Origin: Oikopleura dioica
Lineage: Eukaryota; Animalia; Chordata
Length of the DNA stretch: 64,000 nt
Direction: 5' to 3'
NCBI GenBank assembly: GCA_907165135.1
Contig: OU015567.1
Span: forward strand, 3,348,001-3,412,000
In this document: positions 1-64,000 of the stretch, in pieces
Position numbering within the stretch: position 1 is the first letter of the stretch
How the letters are laid out: each line of letters starts with the position of its first letter
The notes under the pieces: model-generated
The model's input: the letters and a program-made list of their open reading frames with translations, nothing else
Told to the model about the DNA's origin: nothing
Database searches by the model: none
Made by a program: the position numbers and the translations under genes

Positions 1-165
1 GTAAATAATCCTACGGTCAGGGGGACTAGGGGAGGAACTTGTTTGCTGATAGTACCAATCGACTATTGACCGTGTTTATCAAATCTCTGTGTCAACAGGA
101 TTGTAATTTTGGCAGGAGAGGTGATCGGTTAGTTAGTGACAGAAACTTAGAGACTGTTCATTGAA

Positions 166-889
166 ATGGTAAGTTATAGAGTTTCGAAAAAATTGTTCAT
201 TAATTATTAAAGTCGGACGAAGAACCAGAACCTATAGAAATTCCAAAGGGCGATGACGATGGACGAGAACTTGGTACTTTTGGAAAAATCAAAGTCGCGC
301 AAAGAATCAGAGATAATTCTCAATCACGACGTGAGGAGCGCCAGAATCAGCCTCCACCTCCTCAATACCCTCCTCCTCAGCAATATCCTCCACCAGCGCA
401 GCCTATTCAGTATCCACCTGGTCAATATCCGCCTCAAGGTCAATATCCTGAGCAGATTGTGGTCCAGCCTCAGCCAACAATGGTTCAACCCCAGCCAGGA
501 GTAGTAACAGCTCAGCCTGTTGGTTTTGCTCAAGGAGCTTGGGTTCGACCAGACCTTTGTGGTCTTGCATGTGATCCGACAACTTGGTATGCTTCATGGT
601 AAGAAACAGATTTCAAATCAAGGATATCTAAATTGATCAAAGTTGCCCGTGTTGTGCTCGAGGAGAACAAGCAGAATTGATGGGCGAAAGCTACTTGTCC
701 GCGTTTTTGATTCGGTGGTGCTTTTTCTGTGCTTCGACATGCACTCTTCATGGAGAGCGTAATAGACTTCGAACACGATATAACATCCCAGCTACCGATG
801 GATTCTGCACGGTCTACTGGTGCGAATCATGTGTTGTTTCACAGCAGTTGCATCAACTGAGAACTGTACCAATCAAACCACTTTATTGA
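166..889 (+). CDS. PLAC8/cornifelin-family Cys-rich protein, copy 1 (3 exons; Pro/Gln/Tyr-rich N-terminus)
   Basis: ATG 166-168 then GT-AG intron 169-212; exon 2 reads SDEEPEP...PPPQYPPP...QGAWVRPDLCGLACD; intron 599-642; exon 3 CCPCCARGEQAELMG...ERNRLRTRYNIPATDGFCTVYWCESCVVSQQLHQL, matching the PLAC8 CxPC...R.RY.I....C....C..C...Q pattern. Confidence 0.85.
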
Positions 890-1164
890 TGCGAGTTATT
901 ATGAATTTCAATAGAGAAAATATTTGATACTGAATATTTGTGAACATTTTTTCCGCACAAATGTCATCGCAACAGAACTAAATAATTCCTACGCAGCTAT
1001 CAATGTTCCTAAAGAATTTGGTTCTTGTCAGTAGCTCCGTCTATCTTGAAATCTGTCATGATACAAAATCGTAAACAAATAAAACCCTGTGAAAACAATT
1101 GAAATTTTTGATAAAATCCAGACTTTTCTTGCATAGAATCAGTTTTGTTTTTCAAAAAGTGAAA

Positions 1165-1799
1165 ATGGTAAGATTTAAGGAGAGAATTAAAATTAAAATT
1201 TTGAAAGAGTGATACTGAAGATACTGAAACCTCCAGCTCTAGTTCCAGTTCAAGTGAGTCCGATTCTAATTCCAGCGGAGACGAAGACGAGCGAGCAAAG
1301 AAGCTCAGAAGAATCGCGTTGGCAAAACGACGAGCTGAAAAACGAAAGAAGAAACAGGAAGCTGATCAAGGTGCTGTTGTTAATTCTGATGCACAGGTTA
1401 TTACCACCCAACCTGTTGTCTTCACTCAGGGCGCTTGGGTTCGACCGGATCTTTGTGGACTTTGCTTTGATAGTCTTATGTGCTACGCTTGCTGGTATTT
1501 GTTGAGGTTGTAACACTGCGAACACCTATTTAAGGTGTACCCCTTGTGCTCGCGCAGAAGTTGCTGAAATGATGGGCGGAAGCTACGCCGGAGCATTTCT
1601 CTTTTGCATGTTTTTCCCTTGTTTTGCTTTTTGCACTCTTTGTAGCGAGCGAGACCGAATTCGTATGAGATTCAACATCCCGAAGACTGATGGCTGCTGT
1701 ACCGTTATGTGCTGCAACACCTGCGTCATGGCTCAACACATGTACCAACTTCGAGCGGTGCGGGTCGTCCCGCAATATCCACCAGCATTTTATTACTAA
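1165..1799 (+). CDS. PLAC8/cornifelin-family protein, copy 2 (Ser/acidic then basic N-terminus)
   Basis: Same layout as copy 1: ATG-only exon 1165-1167, intron to 1207, shared QGAWVRPDLCGL motif, same intron position, C-terminal CTPCARAEVAEMMGG...ERDRIRMRFNIPKTDGCCTVMCCNTCVMAQHMYQL. Confidence 0.85.
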
Positions 1800-2235
1800 T
1801 AAATAGGCATTTGATTCTCCTGGAACCGGAAGATTGAAATTTTTGCCCTCGAAATTGAGCAATTTTAATTCCGACTCCCTAATTGAGCTGAGAATTGACG
1901 ACAAATAATCGTCTACTTAGAAATCAATTGAGAAATTCGCCGAGTGAACGTGAGCTAACCCAGTGTCATCGGACAATCACCCTACTTTGCAACAGATACA
2001 GTATTCAAAGATAAAAGAAAAGAGTTCTAAAAGCAGAGCCGGTTTGATAAGAAATGATCCCATTTCGAGACAACGCATAACATATTTCCAACAAATAGGA
2101 TCACAATTCTTATCAGATTCCCATGCAATCTTACTGCAGAGAAAAAAAGTGCTTTCGTCAAGAGTCAGAATTATGCGCAAATATCAGGCCCTTGCCTCTT
2201 AAAAAGCTCAATCTGGTTCAAAAAGAATAACAAAG

Positions 2236-3558
2236 ATGAAATTTCTACTTTATATTTTTCTTATTGAGGCTTCTTTGCTTGAACACTGCCCGTAAGAATA
2301 ATCAAAATTTTTGAAAAATAAGACTTTTTGCTTCAGAGACGAGAATTTACATGATATTTGTTCGACGCAGTGCAGAAGGGACTACAATTCCTGCTTGTTA
2401 GATTGCGCCTCGACTAACTGCTTTGACAATTGCATTACTGAGTATGCTATTTGTAATGATTTTTGCCCATGTGGAGAAAAATGCCCGGTAGGTTGTGAAA
2501 ATTGTAGTCATCCGCTCTGCCTGACGCCGGTAAAATCCGAATTCTTTCTTTTTTTGCAAAGAATTGTTCAGAACAGGACATTTATTCTGAACTTCATGAA
2601 TAAAATGAGCCAGAGCTACATTCTCTCCGGTGATGGGCTTAAGAAATCGACAGTTGAAATCAGTCCTCCAGGAGATTACACAATCTATTCGCAATATGCA
2701 ATGGTTAAAGATCAGCTGCACATCTTTGGAGGAACTCGAGAGCGAATGAAAAACGTTTGTTTCAACAAAAACCTCTCCATAAAACATTTTTCAGATCATG
2801 AAGCTTGTTGGATGCTCATTTATTGAGCTGTCTGCCCAACTGATCAACAAAATTTCAACAGAAAGTGCGGCCATTTCAGTTAATTCAAACAACATAGCTC
2901 TGATTTGCTTTCCCTCAGGAGAATTCCCTGCTCAAAAGTGCGAAATTTTCAATGGCGAAAACTCAACTTTGACATTTTCCACAGCCTATTCCCACCACAA
3001 AGGCAAACTTGGCGAGTACGAGGGGCGGCCGACAACTGTTGGATCGGTTGACTACCTCTATGGCAATCGAATAACAGAGACGCTAGGAGAAAACGGCTGG
3101 ATTCGTCTTGCAGACCATCCACGGTAAATTCTTACTTTAGTTCTTGCTGATCATTTTTGAGAAACCTCCATTCCCATGACCTCGTTGGCCTCGATTGTGG
3201 AGCGCTACTGTCGATTGGGGAATTGAAAGAAGAGGCACGAGCGAAAAAGAATACATTTCAGACATCTGGAAGCTTGAGAAAAACGTTTGGTCCCTAATTG
3301 GTCAACTGCTGAAGGTAGATTTACATCAAGATTCATCGCTATTTGGTTTTCTAGTCTTTCGGGGAAGGAAGTTCGATCAAAATTGGAACGTCTATTTATG
3401 TCTTTCCAGGGTTTTCCGAAGAGTTGGCTGTTCAAAGAATAGATTTAAGCCCAGCTAAAGAAGACTTGACAGTATCAATTATAATAATTGGCGAACATCA
3501 AGAAATCGTTTACACACCTGTTTTGTTCCATGCTATAGCGGACTACTGTATCTATTAA
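2236..3558 (+). CDS. Secreted protein with Cys-rich N-terminal repeat and kelch-like beta-propeller segments (multi-exon)
   Basis: Signal-like MKFLLYIFLIEASLL; Cys array CSTQCRRDYNSCLLDCASTNCFDNCITEYAICNDFCPCGEKCPVGCENCSHPLC; kelch-like QLHIFGG, PTTVGS, GWIRLADHP; last exon ends PVLFHAIADYCIY*; short GT-AG introns link the ORF pieces. Confidence 0.65.
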
Positions 3559-3603
3559 AAAATAAGCTCCAATACTGTTTGTCTCCAATGAAGCCGATCC
3601 CAA

Positions 3604-3675
3604 GCGTTGGTGGTGTAATGGTCAGCATTGATGCCTTCCAAGCATTATATCCGGGTTCGATTCCCGGCCATCGCA
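3604..3675 (+). tRNA. tRNA-Gly (anticodon TCC)
   Basis: GCGTTGGTGGTGTAATGGTCAGCATTGATGCCTTCCAAGCATTATATCCGGGTTCGATTCCCGGCCATCGCA: cloverleaf, anticodon loop CTTCCAA, GGTTCGATTCC T-loop/B box, downstream oligo-T terminator. Confidence 0.93.
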
Positions 3676-6139
3676 AATTTTTTTCCCCTCTGATTCCTTA
3701 GAAAGGATGAAACCGGCTTTTCGATAATTTCTTTTCAAACAAAACCCGTTCTAGCGTTAGTTTTTATCTATGTCGATGCAAATCCGTCTCCCGGAGCCGC
3801 TCAATTTGACATTTTCTTATATAAATTGAACCAGCAGATCAGACGAGCTTTCAACTAAGAGGCTTTTCAAAAGCTTAAAAAAAAGACGCCTTTCAGCAAG
3901 AAAATAAAAAATAATCGGATTTGCCGAATACTTCCGGTTTCAAAAAACTTCAGGAGAAAAATTGATGACGTATGATTCTAGTGAGATGCCATCTGAAGCT
4001 TGCTTATTTGATTTGTAAAATATGACAACGCTAGAAAAATGATGGTTCTTTTCGACGAAAAATTTTCAGAAGAAATTCATGGTTTTTCATTATTTCAAAA
4101 ATTCAAGTCGAAAAACGTGAACAAAAATGTCCAGCAATAATTGATTTAATTTTATAAATAAATCGAGTTTTTCAGCAAGAGAAACGTTTCCCAATTATGA
4201 AAAATCCATTAAAAATCTCCACCCTTATTTAACCTTAAATACAAAACATTTCGTAAAAATAAAAAATACCATGTCGATCATCAGCACGATTCTGAATTCA
4301 GGAAACGAATCGGAAAGAATCTGTTGTGTAAATGCCGCAACTAAAAAGGGGCCAGCTTCTAACACTTGTTGAAAAACAATGTCACGAGCCGAGTCTAAGC
4401 AGTGATTACCTGGGTGTTTGATTTTCCCAACAAATCGCGTAATGCCGAAAATGTATTTATATCGATGACAGAAAAAATACTGAAACATCGATTTCATGTT
4501 TTCACTTTTTTTATTTTTTACGGAAATAATTCCCAGAAAAGCCGGGAAAAAGCGCGATTCTGAAGCCTTCAATTAAGCCCTTTTTCTTCTTCGTCGGTAA
4601 TTCAGACTTCCTCCTTCGCTTTTATTTTTCCCCTTGATCTTCCTTTTTCAACGAAACCGGGTGTTTTACGATCTTGTCAATCACCATCATTTCCCGGGCG
4701 TGGCGAAAAAGGGTTGAGTTTCCGCCGGAAAGTCAAATTCACCCCTTTTTCGCGTAAAAGAAAAGAGTTTGTACTCCTGATTTTTTAGAATTTATAAGCG
4801 GAGAGGTTTAAATATCACCCGGATCAGATGGCAAGAAATTATAATTTTCAAGCTATCAAGATCGAGAAAAAACCTTTAAAAATCCTTTTAGGGTATTTCA
4901 TATTGAAAACCATACAAACTGTTTATCACTCGTTAAAAAACTTAAGGATATACAGGGTCTTAGAGGTAAGATTGCTAAGTGAAGGTTTTTTCGGGTTTTT
5001 AATTGGGGTAAACCCTTAATTTTTTTTCAGAATAAAGCTTATGTCTAGGTTTCCCTCACCACGTTTGTTGCATTAGTAATTTACCACGGCATACAAAAAG
5101 TCCATCCCCGTGGCCTTCCTTCTTCCTCGCACGCGCGTATTTTTCCTCCTAGATGGCGCTGAAGTGGAGCGCGCCACCGCCGAGCGCCGGAGCAAAAATT
5201 ACTTCCCGGCCAACTCAACTCATCCCATTGTCGACTTTCTACTTTTCTTAAAAGCTCAAAGAAGAAGCACCGCCTTTTTTGACGAAAAACAACGAAGCGC
5301 TCGGACAATTTACAGTTACTGAGAAATTGGACGCTTTTAAACTTGAAAAAAAAGTCAAATTTTGAGCAACGAAAAAAAGAAAACGAAAAAAGGAGTCAAA
5401 ACGTCCCTGAAAAAGAAAGAGAAACAAAAAAACTGCATATAAGGTAAAAGAATAACAGGAAACCATAAATTTCTTCAATTTTTGGACAATAAGTAGAAAA
5501 AGGTTCATCTGAATTTTGAATACCGAAAATAATCGCTTTCGAATCACCGCAAAACCAATAAAACAAAATCTTGATTCTTAGAGGTAACAAACTGTATTCG
5601 CCATATTGAATATTCAAAATTGTTATAACAATTTTTTTTCCCCTTCTTATTAATTTTTGGCAAGAAGTCCCTTTTTCGGTATCCCTTATTCTAGTCTTTG
5701 AACATTTTGTGACTTCAAATCGATGATTTTCTTTATTTCATTTTCTTTATTCAGAAAAAAAAATAAAATTTTAAATATTTTTCTGATGAATGAAGTAAAA
5801 ATAACTACCATGGGCGACAGATGAGAGTTCACGGTAAATATTGAGCTGTTCGGCAAAATATTTAAACGTGAGTTAGAGAGATTGTTATGTTTCCTCTCTT
5901 ATCGTCGGAGGAACAAATTTGTCCGATTTCGCGATTTCGCGTTTCGCGGACTTGATGCGCTGGAGTGCCTCATTTTTATGCAAATGGCGACCGTTGACTG
6001 TCTCTTGAAAAGCGAAGGCTGACGCTGATTTTCATAATCAAAGGACCCACTTTTCGCACTCGTCATTTTTTTAAATCAATTTTATCTGCTAATTCGACAA
6101 TTATTATGTCATAAAATCAGTGGTCAGAGATCTGAATGA

Positions 6140-6196
6140 AAAACCTGAGTCAGGGTTCTGATATAGAATGTACCCTGACTCAGGTTTCTACACAGG
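6140..6196. mobile_element. Collapsed MITE remnant (outer TIR of the family also at 50910 and 56072)
   Basis: AAAACCTGAGTCAGGG ... CCCTGACTCAGGTTT-CTACACAGG inverted repeat matching the termini of the other copies. Confidence 0.6.
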
Positions 6197-6446
6197 CCGC
6201 CAAACCAAGATCCTCCTTTTCATTCCTTAAATTCCGAGAAAACATATGTAACATATGATATGTTCATGAGTCATTTTTTTGGTCTCATTAAACTTTTGAT
6301 TCGTTCTGATTCCCCTAATTGCCCCTAAAATTACCTCCTCAGAAGCCATTTTCAATCTTATTTCAAGTCCAATTATCATCAATTTCGTTCACGTTCGCTC
6401 TTATCAAAGGAAAGAAATAAACAATTGCCATTTTCAGATTTGGACC

Positions 6447-8760
6447 ATGCGACTTTCTGGAATTCTAGCGTCGCTGATTGGATTGGGCGAAGCTCAAGGC
6501 ATCGTTACGGATCAACCCGCCGATTCTGGCATAATCTTCGATCAAGCGGGGGAGACGCATCAGATCACTTACCTGGACAGGGAATTCCAGGATTCCGATG
6601 GTGAGTTTCAATTTTTTCGCGCGGAAATGAGCGTTTTTTCAGTCAATGTCGAGTGCACCAGTACAAACATGTGCATCAAGCTCTCAAAACAATTCCTCAT
6701 CGACGAAAAAATCACCGACAAATTCGAAGGCGTCCACCTTAAAAACTGCGATCAGGAACGGTATCTCCTTAATCTCAAAAGTTCTTCTCGGTTTTCCGAA
6801 AAATGATTCAACAAAATTTTTGATTTCTTTAAATTGATATTTTCTTTATCATTTTTGTTGAACAGCGTGATCGAGCTGGATCAGAGGAACAACACTCGTG
6901 ACTATTGATAAGAAAAAGTACTCATCCTGATAAGGGGATCGGGCAGATATTCTAAACTGAGCGGGTTTGGACACAACTCAGCGTCCGCTTTGAATGTCAC
7001 AAGCTGACTGTTCGCGCAGATTACCGAACCCTTCTTTCTTTTCCGTAGTTTTTTCCCTTCGCGAAATCAATTTTCACCGGATTTTGATTCTGATCTTGAC
7101 TTATACAAAAGAAGTTATGGAGAGACCAGCTAACAGGGCGTGCGCAACGAAACAGAGCAGTTCATCACTTTATGCACCGATCTGGGATTTAACACCTGTG
7201 GCACAGAAATGCACATGAATTCTACGCACGTTTCTTATCTCAACAGACTTTTTACTACCAATCGAGAATCGTCCACTACCGACAAGGTAATTTGTTAAAA
7301 AATTGAACTTAATTTTTGAATTAAGAATTTGAATTAATTTTTTTCTTTAATTTTTCCATATTTTTTTTAATAATTTTTTTAACAATTATTTTTATAATTT
7401 TTTTTCAATAATTTTAAATTTTTCAAATAATTTTCAGGGATCTGTGGTGCTCTCTTCGATCAACGAGTTCATCGTCCCCTGGCATTGCGTCTACCCGCTG
7501 GACTACCTTGTCGGCTTATCCAATGGAGCTGGCAACGATTACGGCTTTTTCATCCCAAAGATCTACGACGTCGTAAAAGTAACGCTTCTCATGCAGCCTG
7601 GCGAGGGAAAGGGTGACTTTCCAGTAACGATGATGTTGTATACTGACAACACTTACGCCGAGGTCTACAACGAGCCCCCAACTTTGAATGTTACTGACAG
7701 GTGAGAAATTAATTTGGACATGCGGCATGTCCCTAATTATAGGGCATGTCACATGCCCTATAATTAGGGATTTCTCGAGAAAGAGTCTCCATCAATAGAA
7801 CTGCTAAAACATTAATAAAAAGAGCCACGTTTTAGTTGAACCCTTTTGAGCTCATCCCCTAATCTCTAATGCCTTCTTATTCTACCACCTAATAGTCAGC
7901 TTGCCGCGGTTCTTCTCATTTTTGGACTTTCTGAGTCCCCAATTATCTGAAAATTGAATTGAAGGCAAAAATTGTCGACGAATATTTTAGGCTCTACGTG
8001 CAAACTCAACTGCTCAAGGGACCGGAAGACTCAGTTATTCAGACGAAGGAGTGCTGGGCGACAGCGTCGGCGGATATTGATGATACGACCAGATATCAGC
8101 TGATTCAAGACTAGTGAGTTGGAATTGGAGATAATTTTGGCTCTCTTATTTGAAGAATCAGCATTTACTAAAACCCTTTTCTAGTTGCGTCGATGATGAA
8201 GCGGATCAACGAGCGGAAGTGGATCTCCTAACGAATGGTGTTTCTCAAACTAGCCGCTGGGAATCCAACGTGTTCAAGTTTGTCGATGAGCCGAACGTGC
8301 ACCTCCATTGCCGGGTCCGAATCTGTTTCACAACCGACGGAAACACCTGCGACCAATTTGATTGCACAACAAGCAGAAAGCGAAGGGAAGCGGGACTTCC
8401 TGTCGATGAGGTAAAAAACTAAAGGGAGAAATTGAAGCAAAACTAAATTGAAGGATGCGATCGTTTCAATCGGACCATTGAAGCTCGGAAACAAAGTGCT
8501 GCTCGTGGACGGACAAGAGACGGAAGAAATCGAAGTTTTCGAAGAGCTGGAAATCATTGAAGCATCAACTTACATCCCGAAATACTTCATTTACATCGTT
8601 GTTGGATGCTTAGTCGTTGTTGTTGGCTTGATTTCGGCCATCATGATCCTCGTCTACAAGAAAAAGAAGGCCAGCGCTAAGGAAAGGGTTGAAAAAAGAA
8701 GAAGATTCGAGAGAGTCTTTTCTAAAACCATCTCCCTCGAAATAATCTGGTATCTTTTTC
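6447..8760 (+). CDS. ZP (zona pellucida)-domain transmembrane protein; 3' end approximate
   Basis: Signal peptide MRLSGILASLIGLGEAQ; ZP-N pieces VECTSTNMCIKL and CGTEMHMNSTHVSYLN; ZP-C FPVTMMLYTD...LYVQTQL...ECWAT...CVDD...FKFVDEPNVHLHCRVRIC; furin-type RKRR; TM YFIYIVVGCLVVVVGLISAIMILVY followed by a basic KKKK tail. Confidence 0.88.
7731..7769. repeat. Perfect 19-bp inverted repeat (1-nt spacer) in ZP gene intron
   Basis: CCCTAATTATAGGGCATGT-C-ACATGCCCTATAATTAGGG. Confidence 0.9.
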
Positions 8761-9343
8761 AACCCCTTTTAAGGCTCGCCTGTACGAGGGCCAATCTAAC
8801 TCCGCTTTCAGCACCTAGGCCCCTTAATTTTTCGCAAAAGTCTTATTTAAAATTTTCCAAAATATTGAAATTTTAAATTTCGCTGCCTTTTTCGCCAATT
8901 TTCGCAGTTTCAAAATTTTCAAACTTTCGCGTGATCGGAAAATACTCTGAAAAGAAATTTTTCGCGCTTGTAAATAAAAAAATAGCCAATAGTCGAATCA
9001 TCAATACAATCTGCTGCTCTTAAAGATTTTTGGTGAAGGAAACAAGCTTCATAAAAAACACAAAAGAAAGACTAGAAGCCACCAAGAAATCGAAAGAAAA
9101 AATTCTTGGCGATATCAAGGAAGAGTATGAAGAAAGAATATTTTTGATATTTCTGTCATGCTTTTTCAAAACTGTACAAATAAATAAAAATTCTTTAATT
9201 TTACTTTTCTTTTTGAAGACAAAGACGAATCATAATTTCACCGGCTTATCATTTACGATACGGCATTATTCACTCACATCATAAAAATTAATTGTCCTAC
9301 TAATCATTGATTGACGAACTCAGGAAACGTATTTTTCGGAATA

Positions 9344-10831
9344 ATGAAGATGACAGAAAAAGCAGTAATAATCTTTCTCCTTTCAATTTTATTCTGCACG
9401 ATTTATTTTGGTGATTTTTCGAGCGTGAAAGAATACGCAGGAATAAAAACGGAGAGACTTTTGAAAGAAAAAATATCGAGTGAAGAAAATGATAGAATTC
9501 AAGATATTCGAAATAGAGAAGTATTTCTAAGAAGAAAGCTGATTTACAACCGAGCATGTTCTGAATTGGGCTCTAGAATTTTTTTCGATTTCAATTTTTT
9601 AACTTTTCTTTTCTCGAAATCAGATCCTAAAGCTCGTAAAAGCTCTTCCTCTTATTCAAGAAACTCTCAAATCCGAACAATTTCCTGGGTTGGGAAAGCT
9701 TCTCCGGCTTCATAAACAAATCCACAACCTAAACGCCCCTCTTCCCAAATTCAACGATAGCTGCATCGCAAATAATGTTATAAAATCAAGCGTGTTCAAC
9801 TTGACAGAATCGATGGACCTGATGATTTGCCTCCCGCCAAAAAGCGGAACAACAAATTGGCAGAAGGGCCTCGATGTTCATTATTTAAAATTGACAAAAG
9901 GATCAAAAGCAGCAAAGGAGTACTCCAAAAGCTCGAGAATCATGAAGCTGGGAATAGTATCTACCATATAATGCCAAGAGTAAATGCCCCAAAACTTCAC
10001 CAATATACGAAAGAAAGAAGAAGTCTCGAAGAAATTCTTACCGCGTCAAATCGAGTCGCAAATACAAGGGAACGGTTCCTCCTCTTTTTTACCAATTTTG
10101 CCTAATTATGGAAGAAACCGCTCAAAGAAACCCATTTGCCCGAGTCTACTCCGCATATCACGACAAAATGCGAGCCATGCCAAAATGGATCAAAGCTTTT
10201 CAAAAATACTTCGTTGCAATTCAGCCTTTCCAGCCCTATTTCGGCACGATCCCAGAGGGAATGAGAACTTCTTTCGAATCGTTTCTCGAATTCATCGCAA
10301 CAAATCGAGGTGAAGCAGGGCACAATGCTCACTGGAGATCGATTTTCTCTCTTTGCTCTGCTTGTGCAATGGATTTTAATCACATCACGCATTTGGAAAA
10401 CAGCAAAGAGGAAATTCCGTCCCTTCTGAGGGAGCTTGGACTTTATGGGAAAATTCATATCGATGGGCAATACACTTGGGATGAGAAAACGCACGGAAAA
10501 TTGAAGAATCGAAGAGACACAGAAAGCACAGAAAGACCACCAGATGAACTTCACTGGCAAAATGTCCCGAGAAAGACGGCAATTGAGATTTATAGACATT
10601 ATTATTTGGATTTCGTGCTTTTTGGCTACTCGACCAAAGATGTCATGAAGTAAGTTTTCCGATGAAAAATGGTAAAATAATATATTTTACAGGTACATAA
10701 GTGCATCAAGAAAAGGGATGCCAAGGCCACCAAGATCAATGCGACAATTATCGAGGCAAAATTTGAGAAGAATGAAAGAAGTGTTTTTAGAAACAGAAAC
10801 TGATTTTATCTGTAATGAAACAGTTTATTGA
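9344..10831 (+). CDS. Carbohydrate sulfotransferase (Sulfotransfer_2 / CHST8-14-like), type II membrane
   Basis: N-terminal TM; 5'-PSB motif CLPPKSGTTNW; 3'-PB motif RNPFARVYSAY; HWRSIFSLCSACAMDFNHI; YYLDFVLFGY; last exon 10693-10831 ends CNETVY*. Confidence 0.9.
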
Positions 10832-11535
10832 AAATTGTGTCTGTTTAATTTATTATTTTTTTCCTTATTATTGTATATTTAGGGATATCGCACAAATTTT
10901 CAAGTACCCGAAAAAAGGGTGCAAACCGATTTTTAGATGGATGATCTAGTAGAACTTAAGACGAGGATTTCAATGCTACCAAAATCATTTCATAATAATG
11001 AGTCATTTTCGTAAAAATTGCGTTCAAAAAGCTCATTTTTCGGATCAGTACGAGGACTGTTTTGTCGTTAATGATTTTATATTTTTTCCTTATAGATATT
11101 GGGCTGAGAAACCCAAATCTGTAAAAAAAAATTCACTGACGCACCTCGCGTTTTGAAAATATGAATTTTTAAAGTTTTCCGAGGTGAATTCTGAGCGGCG
11201 TTGCGTCATTTTGGAGGCGGCCGCACGGGGGCGCGCCCGCTGCATGGCCAAGCTAGCCCGACTCACATTCTTTTCTCTTTACTATTTTATGCTATTTTTC
11301 ATAAAATTGCATATTTTTGGACCTTTTGAGGTGTTTTTTTTATGAATAAGAATATTTAATTGATATCTAGAATATTTGATACAGAAAATTAGTTTTTTTT
11401 TATTATAAATTATAGTTAAATTAAGTAGTTTTTTTCAATTTTTCACACGAAAACTTAATCTGCATTGTCCGTCTCTAGGAGCAAGCCATGCTTGAGTAAA
11501 TATGAAGCTTTTTTTGTTGACGAGAGTTGAAAAAA

Positions 11536-11983
11536 CTGCCAAAGTTCGATCCAACCGCCATTGTCGAGGTCTACCTCCGAGTTGTTGGCGAAGTCGGTGC
11601 CACTTCCGCCCTTGATGGCCAAAACCGGCGGTGCCCGTTTAAAGCAAAGACCTTGACGGGATCCGCTTAGGAGGAGCTGGTAGCTTCACTGAATTAGTTC
11701 GAACGATTCTAGGTCTCCGTCTCCTCGATCATCATCAAGGCCCTCCGAGACAGAAAGAAGGTCAAGAACAGACTGTTCCCATTCCTCTTCCTTCCCCAAC
11801 CGCAACTGCTCAGTCAAGCACATCGGTAGCATCACCTTAGACGACAACATTAACTGCGCTCGAATCATGCGATCACGATCTGGCGCCCGGGATCTTTCCG
11901 GCACCATCCGAGAAATCCTCCGCACTGCCCAGTCCGTTGGATACACCGTCGACGGCTCCGACCACCACGATCTCATCAAATAG
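11536..11983 (+). pseudogene. RPL12: 60S ribosomal protein L12 (uL11) degenerate fragment inside the transposon
   Basis: LPKFDPTAIVEVYLRVVGEVGATSAL ... [14 protein letters not shown]|[11 protein letters not shown]...[33 protein letters not shown]; no initiator ATG, deletions, frame disruption, premature TAG at 11981; 43-nt intron-like insert 11771-11813. Confidence 0.9.
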
Positions 11984-12044
11984 ATAAAGGCCGAAAAAAA
12001 TTGATTTTCCTCTTTAATATATACTGTAGCTATATATGTAAATT

Positions 12045-12890
12045 GAGACGGAGCAACGACGGCCCGAAGGGCCGGCAAGCCCCTTAAATTCAAATAAAAG
12101 GAACGGGGCTGAGAATGCCCGGAAAGCCGTCAAGCCCCTTAAATTCAAAAATAAAGGAACGGGGCTGAGACGGCCCGAAGGGCAAGCAAGCCCCTCAAAT
12201 TCAAAAATCAAGAAACAGGGCTGAGACGGCCCGTAGGGCCGGCAAGTCCCTTAAATTTAAAAATCAAGAAAAAGGGCTGAGACGGCCCGAAGGGCCGGCA
12301 AGCCCCCTCAAATTAAAAATCAGGAAACAGGGCTGAAACGGCCCGAAGGGCCGGCAAGCTCCTTAAATAAGAAAATCAAGAAAAAGGGCTGAGAGGGACT
12401 GAAGGGCGGGCAAGCCCCTTAAATAAAAAAATAAAGAAACTGGGCTGAGAGCAAGCCCATTAAAGAAAAAAATCAAAAAACAGGGCTGAGACGGCCCGTA
12501 GGGCCGGCAAGCCCCTTAAATAAAAAATCAAGAAACAGGGCTGAGACGGACCGAAGGGCAAGCAAGCCCTCAAATTAAAAATCAAGAAACAGGGCTGAGA
12601 CGGCCCGTAGGGCCGTCAAGCCCTTAAATAAATAATAAAGAAACAGGGCTAAGACGGCCCGAAGGGCGGGCAAGCCCCTTAAATAAAAAATCAGGATAAA
12701 AGGCTGAGACGGCCCGAAGGGCAAGCAAGCCCTTAAATTCAAAAATCAAAAACAGGGCTAAGACGGCCCGAAGGGCGGCAAGCCCTCAAATTAAAAATCA
12801 AGAAACAGGGCTGAGACGGCCCGTAGGGCCGTCAAGCCTCTTAAATTCAAAAATTAAGAAACAGGGCTGAGACGGCCCGTAGACCCGTTA
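12045..12890 (+). repeat. Diverged tandem array (~14-15 units of ~56-60 bp), forward orientation
   Basis: Recurrent GGGCTGAGACGGCCCG(A/T)AGGGCCGGCAAGCCCCTTAAA...AAATCAAGAAACA units. Confidence 0.9.
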
Positions 12891-12907
12891 AAATGGAAAA
12901 TCAATCG

Positions 12908-15639
12908 TTTGGGCCGTCTGAGCTCCATTCCTTAATTTTTGAATTTAAGGGGCTTGACGGATCTTTGGGCCGTCTCAGCTTTTTTTCTTGATTTTTTTAT
13001 TTAAGGGGCTTACCCGCATTTCGGGCCGTCTCAGCCCTCTTTCTCGATTTTTTTATTTAAGGGGCTTGCCGGCCCTTCGGGCCGTTTCAGCCCTGTTCCT
13101 TGATTTTAAATTTTAACGGCTTGCCGGCCCTTCGGGCCGTTTCAGCCCTGTTCCTTGATTTTAAATTTTAACGGGCTTGACGGCCCTTCGGGCCGTTTCA
13201 GCCCTGTTCCTTGATTTTAAATTTTAACGGGCTTGACGGCCCTTCGGGCCGTTTCAGCCCTGTTCCTTGATTTTAAATTTTAACGGGCTTGACGGCCCTT
13301 CGGGCCGTTTCAGCCCTGTTCCTTGATTTTAAATTTCGGGCTTGACGGCCCTTCGGGCCGTTTCAGCCCTGTTCCTTGATTTTAAATTTTAACGGGCTTG
13401 ACGGCCCTTCGGGCCGTTTCAGCCCTGTTCCTTGATTTTAAATTTTAACGGGCTTGACGGCCCTTCGGGCCGTTTCAGCCCTGTTCCTTGATTTTAAATT
13501 TTAACGCGCTTGACGGCCCTTCGGGCCGTTTCAGCCCTGTTCCTTGATTTTAAATTTTAACGGGCTTGACGGCCCTTCGGGCCGTTTCAGCCCTGTTCCT
13601 TGATTTTTAATTTTAACGGGCTTGACGGCCCTTCGGGCCGTTTCAGCCCTGTTCCTTGATTTTAAATTTTAACGGGCTTGACGGCCCTTCGGGCCGTTTC
13701 AGCCCTGTTCCTTGATTTTAAATTTTAACGGGCTTGACGGCCCTTCGGGCCGTTTCAGCCCTGTTCCTTGATTTTAAATTTTAACGGGCTTGACGGCCCT
13801 TCGGGCCGTTTCAGCCCTGTTCCTTGATTTTAAATTTTAACGGGCTTGACGGCCCTTCGGGCCGTTTCAGCCCTGTTCCTTGATTTTAAATTTTAACGGG
13901 CTTGACGGCCCTTCGGGCCGTTTCAGCCCTGTTCCTTGATTTTAAATTTTAACGGGCTTGACGGCCCTTCGGGCCGTTTCAGCCCTGTTCCTTGATTTTA
14001 AATTTTAACGGGCTTGACGGCCCTTCGGGCCGTTTCAGCCCTGTTCCTTGATTTTAAATTTTAACGGGCTTGACGGCCCTTCGGGCCGTTTCAGCCCTGT
14101 TCCTTGATTTTAAATTTTAACGGGCTTGACGGCCCTTCGGGCCGTTTCAGCCCTGTTCCTTGATTTTAAATTTTAACGGGCTTGACGGCCCTTCGGGCCG
14201 TTTCAGCCCTGTTCCTTGATTTTAAATTTTAACGGGCTTGACGGCCCTTCGGGCCGTTTCAGCCCTGTTCCTTGATTTTAAATTTTAACGGGCTTGACGG
14301 CCCTTCGGGCCGTTTCAGCCCTGTTCCTTGATTTTAAATTTTAACGGGCTTGACGGCCCTTCGGGCCGTTTCAGCCCTGTTCCTTGATTTTAAATTTAAC
14401 GGGCTTGACGGCCCTTCGGGCCGTTTCAGCCCTGTTCCTTGATTTTAAATTTTAACGGGCTTGACGGCCCTTCGGGCCGTTTCAGCCCTGTTCCTTGATT
14501 TTAAATTTAACGGGCTTGACGGCCCTTCGGGCCGTTTCAGCCCTGTTCCTTGATTTTAAATTTTAACGGGCTTGACGGCCCTTCGGGCCGTTTCAGCCCT
14601 GTTCCTTGATTTTAAATTTTAACGGGCTTGACGGCCCTTCGGGCCGTTTCAGCCCTGTTCCTTGATTTTAAATTTTAACGGGCTTGACGGCCCTTCGGGC
14701 CGTTTCAGCCCTGTTCCTTGATTTTAAATTTTAACGGGCTTGACGGCCCTTCGGGCCGTTTCAGCCCTGTTCCTTGATTTTAAATTTTAACGGGCTTGAC
14801 GGCCCTTCGGGCCGTTTCAGCCCTGTTCCTTGATTTTAAATTTTAACGGGCTTGACGGCCCTTCGGGCCGTTTCAGCCCTGTTCCTTGATTTTAAATTTT
14901 AACGGGCTTGACGGCCCTTCGGGCCGTTTCAGCCCTGTTCCTTGATTTTAAATTTTAACGGGCTTGACGGCCCTTCGGGCCGTTTCAGCCCTGTTCCTTG
15001 ATTTTAAATTTTAACGGGCTTGACGGCCCTTCGGGCCGTTTCAGCCCTGTTCCTTGATTTTAAATTTTAACGGGCTTGACGGCCCTTCGGGCCGTTTCAG
15101 CCCTGTTCCTTGATTTTAAATTTTAACGGGCTTGACGGCCCTTCGGGCCGTTTCAGCCCTGTTCCTTGATTTTAAATTTTAACGGGCTTGACGGCCCTTC
15201 GGGCCGTTTCAGCCCTGTTCCTTGATTTTAAATTTTAACGGGCTTGACGGCCCTTCGGGCCGTTTCAGCCCTGTTCCTTGATTTTAAATTTTAACGGGCT
15301 TGACGGCCCTTCGGGCCGTTTCAGCCCTGTTCCTTGATTTTAAATTTTAACGGGCTTGACGGCCCTTCGGGCCGTTTCAGCCCTGTTCCTTGATTTTAAA
15401 TTTTAACGGGCTTGACGGCCCTTCGGGCCGTTTCAGCCCTGTTCCTTGATTTTAAATTTTAACGGGCTTGACGGCCCTTCGGGCCGTTTCAGCCCTGTTC
15501 CTTGATTTTAAATTTTAACGGGCTTGACGGCCCTTCGGGCCGTTTCAGCCCTGTTCCTTGATTTTAAATTTTAACGGGCTTGACGGCCCTTCGGGCCGTT
15601 TCAGCCCTGTTCCTTGATTTTAAATTTAACGGGCTTGAC
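12908..15639 (-). repeat. Same satellite in reverse orientation; ~45 near-identical 56-bp units from ~13075
   Basis: Unit CCCTTCGGGCCGTTTCAGCCCTGTTCCTTGATTTTAAATTTTAACGGGCTTGACGG repeats with period 56; only occasional indels or substitutions. Confidence 0.97.
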
Positions 15640-15846
15640 AAAGGCTGAGAAGTCTGAGTTGATCAATGTCAGTTCTGTCCCCAACCCCACCCGCACCCAT
15701 GGTTTTAAAAATTCATATTACATTTGCTTTTTTCTTGTTTATGGTTTTTATTCATCCGCCCCTCTAGAAGTATAAATTCACAATTTTGCGCTTGCCATTT
15801 GACTTCGACTTTGGAAGGGTTCATTCCTTTTAGATTCGAAAATTTA

Positions 15847-16095
15847 GAAGCTACAGCTCAGCTAAGCTCAGCAATATTGAGGGTTCAGCTCACTTCAGCT
15901 CAGCTCAGCTCAATTTTTCCGAAGAAAGCTCGCTCAGCGCAGCTCAAAAATTTTCAAATATGCCCCAGCTCAGCTTAATTTTTTTGAAAAAGTCTAGCTC
16001 AGCTCAGCGCAGCTCAACTTAGTTATTTTTAAAAAGGGCCCGCTCAGCTTAGCTCAGCTCAATCTCGACCTCACCTCTGCTAGCTCAGCTCAGAA
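15847..16095 (+). repeat. Clustered (CAGCT/AGCTC)n pentamer repeats separated by A/T tracts
   Basis: Multiple GCTCAGCTCAGC runs at ~15860, 15890, 15930, 15965, 15995, 16045, 16080. Confidence 0.8.
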
Positions 16096-17612
16096 AAAAT
16101 TTTCAAAGATTTGCAACCCTGCGTGAAGCTGTTTTCCTTTTCTTCGTTGAACAGGTCTGATTCAAGTTCGGCGATGCGCGAACATGTCGCGGAACTTGTC
16201 CATCTTTTCGTATTGATCTTCGAATTTGAGCTTGAGCTCTTCATATTTGAACTACATCTGATCAGATTGCTTGTTCGAGCTGCTGCCCCTAAGAGTCTCC
16301 TCGAGAGTTGCCGACTTAAATGCTTCAGGCATTCAATTTCTTCTTCTTGGCGTTTTTGAAGAGATACAAATTCGGCCAACGTTTAGACTGGACCGATTCT
16401 TTTTCCTTGGTAACCGAGTCCATCTTCATTTTCATCTGTTTGGACATTTGTTTTTGCAGGAACGCAGGGAGGTCTTCCGGAGGAAGCGTGTCAATCTTCG
16501 ACTGAAAGTCGATCACGATTGGGCACAACAAGTTCTCCCTTCGTCTTTGACTGCAAAAACAATTTGGTCAGGATCTTTAGCGCAATTTCTCGTTTCTGCG
16601 CGCATTTTCGCTTCTCCGATTCCACAACAGAAAAGAACTTAAAATATGCCCTTTTCTCATGCTGATTCCTTGAGAGAATAATTTTCGAGAAATAGCAAGC
16701 AAAAATAACGCCTCTTTCACCTCTATTTCTCCTCTCAGACAGATGCTTCTGAAATACCCGACAAAATAGGCTCGTAATGGCCAGAGACGACTTTACATGC
16801 AACCTTCAGAAACTCTTTACAACTTCATATCTCATAATTTTTGAATAGATGGTTAATAAAGTGGTCTTTAAGGATTTTTTTGATCCAAGAATCATCGAAT
16901 TTTATCGTTCCAGTCCCGAGAAATCATCATTTTAGTGAAACTCTCCGAGCCTTTTTGTGAACAAGGCTTTCAGGAGTGTCAACCAATCAGCGCGCAGCTG
17001 AAAACAGAAAAGCGCCACAAGCGTCGAGAGAGAAAAAAACAACTCCCGGAGGTTCATTTCTAGCGATTGGAAGATGCGTCAGTGAAAATTTTTGCAGATT
17101 TGGAATTCTCGTTCAAATTTATGTTAGTCTAGCATTTAAAATTTCTAAGATCTTGAAAGCTTCACCCAGATCGAAAAAATCACACTTTGACGCATCATTT
17201 TTACGAAAATGACTAATAGTTATGAAAAGATTTCTGCACCACTAGAATCGCCGTCAAAAGTTCTACTAGTCCATCAGTCTTAAAATTACTCTAGACCCTT
17301 TTTTCGGGTACCTAAAAATTTGTGCGATATCCCTATGTATATTAGTTTCTGCCAAATAAAGATTTTAACTTTAAATCATGAGTATCTCTATGACAGAAAC
17401 TGATAATAAGTTTGCACAGAGAAGCTGATCTTTGTCAATTCTAAAACTGAATAAACGGGCGTCGCTCGCCAGGCGGAAATGTGTTTGATCAGTTCACAAT
17501 TGTCAGTGCTCATTCACTTTCTCCATTGAATTGTTCTACTTTCGCCATAAAATCAGAACTAAAAGAAATCAAGGAAGAGAAAAGCAGCGAAAACAGAAGA
17601 GAATTTAAAAAA

Positions 17613-18597
17613 ATGATTGAGTCAGAGCTTTTTATAGGAATGGTCAATGGACACAAATATGAAGGTAAGAGTCAAAAAATAACGGCTAAAAATTCTGAAA
17701 TAATGAAGAACCACCCTTATTTTCCTCGCTAGAAATTGTCTTCTTGGTGATAAACAGAACAAAACGTCCTCCTTGTCTTATATTGATTTGCTTTCTGAAA
17801 ATATAGCCTATTTCAATTTAATATATATTATTATTATATATAGCCTATATAATATAGGTTTAAATCTGAAAACTAAAACGAATCATCCCTTTTCTAGAAA
17901 GAAGTTGCAACGAGAATGATCAACCAGCAACTACTACCCATGTCTGGAAACATTCCAAAGCATCTTCAAGTAAATAACTTTCGATAAGAACTGTACTTTC
18001 CGTAACTTTCGTCTGAGTTGCTATTTGCCGAGCAATTAAAAGTTTGACAAGATTTTCGTATTTGCTCTGAAGATAATGACTGCTGATAGAGCTGCACTTC
18101 TTGTTTATTGACCCGTGCCGGAAGCGATCCTGCATAACTGTAAATTCCCAAAGTCAGTCTTTTAGGCGGTAAGAACTGCGGTGAAGCTATTCGATGATTT
18201 CTGCCACAAAAGATGGGATGAACTCAAAGCGGAAGCAACGAAAGAAGGGATGGTGTTGACTTCTTTTCTAGAGCTCGTTACCGATTCTAGAGGCGACCCA
18301 GGTACTTAGTATTGAATTATATGGACTTTCACAATTGTCTAACAGTATAGGAATTGGAAGAAAAACTAAATATTTCTTGTCATTTTCATGCCAAAGGAAA
18401 AAAAAAGACAGATTTGTCAATTTCAATTTTCCTTTATGATTTTTCTTTTTCAGAAAACTTCCAATTTAGTTTGCATCGAAAGAATAAACCATGAGTGGCG
18501 AAAAACCAACTTGAAGAAAGTCTCCTGGAAGTCTGGTCAATACGATTTTCTGCTGCCAGCAAAACACATTCAAAAATATGGAAGGCTTTTATTCTGA
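17613..18597 (+). CDS. Probable multi-exon gene of unknown function; structure uncertain
   Basis: Exon-like pieces bounded by AG/GT: MIESELFIGMVNGHKYE; KEVATRMINQQLLPMSGNIPKHLQ; AVRTAVKLFDDFCHKRWDELKAEATKEG...; terminal KTSNLVCIERINHEWRK...GRLLF*. Confidence 0.35.
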
Positions 18598-18633
18598 GGC
18601 GCGTATATAAATTTTTTAATTGAAGAAAATATA

Positions 18634-20661
18634 CTAGTAGCAAATTTCGTTCAAAAACGATTGGTTTTTGTAAACATCACTGTGGGATAGTTTTGAGCGG
18701 GCGAGATTTATTGCGTCTTCGGAAAGGACGTTTTTGTCTTCTGGGCCGGCGAAGACGTATTTTAGGCATTCTTCTGGGTCGTAGCCAAGAGCGGCCAGAT
18801 CTGAAATAAAATAGATTGGTTTCAAACGAGGGCTCTTATTGGGGTTTTTGACCAAATATATATCATTATATCTGCTTCCCCAACCCTAACCTGAACTTTC
18901 TAGTCAATAGGTACGAGAAAAACTTACCCATAAAATAAATCATGTAAATCTTCTTGGCGACATCTCTTGGAACATCTTTCCAGAATTCACTTGGATGCGT
19001 GTGAGCTAAGGGGCTTGTTTTGTATTGATCTTCCATAACCGGTTTGATTGGTGCGATCTTTTCCCAAGTGTAGTTGTATTCGTTGTGCACTTCTTCGAGG
19101 TGGAGAATCATGTCGTAGTTGAAGTGACAGTAGCTGCACTCCCAGTACACCCTTAATCAAATTATAGAGCGTAAAAATGAGGTAGAACTCACGTTCTCCA
19201 ATGCCGATTATTGCAAAATTCACTTGGATTCGCCGCTCTGTAAGAAACAAAAGCTTCAAAAGAGCACGAATATTTCTCATCATGTTCGTATCCTTCTTCA
19301 AATGTCTCTATCGAAGGCAAAAAGAACCCTTGACGGCGTGCGTTGATGTTGACATTGAATTTATCTCGCCAGGCGGAGACAAGTCGCTGGAAGGGGTTTC
19401 GGGTGTTGACGATTTTGATGTCAGACATTGCGTTGATTCGTTTGGCATCGCCGTAGTCGGAAGGATCAGCCCGAGGAATTGTTCCTTTTCCGTGATCTCC
19501 ACTCAGAGAGGCTGAATAAATTAATTATTTTTACACTCAATATATGCGGGTTTCATCAATCGCAAACTTTACGTGGGTAATTCTCGTCAAAATAGCTAGA
19601 CTCTAAAAATATATGATGAGGACTTATAAAATAAATTTATGGTTTGTTGCCATATACCTACCTACATTTTGAGGTGCTCTCTAGAAGATATTCGAGACAA
19701 TAAATAAAAGATGGAAATACTTTCGATTTTCAGAAATAGCCTTTTAGCGAAATGAAAAGGGAAAAATATTTAATCCAAAAACATAAGCCGGATATATTTT
19801 TAGGAGTTTTTGATCAGCAACCTCCATTCTTCTTTCATTTAATTACCTAGAGCATTTTGCCAATTCGTCGTTCCACATTTAGGAGGCAAACATATCGTCA
19901 AATTCAAATCTCTTTGGAAGAAAATATCAATCTTCGACTTCGATCTTCCCTTGATGAATCTTGCTTTATTGTACTTTTTCGAAAAACTTGGGGAGTTGCA
20001 CTGAATCGGCTGACGATCTTCTTGAGGAGCAGGGCCTTCGAGGTCGTAAATTTGGCGATGGAGGGCGAGAAGGCCGTCGAAATCTTCTTGATCGACGAGG
20101 TTTTGGATTTTTCTTCGGACACCGCAGGTGCGTTTCATGTATTTTACTCGGTTCTTCATGACTGTATTTATTTTCTGCCACTCTAAACGATTCACATAAG
20201 AAGACATCATAACTTTATCAATAAATCTATGCGTTTAACATTTTATTTTACTTTGTTAGCGACTCAATCTCTAAATAAATATATAATATATTATTCTATA
20301 AGCATATTGAGAACTTGACGCTTAAAGCAGAAGATAAAAAAATTCAAACAATACCCTCATCATGTTCAAGAAACGACGGTCCTAAATTCAGCGCGTCGGA
20401 AAACTTTTCTTTCATCTTCAAAAAATCTTCATATTCATCCTCGTACTCTTCGCTTTCATCGTCATCTTCATAAATATAATCGTCAATTTTCTCTTCAATC
20501 ATTTTCTGCTGATACTCTTTATAATAACTCAAAATATTCGACGAATCCACCACAAGTCCGTCATTCTCCAAATTCGCTCCAAACTCAATCGCCAACGAAA
20601 AAATCACAATGAAAAGAATAAAAAATGCGCAAACAGCTCTCAAGGTACCATAGTTTTGCAT
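18634..20661 (-). CDS. Carbohydrate sulfotransferase paralog (Sulfotransfer_2 / CHST-like)
   Basis: N-terminal TM (AVCAFFILFIVIFSLAI), acidic stem, CLPPKCGTTNW, NTRNPFQRLVSAWRDKF, NRHWR..YWECSYCHFNYDMI, IYMIYFM|DLAALGY. Confidence 0.9.
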
Positions 20662-22732
20662 TTTTCAGGCAACTAGAGCCGGGAAAAAGGAAGGTTCACA
20701 TAATAAGATGCCGGTTTCACAATTTTAGGATGCACTGACGCTAATGTTTATTTTCAAGATAGTTGTAAAATCTCAGCCTCAAGGCGCTCAATAAAAACAA
20801 TGATTATTAGGGGCCGAATTGAAGGCAATTCATTTTCGGGAAAAATAAAAATTCTCGCAATTTATTTTTTAATTAAAAATTCTTGTTTTTTGTGAACTTG
20901 ATGGTATAACCGGTCGAAAAATTTTAATCCTCCGTGAGTCTTTTTTATAATTCCGAGGTCAGCGAAAAGCTTTGACGGAAGAGCCCGTTATCATTTATTC
21001 CGAAAACAAAGCGTTGTTTTATCCAGAACAAGCACTCTTCAATTAAGTCTAGGTTCATCTTATTGCCACGCTAAACATTATTCCAGGAACAAAGGGGTTC
21101 TTCAGAACGTAACAAACTTCAATTAAATTTAATCGATCCTAATTATTCTTTGTATTTGAATTCTTAATTACGGCTGATTATTAAGGGTGTCATTATGAAT
21201 TTCGCCATTTTCGATTTGGATACCCTTAAAATTTAAGGCTTAAATGTCGGAAGAGCTAGGGAAAAGAGAAAAATAAACCTAAAATTTTGAAGAAAAAAAA
21301 ATAATCTCAAATATTTGGAGCCTCATTAAAATTATTTATTTTAATTATTTCGAGGGAAAACGGCGCTAACTGCTGATTAACTGGCGCTTATCGTTACGAA
21401 TCTGTTGATGGCGGATTAACTGGCCGAGAGCGGTGGAACTGTTTTGGTAAAATGAGAATTGTTTAGACTCAATGTTTCACTCGTGTTGATACCCTTAACA
21501 AGGCGGGCGCGCGTCAGGCGAATTTGTTGAGTTTTTTCGAATTCGACGAGTTTGAAGCCAAAATACACGCTCAATTATTTCTGTTTATAAAAACAATTTG
21601 TTCAAATCGAAAATTGAGCTTTCGTTTTTTACACCAGCAATTATTGACGATAGTTGTCCAACAAGAAAAAAAGCAATTTGTAAAAGTACGAATCGCTTTA
21701 TCCATTATTGTAACGACAAGTGATTAAAAAGGCATTTTCGCGCGCGTTGCAAGAAATGTTTGTGTTGGTCAATTATATATTGTATACGAATTGTTCCAGG
21801 ATTATTTGCAAGAAATACAATTTTGGTCGGAAATAACGGAGTTCTCATTTTAAAACATTGATAATTCAAAGTCATCTTTTTCAAAACTACTATTTTATAA
21901 TCGTTTTCAAACAATTTTTTCGAAAGAAAATATTTTTTAATTTTCTTTAGTGTTCAGGAACAAGGCAACCGGTCATGTTTTTATATTTTCAACCGAAATT
22001 CCAGTGAAAAAAAGACGGATAAGATAATTGATAGACGCTAGAAGAAGGATTTGACAGGTTCGGTATTACCGAATCGGTAAGTTAACCACTTATAGTAATG
22101 ACTCATTACCTCTTCAAAATTCAATAAAGTTCAGTTGTTTTTTGACAAAGAAATCATTTGTAATTGACAAATGTCTTACTGAAAAGAAGACGGTGAATTA
22201 ACCCGTTAGCAGGCGCGAGGCCCTCTCAGGACCTTGCGTTGAAATGAGTAGCCAATCACATGCTCGGATCCATGATTTCACTCAATCACAGACTGGCAAA
22301 AGCATAGGAGAAATCGACCTTCCTGTGAACGGGTTAAAACATCCAAATTTCGATTCTTGAGAAACCTGACGACGAAATATAGGTCTCATGAAGCAGGATT
22401 AAACTTACAGGGAAAGAAAAACCCTTCTTGATAAACGTTGTATAAATCCCTTAAAAATAATCCCCAAGCCGATGCTATAAGTGTATATCCAAAACAACTG
22501 CCTTCCTCCGCTGGTTGAGCCCGTTTAAAATGTATTGCGGCTTCGTAAAGTTTGTGTTGTTGGTGGTCGGACGAGCGCCACCACGGGCGAGAATCGAAAC
22601 AACCAATTTTTCTAGTTCCTAGATTAATAAAAAAGAATTCAACTCTAGCTTTCTTTTTTTGTAATAAGCCGCGGCTTCATTTGTAAATTTTTTATTGGAG
22701 AGAAAAGCGAAGACGGAAAAGTTTGTAAAAGA

Positions 22733-24281
22733 ATGAATTTCCGGCTACTAGCGGCTCTTCTCGCGGCTTCAGAAGGTCTTGGCACTGAAGATGTAAGTTT
22801 CATTGATCCTTTTGCAGTAAACATATGCTTAATATTTTTAATTATTTAAAGAATAATGATATTTTGAAGTTTATAGAAATCTATATTTTATCATAATATA
22901 TTTTTATTCATATGAAAATTAATCGATAATTCATTTTAACTACTTTATAACTACTTAATTAGTGTCTTGGGGTCTTTGGCAAGATAAAGCCTTAACTACC
23001 ATGACTGTAGGAGTTCAGCCGTTTTCAGAGAAAATCCAAAATATTTAAATATGCACTATTTGAGAGCAATTAGAAGACTACTAGTTGAGGTCGTTCTAGG
23101 AGAATGGTATGATAAAAAGCCGATTTATTAGTGATTAACCCTAGTTGAAACTCACGATCTTGTATATAATAAATGCAAATCTCACGATATCTTTTACTTA
23201 GCAATGAGCAGGCCTCCAAATTCAAAGCATGATTATGGTTTTCGAAAAAGCAACAAAATCGTGCCCGTTAGTGTCGATCGCACCATGTTATTAGGGCGCG
23301 AAGCATTGGTAATCCTGCACACTTTCTTGGGATTACGCGTTCGCTTCGATGTTCATCCCCGCGTTTTAAATTTGACAGTCTTACTAATTGATTCTTCGTC
23401 GGGCCCGTTCATTTTCACGTCAATCGAGAACAAGAAATTTTGATTGAACTCTTTCAGACGCCATACGAAAAGCGAATTGTCAATCGATGGAATCTCATGC
23501 GAAAGTGGGTCAAGGCCAATCTCGTTGGACATTTGCACGCTGAAAAGACTGCTGATAATCAAGAGGTAACGAAAAACGAACTCTTACCTGAAAATTTTCA
23601 TAAATTATTATTTCAGCCAAAGGCGATCAAGAAAATCAACCGAGGAGAAAAATACATGCTCGACTACTACAAGCGAAAGCTCAACAAAATCACCGATCCA
23701 GACAAGTGGTCCAGATGCTCGGGACATGATCAGGCAGAATCTAGCGTTCCAGACGTCACACATGAAGTGGGAACCGCAGCATACGCCATTGTAAGTTTCT
23801 TCTTACAACTTCTAACTTGATAAGTTATCAATTTTTCGCATCCGTATTTCTATTGAGCGGAAACAATTTAATCGTGAGCCGCAATCTAGCACGTGGTTTG
23901 TTCTGCGGTCCAATCGGGTTTTCTTTAAAAATTTTTCAAAAATTTAAAGACGATTTTTAGGCGAAAATGAACCAGGTGGTTGAGGACGTCTTCACCGAGG
24001 AATGCAAGTTCAAACCAGCTTTGACAGAAACTCGCCGGGCAATGTACGAGAATCTTCTGAATGTCACCTTCATGAAGTACGCCAAGCAGTGCAAGAAGAT
24101 CAACCCCTTCGAATGCGACACTGAATACTGCGTGGCGAAGCAATACGGATGGGGCAGCACAAAATGCACTGTTCGGGAGGAAGAAGTTGCTTTGGTTCAT
24201 GACGATGAGGGAGACACGAGATTTGGCGAAGATGGAAAGTATGAAGATACTTGGTGGATGAACTACAACTTATTACAGTAA
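22733..24281 (+). CDS. Secreted orphan protein (4 exons)
   Basis: Signal peptide MNFRLLAALLAASEGLG, GT donor; in-frame exons from 23459 (TPYEKRIVNRW...), ~23617 (PKAIKKINRG...), and ~23961 (AKMNQVVEDVF...CKKINPFECDTEYCVAKQYGWG...YNLLQ*). Confidence 0.7.
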
Positions 24282-24899
24282 CAACTCGCCAAAGAAAATG
24301 AACAAGAAAGCTCTATTTTCTTTCGAGAGAAATTTCTAGTGCTGATCCTTCTAGACGATTGCTTGGCCTCTGTTGTCTAGAATGTTATGTAAAGTAAGCT
24401 TAATTGAAACTAGAAATTTTTCGAAATCGAATCACGAAAATGGGCTTTAAGCAATTTTCATTGGCTAAGAAGATTTCTCAACCCTCCTCAAAAATATTAA
24501 CCCTTGTACTTCTGTACATGTGCTCTCGCTTGAAAAAGTAGTTATAATGAGTACAAGTATAATGATTTTTTTCGCGCTCAAACTTTTCTTTCTCCATTTA
24601 CATTTGACTGTGATGGCTTTTATGTGCTATCCTACTAATAAATAAAAACAAAAATAATAAACACTCGGTCCGTTTATTCAAAAAGCAAAAGTAAGAATCG
24701 CTTATCGAATTGAATTTTCATCTTTTTGGTTTCGTTTTTCTTTTATTCTAGTTTTCAACAAGGCTTCTGAAAAGTGGGCTGTTTTCGTTGAACTTCCAAA
24801 TTTTCTGCTTCGGCTCTCCATGAATCAATTTCAAAGGAACTTTTGGGTAGTCTTTTATCGGAAGAACTGTTCGATAAGACCCAAAGAAGTGAGGATGAG

Positions 24900-26000
24900 A
24901 GACGTCGTTTTTCTTGATTTTCAGGGCTTCTTCCGGTGCTGTTCTGTGCGTTTGCTTTTGGTAAAAACTGAATAAAATTAAGTGTAGATTAATTCAAAGA
25001 AAAGTTCATTTCCGTTCCTGTGTTTCTAACCGGCTCATCCAAGCAGCCATATCCGGTTGAGAAAGGACCGCTAAAAAGTCATCTAATAAAAATTTACAAA
25101 AATAATAATCAAAACCGAAATTATCAGAAGCTTTTCGTCTTCTTCTCCCGATCCTTCTTCCGTCAAGTGGAGCCTAAGAATGATGGAAAAAGGGATGAAA
25201 AATTGAAATTACCGGGAAATGTGTCTTTTCCGAAACTTTGACTCCCGATGGCTCGATGTTCACAAAGGGGCCCTTATCAAACACAGTCAGCTTCAAATTG
25301 CCTAAAACGAGAGAAAAAAGTACTTTTCGTCTTGTATCTCGCTCTCCGTCGTCCTTAAAAATCGGCTCTCCTCCGCCACCAAGATCGCTAGAACATGATT
25401 CCTCATTCCCTTCTTTATATCAAATTACCTCTTGAGAATCGGATGACAATCTTCTCCATTCAGTTTTCGTAAAAATTGCTCGTTAGATTTGCAAAACGGC
25501 CGAGTGTAATTTGGATTTCCGGAGCCGCTAGAATCAAATTAAAACCTCTCTGACAATCTATTCACGAAGAAAACCTTCCCCAAGGATGAAAAACCGGGTT
25601 AGTTCTTCTTCGATATTCCTTGCTCTCGCTGCGGCGCTGGATTTTCGCGTCCATTAGTCGTTTATTTTCTTCAACCGAATATCAAGGCTATTATTTTTGT
25701 AAGGTTACCTTCAAGAAGGTGGAGACCGAGGGAAACTTGATAAGGAGTTTTCTCCATATTATTCAAAGCTCTCCACTGTCGCTGCGTCACAAGCTTGCCA
25801 TCATGAAATCGAGGGGCTCCGTGCCCACTTGGGTCCAAATTAAAAGGGTAGATCGTCGGTCTCGTCTTATACTCTATTATTTGCTGAAAGAAGTCAACTT
25901 ATACCTTGGCAATCAAGGGGCAGTAACTATTATCCATTTTCAGCTCAAAAAATATTCATTAAAATTTTCTTTCTATAATCAAATTTGCTCTTGTCAATTG
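24900..26000 (-). CDS. Probable multi-exon gene, unknown product; boundaries approximate
   Basis: Spliceable pieces LKMDNSYCPLIAK|TRPTIYPFNLDPSGHGAPRFHDGKLVTQRQW...LHLLE| and NLKLTVFDKGPLCEHRAIG (weakly C2-like). Confidence 0.35.
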
Positions 26001-26153
26001 CTTATTGAAAAGGGGCGGTCCTATTTTGCGATCAGAAACTGAATACTACTCGACAAAAGAGCAAGTTCTATTACAAGGTAATCAAGCTTCATTTTCATGT
26101 ATTATTTTGAAAAGGACAGATAACATTTATTTTCGATATTAAATAACGTTTTT

Positions 26154-27280
26154 TTAGTTCAGCAAAGATCTGATATTGGTGATCTCTTTTTCTACATAGT
26201 CTTCGACATCTGCAGTCTTGACGGGCGTTGTTTCTGCTAATTGATACCACTTTTCAACTTTTTCGACTCCGCACTAGAAAAATGATGATGATCGCGTCCT
26301 TCTGAAAATCTAACCTTCCAGAAAAGATCGCACTCGAGATCCTTTTGAACCTTTCCGTCTTGAATGGTCTCCTTGAGTTCACAATCAAGAGTGAGCAAGG
26401 TACAGTTCTCTTCCTTTGGCGTAAGATTGAAATTTTCTGGCTTGGATTCACTAAATAAGGATGAACACAAGCATATCTGTTCGGTCTTACCATTTATCGA
26501 AGCCATGGTACTCGCCGTTGATTTTTACCATTTCAGCCCAGCAATTATCCGTTTCAAAGCTTTTGATTTTGCTCACTAGAAATCATAATCGTTGTTTTTA
26601 TGCAAATACTTACAGTCAAACAGCTGAATAGAGTCCTAAGAAATGGGTTCTAAGACCTGGTAAATAAGGAAATTTGAATAAAATAACGGATAAAAGTTAT
26701 CGAACCCTTCCTTAGAATATCCAGCATAATTGGTCATCTCGCCCGGTTGAATTTTGGTGATAGATTTGAGTCGTTTGTTGTTATTGTTGAAAACTCCAAG
26801 TGCCCAGTTTGAGTTGGAAGGTAATTCGGAGCGTTCAACCTCGCGAGATTTAATGACGTGTTTTTGGGAGTCATGGAGGAGTTTGATGTTGATGTATTTC
26901 ACCACTCTTTCATCCCTTAAATCATGAACAAAAATGAATGCAAGTGATATTGCAAACCAGAATTGCATTCCAAATCCTAAATTTCCATCTTTTCCCTCTC
27001 GTAATTTCTCTTCTGATGGAGGTTCAGTTACAGTCATCATTTCTAAAATAGCCTCATGAAAAGGTCTTGTGTCATGGATACAGTATCGAAAAAGCATACC
27101 TCCAGTTTCATCATTAAAAGCAATTTGAACTTGAGGCTCAAAATCGTCAGGCTGCATTGCAGAACACCCATCCGCTTCGCCAGAACATTGAGAGCAAGCC
27201 AAAATAGTCTCTAAAAATGACGTTTCCGATCGAAAATAAAAAAGATTCAAACCGTGTAAAAACAAGTAAAAAATTTTCAT
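26154..27280 (-). CDS. Multi-exon gene of unknown function; 5' end probably further upstream (~27700)
   Basis: 214-aa ORF with ACSQCSGEADGC; further exons QICLCSSLFSESKP...CDLFWKVRF and terminal ETTPVKTADVEDYVEKEITNIRSLLN* (stop 26154-26156). Confidence 0.5.
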
Positions 27281-28077
27281 CTTTGTTGTTCAAAACAAGC
27301 CTCGAAATGACGCTTTAGAGAAGAGCGGATACATATGTATTTCCTACAAACAATGAGCACACTAATAATTGATGGTCAAATCGTCAGAATTTCTTATTAT
27401 GAATTTTTTCGTTTTCCAAGCCACGATTCATTTCATTCATGATAACTCGCCCGTTTCTTTTGATCCCATCTTTCAGCGTTCTTATTTCGTCATCGTTATC
27501 ATTTTTCCTTCAAGTACCTTCTTACTTATCGTCATGCCCGGCGGCTGCTTCTACCGCATAGAACTTGAACGAATAACGAATCAGCATGCATACAATAATT
27601 TTTATGAAAAATGTTCCTTTCCATGTTTATCTTCCTAGAGAATCTCAATCTCAAGTTCTGCTGTGAAGTTCGCTTCTGACTTAGCCTTTGGGTTAATCGA
27701 TAGAAAGGGGGAATTTCCCGCGCGGTCACTCTGCGGTCATCGGCGGTCGAGCGAGCCGAGAGTTTCACTTTTCATTTTTTTTCTTTCAAAGAGAAAACTG
27801 CGAAAATCAGAGAAAATTCTTGTTTTCAATCTGTCGACTGCAATATAAATAATTTTCTGAAAGACGTTTTCTTTGAATTATAGGAGAGAAAAAAAAACGA
27901 AAGACAGACAGAAAATGTCTAAATTTATTCAGTATGCGAGCGCAGTCAGCTATAAATTATTAAATTTTTCTATTTACACTTGCAAGAATCAGCGGTTATT
28001 CATGGGATCCCCTCGACTTGAACAGTTTTTCCGGGACGAAAAAAAAAGAGAAAGATTTTAACTTGAACCGTTTCAGA

Positions 28078-28648
28078 ATGTCACAGAAAGATAGACTTTC
28101 CGCTGCTTACGAAGATGTTCGAACAGACGACTCAAATACCTGCTGGTTAGTCCATGAGAATTTCTCTTCATTGCCTTCCTTTTTTCTCGGTCCACAGCTT
28201 CTGATCCTATTTTCAGGGCGACATTCAGCAGTTCTGCTAAGGGGGTGAGCCCAGAAGCCTCCGGTGACAAGCTCGAAGATCTCATGAAGCAGTTCACAGG
28301 TAGACAAACTTATCATCCCCTCTTTATTCCTCTCTCTAGACTCGAATGTTCTCTTCGCTTTCTTCCGACTTACGACTGGAGACGCTCTGTCTGTCAGAAC
28401 AAAGTTTGCCTTCATGACTTGGATCGGAGAAAAAGGCTCGCCGATGTCAAAGGCCCGGGCGGGCCCGAACAAGCGCGTTATTCAACAAGTCATCACGGTA
28501 TGTTTTTTTATATGTGTTATTCTTTGAGCCATACTTCTAGAACTTTGCCTGGGAAGGAACTTTCTCTGAACTGAAAGAACTGGACCTGAAAGCGATCGAA
28601 ACCGAAGTGCGCCGAGCTGGTGGGGCCAATTACGACGCCCAAGCTTAG
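28078..28648 (+). CDS. COTL1: Coactosin-like protein (ADF-H domain)
   Basis: Spliced product MSQKDRLSAAYEDVRTDDSNTCWATF...LFAFFRLTTGDALSVRTKFAFMTWIGE...KARAG...NFA...EVRRAGGANYDAQA*, matching coactosin hallmarks; 3 GT-AG introns. Confidence 0.95.
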
Positions 28649-29873
28649 AAAAAAAAACAGTCACCATCCTTCAACCCCGAATCAAACCGAGCCTGAATGA
28701 TAATCATTACCAGATTTATTATCACTTTATCTATTTTTTCTTTAGCCTTTTCAACATTTGCAAAATTTGAAATAACTCCAAATAGGACACAATTTTTTCT
28801 TTATCTTCACAAGTTATTCTGTTACAGCGTCTTTCAGAAGAATCAAATGAATAAAACAATAAAATTTCAAATTTGACTTTACCAGTGAAAGAAATCGAGG
28901 AAATTGATCAGCGACAGGAATGCTTCTTTCATCTTTTCAACTGAAAATTTTTTACTTACTCATTTATTTTACATTTAATTGCATTTTCTAGGCGAGTTAG
29001 CGAAGTGACACCCTTAGTAAATCGCTCGAAGAGAGAGTCTAACTTTAACAATTGGGAATTCTATCCATCTGAGCGTCGAAATAAGGGTATCACCAGGCTA
29101 TTTTCGTTGAAAAACTGACCGATTTCCGCGGCGATCTCTTTGCTAAATTCCCTTGTCGCGAAAATAATGACATCCGATTTCGAATCGAGCTCCTCAGGAT
29201 CGTCATTTTCGTCTGGCCTTGAATCGAAAAAGAGATCATCCTCCTTTGGCTTCAGATTTCCTATCTCGATCTACCGGTTTTGACATCAATAACAAGGTGT
29301 AAGCGCTTATTACCTCGAGGATTTCTTTATCGTCATCTTGAATCTCATAATTGTCAAAATAATCGCCCGAATATTGAGTCTTACAAAAATCAAGGAAGAA
29401 AAGTAACAAAATCGCTTTCATTTTCAATTTTTTTTTCATGGAAAGAAATTTTTGGCTTGAGTGCGTTTTCTGAAGAGCACTTGCTGTGTTGCTTGAGAAT
29501 TTTTGCAGTGTTTGATAAGAGTATTCTTCGTCAAAAGATGAGCAAATTTAAACTTGTCCGACTTGATCAAAATTGCATTTCAAGAACTCTTTTGGCTACA
29601 TGGTTTCAATGAAAAAGCATACTGGCGCATAAATTAGTCTTTTGAAAAGCTGTCAAATAAATGCTTTCATCGTTAATTGCACTGTCGGAAAATAGGCGAT
29701 TTTCGATTTATGTCTTTATTTTTCAATAAAAGTAGAGGCAGAAAGAAATCAGTCTCTTTTACTTGCGGCAGGGTTGATGAATTACGACTGGTTGAATTTC
29801 AATGTTCAAAAAAGGGGTGCAAGAAATTCTGAGGAAAATGATTTTCCTAGAAGTCCGAAGAGGGGAAAATTTA

Positions 29874-30512
<639 letters not shown>

Positions 30513-31020
30513 TTACTGAAATTATTAAATCACAAAAATTTCTCAAAGCGGTAAGAAAAAACGGTTACCGGACGGGACTAAAAATTTAATCCTACTATCC
30601 TTACTAAAAAACAAACTCAGGAAAAATCGCATCTAGAAGATTTTAGAAGGAAAATAAGAGCGCCAAAATTGCTATGAAGGTGTATTTTCTTTCCAAAATC
30701 TTCTAGATCATCTAGAATTCGGGATATAATCGGGTATATTTTTGAGCAAAAATAACAACAGTAACCCTTTGGTGACATGAGTTCTATCGCAAAATATGCC
30801 TTTATTGCCTAAGAATAATGAAAATAATGAAAACAGATTTCCCGAAGAATTAATGACAATGTACATATATCGACGAAAAAAAGTCGTTTCGCCCTTTATT
30901 CATTCATATTTATTCTAATAAATCAATTAGAATCAGATCATTTTAATCTAGCGCCACCGAGGACGATATATACCCCTGATCGGTAGATTTTTGCTGCTAA
31001 AAAGAGAATATCAAAAAATC

Positions 31021-31263
31021 ATGAATATTTTTGCATTTCTTGTTGCTTTTTCAACAACAGGTAAGATTAAAAAGACTCAGGATGAAAGCAGACAAAAATA
31101 TATCCAGAAAATAAAAACTTGACTGTGGAATGTATTTATCCTCTTACAATCGTCTTTCTTAGGAAAATGCAGTCGCATTGAAAAAAGATCGGGACTAGCT
31201 GATCTTGTTTACATGGGGGAACTTCACGATCGAATTAATAACTTCTTCGGTAAGCCAAAATGA
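31021..31263 (+). CDS. Small secreted peptide precursor 1 (candidate amidated neuropeptide/hormone)
   Basis: Exon 31021-31060 + intron 31061-31162 + exon to TGA 31263: MNIFAFLVAFSTTGKCSRIE-KR-SGLADLVYMGELHDRINNFF-GK-PK*. Confidence 0.72.
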
Positions 31264-31870
31264 AATATCATCAATGATCAATTGCCAATTGTATCATGAA
31301 TCATGATTCAGATTCTAGCGCTCTAAAATTCGGAAATTTTTATGAAATTTGCCGATTAATTTCACAATTTTTAGCTTATTTATTTTGGAAAGCAAAATTT
31401 TTAAATAAAAAATAAAACTTTGAAAATGAAAATTTAAGCATTGAAAAAGAGGCTTCATCAAAAGTATAAAAACCGGCAAAAAAGAGAAAGGTTCGTCCAA
31501 AAGCTTCGCCGTCCGCGGTTATAAAGACACTGGAACATACAATGAGCTCAAAAACAGCATAATCGCGTTTATAAAATCGCACAAGATCTTAGAGCAATTT
31601 AGAGAAGTCCCGAAATCCTGGCAAACGGAACGACTTTGAAGTGAATTTTTATTGATTTTTATTTTACTGTCTTCTTTCTTTTCAAAATTCTATCGGAATA
31701 AAAAATTAAAATCAGTTGTCGAGTTCTTTTTCGTTCAATTAGTTATTCTAAGTAAATCTTTTCTTGATGGCACAATCAGTCATTTCTAATGATTTAATGA
31801 TTTTAATGATGTTATAAAAAGAAGTGCCAAAGTTTGAGGAAGACGAAAACAGAGCACTGCTAAGATAAAA

Positions 31871-32078
31871 ATGAATATTTTTTCTTTTATAATTACATTA
31901 TCGACAACAGGTAACAATTCCTAAAAACAAAGAAAAAAAACTATGTCCACTTATTTTTCTCATGTGATTGAAACCTTATTAAAAGGAAGATGCTTTCCTT
32001 TTGAAAAGAGCCCAGCTTATTGATCTTGTTCACATGGGGGAAATGTTTGATGCACTCAATAGTTTCTATGGTAAGTGA
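31871..32078 (+). CDS. Small secreted peptide precursor 2 (paralog of 31021 gene)
   Basis: 40-nt first exon MNIFSFIITLSTT with the same phase-1 intron; with acceptor at 31989 reads DAFLL-KR-AQLIDLVHMGEMFDALNSFY-GK*. Confidence 0.65.
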
Positions 32079-33181
32079 GAAAAACTACTCTTTGCTTGCT
32101 TAACACTTCAGATTTCAAATACAGACTTTTGCAAGAGTACAAAAAACAACAAAAAGAGAAATTGCGATCAAAACCTTTGTGAAAATTCACTGGCATTGTC
32201 AATAAAACAGAAAATTCTATAAAAGAAAAATATAGAGATAAACTTTTGTAATGAACAAATTCCGTTATGAGGAAGGAAAATTGCTCTTCAAGCAATTTTC
32301 AGTGATCTTCCAAGGACGAGGCTCGGGGTCCTCCGGGCCCTCGCGCGACAATCTTAGCTCGCGCTCCGTGGCGCCTCTTTTCGGGGGGTCCTGCAGGACT
32401 CTGCTAATTTTCGACGCTTTTCGCGCCGATCTTTTCTACCCCCACTATGACTTTTTCTAACGATTTATATGGCCTTTAGAAAACTTAATAAATATGTCCG
32501 ATATATCATTCGAATCCATAAGTCACGAGCTAATCAGTGAAATAAAAATTATGAATAAAAACCTTGTTTTGCTAAATAATATTTTTACTATAAACAGTAC
32601 TCCCTCATTTCTGAGTTAAAATAATATCATTTTCTCATTGTATCCTTTCTACTAACCTGAAGTTACAGTAGCTTTCGATCCAAAAATAAAAATGTGCGTA
32701 TCGAGTCGATCTGGTTTCTGCGTTTGCGGGGTGAATTCAAGCTCTTCCTCGGTGCTGCCCTTGCCGTTACGCTTGTTCGAGCTGATGATTGGCCAGGGCA
32801 GCTAATTGCGTGGGTGCTCGGGCTACTTTCGGCTCGGGAACGGACTCGAGAAGCGAGGGAAACGAAGCTGCCAAACCGCCCACGCCGCTCTAACTTCGGC
32901 AACGAGCACGGCCGTAGCTAACGAGGCGAGGAGGGGGTCTGCAGGAATCCCCCGCGCGGCGAGCCCTGGGCTTACAAGGCGAACATGTTTTATAGAAAAA
33001 TATCAAAAGAATTATGCGAATGAATGAAATAAACTCAATTGCGCTATTTTTTCGGTTTAGCTTTTCAAAAGCCAATTCGAATTCCATTGGAAGATATCGT
33101 TTATTATCGATAAGTTGATAGCGAACACTCTGCAAAAGCTGACAGTGATAAGAAGGAAAGACAGATAAACCGTGATGAACT

Positions 33182-34295
33182 TCATATCCAGTTTCTCTCC
33201 TCTGCTTCTTGAACATCTACTCTCTGTTGTTTGATGGATTCTATTGAGCTTTCGGAGTAAATCGGCGTCACTTCTTTCAGCAAATTCTGCTGATCACTTG
33301 GAGTGGAGCCTTTTCTGTAGCTCTCCTTATTTATCAGTTATTTTTGTTGCATGAAATCGACTTACCTCCTCTTCTTCCGGTGCGTTTTTAACTCTTGTAA
33401 TGCCCTCGACAAGCAGCAAGACCATGTTGATCGTTGCTAGAATTCCGACGGGCAAGGCGATGTAAAAACATGTTCCCTGGCGAAACTTGAAATCATCGCT
33501 GGAAAAAACCGCTCCTCCTCCACTGCTGGATCTTCTGCTTATTGAGTGGGAGGGATAAGAAGGCATAGGAACTGCAACTTGGGAGTCAAAGTACAGTTCG
33601 CGCTCGTATTCGTCAGAAACGACGTCGGATAAAAGACCTTTTGAAAGGCATAAATATCAAAGAAATGAAAAAATTGAATCCTCATCGTCGGTCGATGATG
33701 GGCTTGCTTTGTCTTATTTATGCTCTTTCCTATCATCATCCACCAGAAAACAATTCCAAAGAGCGCAATAATGCCCCCAGCTAGAACTAACCACGCTTTT
33801 GTCTTTTCGTTTTCCAGTATTTTCAAATATTGTCCTCCGTAAAATGAAAGAGTCCAACTAAGAAAAATAATCAAAAATGGCCAACTAACAACAATAATCA
33901 AAAACAGCCAACTGAAACCCTCACCTGATCCAAATAAAAGTCGCAGAAAGAACTGAACAAAGCTGAAGCCCTTGAATCGATTTCATCGAAAAGTGCCCGT
34001 TGAAGGAATAATACGCGCATTGCCACTGAGATTCCATTCTTGTGAGGCATTGAGTCCAGAAACCTTTGAAAACTCGAACATCCCCGAGAAGGGATGAGCT
34101 TTCATGTAAATCCGTCTCGACCCAATATGGAAAAACTATCAACAATGCCATACCAATCGCGGCCAAAAGCCCCAGCAGCGAGTTGAACGCCCAAAAAGAC
34201 GAGAACTCATCTTCATCTTCTTCTTCGTCGTACTCTGTCGAGTAGTTTGGGTTAATGATATTCTCCGAAGAATGCGATTTCGCGCGATTTGACAT
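33182..34295 (-). CDS. Claudin/PMP22-superfamily tetraspan protein
   Basis: TM1 (FNSLLGLLAAIGMALLIVFPYW), signature GFWTQC...WQC in ECL1, TM2-3, TM4 preceded by FRQGTCFYIAL, cytoplasmic tail ending ERNWI*. Confidence 0.8.
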
Positions 34296-34566
34296 TTTCT
34301 CTGATGCAAAATGCTCGCCGCGTTTACGAGCGCGTTTAGCGAACGCAAACAATAACGGAAATCATTTGCAAATATAATATTTGCATTTTTTCGTGGTTTT
34401 CTAGCGCTGACCATTCATCGATAATGCTGCTCGATTTCTTCTTATCATCCAATTTAGAGTAAAAATTTAGGTTTGCACTTGTTTATTAATGATATTTATT
34501 GCACAGAAAATGAATATATTTAGATTTTAAAATGATAATAGCCTAAAATTCATGCCTCTTTTTCGA

Positions 34567-36007
34567 TTATTTCTTCAGAAGAGGTTGTGTCTGGCTGCTT
34601 TCTTTCGGTTTCTTGAACGCGAAATACGAGTAGACCAAACTTCCAGCGACGGAGATATTGATTCCCATAAAATTGAGCATTGAAAATTGATAGTCGTGTC
34701 CAAACACCATTCCGAAATAGGTGACGAACAGGTTTTTCATGCATCCGACTACAGTGGTTGTCAAACTGCTGTTGTTTTGCGTGCAAAGGATGATGGAGTA
34801 CATGAGGATGAAGCCCATAAAGCAGGATGCGAAGAATTGAATGATGAACATTGGATTGTTCCATTCCGAGAAAGAAGAGACTTTTTCGAAATCGCCCTTT
34901 GAGAAGGAGATCAGGAGCACCAGAGGAAGACTAAAAATGAATGGTGATTTCAATGAAAATTTGAAGAAAAATGGATCATCAAAATTCTTTGAGCGCGAAA
35001 AATCGCGGCAAAAGTGTGAAAAAAATTTCCCTCACATTTCGCCTAGCAAGAAATAGTCTTTCGAAAATACCTGCAAAGAGAGTTGTAATACATCAGTCCA
35101 TATTTCCCCAAGTCCTTTCCGTTCAATTTCTTCTTCGTGAAAACACCATAAGAAGCCGTGAAAAAATCATTCAAGAGAATAAAGCAATAAGCAGCCAGGT
35201 CAAAAGCGAGATCATCAAGAGCAGCAACGAGGGCTCCACCAATCATGATGGCGATGGCGATGATGATTGGTCGTCTGGCCTCGTTTTTGAGGATGAACCA
35301 CTCGAGAATCATCGTCATGAGGATCGAAAATCGTCGGAGAACCGTGAACATTGGCAGTGACAAGCTCTAGAATAGAGGCTGAAAAGAGGGAGAGCTAAGA
35401 GAAAATGAGTACCTGTGTGGACATAAGGCCGAAAATCATATTTGCCAGGTATAATAGCGGCAGTGGAAAGATTTCCTTTACAACTTTTATTGAATGATCT
35501 GGAAAGTCGATCTGAAATATAAGTTGTTATTATCAAGTAAATTAAAAAAAAATCTGACCTTTTTGATGAGTTTGAGAAATGACAGGACGATGATAGCTGC
35601 TGTCATTTGGCCGCATCCGAGCAGCTCGGGAGATGGGAACGAGTAGATTGAGAGGACGGATTTGTTAACAAACACGATGAGAATAGAGCTATTTCGAGGA
35701 TGAGAATATTTCCTCGTGGAAAAAAAGTTCTTTTATTGGAAGAATTTCCGCTTTGTTCAACCTTTTCCTGATAGCATAAAAAAGGGCAGAGCCAATTTTC
35801 GCGCTTGTTGAAGGACTTTCTTTTTGGTCAACACAAATTTAATTCGCTTTTGCTTATCAATGATAAAAGCCTGAAACAAGATAAGGCCCTCGTAAAAGTT
35901 CGCATCTAATTGATAAAATTTAACCATAAACTTTCATTTTCTGACTCTATCTCTAAAAGATGCTCATTCTCTGAGTCAATTTCGGAGTCTGAATTTCTAT
36001 CTCTCAT
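34567..36007 (-). CDS. SLC35D: UDP-sugar transporter, SLC35D1/D2 (fringe-connection)-like
   Basis: ALFYAISSILIVFVNKSVL, SLPMFTVLRRFSILMT, LNDFFTASYGVFTKKKL..DLGKYGLMYYNSL, CTQNNSSLTTTVVGCMKN, GINISVAGSLVYSY; start at 36007 is a by-eye estimate. Confidence 0.9.
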
Positions 36008-36841
36008 TTTTTATGATGAAAATAGCCAAGAAAATTCAAGAAACTCTTGAATTCAATTCTGAAATTTGAACGAACTCAAAATAAAATGACATTGTCGGAT
36101 CCGGGTTTTGACTAGACACAGATTATTGAATCAAGGAGCTATTGTTCTATTTTTTTTAGTTTTCACTTTATTGGACATTACTTGGAAAAAAGTATTCTGA
36201 AAAAAAGTTCCTGAAGATCCATTTTGCTATTTTAGCAATAAATCTTCAAAGAACCCTCAAGAGCCACCGTGAAAATATCGCCACCGCTTTCTTGCCAAAT
36301 TTCCATTTTAATCCTATTATCACTTTCTATTATCATTTCTGACCAAGTTCCTTTTATGAAGTTCCTCCATTTTGATTAGTTTTTATTCAGAGTTTTCGTT
36401 CAACAAAATTTCATCAGTTTTTTCTCTTTCTTTTCAGTTTTGGGTTGTGTTTGTATTCTCAATCGTTAAATCGGAAAAAGTCTCGTAAAATGAGCCCGCT
36501 TGTTTCCGCGAAAAAGAGCTTTAAAAAGTTGACAATTTTGAAATATTGAAATTTGATTATGATGAGAAACGAAGGGTTGAGAGCGCTAGAACAGAAATCT
36601 AAACGTGCCTGCCTCGTGAAAATACCACCAGACGAATCCGCCTCCGGGCAGTAGTGAGATACTTTATCAGTGTTTCGCTGCGCCGGTGCACCGGGGATTT
36701 TGATTTAGAGCGGCAGATACCACTGGATTAGGTACGTTACACACTTCCGAATGAATGAAGTATCCTTCGATAAAAAAATAGCTGTCATTGCCGAATCTTT
36801 CTTTTCAAATAAAAACTTTGAAAAATCACTTTTTGAATAAT

Positions 36842-37126
36842 TTATTTGATCTCAACTTTGAATGAGAGCTTGTGGTCCTTCAAGAAGACAATCTCATGAG
36901 CCAAGCTTACAGCCAAAACAGACAAATATACAGTCACAAAGACGATGGCCATGCCAATGAAGCATCGAATCGTGTGGAAGAGGATAAAGGAGAAGAGGAG
37001 ATCGTGCCAGAATCGTTTCAGTCGAAGGGATTTGATCACATTCTCGGTTTCTCGGGCGAGTTCGTAGAGGACGAGCAGGAGGAATAAAGCACCGACGATG
37101 ATGTTTTTCACCTTAAAATTATTCAA
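36842..37126 (-). CDS. Exon of a small hydrophobic membrane protein, unknown
   Basis: 94-aa ORF with several hydrophobic segments; no family recognised. Confidence 0.35.
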   Translation of the reverse strand: MNNFKVKNIIVGALFLLLVLYELARETENVIKSLRLKRFWHDLLFSFILFHTIRCFIGMAIVFVTVYLSVLAVSLAHEIVFLKDHKLSFKVEIK

Positions 37127-37738
37127 TAAGGAGAAAAATGACCACAGCTAAAAACTTTCAAAGATAGTTTTGAGCCAATTTTTGTTAAGAAAAAATTGAA
37201 GTAAGCGCTCATATACGCCCAAATTAAAAAATGTCCATTTTTTTGACTTTTACCTGAGCAAGAACAGCTTTCATCAACCCTCTTTCTTCACAAAAACTTC
37301 CGGTTTTCTTCGATTTTTTTACTCTCTCTCTCTCTTCTGATTCTTAGCAATTCACTCTAACTCATTATAAAAATCTCAAAACGCGTAAAATCGTGCTCGA
37401 TCTGACTTGGCGCTAAAAAGTCAAATAAAAATTATTTCTACTACGGCTTGGAACGCTGCCAGCGTGAGTTTCAAATGAACCCACGCAGAGTGTTCACAGG
37501 GCGGGCCAGTGTTCCGGTTCACCGATTTTGGTTCAATTCTAATCTGATCGCGCCCTTTTTTCGTAAACTTTTTTCACCTTGCTTGGATCGATCTACTTTT
37601 CAAGGTTGAAAGGGATGAAAAAATCGGAATCCGTCTGAGCTCAGAACAAAGACTTTCTCGGTGAATTGATTCTTACAATCAATGGAGATCATAAACACGC
37701 AATGATAACAGTTAAAGGAAAAAAGTTTTATTAAAAAA

Positions 37739-38741
37739 TTAAAATTGAATACAGTTTTTTAAATGAAGAACTTCGTAGAAAGGGTTAAGTTGTTGGCGTC
37801 TATCATTTCCGTTTTGTTGAAATTTTTCGAGAAGAAGTTGACGTTGTTTGCTGAATTTCATTATTTGATTTGATAAAGAACAAAACAAAGGGGTCGAAAT
37901 TGTACGAAACTTACAGGTTTTTGCGACAGCGAGAACTATTTGAAACTCGCGGTCATCCCATTGACCCTTGTTAAACCACCGAAAATTGAGACTCGTCATT
38001 TCCGTGTCATATTTTTCGTACTGTTCAAAGCCCTAAAGAGAAACATTTAGTAGAAATACTGTTTTTCTTCTCTGACTTACTGCATCGCGAAAGACTCCAC
38101 TATCTCCAGTTATCGTTCCACAGTAGAATTTGTCTTCTATCTCAAGATAGCTTCTACACGCAGTTGTATTGTAAGCATCAACTTCGAACTTGAGAAATTG
38201 CATCGTTATTTGATAGCGACTGTCTTCAAGAAACTCTGGCGGAACAAGAATTTTTACTAAAAATTCGAAAATAAAACTTTTTCACTCATCACCGATTTTT
38301 TTCTTACCAGAACATTCGAGCGTCATATTCGATGTAAATTGGTTACTTCTATGAACATGATTGTGCGCGTCTCTAGAAATGGATCTGGGTCATTTTCAAA
38401 CAAGCCACTACATACTTGAGAATGATTCCGAATTCGGTGACATTCAACTCTTGCCCATTCACGGCACAAATTTCATATTCCGGCATCGGGTTGATAAATA
38501 TGTAGTAGATAGAAGGAAGACCGATGATCAAGAAGAGAATGCCACTGCAGACTTTAAAATTATTTTTTCCCTAAAAAGATTTTTTTCACACCGATGGATT
38601 TATAGTCTTTCAAACCTCTGATTCGGATGGTAGCTTTTTGTACATATTTTTGTACCCAGCTGATGGAGTTAAACTAGTGGCGGATTCGTTCATTTTGTGC
38701 GTTTTTGTCTCTCTGTTTTTCTTTCTCTGAGCTTTTGACAT
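37739..38741 (-). CDS. Type II membrane protein with CUB-like domain
   Basis: Basic N-terminus, TM VCSGILFLIIGLPSIYYIFI, then SNMTLECSVKILVPP...ITMQFLKFEVDAYNTTACRSYLEIEDKFYCG, a CUB-type C..I.L.F..F.VE..C...YLEI...YCG pattern. Confidence 0.6.
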
Positions 38742-39976
38742 GAGAAAAGGCTGATAATAATTTCTTTTCTAGAGATCATGCTCTTTTTTGCCAATTCTTC
38801 GAGAGAAAATGAGAAATTGATAATATTTTTGAATAGGAAAAAAAGTATTTTATTGCGTTAAATAAATAGAGGGAGACCATCAAAAAGTGTTAATAATTCA
38901 GGAAGGCTTGGGGAGAGAGAAAAAATCTAAAAATGTAAGTTGAAAGGCGACTCTCAGGAGAAATGTAAGAGCTTGGAGGAAAATGATGATGCCGCTGACT
39001 TTTCGTAACTTGATGCTTTTGCCGTTGACCAACGAAATATTGTGGGCTTCAAAGGTGCTATCTTTGAGTTTTTTTGAGTATTAAAAAGCGATTTCTAATA
39101 GCACTTTTCTTGGCAAGAAATAAGGATTCCTTGGACATGTCCAACCAGGATCAGAATTGTAAGGTCTCGGTCAAAAGGTCGGCCTTTATCAAGATCAAAT
39201 CTCTTTTTTACTTATTCTTTTTTTTTTCTTAGCTCTGAATCTTTCCTAAACTTTGACCAGTTTTCGTCTGAATGACTTGAAGCCCTCCTGGAGCCGACAT
39301 CTTCGCGAAGAACATTACAATATCGAAGACCTAATCATAAGAATTGTGTTTTTCCTGTTTCTTACCAAGAAAAAAAGGACCAAAAGCCAAACCAAGAAGG
39401 CCAGAATCGTGTGCTGCAGATCTTTTTCTTCGACGATTCTTCTAGCAAATGGTTTTTTTGGCTGCGTTTCTGAATGTAAAACTATTTTTTTGGAAGTTTG
39501 GAGTTAAAATCTACCTCCAGCGACTAATGCTGCGATTTTTCGCGCATCATGCGCGTTCTTCGCATAAGTGATTCTCATAATGAATATGAAAAAATGAATC
39601 GTTCAAGACAACAGATCCAATTCTAGAGACAAAGAGCCCATTTATAAAAGGATATCCCTTGTAATTTAAAAAATAGAAAGCTCTTAGAGCGGATTTTTTT
39701 CTTCTAAAATTAGTAATTTTCTTAACAAGCGCGTTTTATCTAAATGCAAACGTATCTAATCCCCTTGTCTGGGCATATCCTCGGTAAGCCCTTTTCGCTG
39801 GAGTAGATAAATCCGGAGCGGGGGCCTCCGCTAGTTTTAACTCGTAGAACACTCCCTGATAAGAGCATAAAGTGGCGATCACTGGAATTGGCGCCACAGA
39901 ACCGCTGTATAAATTGCTCGATCACATTTTTCCCGTCGCACAACAACTCAGAAAAGAGAAAAAAAGCGAGCTAAAA

Positions 39977-40662
39977 ATGAAATTTTCCTTTACAGTTTTA
40001 GCCCTCGTCAACGGACAACAAACCACAGATCTACCAACAACAACAACTCTTGTTTCAACAACTCAAGAGTCAACAACATCCACAGAGTTTGAGTCAACGA
40101 CATCGACAGAGTACTCTACCACCACATCCACGACCACTGCGACAACAACGACGACAGCAACATCGACCACCACACTACCAACAACAACAACGACAACAAT
40201 TGAGCCTCCAGTGATGACAGGATCAGAAGCAAGAACAGAAATCAGCAATTTCGCTGCAGAGATGGCGGATCTTTTAGGAATGATTGACAAATTTTCAAAA
40301 GAAGATTGTTTTCCTTCTTGTCTTGTTAATTTCGATTTTTTTCAATCATATCATAAGCACAAGGACGACGTACGGACCGATTCTTCTCGAGAAGATATTC
40401 CAAGCTCGATCGAATCTTTACAACTAACGATGACAGTTTGAGTTGTGCCGAGCCTTACGATCCTATTAAATACGGCGGTTCCGATTTCACCGATTTCGTT
40501 AAGAGTGCTTCGAACTCAAGCGATCTTTGTTCTCAAGCCACGCTTGTTGAAGATGCTGCAAAGCTTTGGACGGCAAATTATGGTTGTAAAGATGGAGTGA
40601 CGAAACGAGCACTGAAAAGATGGCCACAGTGGTTGGAAAAAATAAACAAGAAATATTGCTGA
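39977..40662 (+). CDS. Secreted Thr-rich (mucin-like) protein with Cys-containing C-terminal domain
   Basis: Signal MKFSFTVLALVNG, ~60-aa poly-Thr tract, one ~50-nt intron, C-terminal SCAEPYDP...DLCSQA...LWTANYGC...KKYC*. Confidence 0.8.
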
Positions 40663-40949
40663 AATTGACTCAATTTAGATTTGTATCTGCTCACGCTCTT
40701 ATTTTACATTTGAACTTTTACTGACAATCAGAAATTTTAACTTTTTGAATAAATATTTTTACAAAACAAAACCGAATCATTCTAACGCTTGAACACACAT
40801 GATTAAACGGCGACGTACATAGAAGAGCCTATTTTGAAAAGAACCGTGAGTGCATAGTGCACTCAGAAATATTCTGCATCAGCCTAAATGAGACGTATGA
40901 ATCGTGGATTTAAAAAGATAGAACAATAATGCCGACATATTTGCAAAAG

Positions 40950-41332
40950 ATGAGAACGATTGTCATTATTTTTTTTCTCGCTTTTGCTGAACCTTTTCCT
41001 CAAGAGAAAGGTCCAAGTATTTATGATTTAAACGGGATGTATATGAATTGCGTCGGTAATTATGGGATTCTTTTTCGTATTGTTTTTTGGCACTTTTAGC
41101 AATGACGAAGATGTTCGAATTCAAGCAACTGGACATGTCCGGAATCGAAAAGATCTGCAATCTAGTCATGGCCACTGAAATTCTTGATCAACAGAAAGTG
41201 TATTTTTTTGACTCATTTTTTTTCATTCATTAATTTTTATTCATTTATAGCGAGCTGGAAGAAACTATGGATGATTTGACAAGAGAACATCACGAAGGAA
41301 GCGAAATGGGATTCATTGGAAATTTTCTGTGA
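40950..41332 (+). CDS. Possible small secreted protein (3 exons)
   Basis: MRTIVIIFFLAFAEPFPQ signal; spliceable to ...MNCVAMTKMFEFKQLDMSGIEKICNLVMATE...GFIGNFL*. Confidence 0.4.
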
Positions 41333-41459
41333 AAATGGTGCTGAAATCAACAAGGAGTCTACCCCTAATTTTTTTAGAAAATAATAAAACTAAGAAAACA
41401 TGAATCTAGAATGATCAAGTAAAATATAATCAAGTAAAAAAGAGCAGGCATTAAAATCA

Positions 41460-42303
41460 GAAAATTGTGTTGATTTGAGAACTGTCACCGACATTTGGGA
41501 CATGTTTTTGGGTCAAGGATGCTCAGGCATTGAAAGCAAAAGGTATGAAAGCAGGTGCTTATGCAAGCTTGATGATGGTTCTAATTGTCGTATTTCTCAT
41601 AGCAGACTCCGCAAGTAAGGGCGTTCTCTTTCATGGAATTCATTTGTCGAGCTTAAAAATATAAGTAAGGAACTATCATCGAAAGCTGTACCGTAATATA
41701 TTGGTCTGATTTCATCTGTATCTTTTTCACTTCACTTAGTTTTGCGACCAGCATTTTCTTTTTCTTATCAAGACGACTTTTGTTCAGTTTTAGATCTGAC
41801 AACTTCTCAGAGACTTCTTTTATCCGTTGGTCATTTTCTGAGTCTTCATTGTTGATTTCTTCGAGCTTTCGTTGAATTTTCTGAATTGCGATATCGGCAT
41901 TTTTGAGTTGTGAAGACACTGAAGAGAAAGAAAGGTCAATTAAAAAATATCAGTTACCATCTGTTTTTTCATGAAAATGATTTCCGAACTCTTCGTAAGA
42001 AAGAATTTGATTGCAAATTTTCTGTGGACAAGAGAATTCAAGCGATTGAATATGCCCAGTGCTCGTTTGCAATTCTCGAAAAAACTTCATTTCATCAAAT
42101 GAAAAATCGCAGTTTTCCATAAAACTCTTTGTATTCTCCCCTTTTATCGAAAACCAATAGAGGCAATTGCATTTTTCCTTCGCTTTTTCGCGAAGGCAGT
42201 GCTCACAAATCCAGCGAATACACATGCCGCCTGATAAAGGATGGTTTTTGAAATCATCATGTTGTTCAATCCCAATCGAATGCGAGAACAAGGTTCTCTT
42301 CAC
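41460..42303 (-). pseudogene. Zinc-finger/coiled-coil/C3HC4 RING gene with in-frame stops
   Basis: CIRWICEHC, CPQKICNQILSYEEFGNH, coiled coil, then CGVCYEKYDN*NHHQACISTCFHTFCFQCLSILDPKTCPKCR*; TAG at 41581-41583, TGA at 41485-41487. Confidence 0.7.
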
Positions 42304-43613
42304 TTGGCTATGAATCTGTTAGTCAAGACCTAAACTATGATTCATGGTCCGTGAACCAAGATCTGACCTGCAATACCAACAAAAATCCGAAGGAGAACGA
42401 GTTCCTTTTACAAATTCAACTGGAATTCCTCTCATTTTCTATCTTCAAGAAAATTTTGTTGTGAAAATGTCTGAAGCAAGTGCTCAGCAGTCATCTGTTC
42501 TATTTATTCAATGATTTGCTTCTTGTTTATTTCTGTCATTTTTGCCGATAATTTATCAATGATAAATACAGAAGGGAAAGCGAAAGATTCTCAAAGTCAA
42601 CTAAGAACGGCTGATGCGAATGGAACACCGGCGGTGTCCAGCCTTTCTCTGGAAGATGGTAGACGCATTTGCGGTAAGATCCCCGCCAGCAAACGAATCA
42701 CTTCTTGACTTTTCCATATCAGGGCTGATAAACCTTCATGTGAGGAATTCCCTTTGGGGAGTTCTATTCTATCTTCAGAAAAATCGTGAAATTTTCAGTA
42801 CTGACTGTATTTTCCCCATTGAAATCATCATTTTTAATAAGAAAATTATTAAAATAGTTTTTTTTTTTGTTTTTCTCTTTATTTTTCGCCTGTTTAGATT
42901 CAAAGCTAAGCTGCATTTTCGCGACAATTCGACAAGCCAAATAATTATTTTTAGCCCGGCGCCGACGAAAAAGAAAAAGTTGGTACCGCGGAGTATTCCC
43001 AATTTTGTTTAATGTTTTGCGGTTGCAAGTAACATGATAACAATTGTTAGCGCCGCGCTGAAACACGAAAAAAATGATAAAAAGAAAACTGAATGAAGCG
43101 AAAATGGAAAAAGTTGAGTCTGGTGTAAGAAGCAGTGTAGAACTCGTTTCATCGAAAGAAAGTATTTTTAGACGCATTATTCCGTACTTGCTCTGGAAAA
43201 CGAAATTCGACATAATCGAAAATTTCTAGAGCTGGTCTTTTTGGTCGATGCTCTCGGAAAATCGGATTATCTATTTACATGTTCTCCGCCTCTCTCAAAC
43301 CGCTCCGGCTCCCCTTAAATGGCAAAAACAAGATGATAAAATGGCGCGACATGTTAAAAAATCATTCCCAAGCCAGGTTTTTGGCGACGGAAAGCGCATC
43401 TTTCAGCCGTCTTGATAAAGAAATCTCGAAAAAAGACCGGATTTTTTTCGGCCAATGAAGCCGTTCCTACGATTCCTATTCGGAATGTTTACTTTTCTCC
43501 AAAGCTGTCTCTTTTCTTCTCCATTATTACTTTTTTTCATTCATCCACATATTCCTTTCAACTTCCCAATTTTCAATCTCAGAACATCAAATCAAAAAAA
43601 GAGAGAAAACCAA

Positions 43614-44536
43614 ATGAAGCTAGTTTCGTTTTTTCTTCTCGCATCATCCTCTTCAGCCTTTTACAAACCGAATCTTCATCTAACGCTCGTTCCGGCAGAT
43701 GTTGGCCCGACTTGGGAGAAAGCTCTGGAGCACTGTTCAGGAAAAGATGATTACTTAAGCACCAGGAGCCATGAATCATGGCCCATAAATACCAGGGCAC
43801 AAGATGTTCACAGGACAAAATTACATCACGAGTCTATCTTTATACAGAACGAAATCAGACGCTGCCGTATATTGAAGATCTGAGCGACCAACTATTTTTT
43901 GTAGAAGAGCTGAAAGCTTTTATGAAAATAAGAGCAGAAGAAGCTGGAAAGCCTGTCTCAGAACTACCCGTCTCATTCTATATCGGTTTGAAGCGAGGTG
44001 GGTTCGTCTTTCTCCGCGTAAGGAACACATGTTTTCAGAAGCAGCGGAATGGAAATGGAACTACATGAAGGAGGGCGAGGATCAAACAACTCAAATTTGC
44101 AACATGAGGTTTTCTATATAATAGTTGCTTGTTAGGAAGAATTGAAAACGACGGTGATGTTATGTTCAGTGAGTCGGCAGAAACTTTTTGGGCTCCGTTT
44201 TATCCTCCAGGAGAATCGGGAACTGATGGAGAAAAGGACAGGGACGTCTAAGGTTGAATTTTTTCAGCTTTTAAATGATGCTTATTTTCATCCTTGGGAA
44301 AGAACTGTGTGGTCATGGCCATCAACACGAAGCAAAACTCCTTGCTCCCCGATTTTTACGAGGACGATGCAAATTGGGTCGCGGAAAAATGCTTTGGCGG
44401 CGCTGGATTCAGAGGATACGCTTGTGTAGACCCGCTGATTGACGATTCGAAACTTTGCTCTCCCGACGCCGGAATTTCCAACTCACTTAATTTCTTTCTT
44501 ATTCTAGCTCTTTTCTACCTCTCAACGAGTTCTTGA
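43614..44536 (+). CDS. C-type-lectin-like domain protein with C-terminal hydrophobic (GPI-like) tail
   Basis: Signal MKLVSFFLLASSSSA; TWEKALEHC, FYIGLKR, EWKW, NCVVM...NWVAEKC...YAC (CTLD spacing); ends NFFLILALFYLSTSS*. Confidence 0.65.
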
Positions 44537-47266
44537 AATAAAGAGAAAAAGCCAGCTTTAGTTGCTTTGAAATTTCGGAAATTGTAATCCAAGCTGGTTT
44601 TTAGCGCAACGGCCGCGACATGCGCAAAAACATGACTTTCCGTGTTCAGCGCGTCTGGACCGGGTTCCGATAGCTTGTTGAAAAGAGGAAAGCTACCGAA
44701 TATCCACATTTTGCGGTTTGATTCATTTCTAGGCTTATTTTTTCGAGTAATAGGGTCGTTAGCGGATAACTCATGGCAAAATCGAGAAGCTTGCGGCTTC
44801 GAGATAACAAGAGAAATAGCCGCGCAAAGCGCGGCTTCGATTTTTTTATTCAAAAAAATTTGATTCGTGATGCAATCATTTTTCTATTTTTGGTTCATTT
44901 TTCTGATAAAATTCCTTTATAAAAAAAGAATTGATGGCGAAAAAATGGAGCTCGGCTAATGGCATTTTATCCCTAATTAGCGCGGCTTATCGTCTATCAG
45001 ATAAATTGGAACATGCCGTTGATAAAGGTTCTATTATAGCAGAAACACGGCCGCGTTGGGGGCTGGAAAGGACATTCCAGGAGGCGCCTCCACGCGCCGA
45101 AGCGGCACCACCGCCAACCGCAACCGTGTTGAGACCATAACCAACCGGTAACGATGAATTGATTCGAACAGGGACGACGAAAAAGGACGACGCTGAACCC
45201 GGCGCCCGGAAGAAATTGAAGCAATTTGGAAAGAAATTAAAAATCGGGAAAAAGAAAAAAGAAAGATACGGGCAAAAAATCGCTGATAAAAAGGTTTTCC
45301 TTAGTTGATTTATCTTTTTACAGATTATAAAGAATTTTGAATTGTTGATTTTGAAATCAAGGAAGAGAAAAATTTCGGTTTTTTTTTGTTTTTGGCTTTT
45401 CAGTAGAAGAAAAATTTTATCGAAAAATTCAGAAAGAAAATTTCGCTTCGATTTCGAGATCGAAAATCTGAGCGTCTAAGAATGTTCTTGAAAAAATGCG
45501 CGAATGTTAACAGATCGTCTCGATCCATTACAAGGTTCAATACACGTGTTTACAGAGGTCCGGGCGCGCTGTTACATAATCATATGTCCGGACAAAGAAA
45601 AATTTTGTTCAAAAGTTGGATAAGCCAATTTTAGCGGGCCGGAATCTGTGTTTTTGGTTAATTGAGGAACACGCCTTGGCTAGTCACGAGCGATGTAGAA
45701 CATTTCATCGACACAGGGACAATCTCGCGACAACATTGATTCGCATCAAATTCATTAAGCAGGATCTCCATCAAAAACTATCCCTCACGTTCCATCAATA
45801 TTATCACTCATCAGGACTGAATTTTATCATAAAATTTATAATAAAGAATACCGAGCTCAATCTTTCTCAAGCATCTTGCGGAGCCGCTTCGCGGCTCTTT
45901 TGAGGAGAAAGCCGCTACGCGGCTTTTTATTGAAGCTTCTTGACTCATATTCTAGAGATCAGTCTTACTGTAGCCAATCAACGGTACTTTTTACTAAGAA
46001 AAAGTCAGAAATCCAACTTTTGGTTGAAATCCGCGGTCGATCGACTCGATACTCGCGAAAAAAATTGGCTGGCGGAATACTTACAAGGCGAAAAATTCAA
46101 AATTTAAATCCCTTGTCATTAATCCTTGACTTACATGGCGCTCAAGTAGCGCTGAGCAAAGTACGCAGAGCACGATATGCACATCCTAATGCCAAATGCA
46201 CCGCTTCGGGCTGATATGGGGAAAGAAAAAGAGAAAGAAATTTTTCTTCAAATTCCCAAAAAAAAATCAGCCTATCCATGAAGCGAAAGAAGCAGAGCTG
46301 TAATAAGGGTGAGCCCTGAGAAAATGGCCAAATTGAGTGAAGTGGGAGGTTAATTCATGAGCTAACTGCTACATATGTTTTTGTAATTGATCCAGTTATT
46401 CCTTCTTCTACGAAAAGAAACCCCGCTTGGCCTTGGTTAAATCTAATTTTCCTCAAGAATTTCAATTTTCGAATACTTTCCATTACCAAATTATCGATCA
46501 AAAAATGAGTTCTTCGAAGACTTCGAGGTGCATGCTTGCTTCGATCAATCATTTTCTCGTTGCGCGCGACAGGTTTGTCCCATTTTTGTAATTTCTAATC
46601 AATCCAAAGTTTGTTAATTGCGTCAAGCAGCTAATTAATTTGTCAGCCACGAACTTCCGTTTTTTAGAAATTAAGATTTTTGAAATTAAAAAATCAAGAA
46701 AAAATTGTTGATTTTTTAAGGTTTTTTGAGAAAGTTTTTTATTTAAATTTTATCGAAGCTGTCTTTGTTGTTTATTTCTGAGAGTTAATTCTGCGGTGAC
46801 ATTCGCCTCGAGTTCTTGGGGGAGTTACACGCGTTATGCTGGGCTTATACACATGTTGTCGCATATAGGTCGCCTCTGGATGTTCGAACACACGTCGTCG
46901 AATGTAATCGAAAATGTTTTTGCGCATGTCACATCCGTGTTTTGAACTTTCCGACATCGCTAAGCCTCTTCTAGCGCGCGAACATGATCACGTGCAACTA
47001 TGTTCGTTTGATAACGGCATGTTAGATCGTCCTTTTCATAATTTAACTTTTTGAGTCTCAAAAAAATTATAATAAAAAAAATATGAAAATGACGCCATCC
47101 TCCTAACTTCAACATCCTGAAATAGGTTTCCACGCAGATGTGCATCCTCAGTTTTGCCTCAAGAATACTCTTGGATAAGTTAATCCGGAAGCACAAGGTT
47201 TGGTCGTACATTCACTGACATGGGGAAATTGTGACCAGTCAAAGACGTCTGGGAGAAGTTTCCATA

Positions 47267-48379
47267 ACGTACCCCCCCCCCCTAGCTCGCTCACATTTTG
47301 TGAACATTTTCCCCTTACTCGCTTAGTTAAACTCCAACAAGACCCCCCTTGGTCGCTCGCTTTTTGTTACCAAAGTCCTTTGGTCGCTTTCCTTCTTTTG
47401 CATTCTACGCCCCCTTGTTCGCCCTCCTTGGTTTCGACGGCGCACCTTTGCTCGCCCGCCTTTCTCCGTCATTTATCCCTTGTTCGCTCTTGAAGCCCCG
47501 CGACAACGCTTTATAACGCGTAGCTCATTTTCGTTTTCACTTTTAAAAGGCTTTTTAACTTTGATTTTCATGATTTTTTCCGAGCAAGCTTATCTTTTTA
47601 TGCTCTCTTACGTCCATTTTGTCAAATTTTCATATCTTCTTCATAAGAAGAAAATTTGGACACATCATTTCGAGTAAACATAAGTAACTCCTGGCGGGGT
47701 AACGTTAAAATTCATATCTTTCGAGTCAGGTGAGATTATTTCTTTTTGACACAAGAAATGAAATTCTCAAGTCGTCATTTTGTATAAGGGAAAAATACTG
47801 TTCAAGGAAATTTCAGAAATCTACTGTAATTTTTGAAAATTGCAGAGGTACACTACCCGCTCAATCCACATGGAACGCTAGAGTTAAATAAAATAGATAA
47901 GTTTGGGGGGATTTCCGCGGCGTTTGTTAAAAGAACCAGTCTCAACTTGAAGATCCGACTATTTTGAGTATAAATGTACATATGAAGTCACACGATCAAG
48001 TGTACGGCATAATTCAGCGTTGATACAAGATATAAAAATTTAACTGGACGCTTTAAAAAGAGGAAATGAAGTTTAGTTAATGTCAAAATATTCATGAAAA
48101 TGAAAAATAAAATTCCCTATGAAAAGCTTGAGTCGAAAGTACAGTAAGAGCTGTAAGAGCGACCCAAGCCGAGCTAGGCTTTGGCGGTCTCGCGGCGAAC
48201 AAGGGATAAATGGGTGAGGAGGAGCGAACAAGGGCGCGCGAGGTAAAAAGAAGGATGGCGACTAATGGAGCGCGCTGAAACAAGAATGAGAGCGAGCAAG
48301 GGGACTTTGATAAAATTTAACTAAGCGAGCAAGGGAAAAATGTTCACAAAATGTGAGCGAGCAAGGGGGTGGGGTACGT
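47267..48379. mobile_element. ~1.1 kb non-autonomous TIR element flanked by TA
   Basis: ~65-bp inverted termini ACGTACCCC..CCT(A/T)GCTCGCTCACATTTTGTGAACATTTT..CTCGCTTAGTTAAA; subterminal CCTTG(C/T)TCGC motifs mirrored; TA at 47265-66 and 48380-81. Confidence 0.8.
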
Positions 48380-50288
48380 TATTTTAAGCGGTCTTCTTCC
48401 TCCAAGTTGCGCAATTTAAAATTCTCCCGACAGGAGTTTTCGTGTTTGACTTTTTGCCTGAATCAATATCTGATTCAATACTGTTTCTTTTTTCCTCAAA
48501 ATAATCCTTCCTCATTTTCACCTGTTTTTTTAACTTATGCGTTTAACTTTCACTCTTAAAAAGATTGATACTCTTAAAAGAGTATTTTTCAATTTTAATT
48601 AAGTAAAAAATAATTATAGTTTTAAAATTTTTTGCTTTTTGAAATTGTCTATTTGTCTTCATAATTCATTCTTCACCTTCCAAAACCTTCCAAAAAGAAA
48701 GAAAATAGCTCCAGTGGAAAACGAAAAGAGACTCCTGCAGGAAAAATATGGCAGCGCCACCGCGTGGCCTCCCCTGTGTCCTTTCCATCTTTCTAATATT
48801 TCGGCACCTAAGCATCTACCAACTCGCAAAGGAGGCCCGTATTATCCGCCTTCCCTGTTAGATTTCGCAGCTTTGCCATTTTGCCATCAATTTTATTTCG
48901 ACCAAACAGAGAATTTCCAAAAAACGAAGATCAAAAAGTGAAGACAAAGAAGACTCATCTCTGGAAGAAAAAATGTCGCTAACGGAAAGTGGTTCACGAT
49001 CGAAAGAAAAAAGTAATATGTCATGTTTAAAAGTGAAGGGCCTAGCTCAATTTGCCTCCCCCGCTTCGTGCTCTATGTAAGGGGGTATGCGAAAGTACAT
49101 GGGGCTGGAATTCGCGACCGCCAAATTCCAAAAATTCTCGACGACGTCACCCGAGAATTGAAAACGCGAAAATGGGCAATGCATTTTGAGAGATATTTAA
49201 TTGGTCCATGAATTTGAGTTTGAAATCAAAGAAATCAAGATATAAGAAAACTGTATTACTCTAGTATTTATTACACGAAGTGATTCTCAGACAGACAGTG
49301 TCACGTGGTCAATAATTATTCTTTTCTTTAGGGCATAATTTTCTAAAATCAAGATTTTTTCTTGACTTCTATTCAAAAAAATTATTTTAGTCACACCCAT
49401 AATAGTTTTACAATCAGATCAAAGTTTTTAAAATTAAAATAAAGGGTGTATTTTCTGAATTTTTAAATGAAGAAATCCTAAACCCCATTCCTTTCTCCTA
49501 ACCTAAGCCTCACCCTTAGGAAAGCCTTAAATTTTCGCGTTATTCAAATTTTAAAATAAAAACTTAAAAAAGAATGATTATGTTTTTTTTTGAACTCAAA
49601 TATGTAACAAGAATCACAAGCGCTAGAATTCAGCTTCTTTCGAAAGAAAACGAAAAGAAAGCCGCGCGTGGCTCTAAACATGGATAAGGGAAGCATTATA
49701 CGCAAACATATGTTCCCGTTCAATGGCCCTTTGTCGCTAAACGAGGTTTATCTTTCACAAAGCGCCCCAAAATAGTTCCGAAACAAGCGAAAAACATGAC
49801 AAGATTTCTGATCTCCAAGGTCAGCTGCCCAGAAAAAAAATCAAAAAGAACATGGCCAGATTTTTTTCAAGAAATTTTCGGCTAGAATTTTGGATGTGCT
49901 AAAAGTGCTGAGAAAAGGGAACGTCTCCTTAATTTTGGATTGCAACAAGAATAACAGAATAACAATATTTATGTTTTGCTGGACAAAGTTTTCGTTTCCG
50001 CCCGCGAGGAGCAAATTTTATGTCTAAATTACTTTTTCCTTGTCAGCTCGGTAATTGCGACAAGTTGGTGAACGGGAAGAAAAACAACTCAGAATGAAAG
50101 GGAGACAAACTGAAATGAGCAGAAAACACAAATTTCATTTTGTAGTTTTGTCACTCGCTGGGCGCCAGCAATTAGCCAAACAAGCATCATAATAAAGGAG
50201 AAACATCCCGTTTTGGATTCATTGCCAGCAGGAAATTAAGGAGGCGACAATTTTACGTGGGGGCAATTTTCAAACATTCTAGTGTCTC

Positions 50289-50405
50289 AGGGGCTTTAAT
50301 GAAAAGCCGCAAAACGGCTTCGCAAAAAGACCATTTTTTATTATGCTCAAGCCGTTTTGCGGCTTCTTTTGAAAAAGCCGCTACGCGGCTTTTCATTAAA
50401 GCCCT
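50289..50405. mobile_element. MITE fragment (inner arms of the AGCCGC family)
   Basis: AGGGCTTTAATGAAAAGCCGC ... GCGGCTTTTCATTAAAGCCCT inverted. Confidence 0.7.
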
Positions 50406-50909
50406 TTCAGAACCTGAATTAGCCTGTGTATAAAGTTTCAAGAACATTTTTGGCTCGTGGAAGAATGTATAAATGCTCTTATCAGCATTTATATTGGAAT
50501 ATTGGAAGCGCAACAAATTTATATATTCTGAACATGGTTTTGCGCCCCGTTGTCGTGCGCGCCATGTCCTTATCGGCCAATTAGAATTTTACGGGCGAGG
50601 ACTTTTTAACATGGTGTTTTCCGAGCGGAGAATAATTTGCGCCGCGCTGAGCTGAATCGAGAACTACTGGCTTCAGTTAGTTCTTGTCAGCGTGCCCAGT
50701 TTATGGTAATAAACATAAACCGCCAGCTGCAGCTATGAGTAGTACGGTCAGGATTCGCAATTCCCCGGAATTGTTATTGCCTCTTGCTCGAATATTTTTT
50801 ACAACTTTCAATTTTTTTCGTCGAAATCTCATTTTTTATTCTTCATAAAAAAACCTGCCTTTTACTTATGACCTGGTCCAGGTAAGCTCAGTCCTGAACA
50901 AGGTTCGAA

Positions 50910-51070
50910 AACCTGTGTAGAAAACCTGACTCAGGGTTTTGAATTAATTCAATGTCAAGCCGCAAAGGTTATATTGGCGAAGCCGCTTTGCGGCTTCGTT
51001 TTTAAAAAAGCCGCTGCGCGGCTTTTGATTGAATTATCTAAAAACCACAGTCTGGTTTTCTATACAGGTT
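50910..51070. mobile_element. MITE (AGCCGC family)
   Basis: AACCTGTGTAGAAAACCTGACTCAGGG... / ...GGTTTTCTATACAGGTT imperfect inverted arms with internal AAGCCGC..GCGGCTT hairpins. Confidence 0.7.
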
Positions 51071-51274
51071 CTTGCGATTCCTACTTTTTGAGGTAAGAAA
51101 GGAAGAATCTTGTTTAGTATCCAAAAAATAATCCTCGAACAGGTTCTGAGCTTGTATCTTGGTTTGTAAACATTTGTCTATTGGTTTTTGATGCAGGGGA
51201 CATCGATTTATCACATTGTAAGTTATATAAGTTGAACGTTGTTTACACTTGTTACCAGCGTTGTTAACAGTGTT

Positions 51275-51800
51275 GCACTAGGTGGCCACGTCCGGCCGGG
51301 CAAGGAACAAGCAACTTAATTCGTTCTTGATTCTTTTTTTTTCGCGACAAAGAGGGTGCTAGAGAGCTACGAAAAGAATAAGAGGAAGGTGAAACAAATG
51401 AACAAGGGAAGAAGAAGGATATGCCTATAATTTGCGGAATTCCAGTTTTTAAAAAACTATCATAAAAAACAAATCATTTGAAATACCATTCTTCGAAGAT
51501 TTTTTCATGAAAACTCATGTTTCATCCAAATTTCCATTAATTCTTTAAAATATGAATAAGCTTAAAAATACAAGTGCATCATTCATTATTAATGAAAATA
51601 TGAACCTTTTTTGATATAAAAACAGGGAGATACTAGACATAAAACATGCGCATTTTTTGCATAAGAGACCTTCTATTGCCTCGATTTCCAGCAGGTGGCG
51701 CGCTGGGTCCGCTGGGCGCTCCGCTTGCTCAGGGACTGGCCCTCACTCGCGGACTGGCTGCTTGGTCCCAGCGTCGAGGTGCCCCAGCGCCACCTAGAAG
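51275..51800. promoter_or_regulatory. Cluster of CTCF-like motifs upstream of Irx
   Basis: CCAGCAGGTGGCGC (51688-51701, +), AGCGCCACCTAGAAG (51786-51800, -), GCACTAGGTGGCCA (51275-51288, +); motif match only. Confidence 0.45.
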
Positions 51801-54800
51801 TGAAACTGCGCGGTGGTGTCCCAGCGTATCCTTAGCAATCTGCGCCCCTTGTTAAAACCTCGTACTACATGAGTTCTTGTCCTGCTTGAGCAGATTTATT
51901 TTTTGTAATTTATCGACCAGCCAGACAAGATCAACAACACTTTTTCAAATTGAGACATTTTATAAACACAACAGTGAAAACAGTAGATATCAAATCGTGA
52001 ACCAATCAAAACAGCACCAACAACAACCGGCCGCTCATCAGCCGCCGACTTTTACATACGCCGCTGCAGGATATCCACAGGTGAGAGAGACATGAAAATC
52101 AACATTCATTTCGAATGATAAGAAACTTTTTCTAAGGGTTGAAAACAAGGGTTTTAATGACTGGAAATTGCCGATCATAGAATGAATAAAACGGGTTTCC
52201 TCTTCGGAAAAGATAAAATAATAAGGAGGTCTCTTCGTTATTTGTACGAAAAAACCTCCTTGAAAATTTTTCTTTAACAGACTCACTCCCTTAATAACTT
52301 CGCTTTTTGTTGAAATTTCTGACCAAAAAGTTATAAATAACTTATTGAATAATTAACTGAAGGTAGACCCTTATTTTTCTTCGTTTTATTTGTTTGCATC
52401 CATATTATTTACAGTCTGAGCGCCAAGCACCTATCTACTCAAGGACCCAACCCTCAAGGGGCCAAGAGGAATAGATGTTAATTGATAATTAACAAAGAGT
52501 TTTAAAATTAACAAACTTTTTCGCCTAAACCACAGTAAATTTGTAAATATTTCATGCGCGCTCTGGCCAATTTGAGAATACAAAATTGAGCAACAAGAAA
52601 CAACCGGTCCCAATTTTGAACTAGAATAGAGCCTTTTTTTCAGAGAAAATAATTCAGAAGATAATTTTTATCCTTGTGACACCCTTAAGGTAAAACTGAG
52701 ATAATAGTCTTTTTTTTTTCAAAAAACTAAAAAATTGTCTTTTGAATAATCGAGAAAAAATTCTAGAGTATTACGTTTCAGCTCCAATAACGTTGATGCA
52801 TAAGGGTATCACCGCTCATTTCGGGGCGGCACTCAATCTTGGTCCGCCATTCTTTTCGCTTGACATGGCGAAAAAACATCATCAGTCCAAACAAGGGATT
52901 ATTAAGGACATGTCCATCAATATTTCAACTTCTTGTTTCAAGGCTTCGAACTTGGCAGCTTCTACTTTTTTCTTACCATTGTCAGAAAAAAATCGTGAAA
53001 ATCGGAAAAACATGAAACCACTTGACCGCCCCAAAAAATAGAAAGAAAAAGAAAGGAACTTTTGTGGGAATCGCGTGGAGGGTATCATAATTCACGCGCG
53101 CTTAATTTATTCATTAAGGGTCTACCTCTCCCTATCCACTTACGATCCAGTTTGAACTTACATCTCCCTTATTCAGGGTCTCCCTTCTTTAAGTCAATCT
53201 GTATTTACAGTTTGTTTTACCGATTTCTCTTTCTTTCCCGTCTTTTTTTTTGAGTCAAAAAGTGGGATTTAACGATGAAGAGAGCCGAAAAAAGAAGAGT
53301 ATCGGTTTCCGTAGACTTTGCGTCTTCAAAAATTTCATAAATAATAGCCCATTAGCCCTTGATTTTGCATTTTTTCGGCGGGTAGCGTAAGATCTCCCCT
53401 CTGTGGGATAAATTCCTGCTCTCGCCGAAAAAATCGCTCCCGACAATTAAAAAATGGTTCCTTGACAATTTCGAATCTCGCAGATCGAAATTGTCGAATT
53501 CGCTTTTCAAAAATCTCTGTCGCCCAAAGTCGCCATTTATTAATTCCGGAGTTCAGAAATGGAGCCGCCACGGCGCATATTCGAAATACTCATTCATCAC
53601 ACGAGTACAGCAGAAACGCGCCCGCTTTTCTTTATTTTCTAGAGCTGCGACATGACTTTTTGGCTGCGATTCGCGCGCCGCTCAGAATTAGTTTCAAAAG
53701 TTTCAAATTCATGTAAAGATTCTTAAAAATACGGCTTGTAAACCCTTAATTCAAGAACGCAGTTTTTGACTCAAAAAAACTTTTTGAGTCGAAAAATTTC
53801 TATCCAATTAATTATCTTCTTCGTCTCAATTTGCTGTTGTCATAATTAAACTTATCGAAAAATTCAATCTTAGAATCGATCGGAAATCGCTGCATACCTC
53901 CTTAACCCCAATACATCCTCACAGCCCCTCTGCTCCATTTTTAAGCAAGAAAACTTGGTTCACGTCAAAACATGGCTAATTATAGAGCTTGCTGATGAGA
54001 TAAGCATATCAAATGATTTGATAAAAATCATGTGGTGGTGGGGCAAAAGTGTTTAGTGGGCTGAGAGCGTTTCCACGTTACGACACATTCGGGTCGCGGC
54101 GACACATTTTTGAGGTGACCGGCTGGTGCCGAGAAAAAAACCTCCGAGAGGGACGATCATTCCCAGAGAGAGAGGGAGAACTAGGCGAAAATGGGGTCGA
54201 TAAGTTCTCATAATTACGTATTCATGAATCGTAATTTCCGTCAATTTTCGACCTCGAAATGACTTTTTTTCTGACTTCGCGGCTTTTTCGCGGCTTTTTT
54301 CTGAACATCCCAACACAGCCTTTTTTCCTTTCAGAAGTCATAAAAGAATGGCTAGAATACATGGAGACATATTTTTACTAATAATATTTTGCGTCTTTTT
54401 GCTTCTTATGACACTTTAAAAACCCTCCATCCTTAAATAAGGGTCTCCCCCTTATCCTTCAATTTTGGCCGTGGCCTTCTTTTGCCACGATTTTCTCCAC
54501 TTGTAACAAGTTTGGAACAAGGTCAAAACGGTGCTTTAACACAATTATTCTGAATCTCACACCAGCGATCCCGTCCCAGTTCACTTAGCGGGATATCAAA
54601 GAACCCTAGTTAGCGTCTCAAAACAGCGGTGTTTTGAAATTAACTTGCGCCGCGTAGTGTCCATTTTTCACTTATGCCTACATGTATTTTCAAATGTAAT
54701 TATACATAAAAAGGATCATTTTTGTTTGAAGTAGCGGGAAACGGAAAATAATGAATTGAAAAAAAATTAACAAAAAAAAAATGATTTTGAGAAAAAAGAG

Positions 54801-55274
54801 AAATGAAACTTCGAAGACAAGAAAATCTGTCATCAAGGTTTTTTGCGAAAAAGAAAGAATTTTATCAATAGTTTTTTATTCAAGAGATCCTCCCTTGAAT
54901 GGAACATCCGGGGCGCTAGAATTTAAGAATTTCTTTCTCGGCCGATTTTTGGAGCGCGCTTTCTCCCTGTTAAGGGGGTGCTCCTTAAGATGTGTCACGT
55001 TGAAATTCAGCTCGTGTTCGACACGGATCAGAAGAATGTGGCGCAGGTGAATGTGACAACGCTTTTTGGCATAACCGAACACCAAACACCTCCGATCCGT
55101 TGAGCCTCGACTATGCCAGGCCATCGTGTTAACAGAAATTTTCGACTTGTCTAAGAAAAGGGCCCCCTTTAGACGTTCCATAAATTAAAAGAGGGACATA
55201 CTGGGATGATCAAATAGCTTCAAATTTAAAAAAATGAACGCTTTTCTTTATTTTTCTTAAAATTTTTCTTTAAG

Positions 55275-58200
55275 TCTTCATCTCCACTCGCGATAAAAAG
55301 CGAATCCGATATCGAGCGTCCCGCTGAATACGACTCGGTGGCCCCGTTGGCTTCCGTCTCTGGAGCTGCCCCGACGCTCCATTATCCCGCTTCTTCCCTT
55401 GGCAGCTCGACTTTGATGCCTGGAAGTGCCACGACGATGCTTGCGAGTGCTACTGATTCCGCTTCCGCCACTGCTGCAACTTCACATATGAGCTCGTACG
55501 GTGCTGCCTTGAGTTCGCCAACTGCCGCTGCTGCTGCATACGGTTCTGCAGCTGGCATCGGCGCTTATTCTGGTGCTTATTCTTATGGCTCTTTGGTAAG
55601 TCCGAAAAAACTTTTTTGAGAATGATAATTTATTTTTTAAAAATATAAAAATATTTTGAATCGATGTTTTTCGCGTCTGGTATACGCTAGAAATAATTTG
55701 ATTACGCCTTAAATAATCTACAAGTGTTATTATCAGCGCGAGAACAACTCTCGAAAAGTGTTTACAATTGAAACATTCCGCTGTCTCAATTCGCGTTAAT
55801 TGATTAGCGCCGCGCGAGTGCATCTTCTGATCATTAACATGCGCAAAACACGACGCGGCGATTTGAGTTAGCATGTATAAGTGTATCCGCCAGCTTAGAC
55901 GAGGCATTATGCTTCGCTGAGCGCGGACGGTTTTCTTGTTTAGATAGTCTGTAAGTACCTTATCCGGAGCCAATGTGTGTTAGTCTTAGGGCTAGGGATT
56001 AGATCAGGATAACTAATAAAGAGGATCAAGTCAAGAAGGGGTGTCATTGAGCGGAAAAGGGAAAAGCTGGCCTCGGCAACCTGAGTAGAAAACCTGAGTC
56101 AGGGTCTGAAAGAGCAAAAATGAAAAGCCGCGTAGTGGCTTTTTTGGAAACGAAGCCGCAAAGCGGCTTCGCCAGAATTTTAATATAAGATGGAGTAATA
56201 ATCTTACGATCCGCGGTTTCGTTTTTAAAAAATCCGCTACGCGGCTTTTCATCTTTGCTCTTTCAGACTCTGACTCAGGTTTTCTATTCAGGTTGCCGAG
56301 CACAGGGGAAAAGATAGGCGATTCTTTCGAAGAATTCTAGAGCAATCATTGACAACTTCATTCTAGGGAGCTGGCAGTTCCGATGTCTGGACTGGCGCTG
56401 GCGTCTCTGCTCCAGGTGCTTACGGCTCCGCCGCTACAGCTGGCTACGGCGCGTCTCCATATCCGGGTGCCGAGGCTTACGGATCAGCCTTTGGCGCGCA
56501 ATACCCGTGAGTAAAACACATGTTTTGACATTTTCTGACATTTCCACCCAATAGATACGGCGCATACAACGACATGTCCGACGGTGTCCGGCGCAAGAAT
56601 GCAACGCGCGAGAGCACCAATACGCTCAAAGCCTGGCTCAATGAGCACAAGAAGAATCCTTACCCGACGAAGGGGGAGAAAATCATGTTGGCGATTATTA
56701 CGAAAATGACTCTTACACAGGTAGACTATCAAGAAATGTATCAAAACTCAGCTGTTCTTTTTAGGTTTCCACCTGGTTTGCTAACGCCCGGAGACGATTA
56801 AAAAAGGAGAACAAAATGACTTGGGTCCCGAAAAACCGAGCGACGGATGGAGAAGATGACGAATCAAACGGTCTTGGCGACGAAAATGAAAAGGGTAAGA
56901 CAGAAAGAAAGGTCTTTTGATATCTTTTCGATCGGTTTTTGAGTCATATTTTTTTCGATAAAGAGGTCTAAATTTATCTTTATAAAGCGCCGCTTATTGA
57001 ATTCGAGCGCTGTCCGTTCTATTTTCTCAAAAACGAGAGGATGAGACGCTCGGCGCTCCTATCGTGAGGCTTGACGACAAGTCGGTGGTCAGCCACCTGC
57101 GCTCAGATTTGCTCGAGAAGCCTTGCCGAGCCGCTAATTTCCGCCAAATTGGGTGGGAACTTTGATCACTCAAAATATAGAAAAAAATGAGATAGACATA
57201 GAATTATCTGAAAATATGTTTTCTCGAAATTTTTTACTCAAATTTTGTCGAAAATAATTGCAATTTTTGATTGGTCGAAAAAAATCTCTTTAGTTTTTGA
57301 TTGGTTAAAAGCTTTATTTCAATGAAAAGTTAGTCTTTTTTGGGCCAGTATCGTAATTTGGCTTGAGTAAAGTTTACCTTCACTAAAATTGCCCCAAACT
57401 TCCAAATATTGTCACGCGTGCCTTCCCACATGATCGACTCATAAAAAAATTTTCGCTCACTCGTGACAGCTCTTAACAAACCTCCGTCACACACTTTTTT
57501 CCCTCTTCGCGAATTTCGCATTAGCAATTGGCAATTGTCAATTGTGCTGTTTACAGTAAATAATCCCTCTCCAGGAATGTTTATTCCACATAGAAAAAAC
57601 AGCCCTCTCCTAAGAAAGAGCCCCGCCCTTAGTGAGGAAGTGGGTTAACACGCGTTTTCGCGAATTAGTGGATTCATAAAAATTTTGGGAATTCTGCGCG
57701 GCGCCCAGCGCGGCGGCTTCCGGCATCGCCGTGGGAATTCCACAGCTCCAAACCCAAAACGAATTGTAAAGAGGTTAGTTTGTAGCTGAAATACCTCCCC
57801 AAGCCCAAATCTCCCAGCAAAAATGGAACTGGAAGAAAATGAATGATCCTTTATCAAATTTATTCTTTCGATAAACACTGACTCAAAAAGCGATCTGACT
57901 CAGAAAGGTCTTAAAATTTCTAGTGAGTTTTCTTTCGAATATTTCTCTAACAGGTCTTCTAGATGCCGACAAAGACGATTCCGTCGCATTCTCCCACGAC
58001 AAAGACAGCGAAAAAGTCGAATTCTCCGCAACCGAGCCCTACGAATCCGCTGCTGGACCTGGTGCCCTCTCATCCGATCCCGCCACCACTCCCGTCGGAC
58101 TTGCTCACCCCCACGCAAGTGCTGCTGCTCCCGTTTCCAGCGCCAGCAACCCGTATGCTTCTCCCGTTTCCGGCCTCCAAAGCTGGGTCAACAACCAGTT

Positions 58201-58564
58201 CGCGACAAGCACTCCTACCAGCATCGGCGCCGCTCCAGATGGGCAGGTGAAAACTGAGTCGCCGGGTCAATCAAGTGACAGCAATACGCTAAACACGACT
58301 GGAGAACACTCCCGAAATACACCCGATGCAGTTTCTGGTCTTTCGAGCAGTAGCTACACCGCCTCCAGCGCTACTGCCCAAGGCGGGTTAACTGCCCTCC
58401 ACCATCCATACGCCCTCGGTGCTTATTCCGACCCCTCCTTGGCCAGTTACTACCAGAGCTACTATCCAGTCTCCAGCGCCGCCATGGGAGCAGCCACCGA
58501 CCCCGCTAGTTACTACAGTGCCAGCCACAGTCAAGCCGCAGCAGCCAGCGCCCAGCAGAGCTAG
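55275..58564 (+). CDS. irx: Iroquois-class TALE homeobox protein (5' exons probably upstream, e.g. ~51990-52080)
   Basis: Homeodomain [44 protein letters not shown]|[20 protein letters not shown]; intron 56721-56764; Ala/Ser/Tyr-rich exons 55275-55595 and from ~56369; acidic tract after the HD; last exon 57954-58564. Confidence 0.97.
56072..56300. mobile_element. Full-length MITE (229 bp) in Irx intron
   Basis: Long near-perfect TIR CTCGGCAACCTGAGTAGAAAACCTGAGTCAGGGTCTGAAAGAGCAAAAATGAAAAGCCGCGTAG / CTACGCGGCTTTTCATCTTTGCTCTTTCAGACTCTGACTCAGGTTTTCTATTCAGGTTGCCGAG. Confidence 0.88.
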
Positions 58565-61500
58565 AATTCTTAATTAATCTCTTGATTGAAAAGTCTCTTG
58601 CAAAAAGTCTTCACCACCGCCGCAACACTGCATCATCCATAGATACTGCTCTCCCCACTCAGTGACTGTAATAACACTACTGGTATTTATTTTCAAAAAA
58701 TAAACGATGGCGAAAAAAACGATCGAAAGAACGAACGTTGAAAACACTATTTCTGACTGAATATTTTTATTTTTTTTTCTTTCTGTATATATCAAGTTGT
58801 CCGATCAAAAAAATAAAATTCAATATCAATGTTAAAAACGTCCTCAAAAATATCTTCAAAATTCGTATCGAAAAAGCAGGTATTTTTTATGAAAAATAAG
58901 GGTGTCACTATCTTAAATCATCTCGAAAAGACCCTTTAAGACTCGCTTATCGATGCGCCTCCCCTTAATTTACAGAAAGCGATTCAAATACAAAATACAA
59001 GCAATAGGATAGATCAAATAAGAAATCCACTCAAAAGCACTTATTAACTATTTCAAGTGCATCAAAACTGCAATTTTAATCAATCTAATAATAGCCACTC
59101 AAGTTCTCATTCTCACGTCTTTCTTTGATGAAAAACTCTAGAAATCAATAAGTAAGCTGCATATTTTTTCGCGGCGAAAACGTTTGAAGTGCGCTATTAA
59201 GACGTTTTTCAAGTTTCAGTCGGCTGTGTAAACAAAAATAGTGCTACGTCTTGTCGAAAGTACCAAACAATTGTCGATTGTCGACTGGTGCAATTGTGAC
59301 TTGAGGATTTGAAACGAAAAAACGTAAATATAAACGATGAAAAACACTTAGTAATTCTTGACGATCACGGCTTGCCAGGTTGAAAACGTAAATAAACAAG
59401 CAAGAATCATCAAGTTATCGTATAAAGACATGCTTTTTTTAAGGTTAACGAAGTTTTACTGCCCTCTTTCGCCTTATAGACCCCCGAAAACCATACCTTT
59501 TTAGAATAAGCAGAAAATTTTAAGACCTTTTACGGTTTAAATCCTAGACTAGCGATGACGCGTAGCGTTTGCCCTGTTCTAAGTTGTTATCAAATTAACT
59601 CGAATTCAATCAAGCAAAATTAATATAAAAAACAAATAATTTTAACAAAGTTATTGTTTTCGAAATCTCGAGATTTATTCTTTATATTTGATTGTTGGGA
59701 ATAAACTGTATTTCGCCGTCTTCAATCAAAAAGTCTGGATTGAGCCCGGAAATTCAAGAGTGCTTCTTTGATCCTCCTGTTGAAGAATCACAATCAATTC
59801 GTTTAGCAAAATGTAACTCCGCGAAGAAAGAAGCGTTTCGTCTTGTAATTCGCCCTTGAATAGCGCGCTTTGAAGGTCTAAGGGCGCAATTTAGAAATTT
59901 AATTTCGGAGAATTCCAAAAAGCCAAACCCGCATTTTCTCAGAAAGCGATCCAATCTGGAGACAATCCAAAACACAAAAAGAGAGAGAGAGAACAACTTT
60001 TTATGTGCAAGTTTAACTTCAAAGGACAACGTCTAATTGCCAATTTTTTCGGGTCATGAGAGAAAAAAAGAGTGATTTTTTCATCAGAAATTTCGACTTT
60101 ATCGAGAGATTGAAGCCCTTAATTGTCGATTTCGAGACAAATATTTCGTTTTTTTTTTAATTTTTTCCCCTAATTTAAAATTGCCAATTTCGTATTGAAA
60201 TTCTGCACAAATTTAAGTATAAATGATGAAAGAAAATTTTTGAGTCAAAAAATCAAAAGCGACAGTCCAGCTGGTTGACCACAAGAACATCTCGCATCAA
60301 ACCTCCTCAAGAAAACCCCCTCTCCCGTCCCGTCGTTTTTTCTTTGATCCGCGACCTTGTCAACACTATTTTGGCAACTATCTTGCGCAGTAGATCTCGA
60401 AAAGAAAGAGGGAGAAAAAACAGTCGGTTTACCCAAAACTCAGTGAAAAATAATTAATACTCGCTGAGGCGAATCTCATTGAGCATTTGGCGCGCTCGTA
60501 TTTTGGAAATTGAGTTTAACACTAGAAAACATCATGTATGATAGCTTGTATTGACATTCCGAATTTTCGCTTCGAATTCGAATTCGCTTGGAGTACTTCC
60601 AGGAATTCGAACGGGTCATATGAGATGATTTGGGTTTTCATGGTGTTTTTATTTGAATTCCGAAGAGATCAAAACTTAAGGGGGGGGGTCGACGAGAATT
60701 TTTTCAGGGGTGATCGTAATTTCGCTTATACAGATAGTCTGCATATGAATCTTATATTTTTGGAATCTACAGATTCTCCCAAATCTGTTGAGCCTAAAAT
60801 CATTTGATAAAAATTAGATTTAGGGGGTGAAATGAGTTAAATTGATAAAAAAATGACCTCTTTTGATGTATTTTCGCGAAAATGGCCCTACTTTGAAGGG
60901 ATTTTTGACCGATTTCTTCTGGCCAAAATTTTTTCTAGTTTTCGCCGCCTGATTATTTCAACCCTTTTCTATCCACCAGTAAAATCAGATTTTGCCTTTC
61001 TTATCAGGTTTTCCCGCATTTTCGGTCACAGAAATCCCGATTCTTACTTATCACATTACTTACATTGCTAAATTGCTGAGTGTCTTACTAAAGCCTCATA
61101 CCGATAGGTAATTCAATATTGTAAAAAAGTCCTGATAAAAAGGGTATTACGGTCTCTACGATAAGGATCTTCCCGTCCTTATTTTTAATGAAAAGCTTCC
61201 CATTACATTATCGTCATTATTTCCATTCGCCCCTTCTTGTAAACAACTTTCCGCTCCGTGCCCCCTTATCCCGTCTTTTCTCGTTATATACATTCTTCAT
61301 CTTCACACGTGATCATTCTCAGCGAAGAACATTTTTTTCGCGAAATGTTGTTTCCGCGGCGTGAAATTAACCCGATTTGTATTTCCGCTGGTGCATGTCC
61401 GCGGAAGAACATAAGGTTCTCTCTCGACTAATCGAATCTGTCAAAAAGTTTTCTTCCAGAACTCATCTTCGAGAAAAGGGATGAGGAGGGGATCAACTGG

Positions 61501-64000
61501 ACATGGGTGAAGTGCTAACCGGATTTGTCATGTTTCTGAAGAGAGATTCTAGATTCTAGAGGAGTGGGGAAATTCTGAAATAAGGGCTCCCTTATCCTTA
61601 AAAAATGACTATTTTCGCGAAATAGAATTTTCGTCTCAGAAAATATTTTCAGTGACGCTAGTAGCTGATTAGTGTTATTAGTGGATTCGCGGTAGGTTGA
61701 CAAGTTCTAACTGTTGCTTTGTATTCTCAAAATTGTGATGGATGAAAATAATGAAGCAGCGTTTTCTTTTTCAGCGGCGGCGACTTCAAAGCGGCTCCGA
61801 ATTCGCCCCGCACGAGTACAACTTGTCAAAATCCGATCTACTTCCAAAGGTGAATCAATTCCTTTGTAATTACACTTCTTGATACATTCGTAAAATTAAC
61901 AATAAAGACATGGAAGTGGAAATCGACCGGAAAAATAGGGAAATATTTCGACAAGAAACGGGAATGCGAAAAACTTGAAATAACCGGTTTAAAACTATGA
62001 TATCGGCAAATACTAAACACTGGACATTCCGACTAGAAAACTTGAATATTCACGTTAAGCAAACAAAAAGGAAAATTTTTGGACAGAAAAGGTGGATGAG
62101 TTTTTAACCCGCTTTAGCATGTTCTTTACTCGAGTTAATTCTCAAGTTCGCACGATCGGCTTTTCGGCTGTTACAAATTGCCCAAGTCGGCGCCTGCACT
62201 AGAATTATTCCCTTCCGCTTTTTGACGTAAGTTCGACCTGTCACAAGCACTTTTTTCTCGAAAACCTCGCTGAGAAAAAAAGTTTGTTTTGGGCACTTGA
62301 AAGAAGAATTTTTTTGAAAAAACCATAAAGAAATTTCAATTTTGCAGTATATTTATTTTATCATAAAGAAAACTTTGAAAATAACGATGAACAATCATTA
62401 AGCTGGCAATTCCCTAACGGTTGTCTTTCCATTGAAAATCATTCTTTTTCGGATAACTATCATAAAAGTTAGTTCTGATGAGAAAATACACCAAGAAAAA
62501 AGAAAACGAGGTTGGCTGCAGCTTCCGCCACTCAGGCAAAAAAAACGTAAACGAAAGATCAAAGGCGGCCGCTCATTTTCGAACATGTATAAAATTCTCG
62601 TTGGGATTCTTGTGCGAGAAAAATAGTTTTGTGAAAACGGATCGTTTGGGCTGAGCTGCATGGAAAGTGGACGAGGCGACAGATGAGCGCTGGAATTTCT
62701 TCTTCGAAAAAAGAAGAGAATCATGGAACTGACTTTTTCTCAAATGCAAGAAAGTTTTTGACCGCAAGACGGTGAGAAACAGCAAAATGAGGTAGCCGGT
62801 CAAGGAAATTAGGAAAAGGAATTTCGCTGCGGTCAGGGCCCAAGAGGACGAACATCTTGCGCGAAATTTCTAATTTCCACAAGGGATGCAGCAAAAAGCC
62901 CCTTTTTGGCTGTAAATTTAATTTATCATTTTTGTTCCCATCGAATTTTTTATCGAACAAGGAAAAAAAAGAATATTTTGACTCGAAAAAAATCAAAATC
63001 CAGGAAACGAGGCTGAAAGAAGTAAAAATAATTTTTGGAAGTGATTTTATCGATCAGGGTTTTGATTGGCCGGTAGGTCAAATACAGCAATCTTATTGGT
63101 TGTCCAAAAATGCATTTCCATAAATTGATTTAGTCCGTAAAAAGGGTGTATGGCAGATTTGATCAAAGCCGAATTAAAATTCCAATTTCCAGTCTTCTTT
63201 CATCCCTCTTTCCAAAACATTTCAATTTCTGATGACCCTAATCGCCTTCCAAAATTCAGATGAAATGCATTCCTCTTTGCACCTTTTCGCCAAAACGCGC
63301 GGAAATCAAAGTTTCACCGACCAAAAACAGAAAACAACTGTTGATGCGCTGCGTCTTCCCTCGATTTCAAGGGCCAACTGTGGTTTGAAAATTATCAAAA
63401 AGCGAAAATGTTGTTGTGCTGTTTATATTTTCTGTTTAGTATTTCTGGTCCGAGGAGACGCGGCGCGATCTTAGGCGAAGAGCGGAAGGAAAACGGAACG
63501 AAAGCGCTAGAAATTGGAATCAAGTGGCAAGGCTAGAAATGTAACAGGTTCAATTCAATTCCAGAACACTTTTGAACCGCGCGGCGAATTAAAAAGTCAA
63601 GTATTTAGGGCACTTGAAAAATGGTAGAAAAGACTTAGAAGTTGCGAAATGGGAATTAATGGGGATGATTGTTGTGAACGAAGGCCAGATGGTGGGAATA
63701 AACGCAAATGATTCAAGATTTTTATTGAAAAGAAAAAACATAACAAGTTATTTTTTATATATCAAATGGATTTTTCTTGACTTGAAAGACCGAAGAAATA
63801 ACTAAACGGATAACTAGCGCTGCAATAGATCCTGGTTCAGTACAAAATTATTTTTGAAAATGTTCCGAAGCCCGGTTAGATCACATTTTCAAAAATACTG
63901 TCTCGCCGACTCTGTGCAAAACAAAATATTCTCTAGACCAAATTCATCCACCTTCAAATTTCTCTTTCTAAGCTTTAGTGTGCCTTTCAAGCCTCTCACA

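Follow-up and report, generated by a model that had tools for sequence, protein, structure and literature searches.

A probable Pack-type DNA transposon family with mosaic host-gene cargo in Oikopleura dioica

The window, a 64,000-nucleotide stretch of the tunicate Oikopleura dioica (strain assembly OKI2018_I69, 64.3 Mb), contains a 6456-bp element (10880-17335) that is confirmed as a real, recently mobile transposon. The element most probably represents a family of non-autonomous Pack-type TIR DNA transposons that is small and was active recently in this animal, which has the smallest genome of any free-living chordate. TIR transposons that capture genes and exist in several copies are frequent in plants. 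In animals they are reported as rare, with four families among 281 unique Pack-TIRs in 100 genomes, along with one fly family (PMC8277862). Chordates were already known to have such elements, given the multi-copy Pack-hAT of a frog (PMC8277862).

The element is flanked by an exact 8-bp target-site duplication (TSD), TGTATATT, and its terminal 41 nt (TAGGGATATCGCACAAATTTT...) are identical to the reverse complement of the opposite end at 39 positions, both as in the original prediction (Table 1). The terminal 20-mer occurs at two places in the window, which are the two ends of the element, with 0 expected from 100 shuffles, and this rules out a chance inverted repeat. The inverted homology of the ends is patchy and reaches ~265 bp deep (72% over 267 bp), close to the ~260 bp that had been proposed, and it includes the shared blocks CTAGTAGAACTT, GTCATTTTCGTAAAAAT and CCAAATCTG..TTCACTGACGCA. 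Compared with the 10-25 bp usual for hATs (PMC3942097), these ends are unusually long, as described; by the standard of this genome they are not, since one of its true hATs has a TIR of 44 nt. A search of the terminal 300 nt for short, enriched subterminal motifs that a transposase could bind gave none, and neither Rfam families nor tRNAs were found within the window element.

Table 1. Features of the window element and its immediate context
Feature	Position	Strand	Remark
Last long exon, carbohydrate sulfotransferase gene (context, outside element)	10108..10650	+	PF03567 Sulfotransfer_2
Left TSD TGTATATT	10872..10879	.	identical to 17336-17343
Left TIR, 41 nt, begins TAGGGATATCGC	10880..10920	+	39/41 vs right end
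Left subterminal region, patchy inverted homology to 17072-17335	10880..11144	+	72% over 267 nt
Left family backbone, non-coding	11145..11447	+	all copies to 11327 (96%); L019/L021 to ~11446
49-nt piece, unnamed host gene, PAR scaffold (C1:9751683-9751731)	11448..11496	-	88% identity
Ribosomal protein L12 (uL11) gene fragment	11523..12031	+	parent intact at C2:420546-421266
Degenerate 56-bp satellite array, ~15 units, 76% matches	12058..12879	-	inverted relative to main array
Main 56-bp hairpin-type satellite array, 48.6 units, 98% matches	12928..15639	+	
Nested or truncated multi-copy repeat, AGCTCAGC-rich, ends ...CCCTG at 16122	15849..16122	-	
Coiled-coil protein gene, 5'-end piece (C2:5135926-5136390), 78-bp internal deletion	16122..16504	-	98% and 90% identity
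UVSSA gene piece (C2:12754801-12754906)	16502..16607	-	87% identity
ULK4-like kinase gene piece (C1:10015633-10015772)	16618..16767	+	80% identity
Right family backbone, non-coding	16768..17071	+	common to L017, L018, L019, L021 at 81-86%
Right subterminal region + right TIR (17295-17335)	17072..17335	-	inverted homology to left end
Right TSD TGTATATT	17336..17343	.	identical to left TSD
AATAAA, first canonical poly(A) signal after sulfotransferase stop (context)	17355..17360	+	

Family backbone, pieces of host genes, satellite and a nested repeat leave no part of the interior unexplained. It contains non-functional pieces of five or more host genes and ~3.5 kb of satellite, and is thus richer than the single host-gene fragment originally claimed. 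The parents of the RPL12, UVSSA, ULK4-like kinase and coiled-coil pieces are intact genes elsewhere in the genome. The RPL12 fragment opens with the start of exon 1 and, after a 157-bp internal deletion, runs on through the intron and exon 2 just into the 3' UTR, with 94% identity to the intact gene in exon 1 and 78% in the intron and exon 2. The host gene matches PF03946 and PF00298, and the fragment keeps the PF00298 match (E 3.5e-7); it is no working gene because the ATG is missing. The kept intron shows capture at the DNA level rather than retroposition. At the coiled-coil parent locus an open frame of 575 aa runs on the opposite strand, the UVSSA parent frame matches PF20867 (UVSSA_N, E 2.4e-13), and the ULK4-like parent is a 1008-aa frame with Pkinase and HEAT_ULK4 domains. 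The 49-nt piece falls within an 84-aa open stretch of its host locus, which has no Pfam match. Microhomology of 2-3 bp is present at three internal joints (GA, CTG and TTG), CTG being the 3-nt overlap between the coiled-coil and UVSSA pieces. The two inverted satellite arrays make up 55% of the copy, and the 56-bp satellite also occurs at no fewer than 20 other genome loci. The AGCTCAGC-rich repeat has at least 30 dispersed copies (72-81% identity), and its end, as read on the minus strand, is a CAGGG-type terminus.

The family has exactly seven full copies and one eroded end in the assembly (14 paired ends and one solo end), and a control pattern gave 0 matches in the TIR search. The window copy is here called W and the six others L016, L017, L018, L019, L020 and L021. 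They are 3.65-8.35 kb long and spread over four scaffolds, with near-identical TIRs of 41-46 nt; the left TIR is conserved at 14/14 ends of the full copies. Each of the seven has its own 8-bp TSD, six of them perfect and one at 7/8: TGTATATT, AGAATACG/AGAATAAG, AATATCTC, GTCATAAA, AATATAAC, CCTATAAC and ACTATATG. The target consensus is nnTATAnn, and every copy has A in the fourth and T in the fifth place (n=7). The six further full copies, with different TSDs and with cargo travelling along, bear out the mobile element that had been predicted from the window.

L017 and L018 lie 42 kb apart and differ by 0 mismatches over 3.66 kb, with 15 gap openings. Their TSDs are different and their flanks unrelated, the latter ruling out segmental duplication, and the lack of any substitution between them argues for very recent movement of the family. 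W and L016, on different scaffolds and with different TSDs, are 95-96% identical along their full length. Cargo joints are common to three to six copies with different TSDs, indicating that cargo moved together with the ends, and among these shared joints is the same 78-bp deletion in the coiled-coil piece of W, L016, L017, L018 and L019. The reconstructed empty-site junction (...CCTTATTATTGTATATT joined to AGTTTCTGCC...) is absent from the assembly at up to 3 mismatches, data that are hardly able to show one. Metagenome scans for the TIR pattern and for the junction 22-mer gave 0 matches, which is no argument against mobility. The copies are not MITEs, which are shorter than ~800 bp and high in copy number, given lengths of several kilobases and n=7. 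Nor are they Foldback elements, whose inverted ends are built of tandem repeats, as the ends here are unique sequence; between the satellite arrays and the ends lie 1.2 kb on the left and 1.7 kb on the right.

Different lineages of the family carry different cargo, drawn from at least nine parent loci. L020 has a 1.4-kb contiguous PP2C piece instead (88% identity; PF00481, E 1.7e-17), and the 49-nt piece of the unnamed gene is found in L016 and L020 as well. In L019 the long ORFs come from translating its 57-bp satellite and are not genes, and their Pfam matches (Fst toxin and others, 0 stretches) are low-complexity noise. The RPL12 cargo explains a false 'RPL12-like' fragment in the annotation.

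No transposase is encoded by the family, as predicted for the window copy. PF05699 and PF10551 have 0 matches inside any copy, and ORF scans of the copies returned host-gene domains only. An autonomous copy with a hAT DDE transposase, which the original prediction had proposed to look for, did not emerge: the 64.3-Mb assembly holds no TIR-sharing partner, and no TIR matches beyond the seven copies and the solo end. The PF05699 matches in the genome belong to two other families, with one further weak match on C3. One family, hAT-A, is 6.07 kb long (TIR CAGGGTGTCAAATCGCGGGGGAT, TSD GTGTTAGC) and accounts for seven places matched by PF05699. The other, hAT-B on scaffold C3, has a 44-nt TIR, the TSD TAGTAGAC and a PF05699 match. 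Both have CAGGG ends and 8-bp TSDs. Neither can be put forward as partner, their end likeness beyond YAGGG being at the shuffled level (p 0.27-0.53). PF10551 matches 13 places in the genome, with open frames of 541-660 aa at several, and the genome TIR search found none of these places with the ends of the element. Among the PF10551 loci are C1:5821086, C5:10116858, C2:8822519, C2:2874461 and C5:12174814. PF14372, PF14291, PF04937, PF21787 and PF12762 have 0 genome matches, weak blanks as these profiles were mostly silent in control genomes too.

The superfamily is probably hAT, on the strength of the 8-bp TSD, the TAGGG end, and the presence here of true hATs whose ends are CAGGG and one of which has a 44-nt TIR. 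hAT elements have the terminus motif (T/C)A(A/G)NG, Ac-type elements the target nTnnnnAn, and Ac itself starts CAGGGATG; the Oikopleura family starts TAGGGATA. The TAGGG terminus fits the motif, but the target consensus nnTATAnn (n=7) departs from both nTnnnnAn and nnnTAnnn. The latter is the Buster-type target (PMC3499496). The hAT superfamily is defined by the 8-bp TSD (PMC3942097), and canonical members (Ac/Ds, hobo, Hermes, Buster; PMC3942097, PMC3499496) resemble the element in this and in the fitting terminus. They differ in having TIRs of 10-25 nt, which the 41-46 nt of the Oikopleura family exceed, as well as in target, and for the Oikopleura family no autonomous relative turned up in this assembly. 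The label hAT-like that was originally given fits the TSD and terminus, and is unproven as a class assignment because no autonomous partner in the assembly shares these ends.

The main rival is that the family is a strict Pack-MULE, a non-autonomous Mutator-like element moved by the MULE transposases of the genome, which the open PF10551 frames could supply. MULEs have TSDs of 8-10 bp and TIRs usually >100 bp; those of animals have 8-9 bp TSDs and mostly TIRs >100 bp, and give rise to non-autonomous derivatives with fragments of host genes (PMC5225508). The 8-bp TSD is within this range, and the ends, 41-46 nt with inverted homology to ~265 nt, look more Mutator-like than hAT-like; the perfect repeat is 46 nt and the remainder patchy. 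The rival nevertheless appears unlikely, since the TSD is exactly 8 bp in 7/7 copies with no 9-bp case, no MULE locus has a shared TIR or similarity to the 271-nt ends, and the terminus is hAT-like. The strict target preference also differs from Muta1, which has no apparent preference (PMC5225508). Another superfamily with 8-bp TSDs (Zisupton, Novosib, P or Merlin), its transposase absent or unrecognised, would accommodate the missing partner and a target consensus unlike the two hAT patterns considered. Such an origin is very unlikely, as the terminal YAGGG is also that of the genome's proven hATs and no P-type (PF21787) or Merlin-type (PF12762) domain was matched, profiles whose controls were silent or nearly so. 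Finally, the structure might be no mobile unit at all, and instead two end-elements bracketing host DNA, in-place gap filling or a segmental duplication. Most animal Pack-TIRs are indeed single-copy and arose in place by a transposition-independent route (PMC8277862). For the window element this is scarcely credible, being contradicted by the whole 6.5-kb structure on another scaffold next to a different TSD, by the cargo joints, the 78-bp deletion included, that recur in five to six copies, and by the unrelated flanks.

The non-autonomous Pack-type reading would have a DDE transposase acting in trans, binding the long ends, excising the element and reinserting it with 8-bp staggered cuts. The gene pieces and satellite may have entered via template switching while the element was being repaired or replicated, and the mosaic would have continued transposing after capture. 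Template switching fits the 2-3 bp microhomology at three joints in an MMEJ-reliant animal without c-NHEJ; O. dioica has lost c-NHEJ and has active MMEJ (PMC11067885, citing Deng 2018). The template-switch model has been put forward for Pack-TIRs in animals (PMC8277862). The capture of host genes by a Pack-MULE-like element in a chordate, as originally suggested, is supported by the combination of TIRs and TSD, the lack of a transposase, the host-gene interior and the multi-copy cargo. It is conceivable, if doubtful, that the family is an orphan that still jumps without any TIR-sharing autonomous element, cross-mobilised by a dissimilar or host-kept transposase. If true, it would help to show unusually frequent capture of host DNA in an animal without canonical NHEJ, and would make Oikopleura an animal model for the origin of Pack elements.

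The closest known systems are Pack-hAT-N8_XT of Xenopus tropicalis and Ssk-FB4 of Drosophila (Tan et al. 2021, PMC8277862), which have the same TIR shell without transposase. They likewise combine capture from distant loci, several copies, distinct TSDs and microhomology at the joints (PMC8277862). Pack-hAT-N8_XT carries a single 291-bp 5' UTR piece in three copies, whereas the Oikopleura family has mosaics of at least five genes with kilobases of satellite in seven copies, two of them without substitutions between them. The 64-Mb O. dioica genome receives no mention in Tan et al. 2021 (PMC8277862). Plant Pack-MULEs and the Muta derivatives of Aedes aegypti are similar in their long inverted ends, possible 8-bp TSD, and several gene fragments in both orientations with introns kept (PMC5861414, PMC5225508). 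They differ in that the Oikopleura ends are shared with no MULE transposase, the TSD never departs from 8 bp and always has AT at its centre, and the terminus is hAT-like.

The family is young, its joints are still readable, it holds many gene pieces, and its host genome uses microhomology-mediated joining. It is therefore a tractable case for the capture mechanism, the source of transposase and the possible rewiring of tightly packed gene 3' ends. Among Okinawan repeats 44% are unclassified (PMC8008620), and the family accounts for part of these.

The sulfotransferase gene upstream of the window copy may be an example of such rewiring. Its last long exon matches PF03567 (E 1.3e-18) up to the profile end. 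A candidate GTAAGT...CAG intron (10650-10692, 43 nt) would place the predicted spliced stop, TGA, at 10829-10831, whereas the unspliced frame stops at 10651-10653. The element, said to sit ~50 bp after the stop codon, does so in the predicted spliced model (48 nt), but lies 226 nt downstream without splicing. Neither AATAAA nor ATTAAA occurs between the sulfotransferase stop and the element or within the element's first 1.2 kb. The element thus separates the stop codon from the AATAAA, and judging from this arrangement the window copy probably changes where the sulfotransferase transcript ends.

The window copy (W), on the short arm of chromosome 2, is a real non-autonomous transposon with terminal inverted repeats (TIRs) that carries gene fragments and satellite, and it is probably a hAT element; the original prediction is essentially right. 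The TGTATATT target-site duplication (TSD) is present on both sides, the two 41-nt termini are inverted copies of each other at 39 positions, and the ends align inverted and in register across some 265 nt (72% across 267 nt), including the predicted blocks of patchy homology. The terminal 20-mer has no further occurrence within the window, and none in 100 shuffles.

W belongs to a family that is still active or was so very recently. Searching the assembly (64,281,565 bases in 19 pieces) with a 271-nt end query and with a degenerate TIR pattern identified identical sets of seven full copies plus a single eroded solo end, and a reversed-pattern control had zero matches. The six full copies beside W bear out the expectation of other TIR copies, each with its own 8-bp TSD; the seven TSDs are TGTATATT, AGAATACG/AGAATAAG, AATATCTC, GTCATAAA, AATATAAC, CCTATAAC and ACTATATG. 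All seven have A at position 4 and T at position 5; T occurs at position 3 in five of them and A at position 6 in six, making the target a palindromic nnTATAnn. With about 30% each of A and T, the chance of an invariant A-T at seven sites is about 5e-8. L017 and L018, two copies 42 kb apart, have no substitution over 3.66 kb (only 15 small gaps) and unrelated flanks, so the family has moved very recently. W and L016, on different scaffolds, are 95-96% identical over their full length, and the remaining copies have shared ends that are 84-94% alike. The solo end is in three pieces (73-84% identity) with later insertions between them, and its terminus is mutated to AATGG. No empty site was found in a junction search within this assembly or in two metagenome scans; the case for mobility is based on the seven distinct TSDs and the substitution-free pair, not on an empty allele.

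Features of the transposon family and related loci (C1 to C5, scaffolds of the O. dioica assembly; L numbers, family copies or genome excerpts)
Feature	Location	Size	Remarks
W	C5; window 10880-17335	6456 bp	starts TAGGGATATCGCACAAATTTT
TSD of W	window 10872-10879, 17336-17343	8 bp
L016	C3	6585 bp
L017	C1	3657 bp
L018	C1	3652 bp
L019	C5	8345 bp
L020	C4	7636 bp
L021	C5	6518 bp
Solo end, L022:1890-6138	C3:263900-268148		old right end
Unnamed PAR gene piece in W		49 nt
Ribosomal protein L12 (RPL12) piece in W		509 nt	aligned to intact gene at C2:420546-421266; domains found
Coiled-coil gene, UVSSA and ULK4-like kinase pieces in W			three, abutting
56-bp satellite in W		822 + 2712 bp	two inverted arrays, jointly 55% of element
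Dispersed repeat in W	window 15849-16122	274 nt	end CCCTG
56-bp arrays elsewhere (examples)	C4:7428122-7431170, C2:2459747-2461949, C1:8496701-8498309, C5:7037751-7039845
Palindromic interior, L019:2667-6789	C5:7838562-7842684
Inverted 128-bp repeats	L019:2667-3029, 6462-6789
Inverted 57-bp satellite arrays	L019:3288-4887, 5355-6169
RPL12 fragment, L050:1512-1809	C4:3267011-3267308		duplicate at C4:3212130-3212427
hAT-A, L032:1443-7515	C5:13843992-13850064	6.07 kb
hAT-A PF05699 matches (among 7 places)	C1:636914, 641782, 732634, 737494; C4:380299, 393172
hAT-A, L033:1094-7031	C4:376493-382430
hAT-A, L034:2963-8901	C4:391232-397170
hAT-B, L037:681-1500, 3916-5495	C3:1855680-1860494
PF10551 matches	C1:5821086, C5:10116858, C2:8822519, C2:2874461
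Weaker PF10551 match	C5:12174814		17 kb from L021
Sulfotransfer_2 paralogues	window 9690-10831 (+), 18634-20661 (-)
First AATAAA	window 17355-17360		11 nt past right TSD

Transposase-like sequence is absent from all copies, as was predicted for W; the PF05699 (hAT) and PF10551 (MULE) matches in the genome all lie outside them, and open-stretch scans of the copies contain only host-gene domains or translated satellite. W is accounted for completely by its ends and family backbone, host-gene pieces, satellite arrays and a dispersed repeat, a mosaic like that predicted, with pieces of several host genes rather than one. These pieces lie in both orientations, and their parent genes, on scaffolds C1 (PAR) and C2, have long open frames. 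Going by size, C2 (12.96 Mb) would correspond to the X-specific region and C3 (2.92 Mb) to the Y-specific one. The RPL12 piece has no ATG, and 157 bp of exon 1 are deleted; the intron and exon 2 remain, as does the beginning of the 3' UTR. The dispersed repeat is AGCTCAGC-rich, about 270 nt long and present in at least 30 copies of 72-81% identity; its CAGGG-type terminus adjoins the coiled-coil piece, and it may be a truncated hAT-type MITE.

The cargo is shared among the copies and has transposed with the ends, in agreement with the proposed Pack-MULE-like gene capture in a chordate. The coiled-coil piece occurs with an identical 78-bp deletion in five copies, and the UVSSA and ULK4 pieces in six. 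L020 has the unnamed-gene piece and a less deleted RPL12 piece in common with W, and otherwise contains 1.4 kb of a PP2C phosphatase gene plus pieces from at least two further loci. Assembly of the mosaic therefore took place in ancestral members of the family; transposition then spread it, and in one lineage it was partly replaced. This history is what defines a multi-copy Pack-type element. Such elements are known in animals, a frog Pack-hAT among them (PMC8277862).

The cargo probably entered by template switching or microhomology-mediated joining, a mechanism proposed for animal Pack-TIRs (PMC8277862). Joints that are readable against both parents have overlaps of GA (78-bp deletion), CTG (coiled-coil/UVSSA) and TTG (RPL12 deletion), the signature that either process would be expected to leave, with three joints being few; a 10-nt filler separates the UVSSA and ULK4 pieces. 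O. dioica is described, in a passage of PMC11067885 citing Deng et al. 2018, as having lost canonical NHEJ and repairing induced breaks by MMEJ, and this background may be linked to frequent capture. A short RPL12 fragment outside any family copy (in excerpt L050) shares with the element-borne pieces AGAGTGGAAATAACTGCCAAAG just upstream of the RPL12 homology, a sequence absent from the real gene; it may be left over from the same capture or derive from a second RPL12 source.

The 56-bp satellite unit (window 12928-15639) is a genome-wide dispersed minisatellite, arrayed at 20 or more other loci (1-3 kb, 92-96% identity to the window unit), and may be acquired cargo too. The main array has about 49 units in W against 70 in L021, with 98% homogeneity within each, so the arrays keep changing after insertion. 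In L019 a 57-bp relative lies within a large palindrome, where inverted 128-bp repeats bracket inverted satellite arrays.

Assignment of the family to hAT is probable, judging by its TSDs and terminus and by the proven hATs of this genome. The 8-bp duplication in seven of seven copies is a hAT hallmark (PMC3942097), and the terminus is TAGGG. The genome also has two proven hAT families: hAT-A, with a 23-nt TIR (CAGGGTGTCAAATCGCGGGGGAT), TSD GTGTTAGC and a PF05699 domain (E 2.9e-9), and hAT-B, with a 44-nt TIR beginning CAGGGCTGCCGAATTCGGAGC, TSD TAGTAGAC and a PF05699 remnant. CAGGG ends, 8-bp TSDs and repeats of about 45 nt therefore go together in this genome. Against this, hAT-A and hAT-B ends are no more like those of the window family than shuffled sequence is, and nnTATAnn does not fit the target pattern of the Buster group and differs from that of the Ac group. 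The predicted hAT-like character fits the TSDs and terminus, but no element in the assembly with these ends encodes anything, and despite very recent movement there is no recognisable autonomous partner.

A Mutator element is an unlikely alternative, though gene fragments are carried by animal MULEs, whose ends are long and whose TSDs measure 8-9 bp (PMC5225508), and the genome has MULE transposase genes in open frames of 541-660 aa. A superfamily that is neither hAT nor Mutator is very improbable; what is left is uncertainty about the whole picture. The PF10551 loci in those frames potentially encode intact Mutator transposases, and a weaker match lies near L021.

The hAT-A element on C5 has a multi-exon transposase, with PF05699 in the last exon, and an internal repeat of 30-nt period; identity to it is about 98% for the fetched C1 copies and about 91% for those on C4. 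Two C4 copies (in L033 and L034) are inverted and 13 kb apart; their flanks are mutual reverse complements and neither has matching 8-bp flanks, which suggests either a single insertion duplicated in inverted orientation or a composite arrangement. The hAT-B region is a tandem duplication of about 4 kb on the putative Y-specific scaffold, with the PF05699 remnant in the 1580-bp copy, and adjoins arrays of an 18-nt GGGTTTAAATGTC repeat that form inverted blocks.

W sits between two convergent Sulfotransfer_2 genes and occupies the greater part of the interval separating their 3' ends. The predicted distance of about 50 bp from the upstream stop codon holds only under a spliced gene model, where it is 48 nt. 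No AATAAA or ATTAAA occurs before W or in its first 1.2 kb, and the first AATAAA lies past its right end, so the insertion has probably put 6.46 kb between the coding region and its poly(A) signal.

Follow-up and report, generated by a model that had tools for sequence, protein, structure and literature searches.

Two small neighbouring genes with three exons each

Do two tiny neighbouring genes of the larvacean Oikopleura dioica encode a signalling peptide, and in which form would it be released? Both lie in a window of 64,000 nt (contig OU015567.1, positions 3,348,001 to 3,412,000), and a sequence-only reading had proposed them as an undescribed tandem pair of two-exon genes, each encoding an amidated 20-residue peptide between a Lys-Arg (KR) and a Gly-Lys (GK) site. 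Our analysis indicates that they probably encode an unnamed secreted signalling peptide. Judged by sequence comparison, gene 1 is a real, strongly conserved and unnamed candidate peptide-precursor gene with a young, divergent duplicate (gene 2), and the amidated two-exon reading is wrong.

Much of the proposed framework was confirmed: the start codons at 31021 and 31871, the 40-nt hydrophobic first exons with phase-1 GT donors (31060|61 and 31910|11), the acceptors at 31162 and 31989, and a KR followed by a 20-mer in each gene, with 10 of the 20 residues identical. The paralogy is real, as the exon 2 peptides reach a similarity score of 68, compared with a mean of 15.7 for shuffled sequences and none of 20,000 shuffles at 68; a third copy of the peptide gene was not found in the window. 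Sequence divergence outside the peptides holds for the intron interiors, which are no closer than shuffles, but not for the 170 nt of 5′ flank, which are still alike (0 of 1000 shuffles). The products remain small, probably secreted precursors in which KR is conserved and the peptide, itself strongly conserved, fits no recognised family.

The two-exon structure had to be given up, because both genes contain a second phase-1 intron and a homologous third exon (Table 1). For this search every downstream AG was tried as acceptor in each gene, and the chosen pair (exons starting at 31439 and 32112) was the best among all stop-to-stop pairs, with a score of 39 (137 of 20,000 shuffles) and acceptors in register in the DNA alignment. 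Nor is gene 1 undescribed. The NCBI locus record of O. dioica OKI2018_I69 chr2, identical to window positions 25021–37524, carries a 70-aa hypothetical model with exactly these three exons (g4812.t1, CAG5110403.1, UniRef100_A0ABN7SYK4), which equals the product of gene 1 as assembled letter for letter. This unnamed protein probably ends downstream of a one-base frameshift and misses a conserved tail. Gene 2 is absent from the NCBI annotation of the locus.

Table 1. Features of the two peptide genes and of the adjoining histone H3 gene (window positions).
Feature	Position	Strand	Description
Gene 1 exon 1	31021..31060	+	hydrophobic leader of 13 residues, putatively a signal peptide; phase-1 donor; 9/13 residues invariant across the three lineages
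Gene 1 intron 1	31061..31162	+	102 nt, GT-AG; the two other lineages have 41 and 40 nt
Gene 1 exon 2	31163..31249	+	short pro-piece with conserved GKC; KR 31183-31188; first 20 peptide residues 31189-31248
Gene 1 intron 2	31250..31438	+	189 nt; donor G|GTAAG is the earlier "Gly-Lys"; acceptor AAATTTAAG, unchanged across the three lineages
Gene 1 exon 3, as annotated	31439..31524	+	peptide residues 21 and 22 (to 31443), followed by the KKR site (31444-31452), a basic spacer and the stop
A-run of gene 1	31478..31483	+	six A (five in gene 2); annotated frame departs here from the frame conserved elsewhere
Gene 1 conserved C-terminal coding segment	31511..31639	+	out of frame in the assembly; AATAAA at 31697
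Gene 2 exon 1	31871..31910	+	hydrophobic leader, phase-1 donor
Gene 2 exon 2	31990..32070	+	shifted acceptor 31989; KR 32004-32009; 20-mer 32010-32069
Gene 2 intron 2	32071..32111	+	41 nt, GTAAGT...TTCAG; retention would read Gly-Lys-stop
Gene 2 exon 3	32112..32182	+	KKR site changed to KYR; in-frame TGA 32180-32182 precedes decayed tail copy 32183-32248; AATAAA 32201
Histone H3 gene, intron-containing	29911..30506	-	head to head with gene 1, ~515 nt apart; synteny anchor, outside the peptide system

The apparent Gly-Lys signal is a splice donor

In both genes intron 2 begins in phase 1 inside the codons that had been read as GK (31249|50, GTAAGC, in gene 1 and 32070|71, GTAAGT, in gene 2). 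The G|GTAAG is letter-identical in all four genes compared (the two Okinawa genes and those of two other lineages), though synonymous change within the peptide has reached saturation (pS 0.97). Across the donor, identity between lineages drops from 0.70–0.90 to 0.33–0.40, none of the six positions after GK is shared among lineages, and reading on in gene 1 gives GKPK, GKFTPF and GKSAKSGQS in the three lineages, with no conserved processing site. In the two other lineages all four splice sites are preserved and exon 3 is open, with products of 88 and 84 aa, and intron 2 of gene 1 measures 189, 254 and 89 nt in the three lineages. Because the read-through is not conserved while donor, acceptor and exon 3 are, GGTAAG is best read as a splice donor, both in the NCBI model and in the other lineages, and not as an amidation signal.

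In prohormone processing, a convertase cut is followed by carboxypeptidase E, and PAM acts only on an exposed Gly. The spliced products read F-[A/D]-L-K across the former GK position, with no Gly before a basic cleavage site or the chain end. Amidation of the gene 1 product is unsupported by these comparisons, and a non-amidated peptide of 22 residues, of no recognised family, is the likely product. The sequence-only reading had named splicing at GGTAAG into a longer, unrelated protein as grounds against amidation; such splicing is what the NCBI model and the two other lineages indicate, but the longer product is not unrelated. Exon 3 supplies a second basic site, KKR or KRR, two residues after the 20-mer, so that a peptide is still predicted, as a free-acid 22-mer.

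The only surviving version of the amidated 20-mers would be retention of intron 2 in gene 2, which we regard as very improbable. The read-through of gene 2 is exactly G-K-stop, and its exon 3 has lost the KKR site; but this stop comes from the donor consensus GTAAGT plus GA, and the identical donors, the homologous third exons and the unshared read-throughs of gene 1 all stand against it.

Gene 1 is conserved among three lineages

A metagenome scan with exact look-ups yielded orthologues of gene 1 in two lineages (contigs L002/L003/L005–L007 and L004/L008/L009), which are ~79–80% identical to each other in DNA. Three lineages are described for O. dioica, with the Okinawa split at ~25 Mya (PMC11067885), and by sequence our orthologue groups fit these lineages. 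The histone H3 gene adjoins gene 1 head to head in Okinawa, L002/L003 and L009; a synteny route through the neighbour g4808 found no orthologue.

Over the three lineages, 18 of 20 peptide residues are invariant, compared with 9/13 in the leader, 3/7 in the pro-piece (G-K-C), 4/12 at the start of exon 3 (including L-K-x-R) and 9/28 in the tail. Between Okinawa and L002 the peptide shows pN 0.10 and pS 0.97, and between L002 and L004 it has no non-synonymous and six synonymous changes. KR and L-K-[K/R]-R are kept in all three gene 1 lineages, and conservation peaks between them, which marks out a peptide of 22 residues with Leu at its C-terminus. This 22-mer is net acidic, and its second half is moderately amphipathic. 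A frameshift in the pro-piece of gene 1, which would liken it to that of gene 2, was rejected, as both other lineages keep the GKC frame.

Downstream of the annotated stop, the frames of the lineages part. A tail in window 31511–31606 has 14 of 32 residues identical to L002 (dN 0.37, dS 1.21; 0 of 20,000 shuffles) and lies in a frame that differs from the annotated end. With one A fewer at 31478–31483 the frames join, the local codons match gene 2 and a 108-residue precursor results. To judge from these alignments, a homopolymer assembly error is the simplest account of the out-of-frame tail, and a real frameshift at the same A-run is possible. We rank a small extra intron in exon 3 (e.g., 31464–31503) below a one-base error, since splicing it out would delete residues that gene 1 has in common with gene 2 and the orthologues. 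At the very end of the tail, the codons of L009:1065–1087 and L002:1125–1148 are offset by one base (three contigs), indicating that the extreme C-terminus is not constrained.

Gene 2 is a recent and divergent duplicate

Gene 2 is seen only in Okinawa; in L002/L003/L006 and in L008/L009 the interval from gene 1 to the downstream element lacks it. Where gene 2 and gene 1 share a residue, 20 of 24 codons are identical, compared with 16/34 and 14/31 between gene 1 and its orthologues. The silent sites of gene 2 are thus nearer to gene 1 than those of gene 1 are to its orthologues, which places the duplication after the Okinawa split. Of the assignable amino-acid changes, 12 of 13 fall on the gene 2 branch (p=0.003). 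This would fit a tandem duplicate that then changed fast, through relaxed selection or a new role.

The peptide of gene 2 is in frame as had been proposed, via acceptor 31989, but this requires an acceptor 4 nt downstream of the position homologous to gene 1 (31985), which frameshifts before the peptide. That gene 2 is a decaying pseudogene and not a second hormone gene is a real possibility, to which we give somewhat less than even weight. With the homologous acceptor, the A-run before KR is 2 nt short; GKC and the KKR site are lost, a premature TGA stops the frame before the decayed tail, and the excess of amino-acid changes is 12:1. On the other hand, all splice sites, the ATG, KR and the poly(A) signal remain, the in-frame acceptor exists 4 nt on, and the two missing nucleotides might in turn reflect an assembly error in a homopolymer. 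Over 44 codons against gene 1, dN is 0.31 and dS 0.98 (dN/dS ~0.3), which also speaks against decay.

The peptide has no recognised relatives

Relatives of the two genes were sought in several collections. A search of 5.8 billion proteins, which sees targets of 0.55–1.75× query length that share 5-mers with the query, returned only g4812 itself. Among 1.84 billion representative proteins there was no relative besides g4812; a second match there (P0002, a 761-aa bacterial leucine-rich-repeat protein) was rejected as chance. Neither single sequences nor profiles matched Pfam or PDB at E up to 10, in searches whose HMMER filters drop weak matches, and the tails had no Pfam match, including to the motilin-associated domain. 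The ESM Atlas gave no usable feature match and, by structure, only generic helices; viral and bacterial collections gave none. No homologue outside O. dioica was thus found in proteins, Pfam, PDB or the Atlas. For gene 2, L002, L009 and the frame-shifted gene 1, the exons of the spliced models were used one at a time as queries, and the sole full-length query was the NCBI model g4812.t1, alone or aligned with exon pieces.

PDF and cerebrin precursors end with a Gly-basic amidation signal. The suggested resemblance to their layout is reduced to a KR followed by a roughly 20-residue peptide, since our precursors continue for 28–66 residues past the "GK", which is a splice donor, and have no Pfam match. 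Motilin/ghrelin was rejected as a candidate, as a pro-piece and KR intervene after the putative signal and neither a profile match nor a motilin-associated domain in the tails was found; resemblances to secretoneurin, CRH and NPY had no profile match and were dropped. The Ciona CiNTLP, CiLF and CiYFV/L precursors (PMC8936170, Table S1) are alike in their signal peptide (putative here), KR-type sites, lineage-restricted sequence and non-amidated hydrophobic C-terminus. They differ in carrying several 5–12-mers, in contrast to the single-copy 22-mer here, and by eye none of the 18 Ciona peptides listed in that table has any sequence likeness.

A candidate prohormone for a free-acid 22-mer

We think it rather probable that gene 1 is a three-exon prohormone-type gene for a free-acid 22-mer neuropeptide or hormone, with gene 2 as a later tandem duplicate. 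As expected of a convertase precursor, its paired basic sites flank the most conserved segment, and the second site is lost in gene 2. With its hydrophobic leader of 13–14 residues the chain would enter the secretory pathway, a convertase of the PC1/3, PC2 or furin type would cut after KR and after K-[K/R]-R, and a carboxypeptidase would trim the basic residues. Given established prohormone processing and these sites, one would expect an acidic peptide of 22 residues, partly an amphipathic helix, that ends in a free Leu and is not amidated. Its calculated monoisotopic mass is 2494.23 Da in Okinawa and 2580.28 Da in the L002 lineage, compared with 2309.13 Da for the amidated 20-mer proposed before. 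It may act as a neuropeptide or hormone, most likely through a GPCR, and the less conserved C-terminal helix may be an associated peptide or a second product. It is the layout and the conservation pattern that point to a signalling function.

Several observations stand against the prohormone reading. The leader is short and has no charged n-region, although its hydropathy peaks at ~3 (Kyte-Doolittle) at the N-terminus only (residues 1–12). The lone conserved Cys in GKC follows the leader, and a plain pro-piece would not need a Cys. The first mature residue varies (S, N, A), and in a single-sequence AlphaFold model a helix (residues 24–65) runs continuously through the KKR site. Gene 1 could instead encode a small secreted or membrane-anchored helical protein, such as a house, gland or organelle component, in which the conserved segment would be a binding helix, the basic residues incidental and the Cys a dimer bond or lipid carrier. 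The predicted continuous helix, the conserved GKC, the unusually conserved leader and the purifying selection on the tail would suit such a protein, as would the head-to-head arrangement with histone H3 in three lineages despite heavy genome scrambling in O. dioica (PMC11067885). We nevertheless judge it unlikely, because conservation is boxed exactly by two convertase-type sites and the Pfam, Atlas or PDB relative expected of a housekeeping protein is missing.

The best lead to a known family is PTH/PTHrP. A divergent PTH-family ligand, cut only at the first KR, would be a helical peptide of 33–40 residues activating a PTH-receptor-like class B GPCR, which we hold to be unlikely. As in pth genes (PMC4354418), a putative signal, a short pro-piece and KR follow one another and an intron lies just ahead of KR, a generic feature; a long helix is predicted. 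Mature residues 12–31 of L002 share nine of 20 ungapped identities with PTHrP 8–27 (PMC10238420), a count made by eye, after many families had been considered and without a valid E-value. These identities include L-H-D and R20, which PMC3009671 lists among the conserved features. Two PTHR-like genes are present in Ciona (PMC3483286), and PTH-like peptides are predicted in tunicates according to work cited in PMC4354418. The same comparison, however, needs a 4-residue N-terminal offset, and the other sequences have fewer identities: 8/20 for L009, 5/20 for gene 1 of Okinawa and 4/20 for gene 2. By eye, two lineages have L-H-D followed by D-L-x-R-R, as in PTH, PTHrP and PTH-L, but M/L-H-D/N is expected at mature positions 8–10 (PMC3009671) and L-H-D stands at 12–14 in gene 1, with M-F-D in gene 2. 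Hydrophobic residues that bind the receptor are lacking; V2, Q6, L24 and L28 are absent, and with the offset only R20 is present, in two of three lineages by eye (PMC3009671). Furthermore, the would-be mature peptide is interrupted by an intron, conservation falls off steeply past residue 22, where the receptor-binding half of PTH would lie, and Pfam and PDB gave no match in the searches above. From these comparisons we would not file gene 1 as a PTH-family member. Our literature search found no paper on a PTHR-type class B GPCR in O. dioica. Mirabeau and Joly 2013 and On et al. 2015 reportedly give PTH-like sequences of tunicates and amphioxus. In a more speculative combination, to which we attach a small probability, gene 1 would encode a ligand of a larvacean PTH-receptor-like class B GPCR, too divergent for profiles and cut to the N-terminal 22 residues, and gene 2, the young Okinawa duplicate, would have taken on a new role as a ligand, possibly an amidated one if its 41-nt intron is retained, and differing between cryptic species.

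Observations in the neighbourhood

Several further features accompany the locus. A gene 1 copy in L004:1–570 and L008:1–400, compared with L009:780–830, is 98–99% identical to L009 from the first peptide codons on; in these two independent samples unrelated DNA replaces the promoter, exon 1 and KR, with a 98-codon ORF and, in L008, short CGGCACGATC repeats. The copy may be an allele or a duplicate truncated at its 5′ end, with the break precisely at the KR site. Palindromic TGACG/CGTCA (CRE-like) half-sites lie ~60–70 nt upstream of the ATG in both non-Okinawa lineages (L002:516–528, L009:630–642) and in neither Okinawa gene. Intron 2 of L002 (755–1008; 254 nt, compared with 89 nt in L009) carries a hairpin-like insert in which CGAAGCTTCG is repeated and which may be a small mobile element.

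Directly downstream of the peptide locus is a G+C-rich element (window 32300–32990; L002:1270–1698; L009:1200–1900), single-copy in the window and weakly similar by tblastx in three lineages, which might be an old insertion or a conserved non-coding element. Beyond H3, an annotated 106-aa gene of four exons (window 28879–29421, minus strand) starts like a signal peptide, contains an acidic segment and has no Pfam match; it could encode another small secreted protein of unknown kind. The first intron of H3 (29911–30506; L009:1–320; L002:1–112) lies at the same codons in Okinawa and L009, with differing lengths, and is apparently absent in L002/L003.

Implications for larvacean peptide signalling

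A full-text literature search for Oikopleura neuropeptide precursors and GPCRs found no paper devoted to larvacean peptide signalling, a field that is almost uncharted. The locus also holds a trap for readers of sequence, as a phase-1 donor G|GTAAG always translates as Gly-Lys, and two annotations can be corrected: the probable frameshift in g4812 and the unannotated paralogue, gene 2. In one of the fastest-evolving animals, a peptide with 18 of 20 residues invariant across ~25 million years (PMC11067885) stands out. The predicted 22-mer would be a concrete ligand to test on the orphan GPCRs of O. dioica, with a mass defined for peptidomics.
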